Shown in pieces: positions 1 through 64,000 of a stretch of 64,000 bases of DNA (position 1 is the first letter of the stretch; each line of letters opens with the position of its first letter). The stretch is taken from IMG/VR virus record IMGVR_UViG_3300019757_000003, positions 1 to 64,000 of that record; one strand, written 5' to 3'. The notes below the pieces were generated by a model. That model had not been told where the DNA came from. It saw only the letters and a program-made list of their open reading frames with translations, and did no database searches. The stretch comes from a virus. A program made the position numbers and the translations under genes.

Positions 1-635
1 AGTTCAGCTTGTGTGGCAGATAAACTTGAAGCATCAGCAGAATCACTAGAAGCAGTCTCACTAGCTAAAGCATTATCTGCTGAGGTTTGAGCATCAGTAG
101 CACTTAGTACAGCTTCATCTTTAGCATTAACAGTAGTAACAGTATCTAAAGCTACTTGACTAGCTAAAGTTGTGACAATGTCTTTAGCATCTACAGTAAT
201 CACACTAGCATTAGTAGCAGTACTTGCACTAGCTAGAGCATTAGCTTCGGATATATCTGCATTAGTCTCTGATGTACTAGCATTGTTCGCACTTACCAAA
301 GCCTCTGAAGCACTAGTACCAGAAGTAACAGAACTATTATAAGAAGCAGTTGCACTAGCTGTTGAAGAGTTAGAACTTGCTAAAGCATTACTCTCACTAG
401 TTGCACTTGCTAAGGCACTAGCCACAGCTACATCTTTAGCATTAGTTACAGCAGTAATGTCTGCTTGTACACTGTTATTAAAGTCATCCTCTGCTTTTTG
501 TATTTGAGTCTCTAAATGAGAGACCATATCATCTGTTATTTGACCTGACTTAATATTCACATCCGAATACGGAGTATTCATATCAATAGTATTACCGTCA
601 TTTCTTACAATAACTGGATCTAGTGTAATTGGCAT
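1..635 (-). CDS. Ala/Ser/Thr-rich tail fibre-like virion protein (N-terminal part; runs off the left edge)
   Basis: ATG at 635 on the - strand, preceded by AAAGGA. Open frame MPITLDPVIVRNDGNTIDMNTPYSDV... then low-complexity ASALASATSESNALASS repeats, typical of tail fibre coiled segments. Absent from the ORF track because it is truncated. Confidence 0.6.
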   Translation of the reverse strand, partial: MPITLDPVIVRNDGNTIDMNTPYSDVNIKSGQITDDMVSHLETQIQKAEDDFNNSVQADITAVTNAKDVAVASALASATSESNALASSNSSTASATASYNSSVTSGTSASEALVSANNASTSETNADISEANALASASTATNASVITVDAKDIVTTLASQVALDTVTTVNAKDEAVLSATDAQTSADNALASETASSDSADASSLSATQAE

Positions 636-647
636 ATATTTCCTTTA

Positions 648-1211
648 TTAAACATTACAACCACATTTATGTAGTTCCCAAGTTAAAGATGTTCTTAGAG
701 CATAGTCCAATTCATCCATCATATCTGTCTCTTTAGCTAGTAGTATATTCTTGCTGTCTAAAGCACTTGCTGCACTAATAGCACTCTCAACTGCACTAGC
801 TTCTGACTCTAAAGCATTTGTATGAGACTCAGTAGCTTTTAGAGTAGCTGTATTCATAGCATTAGTAGCTATTGTAGCACTAGCAAGAGCTTCTGCTGCA
901 CTATCTAAAGCTTCACCTGCTTTATTGGTTGCAGTCACAGCACTATCATAAGCTATAGTCTCTGAGCTTTTAGAAGCTAATTCACTAGCTTTAGCATTGT
1001 TCTCACTAATTAGAGCATTTGCTGCATTTATAGCTGTAGTGTTTGCTGCTATCTCTACTTCACCATGTTTAACAACAATATCACCATACATACCATCATT
1101 ACCGTTATAGTCTTTGATAGATATGTCCCAGTAAATCCCATCTGTATAAGGTGCTTCTGGGTCTCCAGTACCTCTTACTTCTTGTAGTACTTTTAGTAGA
1201 TCACTAGCCAT
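648..1211 (-). CDS. Ala/Ser-rich virion (tail fibre-associated) protein
   Basis: 187 aa ORF with ASELASKSSE/AAEALASA repeats like its neighbour; late-gene context. Confidence 0.5.
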   Translation of the reverse strand: MASDLLKVLQEVRGTGDPEAPYTDGIYWDISIKDYNGNDGMYGDIVVKHGEVEIAANTTAINAANALISENNAKASELASKSSETIAYDSAVTATNKAGEALDSAAEALASATIATNAMNTATLKATESHTNALESEASAVESAISAASALDSKNILLAKETDMMDELDYALRTSLTWELHKCGCNV

Positions 1212-1214
1212 ACT

Positions 1215-1613
1215 TTACCTCCATTGGTTCTCCTTTGTATAACTTCTCAACATTTTAATATGCTCTTTATTTTGAATCTCATCCATTAACCACTTATCTA
1301 ACTCCTCAAGCACATAAATTTCTAAAGGGTCTGTAATAGCTACTTCGTCATTAACCCATTCAATGTACCTTGTGTAGACTTTCTGTTCAGGTATACTAAG
1401 CCTAGTATCTCCAGTAACTCCAGATAGTACTCTTCTTAACATCTTAATAAAATGAAAGTTAAACTCTATAGTTCTACCATAAACACTATCCCCTACAGTA
1501 ACGTAAGGTTCATGTCTATAAGTAAGACTTTTAGCAATTGCTACACCATGATTATCATAAGCAACTACACCTTCTATATCCCATAACCTATTACTAGTTG
1601 TAAACCAACTCAT
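1215..1613 (-). CDS. hypothetical protein
   Basis: 132 aa ORF with an AAGGAGAGG RBS and an upstream TGGTATAAT box. Confidence 0.6.
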   Translation of the reverse strand: MSWFTTSNRLWDIEGVVAYDNHGVAIAKSLTYRHEPYVTVGDSVYGRTIEFNFHFIKMLRRVLSGVTGDTRLSIPEQKVYTRYIEWVNDEVAITDPLEIYVLEELDKWLMDEIQNKEHIKMLRSYTKENQWR

Positions 1614-1646
1614 ACCTCTCCTTATAATAAACTTTAATCAAGAAGT

Positions 1647-1655
1647 ATTATACCA
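1647..1655 (-). promoter_or_regulatory. sigma70 extended -10 promoter (TGGTATAAT)
   Basis: ATTATACCA on + = TGGTATAAT on -, 34 nt upstream of the ATG at 1613; identical copies at 5011 and 5259. Confidence 0.65.
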
Positions 1656-1666
1656 TAATAGTTTTA

Positions 1667-2149
1667 CTAAGTAGTAAAACTATCTTCACAAGTAGGTTTA
1701 AATTCAGTATCAGCTGTAGCACAAGACTCAGGCTCAAACACCAAATCTAGTTCAACATGGACTTGCCTCATTTGAGAAACTACATCATAAACAATAGCAT
1801 TGTGGTCTAAAACTTCTCTAGTATAGATACTTTTATGAATACCTCCTTTAGTATTGCTAAAATTACTAGCAATTAACCTAGCAACAGCAAAAATAAGAGT
1901 GTCATCTATATCTATCTCATCAGAGTCTAATAGAGGTATCTTAGGTCTTCTAACGATATAATCCCCTGGTCCTAACCTAACCATAGGTTCTGCTAGATTA
2001 AGAGTCATAAGCTTAAGAGGTTCAGCATCAATAGCTACCTTATTCAAAGCATACTCCAGCATAGTCTTAACTAACAAGTCATCATCAGGTAGTTGATTAT
2101 CCCCTGTAAGAAGACCTTTAAGTAATATTTTAAATTGTTCGTAAATCAT
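1667..2149 (-). CDS. putative head-tail adaptor / virion protein
   Basis: 160 aa ORF directly downstream of the terminase; function inferred from position only. Confidence 0.35.
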   Translation of the reverse strand: MIYEQFKILLKGLLTGDNQLPDDDLLVKTMLEYALNKVAIDAEPLKLMTLNLAEPMVRLGPGDYIVRRPKIPLLDSDEIDIDDTLIFAVARLIASNFSNTKGGIHKSIYTREVLDHNAIVYDVVSQMRQVHVELDLVFEPESCATADTEFKPTCEDSFTT

Positions 2150-2193
2150 TCATATCCTTTATACCTAGAATAATACCTTACTACACCTAAAGA

Positions 2194-4059
2194 CTAGCTA
2201 TAAGAATCGTAAGCTGAACCTTCGTCCTCATAAATATCATCCCAAATACTATCTTGCCTACCATTAGGTGGATTAGTACTAAAATCATCCATTAGAGGCA
2301 GTACAATATCAATAGCACCCATCATAGACACAATATCATTGAAGTCATCATGACCACTACCAAAACCAAAGTGAGTAGTGTAAACCAATTGTAGCAAAGC
2401 TTCATCCATATCAGGAGTACCTTTTAACTGTTCAGCAAAGTAAATCTTCTTATTCTGAAATTGGGGTAAGACCATCCTAAATCTTGAATGCTTGTCATTA
2501 CCTTGGTTCTTACTTAGCACACCTTCAAAACCAAATTTAGCACCTCTCTGTCTAGCAAAAGTGAAGTATAAATTCCTCTTGTTCATTTCAAGTCTTAGGG
2601 AATGTATGTGAGACCTTTGTTGTCCATCAACCTCTACACCTACTTCTAGTGTAGCTCCTTTACCAGACCAAGTCCTAATCATTCTAAACAATTCATCGTA
2701 CTGTTCAATAATACCTTGTCTCTTAACACATAAATCCATTAGCAGCCAATCACCTTCGCTACTGACAGCCCAAACACCTAAAGCACTAAAATCTTTTAAC
2801 GAGTTAGTTGTTGTTGTGAAGTCAGTAGTTATATATAAACTATAGTTTTGTAAAGCTTTCATAGTTAAAGTTCTATCAAACCATTGTATAAGATGGTCAG
2901 GTATCATTCTATCTTCTTCCGAACTAATCCTCAGCATATACTCCTGATTAAATTCCCTAACAGTCTCACCATAATGGGCATTTTCATAGTCCTCCATCAC
3001 CTCTTCGTAGCTCTTCATAGCTTCCCAAGAACCTACATACTCTTCCTTAGTAATATCCATACTAATCTTTTCGCAAATAGGAATAGCTAAAGGAGTCCAT
3101 ACTCCATTCTCTAAAGCACTATAGACAGGGTCTTTCTTATTAAAAGGAGTGTTGACAATAATAATCTTACCAGTCTTACCTAAAGCTTTAGACGCATCGG
3201 AATAAATCATAGACCTAAGCTTAGTCATAATAATAGCAGAGTTAGCATCTGCTTCACTCTTAATAATATCATCAAAAGTAAATATTTGAGGTCTAGCTGT
3301 TTTATACCTAATACCCCTAACAGAACCACCAGCAGCACCTTTAACTTTAAACATAAATGCTCTGTCCTTTACTTTGCCATCACCTTTACGAAGGAACTCA
3401 CACTCTTCATCTGTAAATCTCATCTTCTCAAAGTAGTCTTTGCAAAATAAACTATCTTCGCATATATCCCTAATAGTGTTAGCCTGTACTTTAGCTCCAG
3501 CTTGTTGAGAGTCACCAAAACTAACCCAAAACATCACCTTACCAAACCCTGGTAATTTACCAGTAATAGCTACATATATAGGCATAAAAGCTGTAATAAT
3601 AGTAGATTTGGCTGAGAACCTAGAAGCAATAATAGCTACCATCTTCTTATTTAAGCGTATTCTACTATTAATCTCAGGACTATAAGGAAACATTTCTCTA
3701 GTGACATTGTCAAATATAAGATCAACTAAGAAGTACTGCATAATACTACTAGAATGCTCAAAATCTTCTCCCATAACTAACCTAATAGTATTAAAGAACT
3801 CATGAGCTTGAGCAGAAGGTGTATAATTAGGAAAAGTCAAATCGATTGCATCTAAAGCTTTATCGACATTAAAATCCCACTTCTTTGCAACATTACCTCT
3901 AGCTTTAACTTTTGTAGCTACAGGAACTTCTTCTTCACCTTCTTTAACAGCAGTCTCATACTCCTTCCAATTACCATAGGGTACCGAGGCATCATCAGTA
4001 ATATCTGGACTAGCTTCATAACTTATCTCAGCTTGTTTATCCTCAATTAAATCACTCAT
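2194..4059 (-). CDS. terL: terminase large subunit, N4 gp68-like
   Basis: Walker A-like ASRFSAKST, GKLPGFGKV, Walker B RPQIFTFDDI, nuclease YITTDF...DFSALGVWA, VGVEVDGQQ and C-terminal HDDFNDIVSM; this motif order matches N4-type large terminases. Confidence 0.9.
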   Translation of the reverse strand: MSDLIEDKQAEISYEASPDITDDASVPYGNWKEYETAVKEGEEEVPVATKVKARGNVAKKWDFNVDKALDAIDLTFPNYTPSAQAHEFFNTIRLVMGEDFEHSSSIMQYFLVDLIFDNVTREMFPYSPEINSRIRLNKKMVAIIASRFSAKSTIITAFMPIYVAITGKLPGFGKVMFWVSFGDSQQAGAKVQANTIRDICEDSLFCKDYFEKMRFTDEECEFLRKGDGKVKDRAFMFKVKGAAGGSVRGIRYKTARPQIFTFDDIIKSEADANSAIIMTKLRSMIYSDASKALGKTGKIIIVNTPFNKKDPVYSALENGVWTPLAIPICEKISMDITKEEYVGSWEAMKSYEEVMEDYENAHYGETVREFNQEYMLRISSEEDRMIPDHLIQWFDRTLTMKALQNYSLYITTDFTTTTNSLKDFSALGVWAVSSEGDWLLMDLCVKRQGIIEQYDELFRMIRTWSGKGATLEVGVEVDGQQRSHIHSLRLEMNKRNLYFTFARQRGAKFGFEGVLSKNQGNDKHSRFRMVLPQFQNKKIYFAEQLKGTPDMDEALLQLVYTTHFGFGSGHDDFNDIVSMMGAIDIVLPLMDDFSTNPPNGRQDSIWDDIYEDEGSAYDSYS

Positions 4060-4294
4060 CTATCTCAACCTCTTCTACAACCATACTGCCTCGCTTAAAG
4101 TCTAAAATGATAGCTCCAGAACACTCTAAAGAATTCCGTAAATCTATTAAATTCATTTCACTTTCTCTTATAGTATCCCCCCAAACAATTACAGGATTAC
4201 CTACTCTACAACCACGAAACCTATTTTGTTGTCGAACTTCCTGTGCATCCCTGTTAGTCCTAGAATAGCATCTATAATTTGCAACCTTATTCAT
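4052..4294 (-). CDS. hypothetical protein
   Basis: 80 aa ORF overlapping both neighbours by 8 nt (translational coupling). Confidence 0.5.
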   Translation of the reverse strand: MNKVANYRCYSRTNRDAQEVRQQNRFRGCRVGNPVIVWGDTIRESEMNLIDLRNSLECSGAIILDFKRGSMVVEEVEIDE

Positions 4295-4985
4295 CTATCT
4301 CAACCTCTATAGTGTTTAATCCAATTTTCTGTACTTCTTCAAGATTCTCTCCAGACCTGTACCTCAAAGCTTGTAACTTAGAATCCTTCTTAATCTGTTC
4401 AAACATCAACTTAGTAAAGTCTTTAGCTTCATCGGCTAACCCCAGCTCATGTACTACTCTATTATCGTCCTTAGGAGCAAGCAAGTCTAACAATTTAGCT
4501 GATGCTGCTTGTTGAACAGTAGGACTACAAGGTTTGCCATTGGCATCAGTACCATTAGCTAAAGACCTATGATTCTCTATTTGTTCATAGAATACAGGAG
4601 TAAGGAATCCTTTAAACCCAATAAGAGTTGAGGCTTCTATCTTAACCACAATAGCTCGTTTGTTATACTCAGAGACATGGGAAGTATTCCACCTACCTTC
4701 AGAAACTAACTTGTTGTACCTTTCGGGAAAGGTTAACTCCCATGCCTTATTATTACTGCCATAACTACTTCTTAAAGTGATGTACTTAACAGCATCAATA
4801 TACTCTCGGAGACTAACCTTAACATCAGCCAACACTGGGAGATGCTGTAAAATACTAGCCTCGATGTTCTCCTGTAACATACCAGTATCTTTCTCTATGT
4901 TGTTTATAAGAGTTATTACCTCATCAGTAACCGTATGATGGCTACCTTTAGGTAAGAACTTCTGTAATTTTTCTTTATCTATCAT
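4287..4985 (-). CDS. N4 gp69-like protein, putative terminase small subunit
   Basis: LQKFLP, YIDAVKYITL, AWELTFPERY, HVSEYNK, VQQAASAKLLDLL resemble the N4 gp69 family; lies upstream of terL. Confidence 0.65.
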   Translation of the reverse strand: MIDKEKLQKFLPKGSHHTVTDEVITLINNIEKDTGMLQENIEASILQHLPVLADVKVSLREYIDAVKYITLRSSYGSNNKAWELTFPERYNKLVSEGRWNTSHVSEYNKRAIVVKIEASTLIGFKGFLTPVFYEQIENHRSLANGTDANGKPCSPTVQQAASAKLLDLLAPKDDNRVVHELGLADEAKDFTKLMFEQIKKDSKLQALRYRSGENLEEVQKIGLNTIEVEIDE

Positions 4986-5010
4986 ATATATCCTTGAGTT
5001 TAATTGAGTA

Positions 5011-5019
5011 ATTATACCA
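5011..5019 (-). promoter_or_regulatory. sigma70 extended -10 promoter (TGGTATAAT)
   Basis: 26 nt upstream of the ATG at 4985. Confidence 0.65.
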
Positions 5020-5028
5020 CAACTATAC

Positions 5029-5232
5029 TTATTTTATATATTCTTTAGCTAACACTTGTCTAATCTGAGGTACTAAAACCTTCAACTTATCCCTAGAACC
5101 TTTAGAGATATGTTCATTCTCTTTAATACGGTTAGTTAATCTCTCTAAACTCTCCATCATCTCAGTAATGTCTTTCTTACCGTTACCACCCTTTTTCAAT
5201 CCACATCCACCTAACATCATATGTTCAACCAT
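5029..5232 (-). CDS. hypothetical protein
   Basis: 67 aa ORF with an AAGGA RBS. Confidence 0.55.
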   Translation of the reverse strand: MVEHMMLGGCGLKKGGNGKKDITEMMESLERLTNRIKENEHISKGSRDKLKVLVPQIRQVLAKEYIK

Positions 5233-5258
5233 TGTATCATCCTTAATTTTGATTTAAC

Positions 5259-5267
5259 ATTATACCA
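5259..5267 (-). promoter_or_regulatory. sigma70 extended -10 promoter (TGGTATAAT)
   Basis: 27 nt upstream of the ATG at 5232. Confidence 0.65.
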
Positions 5268-5490
5268 TATCATTATATATTTAAGTTTACTTTAAGTTTA
5301 CTTTTTAAATTATATATTTTTATTTTATTTTTCTTTGTGTAAGTTCAGTATATAGGTCAGGAATTCTACTGGCTTATAGACTACCCCCCATAGGTAAGTT
5401 ACTTTAATGTAACTATTTATTTTGGATGTGTAGTAGTGTTAACTGTAGTAATCCCTGACTCACTGAGCAGGTAGCAGTAAGGAGTATGTT

Positions 5491-5982
5491 ATGTTAAATG
5501 TTATTAAAAGAGTACTAAGTGTACTGGTTGCTAGTGTTGTTGGTATGTTGGTGTTGGCTATAGCAGTAATGGTAGTAGAGAATACTGGTAGCCTACTAGT
5601 GTTGGATGGTGGAGTAATCAGACTAGCTATGATGCTAGTAATGAGCACAGCGTTAGCGTCTATTATGGTAGGTGGATTACTAGAGATAGACAGAAGTCTA
5701 GCAGTAGTACCAGTAAATACTAGAATACCTAGTAGAGTATGGACTGCTGAAGATGATGCTGTATGGATTGCTGGTAATGAGCTAGTAGAGACTGGTACAT
5801 CAACAGTATGGGAAGGTACTACACTAAGTACTGAGGACTACAACAAAGATGAGTACACAATAGTAACAAGCTTAGCATACAACTACTCTTGGGATTACAG
5901 TACAGACGCTCAACGGTTTGAACAAGTAGATCGTACTAGGAAGATACTAACAGAAATGTTAGCAAATCAAATCAAAGGATAA
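5491..5982 (+). CDS. membrane protein (two N-terminal hydrophobic helices); first + strand gene
   Basis: AAGGAG RBS; hydrophobic stretches VLSVLVASVVGMLVLAIAVMVV and LAMMLVMSTALASIMVGGLL. Confidence 0.6.
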   Translation: MLNVIKRVLSVLVASVVGMLVLAIAVMVVENTGSLLVLDGGVIRLAMMLVMSTALASIMVGGLLEIDRSLAVVPVNTRIPSRVWTAEDDAVWIAGNELVETGTSTVWEGTTLSTEDYNKDEYTIVTSLAYNYSWDYSTDAQRFEQVDRTRKILTEMLANQIKG

Positions 5983-5985
5983 TGG

Positions 5986-6537
5986 ATGTACACATTCACA
6001 CAGACTGAGTTAGTAGTCTTCAATAAACTAACAGAGTTAGACAGATGGAGTATTGTAGGAGCTAAGGCTCTATCATATCATGGATACCATAGATACACAG
6101 CAGATACAGATGTACTCTGTCATACTGTAGTAGCTAAGGATATACTGAAAGTATTCAAGTCGTTAGGCTTTAGTATTAGTATGATGGACACATCACATGC
6201 TGTATGTACTAATGGAGTAGAAGACTTTGATATTCTTATCACTAGTGCACCTGAGTATAGTAATGCTTTAGAAAGAACAGCAGACCATTACACTACAAGT
6301 AGTGGACTATTAGATATGTACCTATTGTCAGATAAGGAACAGAATCAGTATGATGCTGTAAATCTTATCAAGATTACTAGTGCTATACCTAGTGATGTGG
6401 TATTAGACTTAGAAGGTAATAGATACACATACTTCTTAGAAGAGTCTAGGAAAGATATTAAATCTTTTAAACCAAGGCTACTAGAAGATGAGTTTGACTT
6501 AGAGAGTTTACTCTTAGAGTTAGATGATATTGAGTAG
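5986..6537 (+). CDS. nucleotidyltransferase (DNA pol beta superfamily, AbiEii/DUF1814-like)
   Basis: IVGAKALSYHGYHRYTADTDVL fits the GxxA...G..R.TxDxD signature; third Asp candidate in DFDIL; acidic C-terminal tail. Confidence 0.65.
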   Translation: MYTFTQTELVVFNKLTELDRWSIVGAKALSYHGYHRYTADTDVLCHTVVAKDILKVFKSLGFSISMMDTSHAVCTNGVEDFDILITSAPEYSNALERTADHYTTSSGLLDMYLLSDKEQNQYDAVNLIKITSAIPSDVVLDLEGNRYTYFLEESRKDIKSFKPRLLEDEFDLESLLLELDDIE

Positions 6538-6686
6538 GTCTGAATAGACATTAAACTAGATACAACCACTCTATTAACCTATTAAACACTGGTCAAGACA
6601 GTAACTTGGAAAGAATAGCAATGTCAACAACTAACAACACAACAGTAACAGACAACAACAAATCAAATCAAATTAAAGGAACAAGT

Positions 6687-9326
6687 ATGAAAACAGAAGA
6701 GGCAAAGTACTTCACAGCAAACCCTGAGAAACCAGCAACAATGATAACACCTAAGTTAGTTAGGTATGCTTGTAACAATGCAGTTAAGAGAATCCATGAA
6801 CATAACAATGGTAAAACTCAAAGTATTCAAAATACAAGTACTCACAAGAATCACTTACAACTTAAAGCAATTAGAGCTAAGGCTTTGAGTACAGTTGCAA
6901 TGGACAGTAACTTATTAGAGAGTATTAGTACTGCTCTTAATGAAGTTAACAATGTATCAGGTTCAGAAAACAAGTTTGTACAACAACACCTTGGTGGTAT
7001 GATAGCTTCTTTCATAGTAAGTTCTCCTAAGAACCACTTCAAAAAGATTAACTCTAATATCAATGGAGTATCTTGGAAAGAGTTAGGTGAAGAGTCAAGA
7101 GGAGCTGGTCTTGCTATACTAGAAGAGCTACAAGCTATAGTACCTGATTCAGTTCTTGAGAAGAAGATTACTCTAATCAAAGGAAGTAAAGTTAATGCTA
7201 AAGAGACTTATTACCACTTCCCAGTAAGACCTATGAAAGTTAAAGTAAAAGATATGCTTAAAGGTTTACACTTCATCTCTGATTTAAAGAAAGGTAAAGT
7301 ACCAGCAGATAAATCAAAGCACACAGTAAAAGAACTTATGGGTGCTGAAGCTTTCAAAATCTCTCCTCAAACAAAAGTGGCTCAGAACTTCCTTAAAGAC
7401 CCAAAGGCTGCTATCAAATTATCTATTGACAAAGATCTTATGTTTGAGATTGCAAAACATAGTAAAGCTTTTATTATGACAATGGAAGAAGAAATGAGAG
7501 AAAGTCAAACTCACAATACAATCATTGAGAAGAGAATGCTTGACGAATTACTACTTGAAGTAAATGAGGTACATGAAGCTTTAACCAATCCAACTGGTTT
7601 TGTTGCTAATACATTCCTTGACTTAACAGGAAGATTTTACTCAAAGAACAACAAATACTCTCTTATTGCTGTCCAAGCAGGTGGTAAACTACTCTATAAC
7701 TCAGTTGAGGGAGAGGTTATCAATAAAGAAGGATTCAAACAACTTATGATCTCTGCTGGTCAAATGATTGGTAAGAAAACTTCATCCAAGAAGGCAATAG
7801 AAATCTACAATAGCTTTGATACAGATGAAGAGAGATTTGAGGCTATCCTTGCAACCAATGGTGAGATGCCAACAGCAGAATACACTCTGCTTGACTTCAA
7901 AACCAATGAGAAAGCTTATGCTGAGATCTACGCAAGAACATCAGATAGAGCAGAGGGTCCTGTTGTTATGGAAGAGCTGACAAAGGAAGAGAGAAAAGTA
8001 ATCTTAATGGCATTTCATCATGAAATCTATGAAGAGAACAGATCTATCAAGGCTGACGCTTACGATAAAGTTGCTAAATGGCTTAAAGAAGACCACTATC
8101 TTGGTAAATTGATTCAAGCCATCAAAGACTACCATACAAAAACAGTAAGCCACTTTATTCTTCTTAAAGACTTTGCTGCTGGTGGTCTAATTTGGTGGTC
8201 AATGGCTCTTGGTTCTGAGAAAATGGCTAAAATTGCTCATGTATATGGTAATTGCTCAGAGTTCAATGACCCTTATATCTTTATTATTAAGGAAATCTTT
8301 AGACTTATGGGAATAACTACTCCATCTGACAATGCTGTAAGAACTCTTAGAGATCAAATTAAAGAGACTCTACAAGCAATCTTACATGGTGGTACATTTA
8401 AGACAGCAGCAAGTGCTCTTAGGCAGCTAGCAAATGACAATCCTGCTTTAGGTGGATTGGCAAAGCTTAAAGAGAGTGAGTTGAAGAGTTGTTTTGTATC
8501 AATCTTTGGTGAAAAGATTCTATTGATTGAGTTGTTTACAACTTGGACAAACAGCATCTACACAACTGAGAATCCATCACTATCATGGAATATTGACGGT
8601 AGACATGGTCAAACTCTTGGTAGAGGTGCTAAGTCTAAATACACTATTGATGATATTTACACTCCAGATACTGTAAACAGCCCAAGAGGTGTAAAACAAG
8701 TCAAGTTTATTACAGAAATACCATTCTCTGAAATTGGTGGTGAAGCAGTTAAAGGTGTTGAGGTAGAGGAGGAGTACTCTTTGGCTAAAGTGCTAAATGA
8801 CATGGCTAAAGGGAATCCTGACCATATAACAGAATATGAAAGTGCTAGATTAAGAGGAGCTAGTGCAAACTTCTTACATTATCTTGACCCAATGGCTGTA
8901 GAAGCAATTGCTACACTTCTTCAAGGAGGCTTATTTGAAGTAATTCATGATAACTTTGGAACTCATCCAAATAACATGAGTTTAGTTGCTCAAGGAGCTA
9001 AGAATGCTATGCACAAGATTAACAAAGGTGTAGAGCAAGCTGATGGTACATTTAAACCATACCTACAACATGTAGCAGACCAAATCTGTGATAAAGCAAA
9101 TGAGAGATTATCTTACTTTGCAAATATGTTTGTTGTAGATAAAATCAGTAAAGAATTAGCTCTTAAAGCTGCAACTGATGGTACACCGTTTGACAAAGCA
9201 GAGTTTGACAGACTTTGTAAAGAACAGTATATAACTCCTACTAGAACAGTTAGTAGATTTGTATGTGACATTACACCATTAGATGATAAAGAGATTGGTA
9301 AATTTGACCATTTCTTGCAAGTATAA
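6687..9326 (+). CDS. single-subunit T7/T3-type DNA-dependent RNA polymerase (divergent)
   Basis: DLTGRFY (DxxGR), motif A LLKDFAAGG, motif B RDQIKETLQAILHGG, ANFLHYLDP (T7 PNFVHSQD), motif C VIHDNFGTHP. Start placed at ATG 6687 after AAAGGA rather than at TTG 6606. Confidence 0.88.
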   Translation: MKTEEAKYFTANPEKPATMITPKLVRYACNNAVKRIHEHNNGKTQSIQNTSTHKNHLQLKAIRAKALSTVAMDSNLLESISTALNEVNNVSGSENKFVQQHLGGMIASFIVSSPKNHFKKINSNINGVSWKELGEESRGAGLAILEELQAIVPDSVLEKKITLIKGSKVNAKETYYHFPVRPMKVKVKDMLKGLHFISDLKKGKVPADKSKHTVKELMGAEAFKISPQTKVAQNFLKDPKAAIKLSIDKDLMFEIAKHSKAFIMTMEEEMRESQTHNTIIEKRMLDELLLEVNEVHEALTNPTGFVANTFLDLTGRFYSKNNKYSLIAVQAGGKLLYNSVEGEVINKEGFKQLMISAGQMIGKKTSSKKAIEIYNSFDTDEERFEAILATNGEMPTAEYTLLDFKTNEKAYAEIYARTSDRAEGPVVMEELTKEERKVILMAFHHEIYEENRSIKADAYDKVAKWLKEDHYLGKLIQAIKDYHTKTVSHFILLKDFAAGGLIWWSMALGSEKMAKIAHVYGNCSEFNDPYIFIIKEIFRLMGITTPSDNAVRTLRDQIKETLQAILHGGTFKTAASALRQLANDNPALGGLAKLKESELKSCFVSIFGEKILLIELFTTWTNSIYTTENPSLSWNIDGRHGQTLGRGAKSKYTIDDIYTPDTVNSPRGVKQVKFITEIPFSEIGGEAVKGVEVEEEYSLAKVLNDMAKGNPDHITEYESARLRGASANFLHYLDPMAVEAIATLLQGGLFEVIHDNFGTHPNNMSLVAQGAKNAMHKINKGVEQADGTFKPYLQHVADQICDKANERLSYFANMFVVDKISKELALKAATDGTPFDKAEFDRLCKEQYITPTRTVSRFVCDITPLDDKEIGKFDHFLQV

Positions 9327-9342
9327 AACTATCTATTAGAGT

Positions 9343-9354
9343 CCTCTTCGGAGG
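9343..9354 (+). repeat. CCTC-TTCG-GAGG tetraloop hairpin, copy 1 (others at 10281-10292 and 14383-14394)
   Basis: Identical 12-mer in three intergenic regions; no U-tract follows. Confidence 0.75.
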
Positions 9355-9373
9355 ATTCGTATAGGTTGTTATT

Positions 9374-9565
9374 ACTTCAGTAACCTCAATAAAACCTCTA
9401 TTACAATTATACTCTCATACTACCATATATGATTGTCCCTAATTCAGAGGTTTAGAGGGTACTGAAGTTACCTAATAAGCTAAAACTTATCCAACAACTC
9501 TATAAGAATATACTCATACACTACCATATGTATTTGTCCCTAGATCTTGGAGTTAGAGTGAGTTT
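9374..9565 (+). ncRNA. two tandem long hairpins with conserved terminal loop and bulge (putative structured RNA)
   Basis: Unit 1 9374-9468, unit 2 9483-9565; stems differ in sequence but pair; shared loop CTC.....CTACCATA and bulge TGTCCCTA. Confidence 0.5.
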
Positions 9566-9769
9566 GGTGGTTTGGACCTACAATCTAATGCTCGTACCTT
9601 GAGTCTAGCTCAAAGTCGAGTCCACAGTCGAACTGAAATAACTCAGTCCCTTCGTTTGTTAGATAAAAGGGAGAACCTTTTAAGACCTCATATGAACTTA
9701 TTTTCTTAATTATCTAACGTCTCAGTAAGACGATAACTGCTACACATTCAAGTTTAAAGGACTTACACA

Positions 9770-10273
9770 ATGGAAAACACAGAAAACACAACAGTGACAG
9801 TAGAGAGTTTAGTAGTATCGGCAACCAAAGCCTTGAGTGAGCATGGAAGAGATAGATTACTAGCTAGATTAGCTTCTGAATCAAGAATGTTTAAATTACA
9901 GCAAGATAGAACGTATGGGCTTAGAACTCGTGATGAATCTGAAGAAGCTGCTTTAGTAACACTACTTTCTCAAAGAAAGAAGAACAAAGTAGAGAACACT
10001 GATGAAGACAGAAGTTTAAAATCTATCCAAGACGGTCAAACTATGTATATTGCCTCATTGCTAGAATATGCTAAGTTGCCGAAAGTCATTCAAAAGATTA
10101 TGTCTTATGTCGAGATATGTGGTGGATTATTTCAGGAGAGAACTCAGTACAACCGTATCCCAGAAGGTTATATGCTGACTGACAAAGATATGGACAGTAT
10201 CGAGGTCTATGAAGATTTAATCCTAGACTGGTATGCTACAGCTGGTACAGAGACTGATTACTCACATCTCTAA
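9770..10273 (+). CDS. hypothetical early protein
   Basis: 167 aa ORF with an AAAGGA RBS. Confidence 0.7.
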   Translation: MENTENTTVTVESLVVSATKALSEHGRDRLLARLASESRMFKLQQDRTYGLRTRDESEEAALVTLLSQRKKNKVENTDEDRSLKSIQDGQTMYIASLLEYAKLPKVIQKIMSYVEICGGLFQERTQYNRIPEGYMLTDKDMDSIEVYEDLILDWYATAGTETDYSHL

Positions 10274-11385
10274 ACCACTTCCTCTTCGGAGGATAACCAA
10301 ATCCCCTTAGGGGAGTTAAAAAATTAGAGCTATTTAAGAGCTATTTAGTAGCTTTTAATTATCTTAAATTTAAAGGAAAGAAAGATGAACTTAACAAACA
10401 TAGAATTAGCACAATACTTAGCTGAAGAGCTGGGTAAGTTGTTTACAGACATGGTAAGAGAGATGATGAGATTAGGTTATAAGTTTAATCTAATAGAAGT
10501 GGCTTGTGCTAATCATATAGTACAGAGATAAACAAATTAAAATAAAAGGAAGTACAATGTTAGTAATTACATACTGCGTAAACAATTGCGATAGAACTCT
10601 GGCTATAAGCAAAGAGGAGCTTGAAAAAGACATAAGAGCCATAAAAGACTTCAGACAAAGTAGCAACACTCAGTACTATTATTCAGCAGAAGAAGCTGCA
10701 ATAAGAGACATGATTCCTGAAATGGATAGAAATTGTGGATATGATGTTAAGGAAATCAATCTAGCCTAATTCGCTTAGGGAGATTAGAAAATAAGAGCTA
10801 TTTATAGTTTTAGTTATATTAAATCAAAGGAATAGAAATGTACACAGTAATAAACACAAAAATAGTAGGAGTACAAAAAGTACTCCATACTTACGAAGAG
10901 TTACAGGCAGAATTTGAAGGAATAGATTTTCCTAACGATACATATACACACTATCATACAGAAGATGGGATAGAATATCTCATTCAAAGATGGGAAGTAT
11001 ATACCGTTTCTTAGAGTATACTAAGGTATGTTCTATAGAGGTGGTAACTCTAGGTCTTGGTAATAGTAACCTCTCTTTTTATAGGAGAGTGCATGTAAAT
11101 CATTAAACAACCAAACAAAAATTCAAAATAAAGGATAAGTAATGTTATACACAGTAGACACTAATGGTTTAGTTACCGTTATTAAATAAATTAGAGTATC
11201 AGAGCTATTTAGACTATTTACTAAACTCAACAATACTCAAGGGTAAGTTTAGTTAGTATATAAAATAGAATTTGACTACTAGACTAGGATTAGATACATT
11301 AGTCCTTAAGGTTTAGTTATTTGGGATAATCCCACCAATCCTCCTTGACTATAGTACTATGTATAAGAGGAAGATCTTTATTTAG

Positions 11386-11416
11386 ATTTCCGAAATAATA
11401 TACGGATTTCCGAAAT
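11386..11416. promoter_or_regulatory. two ATTTC-C-GAAAT palindromes 20 bp apart (putative operator or parS-like sites)
   Basis: atttccgaaat at 11386-11396 and 11406-11416, upstream of the sigma70 promoter. Confidence 0.5.
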
Positions 11417-11441
11417 GTATTAATAAAAGTCTACTAAAAGT

Positions 11442-11470
11442 TTGACTTTTGTTAGATATTGTGCTATAAT
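11442..11470 (+). promoter_or_regulatory. consensus sigma70 promoter
   Basis: TTGACT (11442-11447), 17 nt spacer containing TG at the extended -10 position, TATAAT (11465-11470). Confidence 0.8.
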
Positions 11471-11495
11471 TACACATAACTAAGAAGGAGTTATT

Positions 11496-11663
11496 ATGAA
11501 AGAACAGATTTTTACTAACATAAAAGTGTTAGATAGTGATAGGCGAGTACTTAAAGTACTAGCAAAGCAGCAAGGTATGACATTATATGGTTTAGTGCAT
11601 AAACTAGTAACAAAAGAAGTAGACCACAAGGTCATTGATAAGGACATAAGTGAATCAGAGTAA
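11496..11663 (+). CDS. small ribbon-helix-helix-like DNA-binding protein
   Basis: AAGGAG RBS; 55 aa MKEQIFTNIKVLDSDRRVLKVLAKQQGMTLYGLVHKLV has a beta-helix-G-helix pattern; below the ORF-track size cutoff. Confidence 0.55.
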   Translation: MKEQIFTNIKVLDSDRRVLKVLAKQQGMTLYGLVHKLVTKEVDHKVIDKDISESE

Positions 11664-12522
11664 TGTATATACAACAGACCCTTATCAAGTAGTTTTTGAT
11701 ACTAAGATAGCTGGTTTCAACGAAAGAAAAGATGTAGCTAGTTATGAGTCTCTCAAGATGCAGATAGAGGAATACGGACAGCTAGAACCTATAATTATGA
11801 GAAATGGACTATGCTGTGATGGTCGTCATAGGTGTAAAGTAGCTCAAGAACTGAGTATACAAGTTAATGCTATAGATATAGATCCTTCTACATCTGATGC
11901 AGATGTAATAGTACTATGTAACTCTAATATATTCGGTGGACGCAATAATAGTGCTACACAACTAGCTATTAAGGCATTTATGTTAGTAGAACAATTTGGG
12001 TACAGTGATGTAAAAGCTATAGCATTAACTGGTCTTAAAGATAAGAGAGCTATAGGTTACGTCAGAAGAGTTAAAGCATCTAAACTGGATAAACAGTTTA
12101 AGATTATAGCCACTCTATTAGAGGGAAAATCTGTCAAACTTGGAGAGAAAAACTCTAAGTCAATAGAAGTAATTAAAAAGGAAATAGTCAAAATGGAAGA
12201 AGAGGAGTTTCTTAAAAACAAAGTAGAGATTAAGCCACTTGAATACAACTATAATGAGCTACTAGACTCTGAGCTAGCTAGAGATAAATTCTGGTCTATT
12301 CAGCATGGTATGTCCAGTGATAGTAAATTACAATTAATAGGTGTCCTAAACGCCTTATATAGAATAGTTGACTTAGAAGAACAGAGCACTATAACAGATA
12401 GTGAACTACAGTTTATTAACTCAATAGTAGAGCAAGTTTTAAATCAATCAAATACAGTACAGAAACTAGTGCAGAATAGTATAATTGAGTCAGTACTGGC
12501 TTCTAAAACAAATACACATTAG
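11650..12522 (+). CDS. ParB/Srx N-terminal domain protein
   Basis: LKMQIEEYGQLEPIIMRNGLCCDGRHRCKVA matches the ParB-N DGxHR motif; GTG start after AAGGA. Confidence 0.75.
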   Translation: MNQSNVYTTDPYQVVFDTKIAGFNERKDVASYESLKMQIEEYGQLEPIIMRNGLCCDGRHRCKVAQELSIQVNAIDIDPSTSDADVIVLCNSNIFGGRNNSATQLAIKAFMLVEQFGYSDVKAIALTGLKDKRAIGYVRRVKASKLDKQFKIIATLLEGKSVKLGEKNSKSIEVIKKEIVKMEEEEFLKNKVEIKPLEYNYNELLDSELARDKFWSIQHGMSSDSKLQLIGVLNALYRIVDLEEQSTITDSELQFINSIVEQVLNQSNTVQKLVQNSIIESVLASKTNTH

Positions 12523-12640
12523 TGTTAAAGGATAAATAATACAAGAAGAGTACACAATAGATAATCAACTCTTCAAACAAGCTATACCTTAAAGTGAGGT
12601 ATAGTAAGTTACTAACAAATTCAAATTAAAAGGACATAAG

Positions 12641-12844
12641 ATGAAAAAGAAAATACTTTTACTAGTACTACTAGTAATACTATTCACAGGATGTGAGCGA
12701 AATCAGGATATAGATAGATCGCAGAGTTACAAACCAGACATAAAGGAAATATGCTATGATGGAACTGTTTACTTAAGGTTCAACAATGGTTCGCATGCTT
12801 TTGGGGCAGTTAAAATGCCTTTAGAAAAATGTAAATCAAATTAA
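12641..12844 (+). CDS. small lipoprotein
   Basis: MKKKILLLVLLVILFTGC lipobox. Confidence 0.65.
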   Translation: MKKKILLLVLLVILFTGCERNQDIDRSQSYKPDIKEICYDGTVYLRFNNGSHAFGAVKMPLEKCKSN

Positions 12845-13169
12845 AAAGGAAGCAAAATGCAAGAAATACTAGATGAGATAGATGAAATTGAGTTAGACTT
12901 AGAAATAGCTGAGGCTAATGATGAAGATGAAGAGTACATTAATATATTACAAACTCAACTCTCACATTTAGAATACAAACGAGACAATCTGAACATTAGT
13001 TCTATCTGAACAAATAAGCTCTAGGATGGATTTTAACAGCTTAAAATATTTAGGTAACAAACTTACTTAAATAAAATTTTAAAGTCTGTTATTTGGTGAG
13101 TTAGGTACACTAAGAGCTACTTAACATTTAACAGTATTTAAGAAACTCAATAATAAATAAAGGAGTGAT

Positions 13170-13811
13170 ATGTACCAAAAAGAACTAGATAATATAAGTA
13201 CTAAAATAAAGTACTTAAAGGATAAAGCTAGAATTATACGAAAAATGAGAGATGGTAAAACCTTTATAAAAAGAGGTAAAAATATACTTGGAACTTTTGT
13301 CTCATTGGAGAACATAGTTAAACCTCATTTTGATTTAGAAGGAGTTGTTAAGTACACAACTAAAGTTAAACAACAGGAGTCTATTTGGAGACTACCTTCT
13401 AGTAAAGAGTATGAAAGATGCTTAGTTGGACCTAAAGAAAAGAGAGGTGATCCTAAAGATTTTACAAATTGCGATATATATAACTTTGGAGGTAGAGACC
13501 GTATATGTTTCAGAACTGACAATAATATGGATCTATATTTCTATCACGAACAAAATTCTAACTCCTATAGAGATAATGCTCACAATAGAGCAGCCTTACA
13601 AGATGTTGGTTGTGTAAATATGTCAAATGGACGTAGACCTTTTAGACTAGTTAGAGCTATTGAAAGAGATACAACTAACACTTATAGCTGGTATAATGAA
13701 GACAAACTAGACACGTTAGAATGGTTTGATATGCCTCTAGCTGATAAGTATAAGGGATACTCTTTACAAGAGACAATAGATTATATAGACAACCTAAATG
13801 AAAAGGATTAA
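13170..13811 (+). CDS. hypothetical protein
   Basis: 213 aa ORF with an AAGGAG RBS. Confidence 0.65.
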   Translation: MYQKELDNISTKIKYLKDKARIIRKMRDGKTFIKRGKNILGTFVSLENIVKPHFDLEGVVKYTTKVKQQESIWRLPSSKEYERCLVGPKEKRGDPKDFTNCDIYNFGGRDRICFRTDNNMDLYFYHEQNSNSYRDNAHNRAALQDVGCVNMSNGRRPFRLVRAIERDTTNTYSWYNEDKLDTLEWFDMPLADKYKGYSLQETIDYIDNLNEKD

Positions 13812-14157
13812 TATGTACAGAATAGCATGGAGAAGTAAGCATACAGGGTATGAGGGTAATGGAGAATATTGTTTTAAAACACTAGAAGATGTTACTAGAG
13901 AAGTAGAGTGTGCTAATAATAAACGGTCTCAAGATGTATTTCATTGGTTTGAGAAAGAACCTAATGAGGATTAGATACAGAGTATTAGTCAAGCTGGACT
14001 TAAAAGGAAGATAGGTTACTACTAATCACAGTAACTGAATAGAGGCATTTGATACTGTCCCATAGCTATTTATGAATAAATAGGACAAGTAAACTTAACC
14101 AACTTACTGTTAAAACGCTGAGTACCTTTGGTGGGTACTAGTAAATTATAGTTACTG

Positions 14158-14235
14158 TCTAAAACAACCTAATATCACATTGAATGTGACTCTGTAGAGA
14201 AAAAATGGGTTTGAATCCCTCTAGGTTGTTTTAGA
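14158..14235 (+). ncRNA. cloverleaf-like structured element
   Basis: Perfect 14-bp closing stem (14158-14171/14222-14235) enclosing three hairpins, the last GGG-TTTGAAT-CCC resembling a T-arm. Confidence 0.4.
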
Positions 14236-14461
14236 GAGTGGCTTGTTACGAGTCACATAAGAAATAAACAACTATAAAATTCCAAGCTAAAGAGCAAAGA
14301 CTTGGAAATTATATGTAAGTCATATAAGAAATCAACATAGTGAATCTATGCTCTGTAAACAAGAAGGACAACTTTAAACCAACCTCTTCGGAGGTAAGAC
14401 CAATTTATATTATTTAAGTACATTTAGATGTATTTAATTATATTAAATTAAAGGATGAGAA

Positions 14462-14953
14462 ATGTTTAAAGTATTTAAGCCAAGAGAGATACCGATAGAA
14501 TACTCTCAATATCAATTCAGATTTCTTAAACTAGCTGTTGAGCAAGGTGAATTAAACCTAAGCCCTTCTTATCAAAGAGGGGACGAATGGGATTTATCTG
14601 ACCAAATAAAGCTTATAGAGTCTGTATTTAATAGAGTAGATATAGGTAGAGTGTTGCTAAAGAACTTTGATAATAGTCAAGGTATTATGGAAGTTATTGA
14701 TGGTAAACAGAGAATTACTGCTTTAACAGATTACATGGCAAATAAGTTTGAAGTTAAGGGTTATCTTTATTCAGACTTACCTGAACTAGATAGATCTACA
14801 TTCTTAAACCATCATATAGGTATAGGATTTGTAGATGGTAGAGTAAGTGATGATAAGGTTAAAGAGATATTCTTAGCTGTTAATACTAATGGTCGAACTG
14901 TGTCAGATGAGCACTTAGATAATGTTAAAAAACAATTAAAATTAAAGGATTAA
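14462..14953 (+). CDS. DUF262 (GmrSD N-terminal, ParB-like) domain protein
   Basis: PSYQRGDEW, EVIDGKQRITAL, IFLAVNTNG. Confidence 0.8.
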   Translation: MFKVFKPREIPIEYSQYQFRFLKLAVEQGELNLSPSYQRGDEWDLSDQIKLIESVFNRVDIGRVLLKNFDNSQGIMEVIDGKQRITALTDYMANKFEVKGYLYSDLPELDRSTFLNHHIGIGFVDGRVSDDKVKEIFLAVNTNGRTVSDEHLDNVKKQLKLKD

Positions 14954-15774
14954 ACAATGTTTAAAAATCACCACAGAGGTGACTGGCATTACGAACAGCA
15001 CGGTAGAGATTATCTAAAAATAGGTCCTCATGATATGGACGATGTAGAGTATAAAGTACAAGAAGATGGCTCAGTATTCATACCAGAAGTTGAGAGGTAC
15101 TTTACTACTTTAGAAAAAGCCTATACTACTCTAAATGCAGAATGGGTTAAAAACGAGTGGGATACATAATAAATATCCTACTAACAAATTAAAGTAAAAG
15201 GATTAACAAATGTTATTGGGAGAAACAGTTAAAGTGAAAGTTGTAGGTTCAAAAGGAAATGATTACTTCTACGAAAAAGATGGAAAACTTAAAGGTATTC
15301 ACACACATTATGACCTTAGTTTTAATAAGTGCTACTCTGGTGCTAACACAGACTTTAACTTAGATGAGTTAAACCAAAAGTCAAATGATGAGATAGAAGT
15401 AGAGTTTGTGGAGAGATTCGAGGGTGCTGGTCCATTAAGAATGGACATGACAATCCAGTCGATGGAGAAGATTATCAATGCAAACTACTTTAAGTACACA
15501 TCTAAATTTAGAGTAGATGGTGATAAATTTCAAGAGTACGAATGGTCAGATGTTGATACTTTACTAAAGTTCAATCACAGAATAATAGTAGGTAACATGG
15601 AGATTAAAGAGACTTACCCTGGATACAAAGTGATAATGGAGGTAGATGGTGCTAAGTATGAGAGAAGATTTCAGTACAATGAATTCTACTCTTTTGATCA
15701 TATAGTTGGTGGTATTGTCTTCAATCCAATAGAAGACTTAGTAAAATAAAGAAAGATTATTTAAAGGATAAATA

Positions 15775-16173
15775 ATGAGAGAACTGAAAGTAGGCGATTG
15801 GTACTACAACAAATACTTTAACACACTACACCAAATTAAAGAACTTATAGTAGGACATCCTATACACGATAATGTTGTTAAATGGGTAGTTGTTGGTGAT
15901 TGGCAAATAGACTTAGATAAACTGGATGATAAATTTGAACTATGGAAACCTGCTGAAGGTGATTGGTGTTGGTTTTGGGCTGATAAGATGTCTATACCTC
16001 TTTTAGGAGAACTAATAGAAATTGTGAAAGATACTGTGTCGGAGAGACCAGATTCATACAGAGCAAGAGTAGCTATAGTAACAGACCAGACATCAGATAC
16101 AACACAAATAGTTTATATGAAATTTTGTGAACCATATTTAGGTGAACTACCTAATATGTTAAAGGATAAGTAA
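15775..16173 (+). CDS. hypothetical protein, similar to the C-terminal half of 34454-35122
   Basis: LKVGDW...ELWKPAEGDWCWF...EP...LKD versus FRLGDW...TLWEPVHDKFCVM...AP...IKD. Confidence 0.55.
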   Translation: MRELKVGDWYYNKYFNTLHQIKELIVGHPIHDNVVKWVVVGDWQIDLDKLDDKFELWKPAEGDWCWFWADKMSIPLLGELIEIVKDTVSERPDSYRARVAIVTDQTSDTTQIVYMKFCEPYLGELPNMLKDK

Positions 16174-19100
16174 TGTACAGATTAATAAGATGGTTCTTTA
16201 TAGGAACTTGGGAGTTACCAAAGAGATGTGAGCATACTTATGAAGTGTATCATGTAGGAAATACAAACATTAACAGATACATAACATCAAGATGTTCTAA
16301 GTGTGGTAAGATGACTACACATAGTGTATTGTAAGTTATTTAAAGGCTTAGGTGAGTAAGTTATTACCTAAAGTTTTTAAGTGCCTTAATAGGCTAATTA
16401 GATAGCAAGAAACCAAATTAAAAGGAAAGAGTTATGCAAACTATATTTACAGTAGTAGAAGAAATGCCTTTATGGGACAACACTAAGAAGTATACTAGAA
16501 CTAGCTTCAGTAATAGAGAGTCTGCTGAAGGGCTAGCTAAGAAGTTAACCAAGGAGATACCAGAATGCACTTACTCTGTAGAAGAAAGTAAAGTATATTC
16601 ATCTGATGAAGAGCATATGGAAGACCTATTCTCAAGAAAAGGTTCATAGACTCACCTAAGGGTGGTTCTATTGAGTTTTTATTAAGACTTAAATTTAAAA
16701 TTAAAGGAAACAAATACACTAGACCGACTCAGGTCAATGAATATAGACTTAATAGTAAATCACTTAGATTGAAATTAAGCTAGAGCAACTCATACCACTT
16801 AAGGTATGTTTCTGCTAGATTAGACTTATTTAAGTACATAAAGTGTATTTAATTAAATCAAATTAAAAGGATGAAATATGCACAAATTTACAATAGATGA
16901 GTTTGACAAACTAATTAAGGAGTACAAGATCTTGAAAATAACTTCTTGGATAACACTAAAACAAGTAAAAGAACTGAACAGATTGTTTGATGATGGGAAC
17001 AAGATAGGTGGAGACCTACAAGCTATCAACAATAAAAAGAACTACAACAAAGTTTTAGAAGACAGATTCTGTGGATTATCTAAAGAAGAAATAGAAGAGT
17101 TTTACACTCTTAACTTTAAAGCGTTCTACATGACACAAGTTGAATTACTTAGGTATGTGGAACTCCAAAACAAGTGGGTTACTAGTATAAGAAATGCTTT
17201 AACTTACGCTAACACAGAGATCGACACTTATATAGACTTTAGAATTGTACAAGGTTCAGCACACTTTAAAGATAAAGATGTAGTTGTTATAGAGGATACT
17301 AAAATAAAGGATAGAGATGAATCCATTTAGACAAGAGATAACAGATAATGTAGTATTTAGACTTATTATAGAGGTAACTCTTCTATTAGTAGTTGCAGTA
17401 CTATTGGCAATAGCAACAGAAGGAGACGTAATGATTATACTTATGTCATTAAGTATGGGGTTTTACACCTACTCAGTGGATAAAGAGATTGAGAACCAAA
17501 TTAAAAAAGGATAAAAGATGCAACACATAGAAGAATGGTTGGAAGATAGATACATTACTTGTAATGAAGATGAAGAATATGCTAGAGCTTTCTTTATTAT
17601 TAAAGTAGCTTTTAATGCAGTAAATACACAGCATATTGCACCTATTATGCACCAACATAAGCTATTTTGTACTTACAAAGGTAAAGAGTACAGATGTACT
17701 GGATGTAGTGATATAGGAGATATTTGGTTAAGAGTAGACTTTACTAAAGATAGTGGATATGACCAAGGTATGAGAGTAGACATTAATGAATGTTCTAACT
17801 TCACTAAGCTACCTAGTAAAGAGTGTAGTTGTGCAGATTTTCAACATAAGGATATGAGATGAGGATATATTTCAAAGAGGATGATGAGATTGAGACTGAA
17901 GTGTTTAGTGATATAGCAAACCTAGAGCAACTTCATAGAGAATTAGACGAGCAATATGAGTATTGGTCTGAAGACAAGGGAGACATAGTAGCTGTAACTA
18001 TAGACAATCTTTATAAGGATTTAGATATAGTGACAAAGAAGTTGGCTAACCTAACATTTGAAGATGTGGCAGATGATTTAGGCATCAGAGATAGGTTACT
18101 AAATGAGCAATGTTTAATTGCTGGGCAATTACAAAACCTTGAGCTAAGGGAAGAAAATGGTAAGATTAGTGCATTAGAGTATATGACAGACAAGAATGAG
18201 TTAGTATTTAGAGTTACAGGAGAGATACTTATACCTGAAGATCAATTAGTTGATGTGGAGTTTAGTAGTAGGTTTACACCTATGGGACGGATAGTAGAGG
18301 GTAATTGCCCATACTGCAATGTTTACTTAAATACTTATACTGAAAATGCTTGTGATGGTTGTCCTATGTATGAAGCAGGCAACTATTGTGGAGATGGTGA
18401 TAGTGCTTTTAGTGTTACTTATGGTTTATGGGTAAAGAACGCTACAAAAGAAGATAGACAAGAGTTGTATGATTTAGGTGTAAAATACCTAGAAAGTAAT
18501 ACACACCAAACTCAATAACAAACTTTGAGTTTACCTAAAAAGTAACTCAATTCATCTCAATAACAAAATCGTAAAATAAAGGACTAAATATGTGCACAGA
18601 TGAGGATTTAACTCCTATCTATTTAAGGATATTAGGTGATGGTTATTTACTTGAAAGAGACCAATGGAGAGTAGACTGTATGTGGGAACTAGCTTGGAGT
18701 TCTATATTAGATGAGATAACTATAGCCCAAGATAAAGAGATAATAAGACTGGCAGAGCTTAGAGGTGAGAGTATAACTGATACTCTGTTAAACAACCTTA
18801 GACTGTTCAGGTATCTATAAAATTTAAAATAAAGGATGGTAAAATGACCGATGCTAGACTACAGCAATGGAAGAGAGAGATAGAGCAGAAAATCGAATAT
18901 ATAGAAGACTATATGTCAGACACCGACATGCCTGAATGGCTAAAAGAAGAGAAATTAAAACTTGATAGTAGAGTACTAGAACATCATAAATCTATGGTTT
19001 TCTATGACACTAAAAAAGAAGCTACAAATGCAGTAATATCTGGAGTAACTTTATATTGCAGATACAATAGTAAGTTAAACGAAAACCATACTGGTATGTA

Positions 19101-19648
19101 TATATTCACAGATGATGGTATAGTTAGTTTAGACTTACTTAAACCAGGAGGTAGGGACTACCATACTCCAATAAAGGACTATAGTAAAGTAAAAGTTTAC
19201 GAAATATACTCATTAAAGGATTAAAAAGATGGAAATCATAACAAAAGAAAGTCTTACACCTGATTTAGATGTAGTAACTACAGTAGACTTCGATAACGGA
19301 ATGTCGATTGATATAACCTCTATAGATAAACATGTGTACTATAACTACGATACTGCAGAGAGTGGATTTGAAGCATTTGTATATGCACAAGATGGGACAG
19401 GAGACTATACATCAACTGGAGTCTTGTTTAAGACTATTGAGGATGTAGAGAAACTATTAGCAGACGACAGAGAATTATTAGGCATTATTAAAGACTATAC
19501 AAACTAAAATAAAAGGACAGAAAATGAGAGTGACAACAGAAAAGTTGAGAATATACATAAAGCTAGGGTTTACAACATCTAAACAAGTTAAAGCATATTT
19601 AGATAGCTGGGATTTCTAATAAAAACAATTAAAAATAAAGGAAGTAAA

Positions 19649-20185
19649 ATGGATGTAAATACAGCTAGAGAGTTAGCAATACTAGCTCATAAAGATCAAT
19701 GGAGAAATCCTAACTTAATAACGAGTACTGATTGGGATTTGTATAAACAGAACGAACCTACAATAATGGGTAATGGCTGTAAGGTAGTATGGGTGTATAA
19801 AAACACATTTAATGTCTATGAGCCTTATGTAAACCATCCAATAGCTGTAGCAGATATGATGGATACAGATGAGTTAAAAATTCTAGCTTACTTGCATGAT
19901 GTTATTGAAAATACTGAAGCATTTCTAACTTACACTATTACTGGTGATAAAATTAGTTACAAGGGTGTTTTATATGATATTGATATGAGATTGAACGAAG
20001 GGTTGGAGTTTATGACACACAATAAAGAGATGTCGTATATAGATTACATAAAAAACATAGCTAGGCATAAAGACTTGTCTAAGTTAAAAGTAGCTGATAT
20101 AGTACATAACTTATCTTCTAACCCTAGTCCTAGAGCTGTAGAGAAATACATGAAAGCAATGTCAATATTATTAGCTAGTCTATAA
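19649..20185 (+). CDS. HD-domain hydrolase, RelA/SpoT/MESH1-like (small alarmone hydrolase-like)
   Basis: AILAHKDQWR, PYVNHPIAVA, AYLHDVIEN, KVADIVHNLS. Confidence 0.75.
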   Translation: MDVNTARELAILAHKDQWRNPNLITSTDWDLYKQNEPTIMGNGCKVVWVYKNTFNVYEPYVNHPIAVADMMDTDELKILAYLHDVIENTEAFLTYTITGDKISYKGVLYDIDMRLNEGLEFMTHNKEMSYIDYIKNIARHKDLSKLKVADIVHNLSSNPSPRAVEKYMKAMSILLASL

Positions 20186-21544
20186 TAAAATAAAGGAATA
20201 AGTAATGAAGAGCTTTAAAGTAAAGGACTAATATGGCAAAAGGTAAATATGATATAAATGAGGTACTAGCTATGATGCAAGGAGTGCAACCTACTAGTAT
20301 TGGAAGAATACTAGTATTAGATAGTACACTTATTGTAGGTTTATTGTCAAAGAAAACTGAACTAGAGGAGAACCATGTTTACCAGATAAATAAAGTAGGT
20401 AGCTCAATGGTTCTAGAGGATTTAGGTGAGTCTCATGTAAATTTTAACGACTCTTATATGGATGTATCAACAACACTACTTCACTATGATAAGAAACTAA
20501 TCTTAACAGATGAGGAACTTAGACTATTTGAAGAACAACAAATCAAAATAAAGGACAAAAGTTGGAAAAGATAAAAGTAAAGATTAGAAGCTGGAAAAGC
20601 ATGGAAAAGGAATTTGGTTTAAATGAATGGGGTAACATACTAACAAAATACGCATTTGTAGACGAAATGAAGTTTATGTGTGATAAAAAAAAAATAGAAT
20701 TAGATGAAGACTTCTACACTACTGGTGGTTGGTATATATCTAGTGATATGGTTAAGAAAAAGTATAGACACTTATTCACTAAGGACAAATAATGCAACCA
20801 ATGACAAGAGAGATAGCAGAGAGGTTGGTATGTCCATTTATGGCACATACCACAGATGGGGACTACACATCGTACTATGATTGTATAACAACTAAATGTA
20901 TGGCTTGGGAAATAGGTTCAACTTTTACTATAGACGAGTTTGGACATGAAGATGTAGAGTACGATTCAAGTAGGCATAAAGACCTTAAGTACTCACCAGA
21001 TTGGCATTACAGCCATGAGCTACATAACAATAAGATAAGATTTAAAAAGAAGGTACAACTAAAACCGTTACAATGTACAGGAAGTTGTATGAGGTTAAAA
21101 AGGTTAAGTAATGGAACAAGTACTTAATTTACTAGCATTACTAGCTATAGGAGCTTTAGTAGGCTATTTAATAGATAAAGGATTTAGAGATTAATAAAAG
21201 AGTAATTGCAGAAGATGAGCTATTAGCTTGGACAGGTAGTGACAACACTAAAGAAGAGTTAATAGGTGTAGTGCTTGGAGTACTGAATGATGGGTACTGT
21301 GTAGATGACTTAAGACAAGATATACTAGACTATTTTGATGAGAGAGAGGAGTAGACTATGATAGACTATAATGGACTATTTATGTCGGAGTTAATTTTGT
21401 TTCTAGTATCTACAGTGCTTGGGATATTCAAAGCAATAGAAACTAACTACATGCAAGGTTTACTAGTATTTACGCTAGTATATTGGTTGTGGTTCAATGC
21501 AATAATACTAGCAACAATAGCTTATTTAAAATAAAAGGAAGAAG

Positions 21545-21973
21545 ATGAATAAAACATCAATGTACAACGATATGAGTAATACAGCTTTAGAGTATTTTCT
21601 ATCTAATATGCTAGGATTTACTATTAAAGTAGACAAAGCTACAGAACTAGGACTACCATCTGAACATATTAAAGATGATTCTATAGTATTAAATATATTC
21701 AATTGGTCTTTAGAACAGACCACATTATCAGATACTAAACTACATACCGTAGTAGTATTTAATGATGAAGAGTACTGGATAGATATTAACTTAATAAATA
21801 TTCTATTTATTGCCACTAAAGATGAACTGATACTAGCTAGGAGTTATGAGTTAGAGCAAGAACCATTAACAGTAAAAGAGTTATTGTTAAATGACAAAGC
21901 TTTAAAACATGAACAAGACAATGCTGATGGTATCAAATACTCACTGAGTAAACTGATGAGGAATAAGAAGTGA
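21545..21973 (+). CDS. SspB-like (stringent starvation protein B / ClpXP adaptor fold) protein
   Basis: GLPSEHIKDDSIVLNI...LSDTKLHTVVVFNDEEYWIDINLINILFI resembles SspB (VP..v.DG.IVLNI...F.G....i.vP..ai.aI). Confidence 0.5.
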   Translation: MNKTSMYNDMSNTALEYFLSNMLGFTIKVDKATELGLPSEHIKDDSIVLNIFNWSLEQTTLSDTKLHTVVVFNDEEYWIDINLINILFIATKDELILARSYELEQEPLTVKELLLNDKALKHEQDNADGIKYSLSKLMRNKK

Positions 21974-22632
21974 AACTACTAGAACTAGCTAACAATAGGT
22001 ATGTAATAGTACAAGATGACTATTTGAGAGCTGTAGAGCTGTTTACTGATGAAGTATTCACTGAAGGGACTTCAGAGCAAATACTAGAAGGTAAGTGGTA
22101 TGGTTGGTATGTACCAACAACAGACAAAGTAAAAGAGTACCAAGATGCAAAAGTATTAAGACAAGCAACAAAAATTAAAGCTATAGATAAGTATATAAAA
22201 AATCATAAATTAAAGGAAAGAAAATGAGTCAAATATCAGAAGAAAAGAGAATGTTACTAGAAATGTTGTCTAAAGGTTATCCAAATTATAAACTAGATGA
22301 GTTAGGATTAGATAGGGTAATTAGCATGAGTGTACAAGATTTAGAAGATATACTGTTAGGAGAGATGTAATGCTTAAAAAAGCTTTAATATTAATACTAG
22401 TGACAACTACAGTAGTAACATTATTATGGTATTCTGCTATGGTATTTGTGAATTGGAGTTTTGATATTGGTCTTATTGGAAGAGTGTTACTAGTACTAGG
22501 AACACTGTTAGCATTAGTACTAATATCCGTATTCTTCTTTAGTTTGGAGGATAAAACCATAAATGAGGCATTTGACACACTGACTTGTGCTAGAGATACT
22601 TTTATGGAACAAGAGTGTACTAAGGAGAATAA

Positions 22633-22854
22633 ATGATATTACCAATATTTAGAGGTAGGGAGTTCCATGTTGGGTTTTACATAACAGGTACTCCAGAGAA
22701 GGAAGGAAATGAGTGGTTCATAACAGATAAAGATGGACTTAAAATAAAAGTTAGACCAGAGACTATAGAAATATCATTCGATGGTGGAGACACATATTGG
22801 AATATGGAAAAAGCTGACCATTTGTTAAAGATGGATAATTTGTTAAACAACTAA
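22633..22854 (+). CDS. YopX-like protein
   Basis: IFRGR...YITG...WFI...KVRPETI pattern. Confidence 0.45.
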   Translation: MILPIFRGREFHVGFYITGTPEKEGNEWFITDKDGLKIKVRPETIEISFDGGDTYWNMEKADHLLKMDNLLNN

Positions 22855-23307
22855 AGTAGAAATACTTTAGTAACTTAAATTAAAGGATTGAAGATGACTG
22901 ATGGTAAAAATTACACTGAAGTTAATGAGAGAATAGCAAAAAAAGTAGAACAAGAGTTAGACAATTTTGAAAAAGGTGAAATAGTGATAATGTGGAATAA
23001 AGGAGACCTATATCCAAAAGTTACTAGATATAACAAAAAGTTAGGTGAAAGATACATAGATAACTCAGGACATAGTTACAACTTTGTAGCTAAGTTCACA
23101 GATAATCCTTGTGAGGTTGTACTATGAGAAAGTTAATATTACTAGGACTACTTGTGAGTTATTCTAACGCTGTCTCTCTCAAATGTGAGTTAGAACTTAA
23201 TAAAGCTACTAGAATTGCTATGGCTTATGCCATCAGTGGAGTTGGCTTTAAAGCTATGTTCATGGCTGATAGGAGAGCTAAAAAGATATGTGGTAAGGAA
23301 TATTAAA

Positions 23308-24399
23308 ATGAATATACAAGATTATGTTATAAATATAGAGGATAGTAGTTTACAAGATAGACTAAAGTTAAGACAAGTGTTACTTGATAATGGGCAAGAA
23401 ATATACAATGCTGAGCATTCTACTCTGCTAAAGGTACACTTAAAAAAAAGTACAGAGTATAGGCACTCTTACGACAGTTGGAGGGTAACTGCAACAGTTG
23501 AACCCAACATCTCACTAGAAAACTTTATACAAAAGTTTAAAACTAGTAATAAGCTAAGAAATTTAGCATTCTATAAAGATAGTGGTGAAGAATGGACTGA
23601 TGATGAGTGTACAACTATTAATGAATTCTTAGGAATCACTGATAATTATGTGGGAAATATAGCAAAAGATTTAAAATATTACTTTGATGATGGTGGCTCC
23701 TATACAAACACAGCTTACTCAAATTGGTTTACACAAGAGAAAGAAACTAATTTCTCTAATTGTCTACAGATAAAATATGAGGATTGTTTTATGGAAGAGT
23801 CTAAGAACCATAAAGTAAGAGAAAAAAAAGAGGTGGAACAAGAAATTAAAGTAGGTCAAATCTGGACTTCTAAGAGAACTGGCAAAGTTGTTCGTATCTC
23901 AGAGATTAGGCAAGTAACACCTTCAGGGAACCTTATCTTCGCTAATGGATTTAGTACTTTCATAAAAGAGTGTATATTTAGAGAAAGATTTATACTAAAA
24001 GATGTAGAACCTAACATACCAAATCTATGTTGTGAGACAGCATTACCAACTTGCTCTAATGAGCCAACAATACAAACAAATAAGGAAAATACAATGAATG
24101 CAACAAAAGAACAATTAGACTTAGAGCTAGTAAAGAGACAAATAGCACAACTACCAGCAGTTAAAGATGCTAAAGTTAAAAAAGTTAAAACAGACCTAGA
24201 GTCAAGAAAACCTTTTACTGTTGTAGTTTATGATGAAAATGGTAAGTACCACTCTACAGTATACTACAAAACACTAAAGAAAGCTGAGAGATTTAAAGAT
24301 GACTACTTAGCTACGAAATATGGTTATGGCTGTACAATTACTATCCATAAAGAAGTAAGTGCTTACAGTACTAAAGCTCCTATTGTAAAGGTTAAGTAA
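23308..24399 (+). CDS. modular hypothetical protein; contains the domain found standalone at 29042-29329
   Basis: AAGGA RBS then ATG 23308; a second in-frame RBS+ATG at 24094; segment RNLAFYKDSGEEWT...FDDGG...NFSNCLQIKYE. Confidence 0.65.
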   Translation: MNIQDYVINIEDSSLQDRLKLRQVLLDNGQEIYNAEHSTLLKVHLKKSTEYRHSYDSWRVTATVEPNISLENFIQKFKTSNKLRNLAFYKDSGEEWTDDECTTINEFLGITDNYVGNIAKDLKYYFDDGGSYTNTAYSNWFTQEKETNFSNCLQIKYEDCFMEESKNHKVREKKEVEQEIKVGQIWTSKRTGKVVRISEIRQVTPSGNLIFANGFSTFIKECIFRERFILKDVEPNIPNLCCETALPTCSNEPTIQTNKENTMNATKEQLDLELVKRQIAQLPAVKDAKVKKVKTDLESRKPFTVVVYDENGKYHSTVYYKTLKKAERFKDDYLATKYGYGCTITIHKEVSAYSTKAPIVKVK

Positions 24400-24642
24400 T
24401 GAGCAATACAAGTTTTATAGTAGGACTAATAGTGATTATAGCTTCTATATATGGTTGGGTTATGAACTTACTAGCAGTAATAGCTGTTACAGTATTTACA
24501 GGTAAAGCTCTAGTAGGAGCTATAGGTATCGTAGTATTCCCAGTAGGTGTAATTATGGGATTATTTGTATGGTAAACTATCTGTAAAAGAGTTAATAAGT
24601 GGTTACTGAAAAGTAGCCTTACAGTAAATTTAAAGGAATAGA

Positions 24643-25116
24643 ATGAAAAAGATAGTAATAGCAGCGTTAATGAGTTTGATAATTGTTGGTTGTAGTGGTG
24701 AAAGCAGTAGTTCACCTCAGGTAGATAATTCAACACTTACAAACTTAGAAAATGACTATGGGTATTTTGGTAAAGACGTTGTTTTTGGGTCAACAAAAAT
24801 AGTTGGATATTGGACTTTAACTCAGGAATCTTCTGGTCACAGAGAGACCATAAACTTTTACGAAGATGGGGAATTACGTGTACAATCAAATAATAAAGTC
24901 TACTATGGGGATTACGGTCTATCTAAGGATGGTAAAGAGATTAATTACATAACAAACAAATCTATATTATCACATACTACTCTTCAAATACTAGCAGTAA
25001 TACCCTCTACAATGAGATACTCAGATGGTAGACCAGATGAGAATATTAACTGTTATACTGTTCAGTACAAGGATATTAGTATAGTAGCTAATGATTTGAC
25101 AATGTGTCCATTTTAA
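24643..25116 (+). CDS. lipoprotein (lipocalin-like fold possible)
   Basis: MKKIVIAALMSLIIVGC lipobox, Ser-rich linker, IVGYWTL motif. Confidence 0.65.
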   Translation: MKKIVIAALMSLIIVGCSGESSSSPQVDNSTLTNLENDYGYFGKDVVFGSTKIVGYWTLTQESSGHRETINFYEDGELRVQSNNKVYYGDYGLSKDGKEINYITNKSILSHTTLQILAVIPSTMRYSDGRPDENINCYTVQYKDISIVANDLTMCPF

Positions 25117-26674
25117 TGAATAAAGATGTAGTAAAGAAAGTAATTATTACACGCTACTAAATAACTAATAGACTCTAAACATAAAGAGTCTTTTAGTACA
25201 GTTAATAAAGAAGTAAAAATAAAGGAAAGAACTGGGTATTATATTATGGTCTTATGTGGCAGAGGGTGTTATTAAAGAGTTAGCTCCAAAAGAGCTTAGT
25301 GAACTAAATGAGTATATCTCTACAAATGAACTAAATAAGAAGGATTGTTTAAGTTGGTGTGGTGATAGAGACTTTGATTTAGCATTTAATTGGGATAGTG
25401 AACTAGACATAGCAGTAGCTAAACCTAGGTTAGAGAAGCTTTATAAAAAATTGAAAAAAGCTATAAAAAAGAGAGGTTACCTATTAGAGATAGACTTTGG
25501 AAGTTGGAATGATGAACAACTAGAGTTTTATGGTAACTTTATGTATATATTAAAAGAGAAGCAAACATCAAATAAAGGAAAGAGATGACAAGTAAACTAG
25601 AGTTTAAAAAACTAGAGAAAATAATGTCTTGGAAAGAAGTACAAGACTATCTTAAACGGAATAAAGGTTATAGACTCCCTTTAATTGATGAAATAGAGTC
25701 TATTAAGAATACAAATAACTATTGGTTAAATAGTGAAGTGATAGAGGTAGAGAATGGTATAGTACCTGCTAAAGTAGTACATACTAGCTTAGGTATGACT
25801 AATGTAAATACTCTATTAACAGTTATACTAATTAGAGCATTAGAGAGTGTACTATGGACTTCTAAAGTATATTACTTAGCTAAGATACCTCATTATGATG
25901 TTGACAAACCTTATAGTAAATCAGCTTTGTATGGATTAGACCATATTACACAATCTATGAATGCACACGATTTAGTTGTGTTTAAGGAGACTGAATGACA
26001 TTTGAAATTAAACTATTTAGTAAGAAATTTGGATACTACATAGAGTTGGACTACCATCAATATCTACATAAGAATGGTAAACTTAGAGATGACACACTAT
26101 ACAAAGGGAAACCTACTGGTTTGTTCAAGAGTAAGAAGAAAGCTTTAAAAGCTATAAAAGGATATTATAAAAGGAATAATATATGTTAGAGATATATAGA
26201 ATTTGGTTCAAAAGTCACATAATGGACATTATGATAGGTATGGGAGTATTTACTGCGATAGCTTCTGCTTTTCAAGAAGATGCCTTACAAGCAGGTGTAT
26301 TCCTAATAATAGGAACTATATGGTTTGTAGGTTCACTAATAATGAGTACACTACAAGAAATTCAAGACACTCAGTAAAGAGTCTAAAAAATCGCTACTAA
26401 GACCATAACAACACTCTATGGTCTATAAAGATGAACGCTGAAATAAGTGGAGTCCGAGAAGCACCTGAACTAGGTCAGTGATAACAACAAGTATAGTTTA
26501 CTAGGCATCGGCTAGTGTAGGTTAAAACCCTACAAATATATAATTTATATCGTTACGAGTTTTACAGTTCCCAGGAGTAATAAGTACACAGAGTACACTG
26601 CAAGTTAGCTGCAAAAGAAAGAAGAGATGGTAACTCTTGTTAAGCTGAGTGTCAACCACTGTGTACTTACCTAT

Positions 26675-26746
26675 GAAGTCTTAGCTCAGTAGGCAGAGCG
26701 AATCTACCAAGATTGCGTCACTGGTTCGATTCCAGTAGACTTCCCA
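26675..26746 (+). tRNA. tRNA-like RNA / pseudo-tRNA with a 4-nt anticodon loop
   Basis: Acceptor GAAGTCT/AGACTTC, TA, D-arm GCTC-AGTAGGCA-GAGC, stem AATCT-ACCA-AGATT, variable GCGTC, T-arm ACTGG-TTCGATT-CCAGT, then CCA. Confidence 0.75.
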
Positions 26747-27212
26747 GAGCACTACCTCAGAAGTGAGTTAAGAGAACTAGTCGTTTAATTGACGCAAGTA
26801 TGCCAACTATACTGACTTAGTTGGGCGTAATTAAAAATTAAAGGAATTAAAAAAATGACTAAACAAGAACTGCTAGAGTATATACAAAAAAGAGACGAAG
26901 AAGAACTGGAAGACATATTCTGTCTCATAGAATATGATGCCTTTCTTAATAAATCAGTTAAATATAGGGAACTTTTTGAAAAGAGTAACAACCCAGATGA
27001 TTTAATTACAGCAGTAGAGAACTATCTATTTGGCAACAAAGACTACTATGTAGATGTTAAGATCACTAATCAATCACCTAACAAAAAAGTAACATGGGTT
27101 TATGCAAAGTTTACTAAATACAGAGGTGGTAACTCTAGGTACTACAGCTTCTATGATTGGTCTGGATTTATCGAAAAATACTAAAAACAAAAACAAAATT
27201 AAAGGAATTAAA

Positions 27213-27617
27213 ATGGAAATAGATAAAGAGATAGTGCAAAAAGTACATAGAAATGGGTTCTACATAACTGAAGAAGTAATAGCTATTAAGTTCTTAAACA
27301 AGATTAAGACTTCTAAACAAAGAGGTATTAACTTTGAATTAACAATCCCTCAGTTTAGAAGATTGATGTTATTAAAAACTTGCCATTATAGTGGTATAGA
27401 ATTATACAAAGGTAAACCTAGAGATGAAGAAAATCCTAGTTTTAATTCTATGACAATTGATAGAATTGATAATACAATTGGTTACACTAAAGACAACAGC
27501 GTTGTAGCAGCCTATGGAGTGAACCAACTTAAAGGAGAGCTAGAGAGAAACAATAATGGTGTCTCTCTAAAACATCTGATTAAGATGGTTAAAGTTTTAG
27601 CTAAATACATGGATTAA
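27213..27617 (+). CDS. Srd-like (putative anti-sigma) / HNH-fold protein
   Basis: SKQRGINFELT...KTCHYSG...TIDRIDNTIGYTKDN...NQLKG; ATG 27213 after AAAGGA. Confidence 0.55.
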   Translation: MEIDKEIVQKVHRNGFYITEEVIAIKFLNKIKTSKQRGINFELTIPQFRRLMLLKTCHYSGIELYKGKPRDEENPSFNSMTIDRIDNTIGYTKDNSVVAAYGVNQLKGELERNNNGVSLKHLIKMVKVLAKYMD

Positions 27618-29041
27618 GGGTAATAAATGAAACAAAAGAGCATTAATGAGTTTGCTAAATTAGCAGTTAGAGACTACAAAGAGCTAGAGATTGGTAAAAT
27701 ATTTTATGAAGGTACTAAAGAAGTAGAGATACTATCAGACGTGTACCTAAGTGATAGTGGTAGTATATTTGTAGATGTAAAAGAAACCTTTGCAGATGGA
27801 TTTACCTACGAAACACCACTAAGCCTACGAGATCGAGGGATTATAAATGGGGGTTACAACCCTTGGCTGTTGTTTAGTAATAAGGAAATAGCTTTAGAAC
27901 ATAACTCAATTAATTGGCAAACTGGAACTAGATACTGTGAGGTACTGCGAGAACAAGTTCCTATATGGGTTCATAAACCTATGGGACAAAAGATGAGTAC
28001 TAATGAAGTACAAACTTTATTCAAACCTAAAGGGAATTAGATGAAACAAATAATAACAAATGGTGAATTGGAAATTGGCAAAAACTATTGGTGCAAACCT
28101 AAAATAAATACATACAGCAAAGCTATCATATTAACTGTAGGGGAACATATGAACAATAAATTCATTGGAAGCCATATATGGTGTACAGAAGACAATAATC
28201 AAGGACTAGAGAAATATACTATAATCGGTCCTGTTGAAGAACCAGATTGGGGTAAGTAGAGGTACTGCAAGTAGGTGTTTTGATGCACCTTTAAGTATTT
28301 TATATAATATTTAGAGGTGTGTCAAATTTTTAGACTTGTATGGACACGTTCCCTGTTTACTAATTAATCACTAGTAATCATATAATTAAACACAAATCTC
28401 TAATATCTTCCTCGGTGCTGTAATAGTAATAAAGCTGTCCTCTAGGTACACTATCCTTTGAATAAACAAAATAGTAAGCATACTCGTAAGAATGTAGAAG
28501 CTTTCAAAAATAACATTCCAGAGAGGTCAAGTACTCCATTATAATAGTATGGTGATTCGTATAAAAGTAATGCAACCTTTTAGGCTCACTACCTATTCAA
28601 TCAATTTTAAATAAAAACAAAGGGTCAAATATGACACAATTAACAATAACAGCAATTCTAGCACTATCTAACAAAAAAATGAATCCATCAATCAAACTCA
28701 AAAATATCAAAACAATCATTAAGAACGCAAAAGAGTCTTATGGTAACACTGGTAAGAAAATCTCACTAGGTAAAATAAATACTTGTAATGGACAACAATC
28801 AATCAAGTATCTAGCTGATGAAGATAAACTAGGTCTAGTAGAGGTTGAAGTGGAGTCTATCAGACTACAAGCTATCAATGTAACAGAGTGTACGCAAGGT
28901 ATAGTATTTGATAAGAAAGTGACAGAACTCATAGCATGCTCTCCAATACTTAGTAATCTAGGTAAAAGTGTGACAAGTACATTCCTCTAGGAATTACTAC
29001 AACTACCCTCTTTGGGTAGTATCTTAAATTAAAGGAACAAA

Positions 29042-29329
29042 ATGAGAAGAAATCTAGCAATATATAAACTATCAGGAGAACCTTGGACTCAAGAAGAACT
29101 CGATAAAGTGTATGCCTATACTGGTAGTAGGAGAGAAGAAAGAACCTATTCAAGTGAATTATCGAATAAGTTTATATTCGATGATGGAGACCAAAGACAT
29201 CCACAACACACAGATCTTTGGTCAATGCAAGAAGATGATTCAAACTTTAAGAACTGTAAACAAGTAGCTTATGAAGAAATCTTTAATAAGCCAAAGTTTA
29301 ATTACTATATAAAGGCTAGAGATGATTAA
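29042..29329 (+). CDS. small protein ending in PKFNYYIK tag
   Basis: 95 aa; its domain also occurs inside 23308-24399. Confidence 0.7.
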   Translation: MRRNLAIYKLSGEPWTQEELDKVYAYTGSRREERTYSSELSNKFIFDDGDQRHPQHTDLWSMQEDDSNFKNCKQVAYEEIFNKPKFNYYIKARDD

Positions 29330-29537
29330 AGTAGGAGACAGAGTAAGAGTTAATGATAATGCAATATGTGTAAATAATGAAATGAGAGAACTATTAGGTA
29401 AAACAGTAGAAGTTGAAAGCTTCAGTAGTGGTGGTGTACGATTATGGGATGAAAATAAAAAACTTATTTCGTGGTGGGTATTACATGATATAACACTAGT
29501 ACCAAAATTTAAATATTATATAAAAGGAAAGAGATGA
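29322..29537 (+). CDS. small SH3/KOW-like protein ending in PKFKYYIK tag
   Basis: KVGDRVRV; paralog of 30391-30618. Confidence 0.7.
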   Translation: MIKVGDRVRVNDNAICVNNEMRELLGKTVEVESFSSGGVRLWDENKKLISWWVLHDITLVPKFKYYIKGKR

Positions 29538-30178
29538 TTTTAGAATTCATAACAGAGAAACCAAGCAACGCAGGAGCTTGGAAAGCAATTAACAAATTAG
29601 AAGAGTTTACCTTAGTACAGAAAGTATTACTTTGGTTAAACATAGTATTGACTTATGACTTTAAAAGTCTTAAGAAAAATACTTTAAACATAATAACCCC
29701 TCACAATATTGAAGAGTATTGTGAGGGGTTAATAGAGGTACTAAGTCAAGAATTAGACTTAATTGTAAATCCTAAAATAGAAGCATTGAAAATAAGTAAA
29801 CCATTTGGTACAACTTATGATGAATGTTTAATGGGTGTACTTGAGATGATTTATAAAGATACTCCTACACATAATACAAAAAGTCTAATATCAAATTTAA
29901 GTACTGGAAAAGATATAGAACTAACAAATGCTAGTATACAACTTTTTATGGGGACAGTAACACCTATCACAGTGGCTATACTACATAGTACTAATGTATT
30001 CTTTAAAGAGAGATTTAGGAAGCACTTCATACCAACCAATTCACAAGAGATTATAATATTAGACAATGAATCTAATATAAGACCATACTTAGTAAATAAA
30101 CTGCTAGAAGCTAGTAAAAAAGGTAAAACTAGTACAGTGTTACCTACTATTAAGTTAAAGCACAATGATGGAGTATAA
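29534..30178 (+). CDS. hypothetical protein within the MoxR/vWA cluster
   Basis: 214 aa ORF, overlaps both neighbours. Confidence 0.65.
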   Translation: MILEFITEKPSNAGAWKAINKLEEFTLVQKVLLWLNIVLTYDFKSLKKNTLNIITPHNIEEYCEGLIEVLSQELDLIVNPKIEALKISKPFGTTYDECLMGVLEMIYKDTPTHNTKSLISNLSTGKDIELTNASIQLFMGTVTPITVAILHSTNVFFKERFRKHFIPTNSQEIIILDNESNIRPYLVNKLLEASKKGKTSTVLPTIKLKHNDGV

Positions 30179-30398
30179 ATATCCTATTTATAAAGAGTTT
30201 GAACTTACTGGTGAGATAGTAAAATTCACATCTTTAAACTCAGGTACTGTTATGGTAAGTGGTAATAGTGCTTTCTCAGATGAAGTAGGTTCTAAATATG
30301 ACTCCCGGACAGACCATACAAGAAAAGATGTTTGGAAAGACACAGATTTTAGAGAACCTAGTAAGTTTAATTACTATATAAGGAAAGAGGATGTTTAA
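30165..30398 (+). CDS. small protein ending in PSKFNYYIR tag
   Basis: 77 aa ORF. Confidence 0.7.
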   Translation: MMEYKYPIYKEFELTGEIVKFTSLNSGTVMVSGNSAFSDEVGSKYDSRTDHTRKDVWKDTDFREPSKFNYYIRKEDV

Positions 30399-30618
30399 AG
30401 CAGGGGATATGGTTACTATAAGCTATGATGCAAGATGTATAAACAATGAAACGAAAAAACTCTTAGGTAAAACAGTAGAAGTCAAAAGTACTGCCTCAGG
30501 AGGTTTCTTGGTATGGGATGAAAATAAAATAAATGAATCCTATTGGTTTGGATCAGAACTAACACTAGTACCAAAGTTTAAATATTATATAAAATCAAAG
30601 GAAAACAATGAATCATAA
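30391..30618 (+). CDS. small SH3/KOW-like protein ending in PKFKYYIK tag
   Basis: KAGDMVTI; shares C.NNE...LLGKTVEV.S..SGG...WDENK with 29322-29537. Confidence 0.7.
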   Translation: MFKAGDMVTISYDARCINNETKKLLGKTVEVKSTASGGFLVWDENKINESYWFGSELTLVPKFKYYIKSKENNES

Positions 30619-31450
30619 ACAATATGATGAGATAAAGAAAATTATAGAGGCAGGGATAGCTGTACACCTAGTAGGACCTAGTGGTAGTGGTAAATCTACA
30701 ATTATAAAACAAGTAGCTAAAGACTTAGGCTTAGAGTACTACTATATAGGTTGTACAAGGCAGACCACAGAGGGTAAATTTATTGGTTTCAATAGTGTAG
30801 CAACACTAGAGTATATGTCAACATTATTTAGAAAAGCTGTAGAGTTTGGAGGGATATTTTCGTTAGAGGAGTTAAACGGAATTGATCCTAATACAGTGTT
30901 AGTATTAAACTCATTGGATAATGGTTCAATGGCTTTCCCTGATAGGATTGTAGAAGTCCATAAGGATTTTAGACTAGTAGCTACTAGTAATCCTCCTTCA
31001 GATGAACATGGAGCTATGGATGAGCTAGATTTCTCCACTAAAAATAGATTTCAAGAGATATGGCTTGACAAAGATGACAAGTTATGCGAAGAACTGTCTT
31101 CTTCAGAAGCTATGGCAGAAGTAGAAGCCTTAAGAAAGTTATTGGAAGACAATGGTTCATCTAAAAAACTTACTATGAGAGATGAGATGAGATTAGAGAA
31201 ACTTAAAGCTTTAGGGATTAAAAACCCACTCTTAAAACTTATAGATACAGAATCTGAAGAACTGAAAAGTTCTATATCAGATAAAATAGAAGAGGGAACT
31301 AAGAGAGTATTAGAGGAACAAAAAGCTAGATTACAAGCTGCTCTGGAAGAAAAGAAAAGATTGCAGGAAGAAGCTGAGTTAGCTAAACTGACCCAACACG
31401 ATATGCAAGATTTAGAAAGTTATATCAATAAAATCAAGGAGAACAAATGA
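30608..31450 (+). CDS. MoxR/CobS-like AAA+ ATPase (AAA_5)
   Basis: Walker A GPSGSGKS, Walker B variant FSLEELN, HKDFRLVATSNP (sensor I), LDFSTKNRF (Arg finger), C-terminal coiled coil. Confidence 0.85.
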   Translation: MNHKQYDEIKKIIEAGIAVHLVGPSGSGKSTIIKQVAKDLGLEYYYIGCTRQTTEGKFIGFNSVATLEYMSTLFRKAVEFGGIFSLEELNGIDPNTVLVLNSLDNGSMAFPDRIVEVHKDFRLVATSNPPSDEHGAMDELDFSTKNRFQEIWLDKDDKLCEELSSSEAMAEVEALRKLLEDNGSSKKLTMRDEMRLEKLKALGIKNPLLKLIDTESEELKSSISDKIEEGTKRVLEEQKARLQAALEEKKRLQEEAELAKLTQHDMQDLESYINKIKENK

Positions 31451-32280
31451 CAATAGACAAGTATGTAAAAGATAAACCTCTACTAGACACACATCCAAAG
31501 AGTTGGTTAGAGGTAGTAGATAACACTTGGAGTGTGTTAAACTTCAATAATTTAGACCACTTTAAACAGTGCGTATCTTCAATTACACAAATAGAAGACA
31601 ATAGCTGTTATATCAGTTATAAACAAGCTTTAAATGAGCTTGTAAGAGGTGTTGGTACAATACCTGAGCAAGAATATAAACTGATTAAAGATAAGGTGAG
31701 AGAGTCTCTTATAGCTAAGAAACTAATCTCAAAAAATATCTATAAAGGTTATGAGTATTCGGTAGAGGGTGATACAATAGATGTTGCTAGGTATGCTTCA
31801 GGTAATCCAGAATGCTTCATAAAGCCGAAACATAAAGGTAAAGTGCATTTTTATGAGCTTTACATTAACATCTCAGTGTCTAGTGGAATGCAGGATAGTG
31901 TATTAAAAAGTAAAATTGCTAGACTACTAGCTACTATACAATTACTTGAAGAAAAGAAAATCTACATTAAAGTGAATGTGGTAGACACCTCAGGTAATTT
32001 AAATACTGGAGAAGGTAAACCTAACTTGATGCTAATAATCCCCTTGTTCTCACACAGACAACCAAAGTCTATCAAGACTATGTCTTCTGTACTTAATGAA
32101 AGGCTCCTTAGGAAATTCTCATTCGCTATCTCGGAAGACATATATGGAGAGAATCTATCTAATGGGTATGGTACACCAATTAATCTACCTAGTGTGATTA
32201 ACTTAAGTGAGAACCTAGATGAAGTTAGAATAGCTTCAGACATACTAGACCAGTTCATAAAACCATGCAAGAAGAGGTAA
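31447..32280 (+). CDS. vWA-like partner of the MoxR ATPase
   Basis: EGDTIDVARYASGNPECF followed by ELYINISVSS (degenerate MIDAS), GYGTP; directly follows the AAA gene. Confidence 0.6.
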   Translation: MTIDKYVKDKPLLDTHPKSWLEVVDNTWSVLNFNNLDHFKQCVSSITQIEDNSCYISYKQALNELVRGVGTIPEQEYKLIKDKVRESLIAKKLISKNIYKGYEYSVEGDTIDVARYASGNPECFIKPKHKGKVHFYELYINISVSSGMQDSVLKSKIARLLATIQLLEEKKIYIKVNVVDTSGNLNTGEGKPNLMLIIPLFSHRQPKSIKTMSSVLNERLLRKFSFAISEDIYGENLSNGYGTPINLPSVINLSENLDEVRIASDILDQFIKPCKKR

Positions 32281-32495
32281 AGTTCAAGATAGGTGACAAG
32301 GTTAGAATGCCCTCTAAAAGACCTACTAGATGGAACCCTAGTGGTGAAATGGATAAGTATTTAAACACAACACAAACTATCACACAAATAGATAGAGAAT
32401 GGTTCAGCTTTGAAGGGGATGGAGATTGGGGTTTCAGACTAGATCAAGTAACATCAGTACCAAAATTCAATTACTACATAAAGAAAGGAGACTAA
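32265..32495 (+). CDS. small KOW-like protein ending in PKFNYYIK tag
   Basis: FKIGDKVRM; C-terminus SVPKFNYYIKKGD. Confidence 0.7.
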   Translation: MQEEVKFKIGDKVRMPSKRPTRWNPSGEMDKYLNTTQTITQIDREWFSFEGDGDWGFRLDQVTSVPKFNYYIKKGD

Positions 32496-32496
32496 A

Positions 32497-33531
32497 GTGC
32501 AAGGTTACTGGAAAGATAGTAATAAATTTATCAAGGATAAGATACCTTGGTATGTTAAAAATAGCAAGTTAGGACGAACCTTAAACAAAGTAGATGTATG
32601 GAATCAGGAGTACAACCATACTTCATTTGGTTGGGTAGGAGACTTCTATAATAAAGTACCAATAAAGTCAGAGTACATTGAGAAACAAATATTCTTAGTA
32701 ACTGTAGAGGTTATAGGTAAAGAAAATGATTGGAAGAGAGGAGTAGAGTCTGATGTAGTTATAGAACATAAGATATTAGCATATAGAACTACAAAATGGG
32801 AAGGTCATTTATATGACTATGCTTTTTTACCTTATGATGAGTGGGGCTCAAGATGGTATGAGATGAATGCCTTAAATAGTAAACATAATGATTACTACAA
32901 CGACCAAAAACAACAAAGAAAGTTTTGGGCTAGGGATTGGTGGAAGGATGAACACTATTCTTTGAATAACTACTTTAGGTGGAAATGGTATAACAATGGT
33001 GCAGAAGTAACTAAAGTAGAACCATATTTAATAGATGGGCTACCCCAATTTGTAACTATAGAAGAAGAGACTTTCTTAAATAGTTCAACTCCATACGGAG
33101 GAGAGATGTTAGATACTAAATACTACCTAAAAGACATTAGGATAGATTCTAATACAGTTAAAAGGTTAGAGTGGTTGGAAATAGAGAAACACTCTCAAGA
33201 CGTTACTTGGACTGAACAGAGAAGGTGGACACACAAACCTAAGACAAGCCAAGATATTTATTCAGATAAAGAGTTGAGAGAGTTTAAATATTCCATTGTG
33301 TTAGACGTTGAGGATGATTGGATGGATGAATTTAGTGATATAGACCATACAGAGGCAGATAGACAGCAATGGGATTATGATTATGATGAATCTTGGGAAG
33401 ATTACTCAGATACTACACTATTTGATGATGGAGTCTTAGACTTGGAATGGTTAGGGAGTATACCTGAAAAAGGTAAGTACTATAGTTATAAAAATGAGGA
33501 CTACTACGAGAATATGGTAGAGATAAACTAA
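32497..33531 (+). CDS. Trp/Tyr-rich hypothetical protein with acidic C-terminus
   Basis: 344 aa ORF, GTG start after AAGGAG. Confidence 0.65.
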   Translation: MQGYWKDSNKFIKDKIPWYVKNSKLGRTLNKVDVWNQEYNHTSFGWVGDFYNKVPIKSEYIEKQIFLVTVEVIGKENDWKRGVESDVVIEHKILAYRTTKWEGHLYDYAFLPYDEWGSRWYEMNALNSKHNDYYNDQKQQRKFWARDWWKDEHYSLNNYFRWKWYNNGAEVTKVEPYLIDGLPQFVTIEEETFLNSSTPYGGEMLDTKYYLKDIRIDSNTVKRLEWLEIEKHSQDVTWTEQRRWTHKPKTSQDIYSDKELREFKYSIVLDVEDDWMDEFSDIDHTEADRQQWDYDYDESWEDYSDTTLFDDGVLDLEWLGSIPEKGKYYSYKNEDYYENMVEIN

Positions 33532-35258
33532 GTAGGTAACTCTACTTAGATACTAAATAAAAGGAATAAAATGACAGAGATAACATTTGAAGAGATGTTC
33601 AATGTAGAAAGTGACACTAGATGGGCTAATAAGATTATTATGGACTCTTTAGGCAAAACTAAGTATGACCCTAAAGAACTGTACAAAGACACTGGTAATT
33701 ACATGGTAGAGTTGTCAATAAATGGATTTACTATAGAACCAATAGATTTACATGAGTTTATAAAAAGAGAGTACCAAATTTTTATGGAACACTGGAGAAA
33801 GAGGTATGAGAATATAGAAGATGAGATCAATAGAAGAGTAGATGAGAGAGTCCAGATTATCTTAGATAAAGTGGCTGATACAGCAGAAGAACTGAGAGAA
33901 TACAAATAAAAAAGGAAAGAGATGTTTAGAGGCACAGTGAGTCACAATCATCGAGAGATATGGTTAAATGGTGAGAAAACTCCTGTTGTTGAGCTAATAA
34001 ATATCTTTGATGATTGTGATAAAGAGATAAGAGATCACGCATGGATAAATGAGGAGTCCTTAAAAGGATTTATACCTAAGAATAATAGCTATAAAATAGA
34101 TATAACGTTTGAAGCAGACTTAGGGGAATATTGGAGTATTGGTAAAGACTATAGACAAGTAAAGAAACCTAAGTTTACTAATATCAGAGATATTGTATTT
34201 GTTAGAAGCTATAAAAACAAAACTAAAGGAAAGTAATGAAAAAGTTAAGTGATGTAAAGTTTGATATAGACCAAAAAGTGTTTATCTTATGTACGAATAA
34301 GGTTAAGAAAGTAAAGGTGATAGGTATTAAGAGAGAAGACGATAGAATTCTCTATACATTAGAGAATGGGGAACTTAAACTTACAACAAGACAACAAGAA
34401 GATGTGTTTAGTTGTACTGAAGACTTAATTAAATCTATTACAGAAGGATTGTAATGCTAGATTTAGAATTAGTTAAAAAGTATAAGAAAGAGTTTGACTA
34501 TTTGGTTAATGGTGGTTCTGTATGGTTCAGATACAGAATTATAGAAGGTTCTGAGGGTAACGTTGGAATGACTGTATGGTACTTATCTAACGTAGTTGAT
34601 ACTGAATGGGAAGAAAACACCACTGACTATTGGAGCCTACCTTATACAGATTTACAAGTAGTTATCAACGATAAGTATGTTGAGTTTAGAAAAGCTTTAG
34701 CAGAAGGTAAGGTGATACAAGTAGATAAAGCAATGTTTTATGATGAAGATTTTGATGGCTTAGACTCTGATGGTTCTTATTGGATAGACATTGCTACTTC
34801 ACAGCCTACTTTTGGATTACAACCTCATTGCTATCGTATAAAACCAGCAGAACCTAAATTTAGACTAGGAGATTGGATAACAAATATAGAAACTAATGAA
34901 ACATACCAAGCTGTAGAGGAAGACTTAGAGTACGAATGTACTTTATGGGAACCTGTACACGATAAATTCTGTGTGATGTACAACACAGATACAGTCAGTC
35001 AGTTCTATATAGTAGTAAGGTATAACTACTATAATGAGATAGTGAAGAAACATTACTCAGAGTATGGTGTACATTATACTAATGTAGCTCCTATAGAGTT
35101 CTTACAAACAATAAAAGACTAGTTGGTAGCATTAGAGATATGTAAGTCCTTTCAATAAAACCATCGGAGTGATTAAATTTTAGCTTTGTGAAACACCTAG
35201 CGACAACCGTAAAGTTATAGTAGTATTTGGTCTACTATCTTAAATTAAAAGGAATAAA

Positions 35259-36296
35259 ATGATAGAAACAAAGTTTAACATAGGTGGAACTACAGTAGGT
35301 GTAGTTAAGATTGATACAAATAGTTTGGTAAGTGAAGTGCCTAATAAGATTTATACTGTAAAGTATAATGAACAAGTAGACGAGTATTATTTGGGTTTAA
35401 TACAAGACAATTATAAAGAGAATTTACCTAAAAAAATGTATGGTATTCAAGGTAGGCAAAGTAAGATTATTACAACATTCAAAGATAGAAAAAAATCTAC
35501 TGGTGTATTATTATCAGGTGATAGTGGTGTAGGTAAAACTCAACTGATGATTGGGATTGCAGAAGAGCTGAGAGAAGAAGGTATACCAATTATCTTAGTA
35601 GAGTCTAAATTCTATGGAGAAGTATTTAATGACTTCATTAGTTCTCTAGGAGTTTGTGTAGTACTATTTGATGAGTTTGCTAAGATTTATGATAAGCAAC
35701 AAGAGAATTTGTTATCTCTACTAGATGGTACAACCTCAAGTAAGAAGTTATACATCTTTACTGAGAACAACTCTAATAGCATAAACGATTATATTTTAAA
35801 TAGACCTGGAAGAGCTTATTACCACTTCAAATATACTAAACTAGAGCTAGAAGTAGTGAACGAGTACTTAGCTGAAACAGAGATTACAGATACTAACAAA
35901 GAAGAATTACTAGAGTACTACTCTAAAGTAGATAAATTTAGCTTTGATACCCTACAAGCAATTGTAAGCCAGTGTAGTAGATTTCCAGAAGATACTATGA
36001 AAGAAGTGTTAACAGAGCTTAATGTACCTGTTACGATGAGTGATAGAACTAAATATCGAGTTCTTAAGTTACTTAAAGATGGTAAAGATATTACAAAGAA
36101 AGTTACTAGTGTATATGTAGACCGTAGGTCACTAGATTTATACATTAGAAGAGGTAAAAACCCTAATTACAACATTGTCTTTTATGATAAAAAGGAATTA
36201 CCAGATGGTAGAGTAGTCTATAGAACTGAGGATGATGGTAATATTTACGAAGTAACGGCAGTAAAAGAGTTAGTAAATCTTTGGGGTGCTTACTAA
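35259..36296 (+). CDS. AAA+ ATPase
   Basis: GDSGVGKT, VLFDEFAK, LLSLLDG, NRPGR. Confidence 0.85.
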   Translation: MIETKFNIGGTTVGVVKIDTNSLVSEVPNKIYTVKYNEQVDEYYLGLIQDNYKENLPKKMYGIQGRQSKIITTFKDRKKSTGVLLSGDSGVGKTQLMIGIAEELREEGIPIILVESKFYGEVFNDFISSLGVCVVLFDEFAKIYDKQQENLLSLLDGTTSSKKLYIFTENNSNSINDYILNRPGRAYYHFKYTKLELEVVNEYLAETEITDTNKEELLEYYSKVDKFSFDTLQAIVSQCSRFPEDTMKEVLTELNVPVTMSDRTKYRVLKLLKDGKDITKKVTSVYVDRRSLDLYIRRGKNPNYNIVFYDKKELPDGRVVYRTEDDGNIYEVTAVKELVNLWGAY

Positions 36297-36740
36297 GTGA
36301 CAGAAGCATTACTACAACAATCAATAGTCCAACACTTCAAAACTATGTATAGTCCATTAATGATTGAATCATCTTGGAATGGAATTAACCTTAGTCCAAT
36401 GACACAAGTTCAGAAAGCTAAGATTATGTCAGATTTTTATGGTCAAGGTGGTATTAAGGGGTCTTCAGACTTAAAGGTGTACTTACCTGATATGAAAATG
36501 CTACATATAGAATTAAAGAACCCATCAATAGCTGACGGTAAAGGTCAATCACCTAGTCAAGTAAAAGTACAGAAAGACTTAGAAGCTATAGGACATAAGT
36601 ACTACTTAGTAAATAGTTCAGATAAATTCTTCAAAATAATCAATGACAACCTATCAGTAGAGTATAGACAAGAGCTACTAGAGAACTATAGTGGAGAATA
36701 CACTATAGAAATGGTAAAACAACAATATAATTTGGAGTAA
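36297..36740 (+). CDS. VRR-NUC domain nuclease
   Basis: TEALLQQSIV, GIKGSSDL, HIELKN, GQSPSQ. Confidence 0.75.
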   Translation: MTEALLQQSIVQHFKTMYSPLMIESSWNGINLSPMTQVQKAKIMSDFYGQGGIKGSSDLKVYLPDMKMLHIELKNPSIADGKGQSPSQVKVQKDLEAIGHKYYLVNSSDKFFKIINDNLSVEYRQELLENYSGEYTIEMVKQQYNLE

Positions 36741-37648
36741 AGATGCAAGGATTATGGAAGAATAAGATAGGTGGATTAAATCGTAAAGGTATTACCAGAC
36801 GGAAACAAACCTTTAAACACTTATTAAAAGATAAAGGTAACTACCACTTTAAAAGAAAGACACAAGGTGTACTTCACTATGAAGATGAAATTATCTGGAC
36901 TAGTGACATACCAGAATCTAAAACGATAATGGTTGACATTGTGTTATTAGCTATTAACTACATAGACTATACAGTAACAATACCAGCTATGTATTATGAC
37001 GATAAATGGAGGGCTTTAAATGGTGATAGAGCTTATTACCATAGAAAGCAAGAACCTTATAGGTTTACACCATTACATAAAATAGGAACTAAAAGTGTTG
37101 AAGTTAAACCATACAGAGGCAGAGATTACTGTACAGTAGATACCTCTTACAAGGCTTTTATGTATGGTAGACCAGTACACTATAGAACAGGGATTTACTC
37201 TATAGGAGCTAAGAAACCTTGTAAAAAACTAGCTAATAGGACAGACAGAGCTAAGTTAAAGAATTGGTTAAGCAATGGTGATTGGAGTAAAGAAATTAAG
37301 ACTCACTCATTATCAAAGTCTATAGCTTGGTGTAGAGATTAGAGGTGTACTTTAAGTACAAAACAATTAAATAAAAGGAATAAAGATGAAAGCAATAATA
37401 TTGGCAATAGCACTATCTACTCAAGTATTTAGTACACAAATAGAAGTGATGAGTGTACAAACACTCAACTCGTATCTAAGAACTTGCTATAATGAAGTCT
37501 ATTATATGACAGTTATCAGATATGTGAAGTCTGGTATAGTAGATAGAGTTTACTGTCAAAATTTAGGTCCAGTAGGAACTATAATAGAACTTTAAGAGTT
37601 AAGAGGTTTTAGTGAGAACTATTCAACAATAAAATATAAGGAAATAAC

Positions 37649-37801
37649 ATGACAACAAAAGTAATTAGTACGTGTAACAGAGATAGAAATAGTAAATGGG
37701 CTAACGGAACAACTAGAAGAACTACTAAGGGTATGAAGATGGTAGTAGAACACACAGTAGTAGCTGGTGGTAAGATTAAATCAGTAACTAGATATGTATA
37801 A
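37649..37801 (+). CDS. small basic hypothetical protein (50 aa)
   Basis: AAGGA RBS; MTTKVISTCNRDRNSKWANG...SVTRYV; not in the ORF track. Confidence 0.5.
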   Translation: MTTKVISTCNRDRNSKWANGTTRRTTKGMKMVVEHTVVAGGKIKSVTRYV

Positions 37802-37870
37802 GCAACCTTAATTGGTTGTTGAGGTTTTAGCTTATGCTATTCAACAAATTTTAAAATAAAGGAATGAAAT

Positions 37871-38437
37871 ATGAAAATAGGTAACGGATATAAATACACA
37901 GACGAGTTCAGAAAAAAAGTAACTGAAGACTATAAGAGATTGAATAGAGGTAATAAAACCTGTTCTATAAGTAAAGTAGCTAGAGCATTTGGAGTATCTC
38001 CATCAACTTTAAATATTTGGTTAGGGAATAAACAACCATCTGTATCTGTAACGATTAAAAATAATACAATTACCTATAAAGGTAAGATATTTGTATTTGA
38101 ATCTAAAACTCCAGTAGAATTAACTAAAACCCAACTAAGAGAAGAAGGTAAAAAACTAGTTAAAGAGTTTAATAAAGTAAGTTTTACTATGTTGGCTGAT
38201 ATGGATTCAGATAGTGAGTACTTTAAGACAACTAGTAGATTACTAAGAACTAAGATATTTGGAGAATTGCAAACAACTATATTTAAAGTCGATGCAACTC
38301 CAGAGAACATCTGGGACTCTGTATTAGCTACTAGAGAGAAGTTACTAGAGAGAAATACTAAGCTAAGAGAGTTGATTGCTGACATTAACAATAGAAGTAT
38401 CTGTAGTTACAGACAACTACTATTAGAACTTAAGTAA
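37871..38437 (+). CDS. helix-turn-helix DNA-binding protein
   Basis: YTDEFRKKV...SISKVARAFGVSPSTLNIW. Confidence 0.7.
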   Translation: MKIGNGYKYTDEFRKKVTEDYKRLNRGNKTCSISKVARAFGVSPSTLNIWLGNKQPSVSVTIKNNTITYKGKIFVFESKTPVELTKTQLREEGKKLVKEFNKVSFTMLADMDSDSEYFKTTSRLLRTKIFGELQTTIFKVDATPENIWDSVLATREKLLERNTKLRELIADINNRSICSYRQLLLELK

Positions 38438-38483
38438 TGTCTAATAACTATAATACCTCTACAGTATATAGATAACTAGCTTA

Positions 38484-38492
38484 TGCTATAAT
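38484..38492 (+). promoter_or_regulatory. sigma70 extended -10 (TGCTATAAT)
   Basis: Ends 24 nt before the ATG at 38516. Confidence 0.55.
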
Positions 38493-38515
38493 ACAAAACC
38501 AAAACAAGGATTAAT

Positions 38516-38881
38516 ATGACAATAGAAAAGTTACTAGGGACATTGTTCCTATCAAGAGAGGTCAGTCACAGAGAACATCTGAAGACTAAGAGCGATGCTA
38601 ATCACAGAGCTTTAGAAGAGTTTTATGACTCTATACTAGATTGTACAGATGCTATAGCAGAAGCGTACATGGGTAGACATGGAGTATGTTTAGATGTCCC
38701 TATCTTAACAGAAGAGACTAAAGGTAAAGACATTAGTACCTTACTTAGAGGTCACCTGACTAGGGTAGAGAAATATAGATACACAGCCATAGAAAGGACA
38801 GATACCTCAATTCAAGGTATTATGGATGCAACTGTAGCTAAGTACTTAAAAGTGCTATTTAAACTAAATAATCTTAAATAA
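38516..38881 (+). CDS. Dps/ferritin-like protein (DUF5856-type)
   Basis: HREHLKT...HRALEEFYD...DAIAEAYMG ferroxidase-like pattern. Confidence 0.7.
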   Translation: MTIEKLLGTLFLSREVSHREHLKTKSDANHRALEEFYDSILDCTDAIAEAYMGRHGVCLDVPILTEETKGKDISTLLRGHLTRVEKYRYTAIERTDTSIQGIMDATVAKYLKVLFKLNNLK

Positions 38882-39034
38882 GGAGGTTATTATGAACCTA
38901 ATGGCATAACATACAGTCACCCTAACTATAACTGGTAAGTACTAACAATGATTAAAGCATACCATAGACAACACTGAGTCTATAAAATAGTGTATGGAGA
39001 GTTAAGAAGCCAGAAATAATAGAATCTAACACAA

Positions 39035-39111
39035 GGGTCAGTGGTCTGAATAACAAAAGGCGACACTAAGGTATGTAAAGTGTACTGTGAGTAGAAATCT
39101 CATCTGAACCA
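39035..39111 (+). tRNA. degenerate tRNA-like cloverleaf with an 11-nt anticodon loop
   Basis: Acceptor GGGTCAG/CTGAACC (6 of 7 pairs), D-arm GTCT/AGGC, stem ACACT/AGTGT with loop AAGGTATGTAA, T-arm GTGAG-TAGAAAT-CTCAT. Confidence 0.5.
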
Positions 39112-39605
39112 CAAAAAAAAACAAACTAAAGGAAACGACAATGGCAAAAATTAAAGCAGGAACAACAACAGAGAGACAACCAGAGTTATTAGGAACAGTA
39201 GTACAAGGTAGAGTAGTTAGATTCTTTAACACATCTTTTGAAGATGCTATAGGAGATGATGCACAAGATAAACTATTTATGGTACTTGATAAAGTAAACA
39301 ATAAAGGGGATACAATTGGGTTAGTACCTATTTCAGGAAAAGGTTCCATTATTTATAGGACTAAAGACTTCCCAGTATTCTCGCACGAGGTAGAAATCAC
39401 AGTGTTTAAGGGAAACTAACCAAACTAGGTCAAGTAAATGTCCTTCATAGTCCACAAGCTACACAAGGTAGATTAAAATGGAGATAGTAAAACAATGTAC
39501 ACTTGGTAACTAAGAATTAGTTACAAGAAGTCTATAGACAGAGGAACCTTAGAACAGTTCCTTTAGTGTGTAGACACACAAAATAACAAATTAAAAGGAT
39601 AGAAA

Positions 39606-40262
39606 ATGGGTTTAGATCAAAATATAAATAGTATAAACAGAGTTAAACAAGAGAGATTATCAGCAAGAATTAAGAAGTTAGAGAAAGTAATTCACAAAGC
39701 TGTAGATGATGTACACTTAGAGTACGTCACCGATGCAACTGAAAGATTAGAGGTATTTGCAGATAAGTATAAAGACATATTAACAGATACTAGAGATGAG
39801 TCAGCCATAACATACTTAATTGGATTAGTAAGAATATACTCTTATGGTAACAGAGGCAGTGAAGCTATGCAATGGGAGATGTTCAATAACTATTCACAAT
39901 TTGGAGATATATTTGAGACTGTACCTAATCAAGAAGAGATAACAGAAGAGTTTATAGAAATAGCTAAAGACTATATGTTACCAGAAGATATTAGAGCTAA
40001 AATAAAAGAGTTTAATGAAGCTTCAAGAGAGATAAGTGAACTAACAACAGAAGAAGCTTACTGGAGAAAATACCACAACCTTAATAACTTTATGTGTGGA
40101 GAGTTTGGTGCTGATAATGTAGAAGAGACAGAGCTTACTCATGGAGATATGATTAAAGTATATCAATTTATTAAAAGAGACGGTGAAGATGTGTCACAAG
40201 TAGAAGATATACTAGATAACTGGGATGAAACAAAAAAGTATTACTACTACCCTTGGTGGTAG
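39606..40262 (+). CDS. conserved phage hypothetical protein (MGLD...YWRK family)
   Basis: MGLDQ start, EAYWRKYHNLNNFM, YYYPWW end. Confidence 0.6.
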   Translation: MGLDQNINSINRVKQERLSARIKKLEKVIHKAVDDVHLEYVTDATERLEVFADKYKDILTDTRDESAITYLIGLVRIYSYGNRGSEAMQWEMFNNYSQFGDIFETVPNQEEITEEFIEIAKDYMLPEDIRAKIKEFNEASREISELTTEEAYWRKYHNLNNFMCGEFGADNVEETELTHGDMIKVYQFIKRDGEDVSQVEDILDNWDETKKYYYYPWW

Positions 40263-42626
40263 TGGACATAAAATTAAAAGGATGAAAATGGCAAATAAAC
40301 TAGAAATAAGGATAGACACAGCGTTTGGCGAAGACTGTAGAGGTAAATTTATGAAATATAGATCAACTCTTAACGAGGAATTAACAAACCAATGGGTTAC
40401 ACTACTTTACGATAAGATAGACCAATTATACTTAGAGAATATGCCAGATAATGAATTTTACAAATTGTGTACTAGTATAGATACAGAAAAACAAAGAAGG
40501 ATTAAAGATGTGGTTAGCAGTAGATAAAGATGGCTCAGAATATACTTATGACAAAGAACCTGTGAGAGAGCAGACTTGGTTTGAAGGTAGATCTTGTATT
40601 AATGCAGTAGAACTACCTAAAGGTACAATAACCAAACTATTAGGTAGAGAGCTAGACTGGGAAGATGAACCAGTAGAATATAAAGGATAACAATGTATAC
40701 ATTGACACAAAATGGAGAGTATGTAGGAGTACCTACAAGTATGCTTATAGCAATATCTGAGAGTAAAGAACTTCTTAGACAAGAAGCTTATAAAGATTTA
40801 AGGGAAAACTACCCTAAGTACGTAGGTGCTAAGTTTGATGGAGATACACTAGAAATTTACCCAGGTGAGGAGTACACTATAGATAGTATAGAACCATTAG
40901 TGTATAGGGATATTAGTTATGGAGAAAAATAAATTAATTAGCTATATCAAAGAAAATAAGGATGTCCTTGGTGTAGATTTATACTGGGTAAGCTCTTTTG
41001 TTCCTTTGAGGACAAAGGGAGATGAGCACAGAAATAGAGCAATTCAACACATATATGACTTTCTAAAAATAATTGTAGAAGGTACATTTAATGAAAAGTT
41101 AGAAGCTGTAGAAAAATACAATAATCTTAGGGTAGCTGAAGAATGGTGTATAGCACATAATAGAATCTATATAACTTTGCTCATTTCTGAACTGAAAAAA
41201 GGCAACTATGGTACTGAACAATATCCTGATAGCTTCAAAAAACATATTAAATATTTAAAAAGATGTGGTAGTGAATTTGAACCTAGCTTAAAACAAATTG
41301 TCAAGGTACGAAAAATGAAAACTATTAAAGAACGTATTTCTAGGTACAATAGGATATACAGGAGTAGTTAAGGCTACCTAACTTAAAATTAAAGGAAAAG
41401 ATATGAGTACATATAAAGATATGGCTGACTACATAAAAGATAGTTTAGACTTAGGACATTGTAGAGAAGATTGTTTAGACATCAAGAGACTAGAAATGGA
41501 AGACCTATACTCAAGAGTAGTTTACACAGATAAGAAAGAGATTATTAGTAAATTACTACAAGGAGAGAAGTTCTTTCATAAGATTAAGTATGGACATACA
41601 TCAGGTTGGTCTACTGCAGAAGTAGGATTTAGTGATGGTGAGTTTATATTAAGTACAAACGGAATTCAATTCAACAAATTTGATATTAATAATCTCGCAG
41701 AGGTATTTACATCAGATTTTTATAGTTTACTTGAAAAAGAAGAGTATAACAAGGTTAAATGGGACTTAAAGCTATGAGAATAATAGAGAAACACTAATAC
41801 TCAGGCGAAGAAGTAGAAGTATTAGAGTTAGATAAATTAATAGAAATTAAAGGATTGTAGATGACACTAGAAGAGTTTGCAAAAGAGAACAACATATCTT
41901 GTGATACTTGTAGTAAATGGGGTATTTGTGGTATAGACGAAGATAGAGACCTTAAAGGTGCATGGAATGGTTGTCCAAGACCAAGAGGTAGGATGTACTT
42001 CATTGAGGGATTCTTTTGTGGAGAACATGAGTTTAAATTAAAGGATTACAATGACTAAAGAAATGAAAGAGGACTTAGAAGAGATCTACAGAGATGCTAT
42101 GGATTATGGACCACCATACTTTACAGTAGAAGAGTGGAATGAAAAACATGGAGAAGCTCAGTGGAATGTTGGAGAATTTGAAGGGTTCTACATAGCAGAT
42201 GGACTTATACAGGTTAGATAGCTTTAAAGAGAATTTAGTTGTAGCTTCTACAGGAGGTACTACATGAACCTAGGTGCTTATGATAGGATATATAGGAAAA
42301 TTAGTAATAAGAGAAAAGCTCAGTAGAGCAAAAAAAAAAGGAATTAAAATGGGTAACTGTGTAGATGATTTTTGGAATAGTATAGCTGTCCAACAAACTA
42401 GAGCTGGTACAGGTGTGTCAGTAAAAACAAAAGAATACAAAGAGTATGAAAACGGAGAAAGATCTTTGAATAGTTTAGAAGATCCTTTTATAGACAAGTG
42501 GGGACATAAAGTTGCTGGATACAGTCGCGAAGAGTATGTAAAGAGAAACAATGATTAACTGAACAATCTTAATTCAGATAAAGAGTTCTTCATAAAAGAT
42601 ATACTAAAAGAAGAGGATAAAGAACT

Positions 42627-44477
42627 ATGAATTTAGTACCAAGACAATATCAAATTGATACCGTAAATCAAATTAAGCTAAACACAAGCAATATTTGTGT
42701 TTTATTCCCAAGAGCAGGTAAGTCTTTTATAGCTAAACTTATTATAGATAAGTACTTCTCAGATAAGAAAGTTTTACTTATCTGTGGTAGGAGGACAATA
42801 ATTCTCCAATTTGAGGAATATTTTAAAGATAATTTCTCATGGATACTGTCAGGTAAAGATTATGACCATTCAAAGAATGTATTTCTGGCTAGTTATCAAA
42901 CTATACAAAGAAGAGAGATAGATTACTCTGAGTTTGATTGTGTGATATTTGATGAATGCCAAGAGTTTGCTAATACTAAAACAGTTAAGAAACTAAAAGA
43001 TATAGTACCAACTATTGTTGGTTTAACTGCAACTCCAATCTCAGCTAAAAATAAATTACTTGAAGGTTGGAATAATTGGATTAGACCTATAACAGTGCAA
43101 TCTATGATAGAAAATAAATGGTTAGCTCCTACGAGATTCTTTTCAACACATGACACTATAGGGAACTTCTCAGGAGACTTGAAAAAGAAATCCACTGGGG
43201 ATTATACTGAAGAGTCTGTCAGACAAGTTATAGCTAAAGATGGATTAGTGCTTAGGGCAGTAGATTATGTTGTATCAAATGATATAGTGAATACTCACAA
43301 AGCTGCACTTTATATAAATTTTATTGATACTGCTGAAGAGATTTATGAGAAGTTACATCATTTAGGTAATGTGTTTATTTACCACAGTAAAAGGTCAGTT
43401 AAAGAACAAAGAGAGGCTTTAGAAGGGTACAATAGTTGTACTACAGGAGTAATACTGAATGTCAGGGGTCTTGCTGTAGGTTGGAACAGTCCAACAACAA
43501 ACATGATTATTTACAGTCTGTTAACACCTATACACTCATTAGCAGCACAAATCATGTTAAGAGGTTCTACATACTTGCCAGACAAGGAAGCTACAGTTAT
43601 AGACCTAACAGGTCAACTTATTGGTCAAGGAGCTTTAAATCCATTCTCGGACTACTCTGAGTATGGAAAACAGAAGAAATCTTGCAAAGATCAGTGCCTT
43701 GAGTTTGAACCAAACTCGATAGCTAGATTTGAGTGTATGAAGTCCTGTTTACCTAATCCTGATAGTTTTATAGTTTGTGACGGTAAACCTTCGTACTCTC
43801 TAACAGAAGATGAGTTTAAAACAGACTTTACTGTAGAAGGCACTCCTTGTAAGATTGCACTACCTTTTTGGAAGTACATATACACTCAAGAAATACCAAC
43901 AGACAGCATAGGCACAATTAAAAAGATAATGACTTGTCCAGAGTGTAATTGTAGGACAACGTACACTTTACATACTGTGACATCTCAACCTAGTCAAATA
44001 ATTGAAATGTACAAAGATGAAGTACAACAAAATACTATTATGGTACTATACAGTAAAGAAAAGAAACAAGCTTTACTAATAGTGAATGAACTAAGTAGAA
44101 AAACATATAAGTACCTTAAGGTAAAGAATCAGCAAGAGTTGTACTTAGAAGCTTTAAAAATATTCAAAAATAAGAAGTTTTCTATATTGTCTAACATACC
44201 ATTAAATAAGTTAGATAATGTAAAAGTAGTACCTAATATGAATGACTACGTACCTCTTATAGATTGGGAGAAAGATAACCCAAATGTGATCAAATTAGTC
44301 ATAATTCATAAGATAGAAAAACTCATAGAGAGTTACGGATTTAAAAAAGGTATGATTTATCATGTTAGAGGTTTGGTTCAGTTAAAAAATGAAAAACAAT
44401 GGAATTTGTTCTTAGATAAAGAACCAACAAAACAACAGTTCATGCGATTTAAACAGAAGATGGCAGAGGAGAAATAG
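42627..44477 (+). CDS. superfamily 2 helicase-like protein (YejH/RadD/UvsW-like) with Cys-rich C-terminal region
   Basis: PRQYQ Q-motif, PRAGKS, DECQ, GLTATP, GWNSP; CxxC pairs further on. Confidence 0.8.
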   Translation: MNLVPRQYQIDTVNQIKLNTSNICVLFPRAGKSFIAKLIIDKYFSDKKVLLICGRRTIILQFEEYFKDNFSWILSGKDYDHSKNVFLASYQTIQRREIDYSEFDCVIFDECQEFANTKTVKKLKDIVPTIVGLTATPISAKNKLLEGWNNWIRPITVQSMIENKWLAPTRFFSTHDTIGNFSGDLKKKSTGDYTEESVRQVIAKDGLVLRAVDYVVSNDIVNTHKAALYINFIDTAEEIYEKLHHLGNVFIYHSKRSVKEQREALEGYNSCTTGVILNVRGLAVGWNSPTTNMIIYSLLTPIHSLAAQIMLRGSTYLPDKEATVIDLTGQLIGQGALNPFSDYSEYGKQKKSCKDQCLEFEPNSIARFECMKSCLPNPDSFIVCDGKPSYSLTEDEFKTDFTVEGTPCKIALPFWKYIYTQEIPTDSIGTIKKIMTCPECNCRTTYTLHTVTSQPSQIIEMYKDEVQQNTIMVLYSKEKKQALLIVNELSRKTYKYLKVKNQQELYLEALKIFKNKKFSILSNIPLNKLDNVKVVPNMNDYVPLIDWEKDNPNVIKLVIIHKIEKLIESYGFKKGMIYHVRGLVQLKNEKQWNLFLDKEPTKQQFMRFKQKMAEEK

Positions 44478-46655
44478 ATGAGATTTTTTAAATGGTTATT
44501 TGAGAGACAAGAAGAAGTAAATGCTACAGTAAAGTATGAAGAACTTTATGATGGGAATGGTAATCTGGTAAAGTTTAACCAAGAAGCTAGAAGAGAAGAG
44601 AGAGAAAGACTGCGTTCAGGTCCTGAAGCAAAGCAATTTATATGGGATATACTAGGTACTCTTAAAGAGATGAAAATAGATGAAGACTTACTGTACATAA
44701 TCCACAAAGAGATTATAACTGGAGAAATCTATAAGAAGTTTGAACTGCATGGAGTAAGAGAGTGTGATAAACTTAGAGCCTTAACTGGAATATACAATTT
44801 CTATAGAGTAAGGCAAAAAAAAATAAAAGTTAAGTAAATCAATAGACAAAGGAAATAGATGAGAAATCAATATTATACTAAACCACTGGTAAAAGCTATT
44901 AATGAAATGTACTTTAGAAAGTACAGACATATAGGTGAGTTAAAAGAGATAACCGAAGCTGTCCCTAGTATAGACATAACTACATACAAGATACACTTAG
45001 TAAACAATAAAATTAAAGATATTAAACTATTTAATCTACTTTGTGACTTACAAAGTGTTATTTGGGGGAAATTAGAGGATTTTAAATCTAACCTAGGTAA
45101 AAGTCTATATGTAAAATTAGACCACAGCAAAGAAGAAGTTACAGACGAGATAGGTAGTAAGTAAATAAACAAAGGAGAGGTAGATGGGGACATACGAAAT
45201 AGGAGAAGAGGTTAAGCTAAAGAAGACTAGTAGACCTGAATGTAAGGTCTTTATCAGAGGTCCAAGAGATTGGTGTTCTGTAGGATTTGCTCATCATATA
45301 GAGGTAGTTACTCCAGATGGGGAACCTAACCTAGTCTCTTATGCTCAGAGTGTTGGTAACATAGAAAAAATTAAAGGAGAAGTAGATGACAGTAGATAAG
45401 ATAATAGAAGATATTGAGAGTGGTAGTAGTACAGACTACATGAGAAATAGAGAGACAGGAGCTATATCAGATGAACTAGTAAAAGTAATGTCTACATTTA
45501 GTGAAGTAGTTGAAGAGTATGAGAGTAAGTACCAAAATCTACTAAGAATAATGGGTAAGTAGATGAGGTATAGACAGCTATCCGTAAGATAAAACTTACT
45601 AGAGAATACAAATAAAAGGATTAAGATGAAAAGAGCATTATTAACAATAGGTACAGACTCAGACTTCTATGTACTATTAGATGGTAAAGAGATTGAACAA
45701 TACCAAGAAGAGGTAAGGATTGAGTTTGAATATAAAGATAAAGATGACCTACTAAATAAAGTGTATGAATATTGTTACATACGAATAACACTGGGTAGGA
45801 AAGATGAACTACTAGCACATTATTTTGGCTGTGATGTTTATGGTTTTCTTGCAGAATCTTATGATGAAGATGGGTGTTATGTTGATTTAGGTAACTACTC
45901 AGTAGGAGTAGAGACAGACTACACTAGTAAAGTGTATAAAGACTATATAGTAAATACTGAGGAGTATTAGATGAGATGTGTATGTGGTTATGAGAGGATA
46001 CATGATTGGGATACTTGGGAACTAGAGCAGAAGCTTGAGGAATTTCCAGATTTTAAGAATGGTGATGAAGATTTTAAGATGAGTAATTCTACTATAAACT
46101 TTCAGTTAGAAGAAGTTGATTACTATGGAAATGGTGAGAGTAACGAAACTATCTATGCTTGTCCTAAATGTGGAACATTAAAGATAGACATATAATAAAA
46201 GGAAGATACGTGATAAACAATAAACTACTAACAATAGTACTAGATACTGAAGTAAGAGACTTTAAGCAACTAGATGACTATGTATATTACAATAAAACAA
46301 CTTGGGTGAATGGGAACTATCCTACAGCTTTCGGTGATTTTGAAGGTAGAATTAATACAGATACTCTAGTTAGATTATGTAAAGAGTGGATGTATGAGGT
46401 TATAACTAAATCAAAAGAAGTGATAGAAAACAGTTTTTTATCAGAAACTACAGTAACCTCAGGAAAATCTAAGTTTTTAAACAATAGACACGACAGAGTT
46501 ATGGGTAGAAAACCTCAAAACATAGAGTATCAATGTTGTATAACAGAGGTAGGTCATTGTAACAGTGGATTCCACCTATTCACAGGAGATACTGAATTAG
46601 AAGCAGTATTAAAAGCTACTGAGCGTACTATAGAAGATAAACTAAAGGAAAAAGA

Positions 46656-46925
46656 ATGAAAAAACTTATACTAACCATACTACTAATAGTAGGACTGAAT
46701 AGTTGCCAGAAATGGTCGGACACTAAAGCAGAGTTGCTTAGGCAAGGGTACACATACGAGATTGATATACCATCAAAGATGTATTATGTGTATTCAAAGG
46801 GAGTTAAATCTGCAGATAATGGATGTGCTAAATTAATACAACCAACTACACTAGCTTCAAGTCTTAAAGCTCCTAGTATAGTATGTGGTACTTATACTAT
46901 AACAGACCTAAGAGAGGTAAAATGA
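46656..46925 (+). CDS. small lipoprotein
   Basis: MKKLILTILLIVGLNSC lipobox. Confidence 0.6.
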   Translation: MKKLILTILLIVGLNSCQKWSDTKAELLRQGYTYEIDIPSKMYYVYSKGVKSADNGCAKLIQPTTLASSLKAPSIVCGTYTITDLREVK

Positions 46926-48247
46926 GAGAGTTAGACGATTACATGGGTCCTGATGGACTAATAGATTTTGATGCTTATTATATAGATAAAGCAACTTCTG
47001 AAGAAGAGATGGACAACTACTTAAGAGATGAGGAAGTACCAGATGCTAGAACAGTTTAAGAAAGATTTAAAGAAACTAGAGAGTAAGATAGGTAAGTATA
47101 AATCTATAACTGCTGTAGTACAAGATGGTTGGGCAAGCAAAGTTGATAATAGTACATTTACTGAATCTATAGTTTATGTAGAACTAGAAGAAGGTTATAT
47201 AATATTGGCTTACCTAGTAGGTAAATGGGGTGATATGTTTAGTATGACTAAGTTTAGTCTTACTAAACCTGAAGACTCTGATGAAATTTGGGTATTACCT
47301 AACTATACTGTAGTAGACCTAGAAGAAGAAATGGAGTATGATGATTTTGGTATATGGGAATTAGCTCAAGAGATTTATAATGAGAGTTACATATTTATAG
47401 TTAGAACAATAGATATAAATGATGTGACAAGTAAAGATATTAAGTATCTAGTCAAGTCTCTATGGGAAGCACTAAAACTCAAATACAAACTTAAGTAGTT
47501 AAACTACTTAAGTAATACAAATTAAAGGAAAGAAATGAAAATAGAGATAGACAGAAAATATCTAACACTAGATGTAGACACAGTTTCAGAGGGAATTAAA
47601 GAGAATATTATAAGTAACTCAGGTTACTCGTACTTAGACGAGTTTATACTAGCTTATATTACTGTAGATGGTAATATAGTGTTTATTGACAAAGATTATC
47701 TAGTAGAGTCAATAACTAAAGCCAAGCTAGGTTTAGAGTTTTATGATGATGATTATAGCACTTTGTCAGAAGATTCAGTACCTTATATAGGTAGAGAGTT
47801 ACTTGTTACTATGGGAGAACCTAATGGAACATTCTTCTATAGTCTTATAGATGAAGTATGGAATATACTAAGAGAACAATTTGATAGTAAATACCTCACT
47901 TTAAAAGAGTTCACCAGTATACTAGTACAACCTACAGAACTAGTGTCTGTTAAGTACATAGAATACTGCAAACCTTACTTTAAGACAGAAAGAGAGTTAA
48001 TATCACATTTTACAAAGGAGTGGAAAACAGTAGCAACTAAAGAGTACAAAGTTATTCTTGATGTACTTGTAGATACTACAGAACTTGTACCTGTACTAGT
48101 AGAAGCTAAAGATGAAGCTGAAGCTAAGCAATTAGCTATTAAGAAATATGAAGCTAATCCACTAGACTTTGAACCTGGTTTATCAGATGGTAGAGAGGTT
48201 TATGTAAATTTAAACTCAATAAGTGAATGGAAAGTAGAGGAAGTTAA

Positions 48248-49144
48248 GTGAAAAATAAAGATGAATTTGGTGAAAGAATCAAAGCTTATGAAAGTGAGTA
48301 CGAACAGAGAATACCATATAATGAGTATATTATTGTAAGGATTGATGGTCATAAATTTAGCAGATTTACTAAAGGATTTAAAAGACCTTTTGATACTATC
48401 CTATCTGATACATTTAGAGAGATTACAAGTGCTTTAATTAAAGAGTTTAATGCTGTCGTAGGTTACACACAAAGTGATGAAATTACGTTAGTTATACCAC
48501 CTAACTATGGTAGACACTTAAACAATATTTGTGAAGATACTACTAACAATCAAATCTTTGGAGGTAGAACTCAAAAAATGTCTAGTCTAATCTCAGCATT
48601 TACTACTATGAAGTTTAATGAGATTCTAGCTACACAAGTAAAAGCTAGAAGAGATACGATAAAACGTTCACTTGACTATATAGATGCAGAGAGATTGTTA
48701 GATGAGATGCAAGATACTTTAGGCTATTGGAAACTTATAGACACTAAAAAAGTTGGAAAAGCTTGGTTTGATTGTAGAGTATTTGGAGTACCTGATGAAA
48801 CAGAAGCGTTTAACTCTGTACTATGGAGAATGCACGATTGCACTAAGAATAGTTACTCTCAATTTGCCTATGCTTATTGCTCACATAAAAGTCTACTAAA
48901 TAAGACTGGTCAAGAGATGGTAGAGTTCTGTAAAGAAACTACTGGTAATGATTGGAGTGAAACTGAAGAGAGATTTAAGTATGGAACTATTGTTAAGAAA
49001 CAAGACTACACTAAACCTAAAACAGATGAAGAACACTCACAAGAAACTATTAGAACTAAAACAGTATTCATTAGTAAGAAGTTGAGTTATTCAGAAGAAA
49101 ATGTAGAGTTTTTATTATGTAAGAAATTGGAGGAAGTTAAATGA
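48248..49144 (+). CDS. thg1: tRNA(His) guanylyltransferase Thg1 / Thg1-like 3'-5' polymerase
   Basis: VRIDGHKFSRFT, YTQSDEITL, FGGRTQKMSS, FDCRVF, WRMHDCTKNS. Confidence 0.9.
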   Translation: MKNKDEFGERIKAYESEYEQRIPYNEYIIVRIDGHKFSRFTKGFKRPFDTILSDTFREITSALIKEFNAVVGYTQSDEITLVIPPNYGRHLNNICEDTTNNQIFGGRTQKMSSLISAFTTMKFNEILATQVKARRDTIKRSLDYIDAERLLDEMQDTLGYWKLIDTKKVGKAWFDCRVFGVPDETEAFNSVLWRMHDCTKNSYSQFAYAYCSHKSLLNKTGQEMVEFCKETTGNDWSETEERFKYGTIVKKQDYTKPKTDEEHSQETIRTKTVFISKKLSYSEENVEFLLCKKLEEVK

Positions 49145-50031
49145 GTGCTAGAACACAACAACTTGCACATGATTTTGTGTATGGTAAGAAAGCTAGAGAT
49201 GGTAGTGATTACAGGCAAGTCTGGGTAACTAGTAATCGTCCAGGAGGATTTACTGGTAGACAGATGTGGTATGAAGAGAACTTAATCTACAGCTATGAAA
49301 CAAAACTAGCTCACATAAACAGAGACGATAAGTATATAGTTATGTATGAAGATACTAGAGAGAACTCAAACACTTCAAGAGAACACTATGATAGTTTACT
49401 AGAAGCTATACCTTACGACTATACTATCTACTATAGAAGAAGTGGTATGGCAACGCATAACATTATATATAAACTTGATGAGATAGATGACTTACTAAGA
49501 TTACAAGCTAAAGCTAGAGTAAGAGATTATAGAGATGAGATTGTTTTAATTATAGACAAACTCTACAACTATCTTCACTTCATTAAGTATGATAAGAGAA
49601 AGTCTGAATATAGAGATATAGCTAAAAGACTAGAGTTAATCAATTTAAATAAAAATGAACTAAAAGATAAAATAGCAGAATCTACTAGAGTATACGAGCA
49701 AAGACAAGCTAAAAAACGTAGACAATACAATCTAGCTAATCTTGAACGAAGACAGACAGAACTCTCCAACTTCTTAGAAGAAAACACGACTAAGTATGAT
49801 CCAGACTTTATAGGTGTCAGACTTAAGATTAAAGATGGTTTTCTATACACAGACAATCATATTAAAGTACTAGAGAAAGAAGCTAGATTACTCTATAAGA
49901 GATATACACAAGGTAAAACTATTATTGGTTTGAAACTAGATGGGTACACAGTATTACAAGCTAATAAAGATAGAGTTGTAATTGGTTGCACCACAATCTC
50001 ATCTGAAGAGCTAAAAAGAGTGTTAGGATGA
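49141..50031 (+). CDS. hypothetical protein
   Basis: 296 aa ORF overlapping the thg1 stop. Confidence 0.65.
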   Translation: MSARTQQLAHDFVYGKKARDGSDYRQVWVTSNRPGGFTGRQMWYEENLIYSYETKLAHINRDDKYIVMYEDTRENSNTSREHYDSLLEAIPYDYTIYYRRSGMATHNIIYKLDEIDDLLRLQAKARVRDYRDEIVLIIDKLYNYLHFIKYDKRKSEYRDIAKRLELINLNKNELKDKIAESTRVYEQRQAKKRRQYNLANLERRQTELSNFLEENTTKYDPDFIGVRLKIKDGFLYTDNHIKVLEKEARLLYKRYTQGKTIIGLKLDGYTVLQANKDRVVIGCTTISSEELKRVLG

Positions 50032-50212
50032 GTAAAACATTTAGAATTGGAGTGTATGAAGAGCAGAGTGGTTCAGTAGTGATAACTGCAAATAGTAAAG
50101 AAGAAGCTGAAAATTACATCATAACATTACTAGAGGAAGATGGACTTGAAGGATTAAAAGACTTTAAAGTTATGGATAGGAGTTATGGTGTAACAGACTC
50201 TGAGGAAATTTA

Positions 50213-50578
50213 ATGCTCAAAGAATTACCTGAACCTAATCCTATAAAGTGGGAAGGTAAAGCATTTCACACTAGTAATCCGAAGTTCAGAGAAAACATTT
50301 TAAAAGAAGGACTGACCCCTCAAATAGGGGAGTGCTACGAACTACATTATGAGAGTTGGTATACATCTAATATGGGACCAGTTGTCTTCTTAAGACTGAA
50401 GGAAGAGAGTGACACACTACCTTGGGATAGTACTTATGATGACGATATTTGGGAAGTGAAAATGGATAAAGAAGTTAAACTATTTGAAGACCCTAGTATG
50501 AAGTTCCCACAAGTCTATACAAAAGAGATAATAAAACCTACAAACCTTAAGCTAATATATAAAGGGACCTGGGAGTAG
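50213..50578 (+). CDS. ADP-ribosyltransferase-fold protein (like the NAD-binding domain of Tpt1/KptA)
   Basis: AFHTS...NILKEGLTP...VVFL...IWEV...VYTKEIIKPTNL. Confidence 0.5.
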   Translation: MLKELPEPNPIKWEGKAFHTSNPKFRENILKEGLTPQIGECYELHYESWYTSNMGPVVFLRLKEESDTLPWDSTYDDDIWEVKMDKEVKLFEDPSMKFPQVYTKEIIKPTNLKLIYKGTWE

Positions 50579-50587
50579 GTTACACAA

Positions 50588-50688
50588 CTAGCTAATGTCG
50601 GAAGCACAGAGTACTGAAGAGTACAGACTGGTAAGTCCGATTCTTACGATTGAGGAAGGAAGGAATGGTTCGAGTCCATTCAGCTAGA
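50588..50688 (+). ncRNA. tRNA-mimic structured RNA (canonical T-arm and acceptor stem, non-canonical interior)
   Basis: CTAGCT/AGCTAG acceptor; GAATGG-TTCGAGT-CCATTC T-arm; interior hairpins GTACT-GAAG-AGTAC and GACT-GGTA-AGTC, plus TCGGA/TCCGA. Confidence 0.55.
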
Positions 50689-50767
50689 TACAAAAAAAAG
50701 TAAAATAAAGGAAAGATATGAGTAAAATAGATTACGGTTCGCAAGAACTATTAGATAAGAAGATCCT

Positions 50768-51088
50768 ATGAATGAAATTAAAGTAGGGATGATATATCAT
50801 AAATTAGACGGTTATACACCTATATATATAGGTCGTAATGGAGCTAAGAATAAAGATGTTAAGAGATACAATCTAGGTAATCCTTTCACTGCTCAAGAGT
50901 TTGGATTAGTAGAATGTATAAATATGTACGAAGACTATTTAAGACAGAATATGGAGCTACTAGACCCATTAAAAGAGGAATTGAAGAAGAATAATATATT
51001 ACTCAAATGCTTTTGTAAGGGTGTTATAGACAACCAGAAACTCTGCCATGGAGATGTTATTAGAAAATTATTAAAGGAAACAATATGA
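50768..51088 (+). CDS. DUF4326 domain protein
   Basis: IYIGR...LGNPF...LKCFC...CHGDVI. Confidence 0.8.
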   Translation: MNEIKVGMIYHKLDGYTPIYIGRNGAKNKDVKRYNLGNPFTAQEFGLVECINMYEDYLRQNMELLDPLKEELKKNNILLKCFCKGVIDNQKLCHGDVIRKLLKETI

Positions 51089-51358
51089 TAGACTATGAAG
51101 TAGTAGGCAAGATGTTTAAAATTACAATCACAAGAGATTGTATTATGAGAGTTAAAGTTCCAGAGGATACTCCACTAATAGATGTTACCCTATGGAATAA
51201 TAGGTGTAAGGAGATTCTTAAGTACTTTATGGAGAATCCTTATAAGGTTACACTTAGAGCTATGACAAAACAAATAGAGGGTAACTTAGTTCTGAGAGTA
51301 AATAACAACACAAAAGAACCTGTATTTAAAGTAGTAGGTACAGAAGTAAAGGAAATAA

Positions 51359-52480
51359 ATGGAAAACAATAAGAGAAAGTTAGTATCCATAAGAGAGATT
51401 AAAGATTTATTGCCTATTAAAGGTGCAGATTTCATTGAAAACGCAATTGTAGATGGTTGGGGGTTAGTCGTTAAAAAAGGAGAGTTTCAAGTAGGAGATA
51501 TGTGCGTATTTTTTGAAATTGATTGTTTCTTACCTATAGAAGAGAGATACTCATTTTTAGGTAAAACTACTGAATTTAGAAATGCTCAAGGATATAGACT
51601 AAAAACTATTAAGCTGAGAAAGACTTTATCACAAGGATTGGCTTTACCATTGAGTATGTTCCCAGAAATCAAAAGACCTAAGCTAGGCCTAGAAGTAACA
51701 GAACTACTTAAAGTAAGAAAGTGGGAACGTATTGAGAACGTACAGAATGTGCAAAAGTCGAGTAAAGTAAGAGTATTTCCTTCAGAGATACCTAAGACAG
51801 ACCAAGAGAGAATTCAAAACCTAACTTGGTACTTTGACAAATTACAAGATATGGAATTTGAAGAAACCTTAAAGTTAGATGGAAGTTCTATGACTTGCTA
51901 CAAGACTACTGATAAAACACCTTTCTTACAAAGAGTAATCAGATTATTTAAAACAGGAAAATACACTATCCCTCACTTTGGAGTGTGTTCCAGGAATGTA
52001 GAACTATACCAAGATAAACCTTTCTTCAAACTATTCACTAATTCAGATAAAGCCTCTGAATTTAGTACTACAACCTTTTGGGAACTAGCTATTAGAGAAG
52101 ATTTAGAGTCTAAGTTACCATTTGGTTACGCTATTCAAGGAGAACTACTAGACACTAAAATCCAAAGCAATCATGAGAAAGTAGATAGACCAGAGTACAG
52201 AATCTTTGATGTGTATAATATTTTAGAGAAAAGATACTTAACACCTGCAGAGAGGAAAATCTTCCTAGAAACTACTAAGTTAGACTACTTAAGTGTTCCT
52301 ATTGTAGAGCCAAGTATTAAGATATTCAAAAAATGTACTACAGTACAAGATTTACTAAAAAGAGTAGAAGGTATCTCTATGAATCCTCAAACAGTATCTG
52401 AAGGTAGGGTCTATAAGAGTGTAGATGGTAAAATTACATTCAAAGCTGTGAGTAACAAGTACTTAATGAAAGAAGACTAA
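51359..52480 (+). CDS. RNA ligase (Rnl2/DRB0094 family)
   Basis: N-terminal IKGADFIE...FFEID...SQGLALP; motif I TLKLDGSSMT, IQGEL, FDVY, SEGRVYK, FKAVSNKYL. Confidence 0.88.
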   Translation: MENNKRKLVSIREIKDLLPIKGADFIENAIVDGWGLVVKKGEFQVGDMCVFFEIDCFLPIEERYSFLGKTTEFRNAQGYRLKTIKLRKTLSQGLALPLSMFPEIKRPKLGLEVTELLKVRKWERIENVQNVQKSSKVRVFPSEIPKTDQERIQNLTWYFDKLQDMEFEETLKLDGSSMTCYKTTDKTPFLQRVIRLFKTGKYTIPHFGVCSRNVELYQDKPFFKLFTNSDKASEFSTTTFWELAIREDLESKLPFGYAIQGELLDTKIQSNHEKVDRPEYRIFDVYNILEKRYLTPAERKIFLETTKLDYLSVPIVEPSIKIFKKCTTVQDLLKRVEGISMNPQTVSEGRVYKSVDGKITFKAVSNKYLMKED

Positions 52481-52887
52481 AGAGTGGTTCTTAGAAAGAC
52501 TACAAAACCTAGATTAATTTCTAGGTAAACTAAATAAAAGGATAAAGATGATTAGTAAAGATTTAATGGAGGAAGTGTTAGGTATTAAACTTGAAGAAGA
52601 CTATATACCAAAGCTATCCGAGTACTCACCTAATTTTTTAGAGGAGTATTGGATAGAGTCAGAGCGAATATGGCAAGATATGATGTCAGTTTACGAATTG
52701 TCTCATTTATGTAAAATTTGGACTAAAGATAATTCAGACCTAGAGATTGTGAGTAAATTAGGAGAAGCTTGGTTCTTAAATACAAAAGATACCGATGAAC
52801 CTATGTATGAACTATTTAAAGCTGACCCTGAGTATGCGTCTGTATTTCAAGCAACTCAATGGATTTATGAAAGAATTAAGGGGACTA

Positions 52888-54516
52888 ATGGGATTAACAG
52901 ATGAACAACAAGCTGTAGTGGAGGCTAGCTTAACCCACCACATGGTGTTAGTACCTAGTCCAGCAGGTAGTGGTAAATCGACATTACTAGAAGGAGTAGC
53001 AGAAGCACATAACAATAAGAATTGCTTATATTTAGTTTTCAATAAAGAGATGCAAATTGAGGCTAGGGGTAGGTTTAACAGTAATGTTAAAGTGTCTACT
53101 TCTTCTGCTTTAGCTTATCATTATGTAGTTAGACTAGGTAATAGAAAATTTGAACCACACTTTAGTACATCTCAGATAAATGAGAAAGATGTAAGCAAGA
53201 GAGACAAAGAAAAAGTAGTATTTTGGTTTGATAAGTTCTGTCAGAGTAAGTACTTAAGTATTTCTGAATATTGTGCAACAGAACCTAAAGCTATGAAGAG
53301 GATTGAGCTAATAAAGAAATATATGAACCTGATGGTCACTTGTAAGATTCCTTCAAACTTCTCTTTTAATATGAAGTACTTCCATCATCAGCTAAGTAAA
53401 GGTAAAATAGATTTAGACTTAAAGTTACTTATGTTGGATGAAATTCAAGATTCTAGTCCAGTAGTATTAGAGATATTTAAACTAATAAAAGCTAAACATA
53501 AGGTAGGTGTAGGTGATCCACATCAAATGTTGTACTCATTCGCATCAGCTACTAATGGTTTCAACTACCTACAAGACCAAAACCCTCACATTCTAAGATT
53601 GACTAAATCATTTAGAGTGACAGTGGAAGTAGCTAAAAAAATAGAACAATTTGGTAGACTATATTTAGAACCAGACTTTGAATTTAAAGGAACTGATGGT
53701 GGGGTGGACAATGGATTAACAGCTTACTTAAGTAGGTCTAACTCTGCTCTAATATCTAGGATGGTAGAGTTACATAGAACAAAAACACCATATAGACTCA
53801 CTAGAACAGTAGCATCTATATTTGAGGCAGTTAAAGTAATAATGTATCTGAATAAGAAGGGTGTTTACAATCCACGTTACGAGTTCCTTAATAGGGGGAT
53901 AAATGATTACTTTGAAGGTAAAACTAGAGCTAACTCACTAATATCTCATATTAAAGAAGAGTTTCACTACCATTCAGAGATTCAGTCAGCTATTAATATA
54001 GTTATACAATTAGGTAGTAGGAAGTTAAAAGAGACTATGGAATTAGCTACTAAATATGCTAAGTTGCCTCAGTACAAGGCTGCTAAGACTTTGATAGCAA
54101 CATCATACACAACTAAGGGTATGACAATCTCTACAGTTCATATAGACAAAGATGTACTACCTAAAGCTAAATTATTAGACTTAACTATTAAAGACAGGAC
54201 AATACAAGAGACGGAAGCACTAAACCTACTATATGTAGCAACATCGAGGAGTAACGGACAACAAGATACTACACTATTAGACTATGCTATTAACTATAAG
54301 TTACAACAGAACACAAAAGGAAGTACAAAGGAGTTCAGAAGTAACGGAATCAGTCAAAGACATTGTACATCTAATAAAAACATAACTAGTGGTACTGATG
54401 ACTTTGGGGATCCTATTGTGAAGAAAGACGGTATGTACCTAAACAAGTATACCGGAGACTATACTAGAGAGGCACCTTCATTCACAAAATTTCTGTTAGA
54501 GGGAGTGTTATTATAG
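52888..54516 (+). CDS. superfamily 1 (UvrD/Rep-like) helicase
   Basis: LTDEQ, AGSGKST, LDEIQD, VGDPHQ, LTKSFR, NLLYVATSR; start moved to ATG 52888 after AAGGGGA. Confidence 0.85.
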   Translation: MGLTDEQQAVVEASLTHHMVLVPSPAGSGKSTLLEGVAEAHNNKNCLYLVFNKEMQIEARGRFNSNVKVSTSSALAYHYVVRLGNRKFEPHFSTSQINEKDVSKRDKEKVVFWFDKFCQSKYLSISEYCATEPKAMKRIELIKKYMNLMVTCKIPSNFSFNMKYFHHQLSKGKIDLDLKLLMLDEIQDSSPVVLEIFKLIKAKHKVGVGDPHQMLYSFASATNGFNYLQDQNPHILRLTKSFRVTVEVAKKIEQFGRLYLEPDFEFKGTDGGVDNGLTAYLSRSNSALISRMVELHRTKTPYRLTRTVASIFEAVKVIMYLNKKGVYNPRYEFLNRGINDYFEGKTRANSLISHIKEEFHYHSEIQSAINIVIQLGSRKLKETMELATKYAKLPQYKAAKTLIATSYTTKGMTISTVHIDKDVLPKAKLLDLTIKDRTIQETEALNLLYVATSRSNGQQDTTLLDYAINYKLQQNTKGSTKEFRSNGISQRHCTSNKNITSGTDDFGDPIVKKDGMYLNKYTGDYTREAPSFTKFLLEGVLL

Positions 54517-56150
54517 ACTATGCAATGCAATACAAATTAAATAAAGGAAAACGATAATGGCTAATTGGTCAGATTTATACTTCAAAGTAGAAGTAACAAA
54601 CAAGAGAAGATTCAAGAAATTCTGGAAAAAGAACGATATGTGGAGTAATCCTATATCAGTAGACACATTAGAATTTAAAGGAAATGTAGCAACTATACAT
54701 GGAGATGGTAGATGGGGAGTAGGAGTAGAAGCTATAGAAGATTTACCATTTGTAGTAGAAGTACTAGATTACTATGAGAGTGAAGGTGGATGTGATTTCT
54801 ACAATGAGTTGACTGGTAGATACGACTATTTCTCAGAACCTATGATTTTAAACTATGGTGTTGAATATGCCATAGATAACTATGAACAATGTTTTGAAAG
54901 TAAAGAAGATTGTTTAAAAGAGATTGCTTTAGTAGAAAAAGTTGACAATATGCTATATCCAGATGATCCATTAGAAGAAGATTGGTGGGAAGTTTGGATT
55001 ATATAAAGGAGAAAAGGAAATAACATGTGGATATTACAATATGAAGCGAACGAATACAATCAACAAGGGTTTTACTCTACTACAGCATGGGTAAATAAAC
55101 CTACTTTAGCAGAATTAGCAGGAAGACCCCTAGAAGAGCTAGATGAAGCTGCAGTAATTAGAGTAGTTAATTTACATCAAGGTAAGGAAATAGACCGTGA
55201 AAGATTGATAGAGACAGAACCTAATGGTACAATCCCTTATTAATTTTTTTAGAAAAAAAAACAACTAAATAAAAGGAAAAAGATGACATTAGCAGAATTT
55301 AATGAGTTATACGAGAAGACAGCAAAAGAAGAGAAAGAGAAGTACGAGTTTGAAAAAGAACAGTATACTAAAGGTATTTTTACTGAAGAGTTTAAATCTT
55401 ATGACTTCCCTTTTAAAATAAAAACAACAATTAGTTCAGAAGATTTAGTAGATGTAGAACCCATTGAGGCAATAAAATACATACAAGAGTTCCTAGGAGA
55501 AGTAGGCAATTGTACAGACCTTAAGATTGGTGATGTACAACAAGACAGTGAAATAGATAACTATGAGAGTGACTTCGCTAGTGAGCTACAGTCCCTACAC
55601 TACTACCAGGATATTGAAAGATTTGATTATAAATTAGATATAGTTAGACATACTAATAGAGTATTTAAAAGTAAAATTACTAAACTACTAAAACCTAAAG
55701 GTGAGTTTGCCACACTGATAATAGAGTGTAAATTTCTACAACTATACAAAAATGGTATTTTAGACTGGAAAGAACTCCAGAACCTAGTGTACTCAAATTG
55801 CAGTATATAAAGGATAGCAATGAACAAGTGTCTATACTGTACAGATAAACAAGAATCTACTCATTTTATGTGTGCTAGATGTGGAGATGGTATGTGTGAT
55901 AGTTGCTATGATAGTGAAAAAGAACACGATATACACTACAACAATCCACATGAAGTCTCACCAGAGCTAAGAGAGCTTAAATGGTATGTAGACTATTTGT
56001 GCGAAGACTGTTTTAAAAGTATAGTGATAACAAAAGAGAAATATAAAGGATAGCAATGGAAAAATACTACACTAACTCATGGAAATTGTAATCTTTGATT
56101 GTGTTACTACCTCCCAACAAGGAGGTAAATAATACAAAACAAGGATAGAT

Positions 56151-57152
56151 ATGGTTAACATATTCCAAAAACCTAATATAGCAAAAGAGACAGATTTAAC
56201 AAGATATACTTTTGATGAGTCTAAAATACCTAAATGGATTGCACTAAGCTACATAAATCTAGCAGAGAAAGCTTATTCTGGTAAAAGAGAACTCAATAGA
56301 ATCTCAACTACAGAATTTAGTGGTAGTGATAAACAGATATTACTAGGTCAGAGAAGACTACAAAACCCTTACAAAGTTGATGTGAATGTACTGAATTTAC
56401 AAAACAGTGTACATGGTAGTATCTTACATGAGGCTATACTAGGTGTTGAACCAGATAGGAAAGAGAAAAAGATAGGTAAGTGGACTATAAGTGGTGGTGC
56501 AGATAGAATAGAAGATGGAGTAGTTTATGATTTGAAGAATACTTCAGTTTACTCAGGTAAAGATTTATTTAGAGAATTAGACTTATGTACAGACTACTAT
56601 GATTTATCACTAGAAGACTTATATGAACTCTACCCTAGTATCTTTAAATTCTTAAGTCAATTATCAATTTATAGTTGGTTATATGACCTAAAATCTGAAG
56701 TAGGGTACATTACATTTATATTTAACAATTGGAGCTTCAAAGATAAGACTACTATACCAGGTAAAAATATGGAAGTAGAATTTAGATTAGCTAGTCATAG
56801 TAAAGTAGAAGAATACTTAACTAAAAGACTTGAAAGAATAGAAGCTTACCAAGAAAGTGGTTACTTACCTCAATGTAATAGTAATACTACTGGAGCTAAA
56901 TCTTCATCAGTATATAAAATAGTTAAACCAGGAAGCACTAACAAACGAGCAATAAATGGTTCTGGTGGAAGCCACAACACTTTACAAGCAGCATCCCAAG
57001 CACAGACTGCATTAAATGTTTACTCTGAGATATTAGAGGTAAAGAGTAACTCAGAACCTACGCTATGCCTACAGTACTGTCAGTATAATACTGAAATAAA
57101 CGGGATACCTGTGTGCATACAAGGTCAACAGATTAAACAAGAACATCAATAA
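56151..57152 (+). CDS. PD-(D/E)XK nuclease (Cas4/RecB-like; N4 gp42-like)
   Basis: HGSILHEAI, ISGGADRI, YDLKNTS, QLSIYSWL; C-terminal Cys residues. Confidence 0.75.
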   Translation: MVNIFQKPNIAKETDLTRYTFDESKIPKWIALSYINLAEKAYSGKRELNRISTTEFSGSDKQILLGQRRLQNPYKVDVNVLNLQNSVHGSILHEAILGVEPDRKEKKIGKWTISGGADRIEDGVVYDLKNTSVYSGKDLFRELDLCTDYYDLSLEDLYELYPSIFKFLSQLSIYSWLYDLKSEVGYITFIFNNWSFKDKTTIPGKNMEVEFRLASHSKVEEYLTKRLERIEAYQESGYLPQCNSNTTGAKSSSVYKIVKPGSTNKRAINGSGGSHNTLQAASQAQTALNVYSEILEVKSNSEPTLCLQYCQYNTEINGIPVCIQGQQIKQEHQ

Positions 57153-57162
57153 AGGAGTATAA

Positions 57163-59883
57163 ATCAAGAAAGTTATAAAACAGAAACCAAAATTTAACAG
57201 AACATCTAACATAGAACAACTATTTAGCACTTTTAAACGTAGGTATCCTAAAGGATTACAACCAGACTCTACTAATATAGTAGATGACGGTAGTGGTATA
57301 GACTTGCATAAATTGGATATAGAAGACCAGATAGCTACTGTAAGAGCTCAATTCTTAAATGTAAAAGTTTGGTTAGTTGAAACTGATGAAGATTTAACTA
57401 AAGTACTTAAACATAGTGAAAAATACAAATACATAGCATATGATACTGAAACTACATCTATAGATAAAGCTAAAACAGTACCAAATGTTATTATGTGGTC
57501 TTTAGCAGTTAAAGCTAATGAAGCTTTCATTGTACCTTATAAGTTTAACAAGAGGCTGTTTGAATGGATTACTACTACAGATAAAAACATTGTTGTACAG
57601 AATGGTGGATTTGATAATAGAATTGTACACTGGAATACAGGTAAGCATATCAAAAATGCTCAAGATTTATTGGGTATAAGTTATGTAATGTTGAACGACA
57701 GTGTATTGACACCTAGTATATCTCTGAAAACTGTAGCTAAAAAAGATTATGGTATGTGGTCTGAAAAAGGTGGAAGTTACGATATTACTGATTTACAGTA
57801 CAGTGACGTAGACAATGTAGATTTACAATACTATGCTGGAATTGATGCTATGAGTTTATCACACTCTTTTTCTAAATATATAACTGAATTGGAAGCTACA
57901 GAATCAGTAGAGATAGAGAATGTTCTACCTGCTAGTCTACCTAAAGATAGAGGGTACACAAGAATGTGGTTCTACAAGAATGTGGCTATGAAACTACTAC
58001 CTATTACTATAGAGTTCATGAACAATGGACTTCCATTGGACTTAGACCAAGTACATAAACTTGATACACACTTAGACGATATTTTAGAAGAAGCTGAGAA
58101 TGGTGTTAGAAAGCTAGAAACAGTCAAAACCTATTGGGAGAACTTAAGAAGTAGTAAAGCCTCTGAAGCCTCTTCTAAGTACCTAGAAACAGTAGATATA
58201 GATAATGTAAAGATATATAAATCTACTAATCAAGATTACATAAATCTATTTGTAGAGACATTATATAAAGATAAAGTATTACCAAGTAAAGCTAAGAATT
58301 GGTCAGCTACAGTTGTTAAGACATTTGACCCTACACTAGCTCAGGCAATTAAAGATAAAGACCTTGAAAGACTACGTTCACTCTATCCTTACGACTGTGT
58401 TTTTATACAAGTGGAAGGTCATTTAGGTAGAGTAGCAAAGTTAAAAAAGTTCAAAAAATCTCAAGAAACGGCTAAAAACCAAGTATCTAAAGTTATGCTA
58501 GACTTTGAGTTTAATCCACTAGGTTCATCTCAACAAAAGAAGTTTATCTTACAAAAAGGATTTGGTATTAAATCAAATACTAAATCTATGACTACAGGAG
58601 AAGATAGTTTCAATAGAGCTGAATTAGAAAGATTACAGAAAGAAGTACAAGAAGGTACAGAGTTGCACACTTACTTGACACACTTACTAACCTATAGTGG
58701 TGGAGCAATTATAAAGAAAAACTTTGTTAAAAACTTCCTAGCTCACAGTACTGATGATAGTAGGATTCACAGTTCAGTTAGATTATTTGCAACTAAGACA
58801 TTTAGATTAGGTGGTGGTGGAAAAGTTAACTTACTAGCATTGCCTAGTTCACGTTCACCATTCAGTAAGCCTGTAAAGAAGTGTATTGCTGTACCTAGTG
58901 ATGATTGGGTCTGGATTGGATCAGATTACCAAGCTTTAGAAGTTTCAGCGAATGCCTCTATAACACAAGACCCCACTCTAGTTAAAATGCTTGATGAAGG
59001 CTTTGATATGCACTGCAATAACAGTGCAGCTTACTTTAAAGAGGAAATTGAAGCAATATTAAGTGTAAATGATGGATCTATAGACTGGAATAAGAACTAT
59101 AAGAAAGAGACATTTAATAATCCTAGACTAGATAAACTGAGAAGTAACTCAAAAGCTATTACCTTCTCACTTCAATATTTGAGTGGTATACCAGGTTTAT
59201 ACAAAGCCGTAGGATACTTAGGAGATGTGTACGAAGATAGAGTAAAGATAGATACGGACACATACAAATTTACATTTGATGTTAAGTCTAATGGTGACTA
59301 CTATGTCGCTAATCAAAATGCTAAATGGTACAGTATTGATAACTATTTAGAAATAGTGACAGATACAGAATTACTAGAGTTCTTTAGAGTAGCTGTATTT
59401 CCAGCATATACTATGCACTACAGATACCACAATGAATTGTATTATGGTTCAAAAGAGTATAGAGACAAAGTTATTGTACCTCAAGTAAAGAAGCATAAGA
59501 ACCTACATATGGGATTGGGTGCATACATAAATCAAACTAGGAGACTTAACAATGGATCTATTAGAAGCTTATGGAATGCGGGCTTCCAGTTCTGGAGTTT
59601 ATTGCCTTTAATAGCTTTAACAAAGTTTATGAAAATAGTGAGAGAAAAAGGGTATGATAATGATGTAAAACCTATCATATCTATCTACGATTCAGTATAT
59701 TTACTTGTCAGAAATGATAAAGAGATAATAAAATGGGTTGCAGAAACATTACAACCTATATTGGAAGCACAGTATCTAATAGACCAACCAATACCACTAG
59801 TGAGTGATATAGAAATATCCACAACTAATTGGGCTGAATTTATAAGCTATAAAGAGTGGCTAGAAACAACTGTAAGTGATTAG
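57163..59883 (+). CDS. polA: family A DNA polymerase with 3'-5' exonuclease
   Basis: ExoI YDTETT, ExoII QNGGFD, ExoIII YAGIDA; motif A SDYQALEV, motif B RSNSKAITFSLQY, motif C SIYDSV. The frame is open from ATC 57163, 5 nt after AAGGAG; the ORF track starts at TTG 57304. Confidence 0.88.
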   Translation: MKKVIKQKPKFNRTSNIEQLFSTFKRRYPKGLQPDSTNIVDDGSGIDLHKLDIEDQIATVRAQFLNVKVWLVETDEDLTKVLKHSEKYKYIAYDTETTSIDKAKTVPNVIMWSLAVKANEAFIVPYKFNKRLFEWITTTDKNIVVQNGGFDNRIVHWNTGKHIKNAQDLLGISYVMLNDSVLTPSISLKTVAKKDYGMWSEKGGSYDITDLQYSDVDNVDLQYYAGIDAMSLSHSFSKYITELEATESVEIENVLPASLPKDRGYTRMWFYKNVAMKLLPITIEFMNNGLPLDLDQVHKLDTHLDDILEEAENGVRKLETVKTYWENLRSSKASEASSKYLETVDIDNVKIYKSTNQDYINLFVETLYKDKVLPSKAKNWSATVVKTFDPTLAQAIKDKDLERLRSLYPYDCVFIQVEGHLGRVAKLKKFKKSQETAKNQVSKVMLDFEFNPLGSSQQKKFILQKGFGIKSNTKSMTTGEDSFNRAELERLQKEVQEGTELHTYLTHLLTYSGGAIIKKNFVKNFLAHSTDDSRIHSSVRLFATKTFRLGGGGKVNLLALPSSRSPFSKPVKKCIAVPSDDWVWIGSDYQALEVSANASITQDPTLVKMLDEGFDMHCNNSAAYFKEEIEAILSVNDGSIDWNKNYKKETFNNPRLDKLRSNSKAITFSLQYLSGIPGLYKAVGYLGDVYEDRVKIDTDTYKFTFDVKSNGDYYVANQNAKWYSIDNYLEIVTDTELLEFFRVAVFPAYTMHYRYHNELYYGSKEYRDKVIVPQVKKHKNLHMGLGAYINQTRRLNNGSIRSLWNAGFQFWSLLPLIALTKFMKIVREKGYDNDVKPIISIYDSVYLLVRNDKEIIKWVAETLQPILEAQYLIDQPIPLVSDIEISTTNWAEFISYKEWLETTVSD

Positions 59884-60639
59884 AAATTAACAAATAAGGT
59901 TTCACTTACAAAAAAAACAATAAAGGACAACAATGAAAGACAAAGAACTAATACTAAAGAAAGGATACACTATAAAAGTAGTATCTTGGGAAGATGATGG
60001 AGACAACTATAAAACACAAGAAGTGAATACACAGTCTATAGAAGATTTAAAGTACTTTATAGATATTTGTGATTTCTGCAGTGAGACAGATAATGGAACT
60101 TCAATAGCTAATGAGTATAGCTACTCTCCTAATGACAAGCAGAGAGAAGCTATAATCAACCTTCTTAACAAACACAATATCACTATTGATAAAGATTATG
60201 AGGATTTAGACGTATTCTTTGCACAAGCGCAAGCACTTCTAGGGTACTCAGAGTACTACTTAACTAGAGTATGTGATAGCTACACAGTAGTGCATTCAGA
60301 TGTAGATATATACGCTAAAAAGGTTGATGTAAGTCAACTGTAAGCACTCTTAATTGAGTGCAACCAAATTAAAGGAGAAGAATGAAAACTGAACATGATA
60401 AACTAGACGTAACTGAGGATACTTACAGTTTCTTTTTATTCACACAATTGTACCTACTACGAAGACAAAATAATACAGAATATGATTTACTGTACTTAGA
60501 GATAAGAAAAGACTTTGTAAAATTCATAAATAGTACCTACAATACAGGTGACTATGGATTATACGAATGTATAGAACAGTACTTAGAAAACAGTGAATAA
60601 GTACAAAAGTCCTACAAAAAAAATTAAAAAAGGAGACGG

Positions 60640-63048
60640 ATGTCATTTGATGAGACAAAATTAGATGAAGAATTAGATAGTATTGATTTTTCATCAGAGG
60701 AAGGTATTGAAAAGATAGAAGAGGCTAAAACCTTACTACCACTTCATTACGAGAACCTAACAAATACGATAGGAGGTGCAATAGGAACAGATTTCAACCC
60801 TGAGAGACTCACACCAAATATACAGAAAATGTTAAAGGTATTTGAACTTGAAGCACCAGCATTAGGTACACAAACTAATGTAATGGTAGCGTCAATGGCT
60901 TATGCTAACACATTTGGTAAGTTCAGACCCTATATAAGAGACGTATTAGTATCTAAGAAAACTGACATCCCAACCAACATATTTACACTTAACTTTCAAG
61001 GTAGTGGAGATGGTAAAGATAAGTCATTTGATTTAGGTACAGAAATACTAAAAGAAGCTGATACTATGGTACTTGACCAAATGGAAGTATTAGCAGAAGA
61101 AAAAGCTAAAAGAATAGCTATTAAAATCAATAACGATAAACAGCTAAAAAATAATGTTCCTAAAGATAAACTAGTTACAGATGACACAGGTTGGGCTCAA
61201 TATATTGTTAAACCTAACTCTGGAATCATTAAAATGGCTACTTATGAAGGACTGTTGGCAGAAGCTGAAATTATAATGAAAAGTAGTGACTTAGGTAACT
61301 TGTTTGTTGCTATGTCTGAATTAGGTAATAGTTTAAAACTAGACCCTAGTATTGACAGATTACTGATGATTATGGCAGAATTGTATGATATGGGTAAAGC
61401 TCCTGAGGACTTGAAAAAGACTAAAGAATTGAAGACTGGTGCAATTGAAGGACTAGCTCCTTCTATGTTAGCACATACTTCACCAAATATTATACTAAAA
61501 GATGCTAAATTAGCTGAGAAGTTTATTATGATAATTGAGTCTTACTTTGGTAGGAGAGCTTACATATTCTTTACTGAAGCATTGGAGACTATTCAAAAGA
61601 TAGAGTTAGATACTGATATTGATGAACAAGTTAGGAAAATGCAAAGTAGTACTCATAAAACAGTTTCGGATATTAGAGAACTAGAAACTACAGCTACTGC
61701 TAGTGTAAAAAGATTATTAGATGGCACAGACTTAGAAAGAATAACATTAACAGATGATGCTCAAGCACTTTATGGTAAATACTTTTTAATTAATAAATAC
61801 TATAGAAAACTAGCATATATGTTAAATGAGGACTTTCAAGGTAGTGGTCTTCTAGTAGAACTTACAAACAGACATTGGAAAGCTATCAAATTAGCTGGTA
61901 TTTGGGCTTTAGCAGAGAATACGAGTGAGATTACATTAGAAATACTTTCTAGTGCTATCTACTTCACAGAATATACTGGTAAAGGTCTTAGAAAGCTTAT
62001 GAGCATGGTAAACCTAGAAGTACATGAGAGATTTGTTAAAGGTATCTTAGATGGTGACATTAAGAATAGTATTAGATTTGATACTTTAATCAAGAAAGCA
62101 TTTATTAGAAAAGCTGACAAAATACAAATTACTAATCTATTAGTAGCAGTGAATTCTGCCCTACAAGGTAAAGCTGTAGTTGTAGCTGATTACAAAGAAT
62201 CTCTACTCACAATAGACCTTATCAAAGAAGCTGAAGGTAAATATGGTTTCTCGTACATTAAATTCCCTAAGGGTACTTCTAAAGAAGACAGAAGAAGTAA
62301 AGCCTATAAAGGGTTCAAGTACTATAGAAATGACCTACATATGCTGAAAAAACTACTAACACAAGACTGTGCTTATTCACCATTTAAGTTTAAAGGTGGT
62401 TATAGAAAAGACGATAATATAGACTCTACTACTAATTACATAGTATTAGATGTAGATAAGTCTGAGCTAGATATGGAACTACTACATAAGACTTACTTAA
62501 GTGGTACTCTACATATTATAGGCACTACATCTGATCCTGAGAACAAATTCAAGTTTAGGGTAATAATACCAGTAAAACAACAAATAGGTGATAATAATGC
62601 AGTATATAAGTATGTAACACAGAGAATTGCTGATGAATTGATGTTAGACATAGACCTTTTAGGTAGAAGTCAAGTAATGTTTGGGTATAATGGTGGTTCT
62701 ACTTTAGACAACATAGATACTGGGTTGCAACCTATGGATATATCAGAATTCATCAAAGATGCAGCTACTAAAGTTCCTTCAAGAACCTACACAACAAAAC
62801 TAACAAAAGCTCAACAAACAAAAGCTCAAGCAGATATGGAACATGACTTTGAAACTATATTTAATTTTGCTATTTATGCACCAGTAGGCAATAGAAATTT
62901 ATCTACTTGGATAGCAGGTAGAAAGATGAAACAAGCAGGATGTGACCATAGAACAATAACATTACTAATAAACAAAATTAATAGTGCTAGAAATTCACCT
63001 ATCGCATCTAAAGATATTAGATATATTATAGGTCAAATGGTAGACTAA
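60640..63048 (+). CDS. DNA primase with N-terminal P-loop (DUF3987-like) domain and C-terminal AEP/PriCT region (N4 gp43-like)
   Basis: QGSGDGKD, ATYEGL, MSELG; YSPFKF, IVLDVD, HIIGTT, KFRVIIP, GNRN. Confidence 0.7.
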   Translation: MSFDETKLDEELDSIDFSSEEGIEKIEEAKTLLPLHYENLTNTIGGAIGTDFNPERLTPNIQKMLKVFELEAPALGTQTNVMVASMAYANTFGKFRPYIRDVLVSKKTDIPTNIFTLNFQGSGDGKDKSFDLGTEILKEADTMVLDQMEVLAEEKAKRIAIKINNDKQLKNNVPKDKLVTDDTGWAQYIVKPNSGIIKMATYEGLLAEAEIIMKSSDLGNLFVAMSELGNSLKLDPSIDRLLMIMAELYDMGKAPEDLKKTKELKTGAIEGLAPSMLAHTSPNIILKDAKLAEKFIMIIESYFGRRAYIFFTEALETIQKIELDTDIDEQVRKMQSSTHKTVSDIRELETTATASVKRLLDGTDLERITLTDDAQALYGKYFLINKYYRKLAYMLNEDFQGSGLLVELTNRHWKAIKLAGIWALAENTSEITLEILSSAIYFTEYTGKGLRKLMSMVNLEVHERFVKGILDGDIKNSIRFDTLIKKAFIRKADKIQITNLLVAVNSALQGKAVVVADYKESLLTIDLIKEAEGKYGFSYIKFPKGTSKEDRRSKAYKGFKYYRNDLHMLKKLLTQDCAYSPFKFKGGYRKDDNIDSTTNYIVLDVDKSELDMELLHKTYLSGTLHIIGTTSDPENKFKFRVIIPVKQQIGDNNAVYKYVTQRIADELMLDIDLLGRSQVMFGYNGGSTLDNIDTGLQPMDISEFIKDAATKVPSRTYTTKLTKAQQTKAQADMEHDFETIFNFAIYAPVGNRNLSTWIAGRKMKQAGCDHRTITLLINKINSARNSPIASKDIRYIIGQMVD

Positions 63049-63064
63049 ACAAACAAGGATATAA

Positions 63065-64000
63065 ATGAAAGAAAAGACAGATATAGTAGTAATTAGCCTC
63101 TTCGATGGATTAAGTGGTGCTCGTCTAGCTTTAGATGAAGTAGAACACCTAAATATATTGAGGTACTACTCTAGTGAAATAGATAAGTACGCAATACAAG
63201 TAGCAGACAATAATTACCCACAAGATACAGAGTATAGACTAGGGTCAGTAGTAGACATTGATACTGATAAGCTATTAGCAGAGATACATGAAGACTTTGG
63301 TCCAGATGTAAAGATTCTACTAGTTGGAGGTAGTCCTTGTCAAGGGTTCTCTATGGCTGGTAAACTAAAAGGTTCATCTACAAAAGAGGGTATTGATGTA
63401 ACAGAACTAGAACAATACCTAGATTTGAAGGAGCAAGACTTTGAATTTGATGGACAATCCTATTTATTTTGGGAGTACATTAGAATTAAAGAGGCTATTC
63501 AACCAGATTATTGGCTATTGGAAAATGTTAGGGTAACTAAAAAGTGGTTACCAATGTTCAATAAAGCTACTGGTGTAGAACCAGTGTTCATTAATAGTGA
63601 AGTTCTATCAGCACAATCAAGACCTAGGTTTTATTGGTCTAACATAGCTATAGAACAGCCAATAAATAAAGGTATCCTAATAAGAGACATACTACTAGAT
63701 CTACCTATGGATAAGCCTCTTACTCCATTTATGTCAGGTGAATTTGATGGAGTTAGTAGATTAGACAAAGGCATATTCAATTTTACAGATTTACCAAAAG
63801 GAATGTGTCAAACAGTTGGTAGTGGTCATGGGAATAAGTACTTAATCAGTAGACCTTGTGAAATGTTACCAAAGAAAAAGAATAGTACTCACGTAGCAGA
63901 TGCTGCTGATATTAAAGGTAACGAGAGCATTAAACGAGTCTACTCTATAGATGGAAAGTCACCGACTGTAACTACTCAACAAGGTGGTCATAGAGAGGTT
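63065..64000 (+). CDS. C5 cytosine DNA methyltransferase (partial, runs off the right edge)
   Basis: ISLFDGLSG (motif I), SSEIDKYA, GGSPCQGFS (motif IV), LLENV (VI), QSRPRFYW (VIII). Confidence 0.9.
   Translation, partial: MKEKTDIVVISLFDGLSGARLALDEVEHLNILRYYSSEIDKYAIQVADNNYPQDTEYRLGSVVDIDTDKLLAEIHEDFGPDVKILLVGGSPCQGFSMAGKLKGSSTKEGIDVTELEQYLDLKEQDFEFDGQSYLFWEYIRIKEAIQPDYWLLENVRVTKKWLPMFNKATGVEPVFINSEVLSAQSRPRFYWSNIAIEQPINKGILIRDILLDLPMDKPLTPFMSGEFDGVSRLDKGIFNFTDLPKGMCQTVGSGHGNKYLISRPCEMLPKKKNSTHVADAADIKGNESIKRVYSIDGKSPTVTTQQGGHREV

What the first reader, a model, noticed from the sequence alone, without database searches (positions are those of the whole stretch)
26675..26746. Near-perfect tRNA whose anticodon loop is only 4 nt
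Seen: perfect acceptor, D and T arms with the usual invariant bases (T8, A14, GG in the D-loop, TTCGATT). The anticodon arm is AATCT-ACCA-AGATT, three nucleotides short, so no normal anticodon is presented. The base after the acceptor stem is C. Established: C73 is the bacterial tRNA-His discriminator and Thg1-like enzymes add G-1 opposite it; a Thg1 is encoded at 48248. Inference: intact stems argue against random decay. This may be a non-decoding tRNA mimic: a decoy for anticodon nucleases or synthetases, or an RNase P/Z processing signal.
Basis: partly seen in the sequence, partly recalled or inferred. Interest (0 to 1): 0.7.

Follow-up and report, generated by a model that had tools for sequence, protein, structure and literature searches.

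The report
Non-decoding tRNA look-alike in a phage
This uncultured 114-kb phage carries one tRNA-shaped gene that keeps a perfect tRNA body but has only four bases where the codon-reading loop should be; related phages carry similar anticodon-less copies, so it is probably kept for its shape, most likely as an RNA-cutting signal, and not for translation.

Summary
Window 26675-26744 (+) matches the Rfam tRNA model at 46.9 bits, with 7/7, 4/4, 5/5 and 5/5 Watson-Crick stem pairs. Its anticodon loop is ACCA, 4 nt instead of 7. It is the only tRNA hit in the complete genome.

It is not an assembly slip: a second, partly divergent metagenome contig carries the same loop. A sister phage with 95-100% identical flanks has the same acceptor stem, D stem, T loop and C73. 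Its interior is replaced, and the arm is again capped by four bases (AUAA).

Two distant relatives keep perfect acceptor, D and T stems with a broken anticodon arm. All 27 canonical tRNAs in related phages encode 3'-CCA; none of the five aberrant elements has CCA at 74-76.

Best reading (about 0.42): a non-decoding tRNA-body RNA cut by RNase P and RNase Z, acting as a processing and end-forming module like plant mitochondrial t-elements or mascRNA. Rivals are a functionless relic, a tRNA-body decoy, and a Thg1-like/HisRS substrate.

The Thg1 link is chemically feasible but gets no comparative support. Nothing on expression could be tested. This scan has noted similar non-decoding tRNA mimics in other phages.

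The parts
26675..26744 (+). tRNA-like RNA gene, 70 nt including discriminator C73. Acceptor 26675-26681/26737-26743; D arm 26684-26699; anticodon arm 26701-26714; T arm 26720-26736.
   Evidence: Rfam RF00005 at 46.9 bits; ARAGORN tRNA-???; cloverleaf as minimum-energy fold; all stems Watson-Crick.
26706..26709 (+). Four-base loop ACCA in place of the 7-nt anticodon loop, closed by the 5-bp stem AATCT/AGATT.
   Evidence: Repeated in the independent contig L002. The sister allele in L003 has AUAA on a 7-bp stem.
26581..26669 (+). Long hairpin with an 11-bp closing stem that ends exactly 5 nt before the tRNA-like 5' end. Proposed 3'-end protector of the upstream RNA after RNase P cleavage.
   Evidence: Fold z -2.2. 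L003 and G002 also have 7-bp hairpins ending 5 nt before their tRNA-likes (in one search's 60-nt contexts). With 100-nt contexts G000 and L003 keep the 5-nt tail but G002 folds with a 3-nt tail. Random genome sites show this (60-nt contexts) at 1.4%. Four of 13 canonical tRNAs in relatives show it too.
26745..26854 (+). 110-nt leader between the tRNA-like and the next ORF (start 26855), with a strong 3' hairpin and weaker upstream stems. It is nearly identical in the sister phage although the ORF itself is only about 85% identical in DNA.
   Evidence: Alignment (two substitutions and one single-base indel); fold.
26400..26424 (+). 8-bp hairpin just after the upstream ORF stop (26377), conserved in L003. 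No T-run follows, so it is not a classical intrinsic terminator.
48248..49144 (+). Bacterial-type Thg1-like protein. Possible but untested partner of the C73 tRNA-like.
   Evidence: PF04446 at 4e-27. Best solved relative is the B. thuringiensis TLP 4KGK at 1.9e-24, against Candida Thg1 at 5.7e-4. Absent from 27 relatives.
51359..52480 (+). Rnl5-type (Naegleria NgrRnl-like) RNA ligase. Shown as RNA-repair context only.
   Evidence: PF09414 plus the PHA02142 OB domain; 5COT at 2e-61; present in 6 of 27 relatives.

Best explanation
The element is a transcribed tRNA-shaped RNA that no longer decodes. It is kept for its tRNA body: the acceptor/T-arm helix plus the D/T elbow.

It lies inside a long run of same-strand early or middle genes, and no promoter motif was found in its gap. 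It is therefore probably made as part of a polycistronic transcript (inferred).

The proposed mechanism, all steps inferred:
1. Host RNase P cuts at G1. The upstream RNA is left ending in a stable hairpin plus 5 nt, which would resist 3' exonucleases.
2. Positions 74-76 are CAG, not CCA, so an RNase Z-type enzyme can cut after C73. This releases the 110-nt conserved leader and the downstream mRNA.
3. The excised 70-nt RNA may be a by-product or have a further role.

The anticodon arm plays no part in this, so it is free to shrink or be replaced, as is seen.

What is shown: the anatomy, the conservation pattern, the absence of CCA at 74-76 and the hairpin spacing.
For: 1. The body is perfect and the loop is 4 nt.
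2. In the sister phage L003 the flanks are 95-100% identical and the acceptor stem, D stem, T loop and C73 are unchanged. The interior is replaced by a different arm that is again capped by four bases.
3. In distant relatives G002 (portal 54% identical) and G012 the acceptor is 7/7, the D stem 4/4 and the T stem 5/5 Watson-Crick. The anticodon arm has no stem in G002, and a 4-bp stem with a 6-nt loop in G012. G012 reads A19 in the D loop and U56 in the T loop, which could pair in place of the usual G19-C56 elbow contact.
4. All 27 canonical tRNAs in related phages encode N73-CCA. None of the 5 aberrant tRNA-likes has CCA at 74-76. CCA blocks RNase Z (my knowledge), so its absence suits endonucleolytic 3' cleavage.
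5. In G000 and L003 a hairpin ends exactly 5 nt before the 5' end in both 60/49-nt and 100-nt contexts; in G002 it does so in the 60/61-nt fold only (3 nt with 100 nt). The random-site rate is 1.4%.
6. The 478-nt gap holds no recurring promoter-like 10-mer and no sigma-70 or terminator match on the + strand.
7. Precedent exists: t-elements are read as RNase P/Z signals (PMC1920247), and a 7-bp acceptor makes a tRNA-like module an RNase P and CCA-adding substrate (PMC4201824).
Against: - There are no expression, RNA-end or cleavage data.
- Only one close relative spans the element. G000 and L003 are not independent of each other.
- The distant tRNA-likes may not be orthologues. Synteny support is weak: a single 35%-identical neighbouring protein in G012.
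- Ascertainment bias applies. The tRNA model finds elements with intact acceptor, D and T arms more easily than those broken elsewhere.
- The -5 hairpin also precedes canonical tRNAs in the clade, so it shows tRNA-type processing context, not a special role.
- The G002 hairpin spacing depends on fold context (5-nt tail at 60 nt, 3-nt tail at 100 nt), which weakens it as independent evidence.
- The L003 T stem carries an extra pair and a bulge, and that copy scores only 28 bits.
- One such element per genome is few for a punctuation system. A second acceptor/T minihelix exists at 50588-50687, but the count is not above shuffles.
Confidence: 0.42

Rival explanations
1. It is a functionless relic. 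A former phage tRNA gene was disabled by a 3-nt loss in the anticodon loop and has not yet been deleted.
For: The only defect in the window copy is the short loop, as expected soon after a deletion. The CCA triplet sits one base out of register, at 73-75, which could be a second small deletion. The L003 copy looks more degraded at 28 bits. Relatives carry other weak tRNA-like remnants.
Against: Two closely related phages with near-identical flanks both carry non-canonical arms that are nevertheless paired. Point decay cannot produce that much change in about 55 nt while the flanks stay 98-100% identical. In G002 the anticodon stem has four or more mismatches while 16 of 16 other stem pairs are intact. 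Five of five aberrant elements lack CCA at 74-76 yet keep perfect adjacent acceptor stems. No bacterial or IMG/VR tRNA with this acceptor stem was found as a recent source.
Confidence: 0.25
2. It is a tRNA-body decoy or sponge. The RNA binds a host tRNA-directed defence effector or tRNA-binding enzyme through its acceptor/T/D body. It cannot enter decoding and offers no cleavable anticodon loop.
For: The body is conserved while the arm is variable or sealed. The anticodon arm changes sharply between two near-identical phages, as in an arms race. tRNA-cleaving defences and phage tRNA counter-measures are well documented (PMC10264068, PMC11464382 and PMC13056530). The phage invests in RNA repair with a Thg1-like protein and an Rnl5 ligase.
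Against: A single gene would have to compete with the whole cellular tRNA pool. Known phage counter-tRNAs are functional decoders with 7-nt loops. No defence or anti-defence gene is adjacent: PHROGs gives only an HNH endonuclease nearby. No direct evidence exists.
Confidence: 0.17
3. It is a substrate for the Thg1-like protein and HisRS. After RNase P cleavage the phage enzyme adds G-1 opposite C73. The G-1:C73 pair then lets HisRS bind or charge an RNA that cannot decode.
For: C73 is present and -1 is T. The phage enzyme is a bacterial-type Thg1-like protein. BtTLP adds G-1 opposite C73 at kcat/KM 5500 M-1 s-1, and the same addition to a C73 tRNA-Phe was measured, though it was kinetically less favoured than 5'-end repair (PMC3061083). 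HisRS charges minihelices carrying G-1:C73 (PMC9976931). Among 28 genomes of the clade, only this phage has Thg1, and no canonical tRNA-His or other tRNA gene is present.
Against: Thg1 lies 21.5 kb away. Analogous tRNA-likes in relatives have A73 and their genomes lack Thg1. CCA is not encoded at 74-76. These enzymes prefer repairing 5'-truncated tRNAs, so general repair explains the gene. No use for a charged non-decoder is evident.
Confidence: 0.08
4. It is an unusual decoder. The arm breathes to a 4-bp stem with a 6-nt loop, or a 3-bp stem with an 8-nt loop (CUACCAAG), and reads two or four bases to shift the reading frame.
For: ARAGORN models a 6-nt loop with the anticodon 'cc'. The 8-nt register would give C32-U33-ACCA-A-G.
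Against: The 5-bp stem with the tetraloop is the minimum-energy and centroid fold. The sister allele has an unrelated loop. Long ORFs read normally under the standard code. CCA is not encoded at 74-76, unlike every true tRNA of the clade.
Confidence: 0.03
5. It is a sequencing or assembly error that dropped three bases from a normal tRNA gene.
For: None beyond the oddity itself.
Against: The independent contig L002 carries the same loop and then diverges from the window after 1794 bases. The ACCA loop cannot be derived from a canonical loop by one 3-nt deletion without leaving C at position 37 (direct reading).
Confidence: 0.02

Closest known systems
Plant mitochondrial t-elements (Forner et al. 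2007, PMC1920247)
   Same: Both are tRNA-like folds lying between or beside co-transcribed genes, cannot decode, and are read as cis-signals for RNase P and/or RNase Z that create mRNA 5' and 3' ends.
   Different: They occur in an organelle, not a phage. Their transcript ends were mapped experimentally, while nothing is mapped here. They have no sequence relationship to this element.
mascRNA / MALAT1 3'-end module
   Same: A tRNA-like RNA with a reduced anticodon loop is cut by RNase P. The cut forms the 3' end of the upstream RNA, which a nearby stable structure protects. The 3' side is cut by RNase Z.
   Different: It is a vertebrate nuclear system, and the upstream protector is a triple helix, not a hairpin. 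This is an analogy only.
Bacterial and phage YrlA Y RNAs (PMC4201824; Rfam RF02553)
   Same: They are non-decoding RNAs with a tRNA-like acceptor, D and T module. M. smegmatis YrlA is cut by RNase P and receives CCA. D. radiodurans Yrn1 has a 6-nt 'anticodon loop'. A relative of this phage (G011) has a weak YrlA-like hit.
   Different: In YrlA the RNA ends form a long Ro/Rsr-binding stem at the anticodon-arm position. Here the ends are at the acceptor stem. No YrlA match and no TROVE/Rsr gene occurs in this genome.
Canonical phage-encoded tRNAs, including those that evade anticodon nucleases (PMC10264068, PMC11464382)
   Same: The cloverleaf, the tertiary-contact bases and the genomic setting among early genes are the same. 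Relatives of this phage encode ordinary tRNAs.
   Different: Those tRNAs have 7-nt loops, decode, and in this clade encode CCA in 27 of 27 cases. This element has a 4-nt loop and no CCA at 74-76.
Histidine-accepting viral tRNA-like structures, TLS-His (PMC8127992, title and abstract only)
   Same: A viral RNA mimics the tRNA acceptor end for a host tRNA enzyme without decoding.
   Different: TLS-His are pseudoknotted 3' ends of plant RNA virus genomes. This is a cloverleaf gene in a DNA phage, and histidylation here is only a hypothesis.

Membership tests
Canonical tRNA (Rfam RF00005) | Score above the family's gathering threshold, with a 7-bp acceptor, D arm and T arm | tested here: met
   46.9 bits against 29. 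All stems are Watson-Crick, and U8, A14, G18G19 and TTCGATT are present.
Canonical tRNA (Rfam RF00005) | 7-nt anticodon loop with U33 and a purine at 37, presenting a triplet | tested here: not met
   The loop is ACCA, 4 nt. ARAGORN can assign only a 2-base anticodon.
Canonical tRNA of this phage clade | Encoded N73-CCA 3' end | tested here: not met
   27 of 27 canonical tRNAs in relatives end in CCA. This element reads C73-CAG.
t-element-type processing signal | Non-decoding tRNA-like fold in a gap between same-strand genes | tested here: met
   The element lies in a 478-nt gap between ORFs ending at 26377 and starting at 26855, both on the + strand. No promoter or terminator match on the + strand.
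t-element-type processing signal | Transcript ends that coincide with the RNase P and RNase Z sites of the fold | not testable with these tools
   No RNA data are available. The phage is uncultured.
YrlA / Y RNA | Match to RF02553 and a Ro60/Rsr (TROVE) gene in the genome | tested here: not met
   No YrlA hit at E<=1 and no TROVE hit in the whole genome.
tRNA-His type HisRS substrate | C73 discriminator | tested here: met
   C at 26744. Bacterial His identity is G-1 plus C73 (PMC9976931).
tRNA-His type HisRS substrate | G-1, either encoded or added, and a GUG anticodon | tested here: not met
   The base at -1 is T and there is no anticodon. Addition by the phage Thg1-like protein is possible in principle but untested.
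Thg1-like protein / tRNA-like functional pair | Co-occurrence of the enzyme and the RNA across related genomes | tested here: not met
   Thg1 is found in 0 of 27 relatives. G002 and G012 carry tRNA-likes with A73 and no Thg1.
Anticodon-nuclease-evading phage tRNA | A functional 7-nt anticodon loop that differs from the host tRNA at nuclease-recognition positions | tested here: not met
   The loop is 4 nt, and it is unrelated in the sister allele.

The most novel reading that the evidence does not exclude
The phage's bacterial-type Thg1-like enzyme adds G-1 opposite C73 of this anticodon-less RNA. This creates the G-1:C73 mark that lets host HisRS bind or charge it. The phage would then make a histidine-identity tRNA mimic that never enters decoding, either to occupy HisRS and uncharged-tRNA sensing or to donate histidine outside the ribosome.
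Probability: 0.07. Interest if true: 0.85.

Novelty: new variant of a known kind. Interest (0 to 1): 0.52.

Why it matters
Phage tRNA genes are usually explained by codon supply or by escape from tRNA-cleaving defences, and both need a working anticodon. This element, its sister allele and the anticodon-arm-less copies in distant relatives suggest another use of the tRNA shape in phages. Selection appears to act on the acceptor/T/D body and on the absence of an in-register CCA, and not on the anticodon.

If the processing-signal reading holds, phages use the host's tRNA-trimming enzymes to punctuate and stabilise their own polycistronic mRNAs, as organelles do. Annotation pipelines that label such genes 'tRNA-???' or 'pseudo' would then be hiding a class of regulatory RNA.

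This scan has noted comparable non-decoding tRNA mimics in other phage genomes, so the phenomenon may be broad and under-described.

Tried and rejected
**Searches that found nothing**
- GenBank phages by blastn on 25500-28000: no match.
- IMG/VR pattern scans for the D arm plus anticodon arm, the T arm plus acceptor, an acceptor-framed pattern and the conserved trailer: all empty.
- IMG/VR protein scans with the DNA polymerase, the upstream 137-aa ORF and the 394-aa ORF: none confirmed.
- The same acceptor-framed pattern in 185,579 bacterial genomes gave one chance match that is not a tRNA. No host tRNA source was identified.
- DNA search of the five closest large relatives with 25200-28300: nothing. 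The closest relative, G001 (portal 80% identical), is a fragment that appears, from the position of its portal gene, not to reach this region.

**Tests with negative or uninformative results**
- Protein-level synteny around the tRNA-likes of G002 and G012 gave only one weak shared neighbour.
- Co-occurrence of Thg1 with the tRNA-likes failed.
- The Y RNA reading is rejected: no YrlA and no TROVE gene.
- No repeated promoter motif lies in the gap.
39035-39111 folds no better than shuffles (z -0.45).
- A genome-wide scan for 12-bp acceptor/T minihelices with a canonical T loop found only 26675 and 50588, not above shuffles.
- An 11-nt match of the arm to 98141 on the + strand is within chance expectation.
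- MAFFT could not align the five tRNA-likes well enough for formal pair counting. The stems were checked by script instead.

The four contigs carrying the identical downstream protein could therefore not be fetched.

Full report
**What the window is.** The window is the first 64 kb of a complete 114,270-bp IMG/VR phage record. It has 123-bp direct terminal repeats and 32% G+C, and it reads normally under the standard code. The portal and major head proteins match PHROG families of the kind found in N4-like podoviruses, and the portal is about 32% identical to portals of cultured Vibrio phages. The DNA polymerase is only about 26% identical to any cultured phage. No GenBank phage matches the region in DNA.

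**The observation.** Positions 26675-26744 (+) form a cloverleaf:

| Part | Sequence |
|---|---|
| Acceptor stem | GAAGTCT / AGACTTC |
| Positions 8-9 | T8, A9 |
| D arm | GCTC-AGTAGGCA-GAGC |
| Position 26 | G |
| Anticodon arm | AATCT-ACCA-AGATT |
| Variable region | GCGTC |
| T arm | ACTGG-TTCGATT-CCAGT |
| Discriminator | C |

- All 21 stem pairs are Watson-Crick.
- ARAGORN calls it 'tRNA-???' with a two-base anticodon.
- Rfam's tRNA model gives 46.9 bits against a gathering score of 29, and shows 4 nt where the model has 7.
- The unconstrained minimum-energy fold is the cloverleaf with the tetraloop.
- It is the only tRNA hit in the whole genome. A permissive Rfam scan of the window at E<=5 finds nothing else.
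- The base at -1 is T.

**It is not an assembly error.** The single metagenome scan returned two contigs from one sample. L002 begins at window 26702, inside the anticodon stem, and repeats ATCTACCAAGATT. It is identical to the window for 1794 bases and then diverges, so it is a separate variant with the same loop.

**The sister allele.** L003 (1012 bp) comes from a close sister phage.
- The upstream gene end is identical, the 110 nt downstream of the element differ at two bases plus a single-base indel, and the next ORF is 75% identical in protein.
- At the same place it has a tRNA-like with the same acceptor stem, T8/A9, D stem, T loop and C73.
- Everything from the D loop to the 3' T-stem strand is different. 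The anticodon arm is UGUGGUC-AUAA-GACUAUG, a 7-bp stem with three G-U pairs capped by four bases. The T stem has gained one pair and a bulge.
- ARAGORN again reports '???', and Rfam gives 28 bits.

A block of about 55 nt that is roughly half different cannot arise by point decay when the flanks are 98-100% identical. It must be a replacement patch, and the replacement is again a paired arm with a four-base cap.

**Distant relatives.** The portal protein recovered 80 IMG/VR relatives. I scanned the 27 large ones for tRNAs.
- Many carry ordinary tRNAs.
- G002 (portal 54% identical, 111 kb) has a single hit at 46.7 bits that ARAGORN rejects. Its acceptor stem GTACCAT/ATGGTAC, D stem and T stem (ACTGG/CCAGT, the same as in the window) are perfect. 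The 17 nt at the anticodon-arm position cannot pair.
- G012 has a 28-bit element with perfect acceptor, D and T stems. Its anticodon arm is CCUC-GUUUAA-GAGG, and it reads A19 in the D loop and U56 in the T loop, which could pair in place of the usual G19-C56 elbow contact. It lies 1.4 kb downstream of a homologue of the window's 394-aa ORF at 23215-24399, which is weak positional support.
- G018 has a further element with a perfect acceptor and T arm and a scrambled centre, next to two normal tRNAs.

In four elements the acceptor (7/7), D (4/4) and T (5/5) stems are intact, and the anticodon arm is aberrant in four different ways. There is a caveat: the search model favours elements with intact bodies, so part of this pattern is ascertainment.

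**A second class mark.** All 27 canonical tRNAs found in the relatives encode N73-CCA. None of the five aberrant elements has CCA at 74-76. The trailers after the discriminator are CAG in G000 and L003, CAA in G002, AAC in G012 and CCT in G018a. In G000 and L003 a CCA triplet begins one base early, at 73-75.

From general knowledge, CCA at 74-76 blocks RNase Z. CCA-less precursors are cut endonucleolytically just after the discriminator.

**Context.**
- The element sits in a 478-nt gap between same-strand ORFs, with the stop at 26377 and the next start at 26855.
- No sigma-70-like promoter or intrinsic terminator lies on the + strand there.
- No 10-mer from the gap recurs in the genome except the ribosome-binding motif AAATTAAAGGA. 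This fits read-through transcription.
- A long hairpin at 26581-26669 ends exactly 5 nt before G1.
- L003 and G002 also have 7-bp hairpins ending 5 nt before their elements in 49- to 61-nt contexts. With 100-nt contexts G000 and L003 keep the 5-nt tail, but G002 folds with a 3-nt tail.
- Only 1.4% of random genome sites show such a hairpin.
- Four of 13 canonical tRNAs in relatives show it too. It therefore marks a clade-wide tRNA-processing context and is not unique to the mimics.

**Most likely mechanism (confidence about 0.42).** The RNA is kept for its tRNA body and is processed like a tRNA.
1. RNase P cuts at G1 and leaves the upstream RNA ending in a hairpin plus 5 nt.
2. An RNase Z-type cut after C73 frees the conserved leader and the downstream mRNA.
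3. The anticodon arm is irrelevant and drifts or is swapped.

This works like plant mitochondrial t-elements (PMC1920247) and like the MALAT1/mascRNA module (my knowledge). A 7-bp acceptor is what made M. smegmatis YrlA a substrate for RNase P and CCA addition (PMC4201824). All cleavage steps are inferred.

**Rival readings.**
- **Relic (0.25).** The window copy has only one lesion, and its CCA is off by one base. The sister allele, the G002 pattern and the clade-wide absence of in-register CCA beside perfect acceptor stems argue against pure decay.
- **tRNA-body decoy (0.17).** The sharp allele difference in the arm and the phage's RNA-repair genes fit an arms race. Those genes are a BtTLP-type Thg1-like protein and an Rnl5-type ligase. 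A single gene against the whole tRNA pool is a weak sponge, and a target-like anticodon loop is absent.
- **Thg1-like protein and HisRS (0.08).** This is chemically sound. BtTLP adds G-1 opposite C73, and the reaction was also measured on a C73 tRNA-Phe, though less efficiently than 5'-end repair. HisRS charges minihelices bearing G-1:C73. However, Thg1 is absent from all 27 relatives, the other mimics have A73, and the gene is 21.5 kb away.
- **Odd decoder (0.03) and assembly error (0.02).** Both are disfavoured.

**Family membership.** The element is tRNA-derived and passes the Rfam threshold. It fails the defining decoding feature and the clade's encoded CCA. It is not a Y RNA: there is no RF02553 hit and no TROVE gene. 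I file it as a new variant of the known kind 'non-decoding tRNA-like processing or mimic element'.

**Earlier notes from this scan.** They describe comparable anticodon-less tRNA mimics in other phages, including copies with a four-base cap. They gave me the t-element lead, and I read that paper's abstract myself. They are not independent evidence.

**Limits.** No RNA-level data exist for this uncultured phage.

Noticed in passing
window 50588-50687 (+): A second tRNA-like minihelix: a 6-bp acceptor CTAGCT/AGCTAG stacked on a 6-bp T stem with the canonical loop TTCGAGT and discriminator A, and a non-tRNA interior. The fold z-score is -3.2. It lies between small ORFs in the Thg1 / DUF4326 / RNA ligase cluster. 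Rfam's tRNA model does not score it.
   Followed up: partly
L097:1044-1156 (G011, IMG/VR relative): A YrlA (Y RNA-like) hit at 40 bits, E 6e-6, below the gathering score of 69. It has a clear T arm and the D arm UAGCUCAGUUGGUAGAGC, so it is a possible phage Y-RNA-like RNA in this clade.
   Followed up: no
L115:2027-2374 (G005, IMG/VR relative): ARAGORN calls a phage-encoded tmRNA with the tag peptide VNNMNFNPTAELAAA, next to a tRNA-Met.
   Followed up: no
L087, L088, L089, L103 (relatives) and window 26581-26669: In this phage clade many tRNA genes are preceded by a hairpin of at least 7 bp that ends exactly 5 nt before the tRNA 5' end. This holds for 4 of 13 canonical tRNAs, for G000 and L003, and for G002 in 60-nt contexts, against 1.4% of random sites.
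   Followed up: partly
L095:1-2340 (G002:C1:32849-35190): About 2.3 kb around the G002 tRNA-like has no ORF longer than 88 aa. It also holds a separate T-arm-like motif, GAGAGGTTCGATTCCTTT, 55 nt upstream, so it may be a larger non-coding RNA island.
   Followed up: no
window 14140-14240 (+): A very stable long hairpin (z -5.4) that encloses a GGGTTTGAATCCC T-arm-like motif.
   Followed up: no
window 28496 onward versus L002:1795 onward: The co-occurring variant contig L002 is identical to the window for 1794 bases and then diverges abruptly, marking a mosaic boundary between strains. Both L002 and L003 break or diverge at the tRNA-like, so it is a hotspot of strain variation.
   Followed up: no
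window 51359-52480 and 48248-49144: The RNA ligase is of the Rnl5 / Naegleria NgrRnl type (5COT, 2e-61). The Thg1 homologue is closest to the B. thuringiensis Thg1-like protein 4KGK. Together they look like an RNA 5'-end and nick repair set. Thg1 is unique to this phage among 28 related genomes.
   Followed up: partly
   Followed up: partly

Follow-up and report, generated by a model that had tools for sequence, protein, structure and literature searches.

A lineage-specific C-terminal tag on five small proteins encoded among MoxR/vWA genes of an N4-like phage: a candidate docking tail

In the NorQD system, hydrophobic residues of the NorD C-terminus bind the post-sensor-1 loops of NorQ, and deletion of the last two residues of NorD abolishes co-purification with NorQ (PMC13036017). 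Capture of extended peptides has been proposed for vWA domains in cellular conflict systems, in which a MoxR-vWA pair is encoded with variable partner proteins, large effector fusions occur and the MIDAS aspartates are mostly intact (PMC7159879). Clamp-binding motifs, described as the hexamer QLxLxL (PMC4564189) and as the consensus QL[SD]LF, are placed terminally in MuC of phage Mu (PMC12867686); here one short, nearly universal motif brings many unlike proteins to one hub in a replication setting.

Here we present a run of genes (29042-33531) from an uncultured N4-like phage of microbial mats (complete genome, 114,270 bp), in which five small ORFs end in a common tag, P(S)KF[NK]YYI[KR], each copy standing 3-7 residues ahead of the stop codon (Table 1). 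Positions are those of the window, the whole 64,000-nucleotide stretch of DNA that was analysed. A sequence-only reading of the window had assigned the tag to ORFs 29042, 29322, 30165, 30391 and 32265 (ends ..NKPKFNYYIKARDD, ..LVPKFKYYIKGKR, ..EPSKFNYYIRKEDV, ..LVPKFKYYIKSKENNES and ..SVPKFNYYIKKGD) and to no others, and had described all genes from 29042 to 32495 as overlapping their neighbours. These statements were confirmed: the overlaps are of 4-16 nt, and in all six frames of the window and the complete genome [PS]KF[NK]YYI[KR] was matched at these five places only. A degenerate 20-mer of the tag DNA gave five exact matches, and 14 with up to three mismatches against 2.7 expected, a count reached in 0 of 100 shuffles; in a position-weight scan, scores were 28-35 bits at the five sites, with the runner-up at 12 bits. 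One look-alike, KKFGYYIE, lies internally in ORF 25995-26189.

We favour, with moderate confidence, the explanation that PKF[NK]YYI[KR] is a lineage-specific docking tail read by one partner. The tag would be a C-terminal peptide of about 10-14 residues, added to five small accessory proteins, three with SH3-like beta-barrels and two with other bodies, whose genes appear to be inserted among conserved genes of the N4-like replication module, those for a 114-aa protein, a ~200-aa protein, a MoxR AAA+ ATPase and a vWA protein. As a common docking handle, it would allow one reader to bind otherwise unlike small proteins. The earlier proposal of a tag-addressed client/chaperone system is partly supported.

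Table 1. Features of the tagged gene run and its borders, in window coordinates
Feature	Coordinates	Strand	Tag	Basis or remark
119-aa core protein, untagged	28631..28990	+		Orthologue of the conserved 114-aa protein preceding the ~200-aa/MoxR/vWA block of N4-like phages
Short hairpin CTACCC-TCTTT-GGGTAG	29003..29019	+		Read from sequence; immediately precedes the 29042 ribosome-binding site
95-aa tagged protein	29042..29329	+	PKFNYYIK, 29291-29314	
71-aa tagged SH3-like small beta-barrel protein	29322..29537	+	PKFKYYIK, 29502-29525	
214-aa protein, untagged	29534..30178	+		Occupies the place of the ~200-aa protein in the conserved block
77-aa tagged protein, own body type	30165..30398	+	PSKFNYYIR, 30357-30383	
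75-aa tagged SH3-like protein	30391..30618	+	PKFKYYIK, 30571-30594	Paralogue of 29322
280-aa MoxR-class AAA+ ATPase, C-terminal coiled-coil tail	30608..31450	+		Pfam, PHROG and PDB matches
277-aa DUF7192 protein, vWA-like fold at ~131-272	31447..32280	+		Pfam DUF7192; AF2, Foldseek
76-aa tagged SH3-like protein	32265..32495	+	PKFNYYIK, 32460-32483	Nearest to the family consensus
344-aa protein, untagged, last gene of the tightly packed run	32497..33531	+		ORF list
8-bp hairpin CTAAGTAG-GTAACT-CTACTTAG	33528..33549	+		End of run; 100% conserved in L108

As had been proposed, the tag carriers comprise at least three body types. Three of them, the products of 29322, 30391 and 32265, form one paralogous group (identities of 58% and 41%, the former between 29322 and 30391). 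For the products of 29042 and 30165, similarity to each other and to the SH3-like family is confined to the surroundings of the tag. An untagged copy of the 29042 body had also been reported, and was recovered as residues 85-165 of ORF 23305-24399 (E = 7e-14). In the SH3-like family profile, 205 hits cover positions 2-55/62 and not the tag, at 59-68; beyond strain variants, the sole further homologue with a tag variant was P0013 (VPKFNYHLKA). The AF2 model of the 32265 product, whose fold matches SH3-like barrels, has the barrel ending near residue 64 and the tag free of regular secondary structure (pLDDT about 70-83). Profile and model support the interpretation that the conserved SH3-like domain does not include the tag, which is an appendage to it. 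The same data bear on the reading that the tail is an extra beta-strand which stabilises each small protein or pairs the five, with no separate reader. The peptide does have high beta propensity, with alternating hydrophobic and basic faces (F-Y-I versus K-N/K-Y-K), its model confidence is moderately high, and many SH3-like homologues end in short aromatic tails; however, AF2 gives residues 65-76 no strand, one tail would need to suit at least three folds, distant homologues fold without it, and the tail found in this setting in a related phage differs in its chemistry, so that we consider this reading quite unlikely.

Among the five tag copies, the columns that vary are 0 of 8 at codon position 1, 1 of 8 at position 2 and 7 of 8 at position 3 (hypergeometric p = 1.8e-4), which bears out the earlier argument for selection on the peptide. 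Orthologous tags in strain contigs (L110/L117, L146, L147 and L108) carry four synonymous changes and one I->V, which makes the 29042 tag PKFNYYVK in L110/L117. The metagenomic strain variants keep the tag, and their protein bodies diverge by up to 44% in amino acids; the 29322 orthologue P0002, for example, is 56% identical with its tag intact. Omega was 0.65 for the 29322 body and 0.69 for the 30165 body, with neighbours at 0.22-0.33, and the most diverged 200-nt bin (29%) adjoins a tag in which 2 of 24 nt are changed. These observations show that purifying selection maintains the tag peptide, whereas the bodies change rapidly. For sites 1 and 3 (29042 and 30165), whose tags, compared with each other and with their orthologues, differ by no more than 2 synonymous and 2 conservative non-synonymous changes, peptide-level selection is weakly documented. 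Between the paralogues 29322 and 30391, 32 of 33 nt around the tag are identical versus 65% in the body, which hints at gene conversion or some nucleotide constraint.

The third-position variation, together with the retention of tags in diverged strain variants, places the constraint on the peptide and not on a promoter or ribosome-binding element. That the conserved 20-27 nt are a promoter, processing site or translational enhancer for the downstream gene, the peptide being incidental, is highly improbable. Each copy ends 7-13 nt ahead of the next start codon, the Ile codon is ATA in all five, sites 2 and 4 are weak sigma-70 matches (9/12), and the last tag codons (Y-I-K) overlap the translation-initiation context of the next gene, in that TAT-ATA-AAR-G overlaps the context general to this phage, AAAT(T/A)AAAGGA. 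A weak intergenic look-alike at 33542 also stands at equal distance to a start codon, but it amounts to this context plus a hairpin: the likeness of ATACTAAATAAAAGGA, after the 33528 hairpin, to the 3' half of the tag comes solely from the fit of both to the general ribosome-binding context. In addition, the site 1 orthologue breaks the TATATAAA core (TATGTAAA) with its I->V change, shuffles hold more promoter-like sites (35) than the actual sequence (19), and an Rfam search gave no match. A DNA signal feeding the next gene had been named as the finding that would overturn the sequence-only reading; no copy was found upstream of other genes (about 180), and the 114 kb hold five.

Duplication accounts for part of the pattern. 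The segments 29294-29531 and 30363-30600 are paralogous (74% identical in their DNA), starting at the first tag codon and ending with the second tag. Every tag adjoins an SH3-like gene, which either carries it at its own 3' end or follows it directly, and the tags on the non-SH3 bodies (sites 1 and 3) form the exact 5' end of the duplicated SH3-like segment. As judged from these alignments, the spread of the tag is shown to have involved duplication of a unit that has a tag at either end and an SH3-like gene between. A more radical version, possible if rather doubtful, holds that the tag is native to the SH3-like family only and that its repeats mainly serve or reflect gene shuffling: a segment running from one tag through a ribosome-binding site and an SH3-like gene to the next tag underwent duplication, recombination at or near the repeat then joined other genes upstream, and 29042 and 30165 merely read through the 5' repeat, where the tail is functionless. 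Besides the tag-bounded segments and the single-nucleotide difference between sites 1 and 3, it draws on the strain-level mosaicism of the region, with a sharp breakpoint near 29.1 kb, and on the 30165 product, whose likeness to the SH3-like C-terminus extends past the tag (VWKDTDF..PSKF) and suggests a chimera. Moreover, TAA interrupts the DNA motif in the two other frames, so the tag frame alone can be read through, and the agreement in reading frame among the copies, taken by itself, is not evidence. Against this account, the proline before the tag is kept at sites 1 and 3 past the end of the DNA homology (CCA, CCT; in-frame AGT insertion), and the 30165 orthologue in L110 (68% identical, hence 32% diverged) has the final 18 residues up to the tag unchanged. 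In the related phage L152, furthermore, a common tail is found on at least four unrelated bodies and is followed by five different genes, and the DNA encoding it lacks the length and the similarity needed for a recombination repeat.

Promoter-early stem-loops of T4-type phages are said, in work attributed to Arbiol et al. 2010, to be mobile regulatory cassettes flanking shuffled small genes. The present locus resembles them in its short conserved borders of small accessory genes, its hyperplastic mosaic region and its repeat-bounded duplicated unit; in contrast, those are non-coding signals conserved as DNA, whereas the phage tag repeat encodes a peptide and differs between copies at synonymous sites.

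The complete genome of L152 (G001; 97,089 bp) bears on the docking-tail reading. Identity with the present phage is 53% for the vWA protein, 47% for the AAA+ protein and 53% for the 119-aa product of 28631 (L152 5348-5698; BLASTP against loci L152-L197, E = 6e-43 to 4e-19), and both genomes have similar G+C (32-34%). In its syntenic operon, five small ORFs, with four or more types of body, are interleaved with the MoxR/vWA pair and share a different tag, [QKS]LTL[NH]I-COOH (KQLTLNI, SLTLNI, KLTLNI, QLTLHI, QIVLDI), which is strictly terminal. Pairwise codon differences among these tails are 15 synonymous versus 3 non-synonymous (e.g. TTA/CTG), and the DNA pattern occurs four times in the genome, always within the operon, and not at all in the control. 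Because the small proteins of the same operon carry another common tail in L152, the tails look like address labels, as expected from a tag-and-reader arrangement.

The L152 tails also raise the reading that such tails are clamp-binding-type motifs which bring small phage proteins to the host beta sliding clamp at the replication fork, or block it. QLTLNI, QLTLHI and QIVLDI fit QLxLxL in the form QLxLx[LI]-COOH, K-F-x-Y-x-I of the present tag has the same hydrophobic spacing, the operon lies within the replication module (the helicase-primase interval in relatives), no DnaN-like clamp gene was found in either phage, and MuC provides a precedent. Nevertheless, the present tag, which is aromatic, basic and non-terminal, has K for Q at position 1, Q is absent in two of five L152 tails, and the tail was found on no large replication protein of the phage. 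Since the clamp cleft and motif are conserved across bacteria, such strongly different, lineage-specific tails in two related phages of similar G+C would be unexpected. We regard a host hub of this kind as an unlikely reader.

For the favoured docking tail, the co-transcribed MoxR ring or vWA protein is the leading candidate reader, a tentative assignment that taken alone is rather improbable; the probability left by this candidate and the clamp falls on another phage or host protein. The MoxR assignment of 30608 proved sound (Pfam AAA_5, E = 1.8e-15; phrog_249, E = 7.6e-33), and its PDB matches to midasin (1.4e-25), CbbQ (8.9e-9) and NorQ (2e-4) identify it as a NorQ/CbbQ/midasin-like ATPase. 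For 31447 the vWA fold was upheld, closest to NorD and midasin MIDAS domains: the AF2 model (pLDDT 86) matched the NorD vWA domain in Foldseek (prob 0.98-1.0), and structure comparison (VIA) gave Z 7.3 for NorD and 5.7 for MDN1 MIDAS, then many vWA domains. The family lacks a conserved MIDAS aspartate: in its alignment strand 1 finishes without one (S-I-S-Y-P in the consensus, N-I-S-V-S here), and the one invariant Asp, D112, lies outside the core. As in NorQD, a NorQ/midasin-like AAA+ protein adjoins a NorD-like vWA protein, and the NorQD complex requires the partner's short hydrophobic C-terminal stretch, which docks on the ring. There, however, the docking tail is on the vWA partner itself, whereas the phage tag is on separate small proteins and the phage vWA proteins end otherwise (..IKPCKKR). 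With the MoxR-vWA peptide-capture systems the locus shares a pair encoded with variable partners, but the phage pair, its aspartates missing, is a conserved replication-module block.

About 30 N4-like relatives have that block, flanked by helicase and primase, and lack tagged genes (PMC2784036), so the pair does not depend on tagged clients. We found no evidence here for the suggested host-manipulation or anti-defence role.

The untagged 214-aa product of 29534 had no Pfam or PHROG match and showed weak C-terminal likeness to a 212-aa protein of L152 (E = 0.15); family searches with the 344-aa product of 32497 gave no match. The short hairpin 5' of 29042 possibly marks the start of the overlapping gene run.

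Five small proteins encoded in the gene run 29042-32495 carry a common peptide, PKF[NK]YYI[KR], near their C-termini. The ends read ..PKFNYYIKARDD for ORF 29042 (ORFs are named by their start positions), ..PKFKYYIKGKR for 29322, ..PSKFNYYIRKEDV for 30165, ..PKFKYYIKSKENNES for 30391 and ..PKFNYYIKKGD for 32265, which we designate sites 1-5. Six-frame translation of the whole genome gave the motif at these five places only, the sole other near-match being KKFGYYIE at residues 10-17 of a 64-aa ORF (25995-26189), where it is internal, not C-terminal; in a position-weight scan the five sites scored 28-35 bits and everything else 12 bits or less. The shared tail described in the sequence-only reading, and its absence elsewhere, is thus a solid observation, and the ORF coordinates bear out the statement that every gene from 29042 to 32495 overlaps its neighbors. 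Short hairpins flank the run at both sides (see the table). A metagenome scan with the back-translated motif returned chance matches and strain variants of the same operon (in IMG/VR, 100 chance matches in AT-rich contigs for a degenerate 20-mer of the tag DNA and 2 for a 24-mer), and protein word searches with 29322 and 29042 recovered strain variants only.

Coordinates of the hairpins bordering the tagged gene run and of the AAA+/vWA pair within it
Feature	Position	Strand	Observation
Hairpin, start side of gene run	29003-29019	+	
Hairpin	33528-33549	+	hairpin and spacer 100% conserved in strain variant L108, flanking genes 86-90% identical
Predicted MoxR-class AAA+ (ORF 30608)	30608-31450	+	Pfam AAA_5, E = 1.8e-15, above cut-off
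vWA-like protein, Pfam DUF7192 (ORF 31447)	31447-32280	+	AF2 model, 41 homologues, pLDDT 86, pTM 0.81

Conservation of the tails acts on the peptide and not on a DNA element, in line with the earlier proposal. In the eight codons P-K-F-N/K-Y-Y-I-K/R, none of the first positions varies, one of the second and seven of the third (hypergeometric p = 1.8e-4); adding two orthologous tags makes these counts 1, 1 and 7 (p = 7.5e-4). Among strain variants whose DNA is 98% (L146), 91% (L147), 86-90% (L108) and 85% (L110/L117) identical to the window, the tags have four synonymous changes and a single I->V; at site 1 the orthologue has TATGTAAAG, in which the string TATATAAA is broken and the peptide change is conservative. 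Agreement in frame among the copies is uninformative, since both frames of AAGTTTAATTACTATATAAAG other than the tag frame contain TAA, and an upstream ORF can read through in the tag frame only. The bodies are 56% (29322, omega 0.65), 68% (30165, omega 0.69) and 82% (29042) identical between orthologues, and omega of the untagged neighbors is 0.22-0.33. Furthermore, when the window was compared with L117 over 26702-30166, there were zero differences over 26702-28495 (1.8 kb) and 12-29% from about 29.1 kb on, a transition that marks a recombination breakpoint inside gene 29042; the tagged region is thus a mosaic, fast-evolving strain-level island in which the tails are nonetheless fixed.

A part of the tag overlaps the signals for translation of the next gene. 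Alignment of 82 upstream regions gave AAAT(T/A)AAAGGA-N5-7-ATG as the general initiation context, and variants of it are the 11- and 12-mers that occur most often in the genome (AAATTAAAGGA, AAAATAAAGGA and AAATAAAAGGA), with examples at window positions 6670, 14445, 22207 and 29026. The tag codons TAT-ATA-AAR followed by G match this context, the next start codon lies 7-13 nt from the tag end, and the ATA (Ile) codon is invariant because the last codons fit the context. This leaves P-K-F-N/K-Y unexplained, only the last ~9 nt of the motif coinciding with the context. Nor is the motif conserved irrespective of codon position, or recurrent upstream of other genes, which tells against the promoter or ribosome-binding enhancer that the sequence-only reading had itself raised as the alternative. 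A T7-type or sigma-70 promoter at the tag was likewise rejected (sigma-70-like sites are rarer than in shuffles), as was programmed frameshifting, there being stops in both other frames and, at site 1, a TAG that meets a slip past TAA; no Rfam family matched at the tags. At 33542 a spacer has a look-alike "sixth copy", most of whose likeness is explained by its two components, a hairpin and the general ribosome-binding context. Many genes, including ones near 35.2, 37.4, 39.6, 47.5 and 56.1 kb, also have short hairpins with 5-9 bp stems directly 5' of their ribosome-binding context, and these could be N4-type hairpin promoters or RNA processing or stability sites.

Protein comparisons established three body types among the tagged proteins, where at least three had been counted. 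The first comprises 29322, 30391 and 32265, which are paralogues and belong to an unnamed phage family. Using a profile of six members of this SH3-like family, we found 205 proteins at E <= 1e-3 among 1.84 billion representatives, often with the domain in tandem repeats within larger proteins. The matches span profile positions 2 to ~55-62, the shared domain ending W-x-F-x-x-x-D-I/L and the sequence beyond being variable; the tag occupies positions 59-68, beyond the shared domain, and is therefore a lineage-specific extension. Its only carriers among the matches are the strain-level orthologue P0004 and, as the variant VPKFNYHLKA (..KKVPKFNYHLKA), P0013, a 75-aa protein (~45% identical) encoded on a 1,677-bp contig, for which no locus was found in IMG/VR. 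The AF2 model of 32265 (pLDDT 88) has a confident barrel and a tail (residues 65-76) with no regular secondary structure (pLDDT ~70-83), and its top Foldseek matches are all SH3-like barrels: NdhS, PsaE, PetP, YorP, NusG KOW, Mib/Herc2 and SH3 (TM 0.45-0.63, probability up to 1.0, E only 0.01-0.2). The 32265-type proteins are thus predicted to adopt a five-stranded SH3-like barrel, so the label "KOW/SH3-like" given to these three genes holds for the fold. It does not hold for curated KOW or ProQ-C membership by sequence: Pfam had no match for 29322 or 30391, and 32265 scored 18.3 bits against Phage_ProQ_C_like, below the cut-off of 27. Many single-domain SH3-like members of other phages (P0055, P0079, P0082-P0084, P0090, P0091 and P0112) end in short aromatic tails of their own (..YELW, ..YEIY, ..IKEW, ..IIEW, ..FKIDW), and it may be common for this domain to bear a tail specific to the lineage.

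The second body type, that of 29042, has a homologue in residues 85-165 of ORF 23305-24399 (E = 7e-14), where MEESKNHKVREKKE replaces the tag; the untagged copy that had been noticed at ~23.5 kb is therefore genuine. An ESM Atlas search with 29042 gave low-confidence glycosyltransferase-like matches only. In ORF 23305-24399 the 29042-type domain is followed by an IKVGQIW.. segment that seems SH3-like and then by further C-terminal regions, matching the order of domains in genes 29042 and 29322, which are separate; a BLAST comparison gave no confirmation of the SH3-like part. For the third type, 30165, no relatives were detected apart from the tail. Its last 21 residues (DVWKDTDFREPSKFNYYIRKE) align with the SH3-like C-terminus at low probability in a profile comparison, which hints at a chimeric origin.

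The arrangement of the genes raises the alternative that the tag is purely a relic of duplication or recombination. The segment 29294-29531, which comprises a tag, a ribosome-binding site, an SH3-like gene and a second tag, has 74% DNA identity to 30363-30600, with homology beginning at the first tag codon, and all five tags adjoin an SH3-like gene, three being its own 3' end and two lying directly 5' of one, so that duplication or recombination at the tag junction explains part of the pattern. Synonymous differences between the paralogues 29322 and 30391 affect 1/12 codons in the tag vs 10/26 in the body, a difference that is not significant and is at most suggestive of gene conversion or nucleotide constraint. 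For the two tags on non-SH3 bodies, which show 2 synonymous and 2 conservative changes, the direct evidence of peptide selection is thin, and peptide-level conservation is less well documented than for the other three. Against a pure relic, however, the proline 5' of the tag is retained past the end of DNA homology (CCA/CCT, with an in-frame AGT insertion), and the 30165 tail is unaltered over 18 residues while the protein has diverged by 32%. A further argument comes from a second phage, L152, in which a common tail stands on at least four unrelated bodies and the repeats are too short and too diverged for recombination.

This comparison draws on the conserved neighborhood of the tagged genes. 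The gene order in Alteromonas phage PT11-V19 and ~30 IMG/VR loci is helicase, 114-aa protein, ~200-aa protein, MoxR, vWA and primase, with no small tagged genes; ORF 28631 (119 aa) is the orthologue of the 114-aa protein, and the PT11-V19 vWA protein is 43% identical to 31447. One genome departs from this, L152 (complete, 97,089 bp), whose vWA protein (53%), AAA+ (47%) and 119-aa homologue (53%) are the closest. The L152 operon encodes, in order, proteins of 116, 84 (tailed) and 212 aa, MoxR, an SH3-like protein of 73 aa (tailed), one of 97 aa (tailed), vWA, and proteins of 140 and 87 aa (both tailed). The tailed ORFs end KQLTLNI, SLTLNI, KLTLNI, QLTLHI and QIVLDI, with the stop codon directly after. 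Their tail codons differ synonymously (TTA/CTA/CTG, AAT/AAC, ATA/ATT), with 15 synonymous vs 3 non-synonymous pairwise differences, and the tail DNA pattern occurs 4 times in the genome, always in the operon, and 0 times in a control. BLAST in either direction found no relatives of the small proteins between the two phages. In short, unrelated small genes occupy one and the same conserved operon in these two related phages, each set with a common tail of its own.

Other terminal motifs were seen in the relatives. The conserved 114-aa protein ends ..GTKF[EDSAK]Y[LI]-COOH in many of the loci L153-L197, and among the ~200-aa proteins 5' of the AAA+ gene in these loci several have an SSB-like D[VI]PF-COOH end; short motifs at protein termini may characterize the replication module in general. 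The KF.Y[LI] terminus was rejected as a model for the tag and is a lead only, the window orthologue ending ..TSTFL. In PT11-V19 (L151, 9303-10237) three small proteins in a row (88, 117 and 113 aa), which contain SH3-like FK.GD repeats, end EK[ED]D[GE]WI; this tail overlaps the next start codon, so the shared end is at least partly double-coding. In L194 (1810-2375) two ORFs end TEGELK from an identical 21-nt stretch that includes the Shine-Dalgarno and ATG of the next gene; here the shared C-terminus is an initiation signal at the level of DNA.

The neighbors constant in both phages are the AAA+ and vWA genes, which overlap by 4 nt and are syntenic in 47 viral loci. In the PDB, 30608 matched the midasin AAA (1.4e-25), CbbQ/NirQ/NorQ (8.9e-9) and NorQ (2e-4), and it is 40% identical to a PT11-V19 protein annotated NirQ. 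The P-loop AAA+ core of 30608 is of AAA_5/MoxR type. The MoxR clade is defined by a helix-2 insert (PMC7159879), and on these matches 30608 is predicted to be a MoxR-class AAA+ nearest to NorQ/CbbQ/midasin. For the 31447 model, Foldseek ranked the NorD vWA first (probability 0.98-1.0, E = 1.7e-4), then Rea1 MIDAS and Ku80 vWA, and VIA-align gave NorD (Z 7.3 and 7.2), the MDN1 MIDAS (5.7) and then more than 30 vWA domains, the Z values being moderate; the modeled fold is thus an alpha/beta Rossmannoid vWA. As far as the fold goes, the earlier designation of a MoxR/vWA pair therefore holds. It does not extend to the metal site: MIDAS, DxSxS..D, has conserved aspartates where core strands 1 and 4 end (PMC7159879), and inspection of the 41 DUF7192 sequences and the model found none. 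After strand 1 of 31447 (134-141) the sequence is N-I-S-V-S, against a family consensus of S-I-S-Y-P, and D112, the only invariant Asp among the 41 sequences, lies before the core. Homologues of N4 gp24 (AAA) and gp25 (vWFA) are among the N4 genes found in two N4-like roseophages, with their potential function entered as "Unknown" in 2009 (PMC2784036), and in the literature we found no function assigned to a pair of this type.

What the tail might do is best approached from its placement: the same short peptide stands on unlike proteins, outside the domain common to 205 homologues, as is expected of a docking tail. Short terminal docking motifs organize replisomes and AAA+ machines, as in clamp-binding motifs, SSB tails and the NorD tail on NorQ. 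Taken with the peptide-level selection and the two-phage comparison, this suggests that the tail would serve as a docking handle for a single partner, a reading whose chances we put at about even. The foremost candidate for the reader, if a doubtful one, is the co-transcribed MoxR/vWA pair. It is the constant neighbor in both phages; in NorQD, hydrophobic C-terminal residues of NorD dock on the post-sensor-1 loops of NorQ and are needed for co-purification (PMC13036017), and vWA domains have been proposed to bind peptides in extended form (PMC7159879). Two facts argue against it, namely that the pair is present without tagged genes in most relatives and that its MIDAS site is degenerate.

The main alternative, which strikes us as quite improbable, is that the reader is a host hub such as the sliding clamp. 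Of the five L152 tails, three have the form QLxLxI or QIxLxI, resembling the hexameric clamp-binding motif QLxLxL (PMC4564189, PMC12867686), the K-F-x-Y-x-I of the window tag has the same hydrophobic spacing, and neither phage encodes a clamp. However, measured against the terminal beta-clamp-binding motif, Q-L-[SD]-L-F or Q-L-x-L-x-L, the window tag K-F-[NK]-Y-Y-I agrees in spacing only; it has no Q and is not terminal, 1-7 residues following it, and such different tails in two phages would be unexpected for a conserved host cleft.

On the docking reading, the MoxR/vWA pair or the fast-evolving ~200-aa protein would read a phage-specific C-terminal label, PKF[NK]YYI[KR] in the window phage and QLTL[NH]I-COOH in L152, within a sub-lineage of large N4-like phages. 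Small adaptor or effector domains, each replaceable by another, would be written into the operon together with the label, and label and reader would co-evolve, making up a programmable remodeling system at the replication machinery; we regard this full scheme as unlikely. As far as we found in the literature, a lineage-specific tail on a few fast-evolving accessory proteins of one phage operon is undescribed. What is new here is the defined neighborhood, a MoxR/vWA replication-module operon with a sister phage that has a different tail in place, and the same operon with two different tails makes a testable system. If the tagged proteins bind the AAA+/vWA pair, they would open the way to its substrates for the first time; should a host hub be the reader instead, the tails would mark a family of small host-directed phage proteins. 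In either case the tail could be used as bait for its partner.

The virus genome, of which the 64-kb window is the start, is complete at 114,270 bp with direct terminal repeats and a G+C content of 32%. Its genes include those for a large terminase, DNA polymerase, primase, helicases and RNA ligase, and synteny with N4-like relatives suggests that the phage is itself N4-like; BLAST found no similar DNA among known phages. The stretch is present in five public DNA runs, all microbial-mat metagenomes, and in no RNA run among the sequencing runs listed. Contigs from the runs aligned to it (the 40 best-supported of 433 rows) show many strain differences. Lastly, a tRNA-like gene (Rfam tRNA model match, 46.9 bits) and a 20-bp AT-rich hairpin lie at window positions 26675-26744 and 28279-28326, the hairpin overlapping back-to-back sigma-70-like promoters in the gap 5' of gene 28631.
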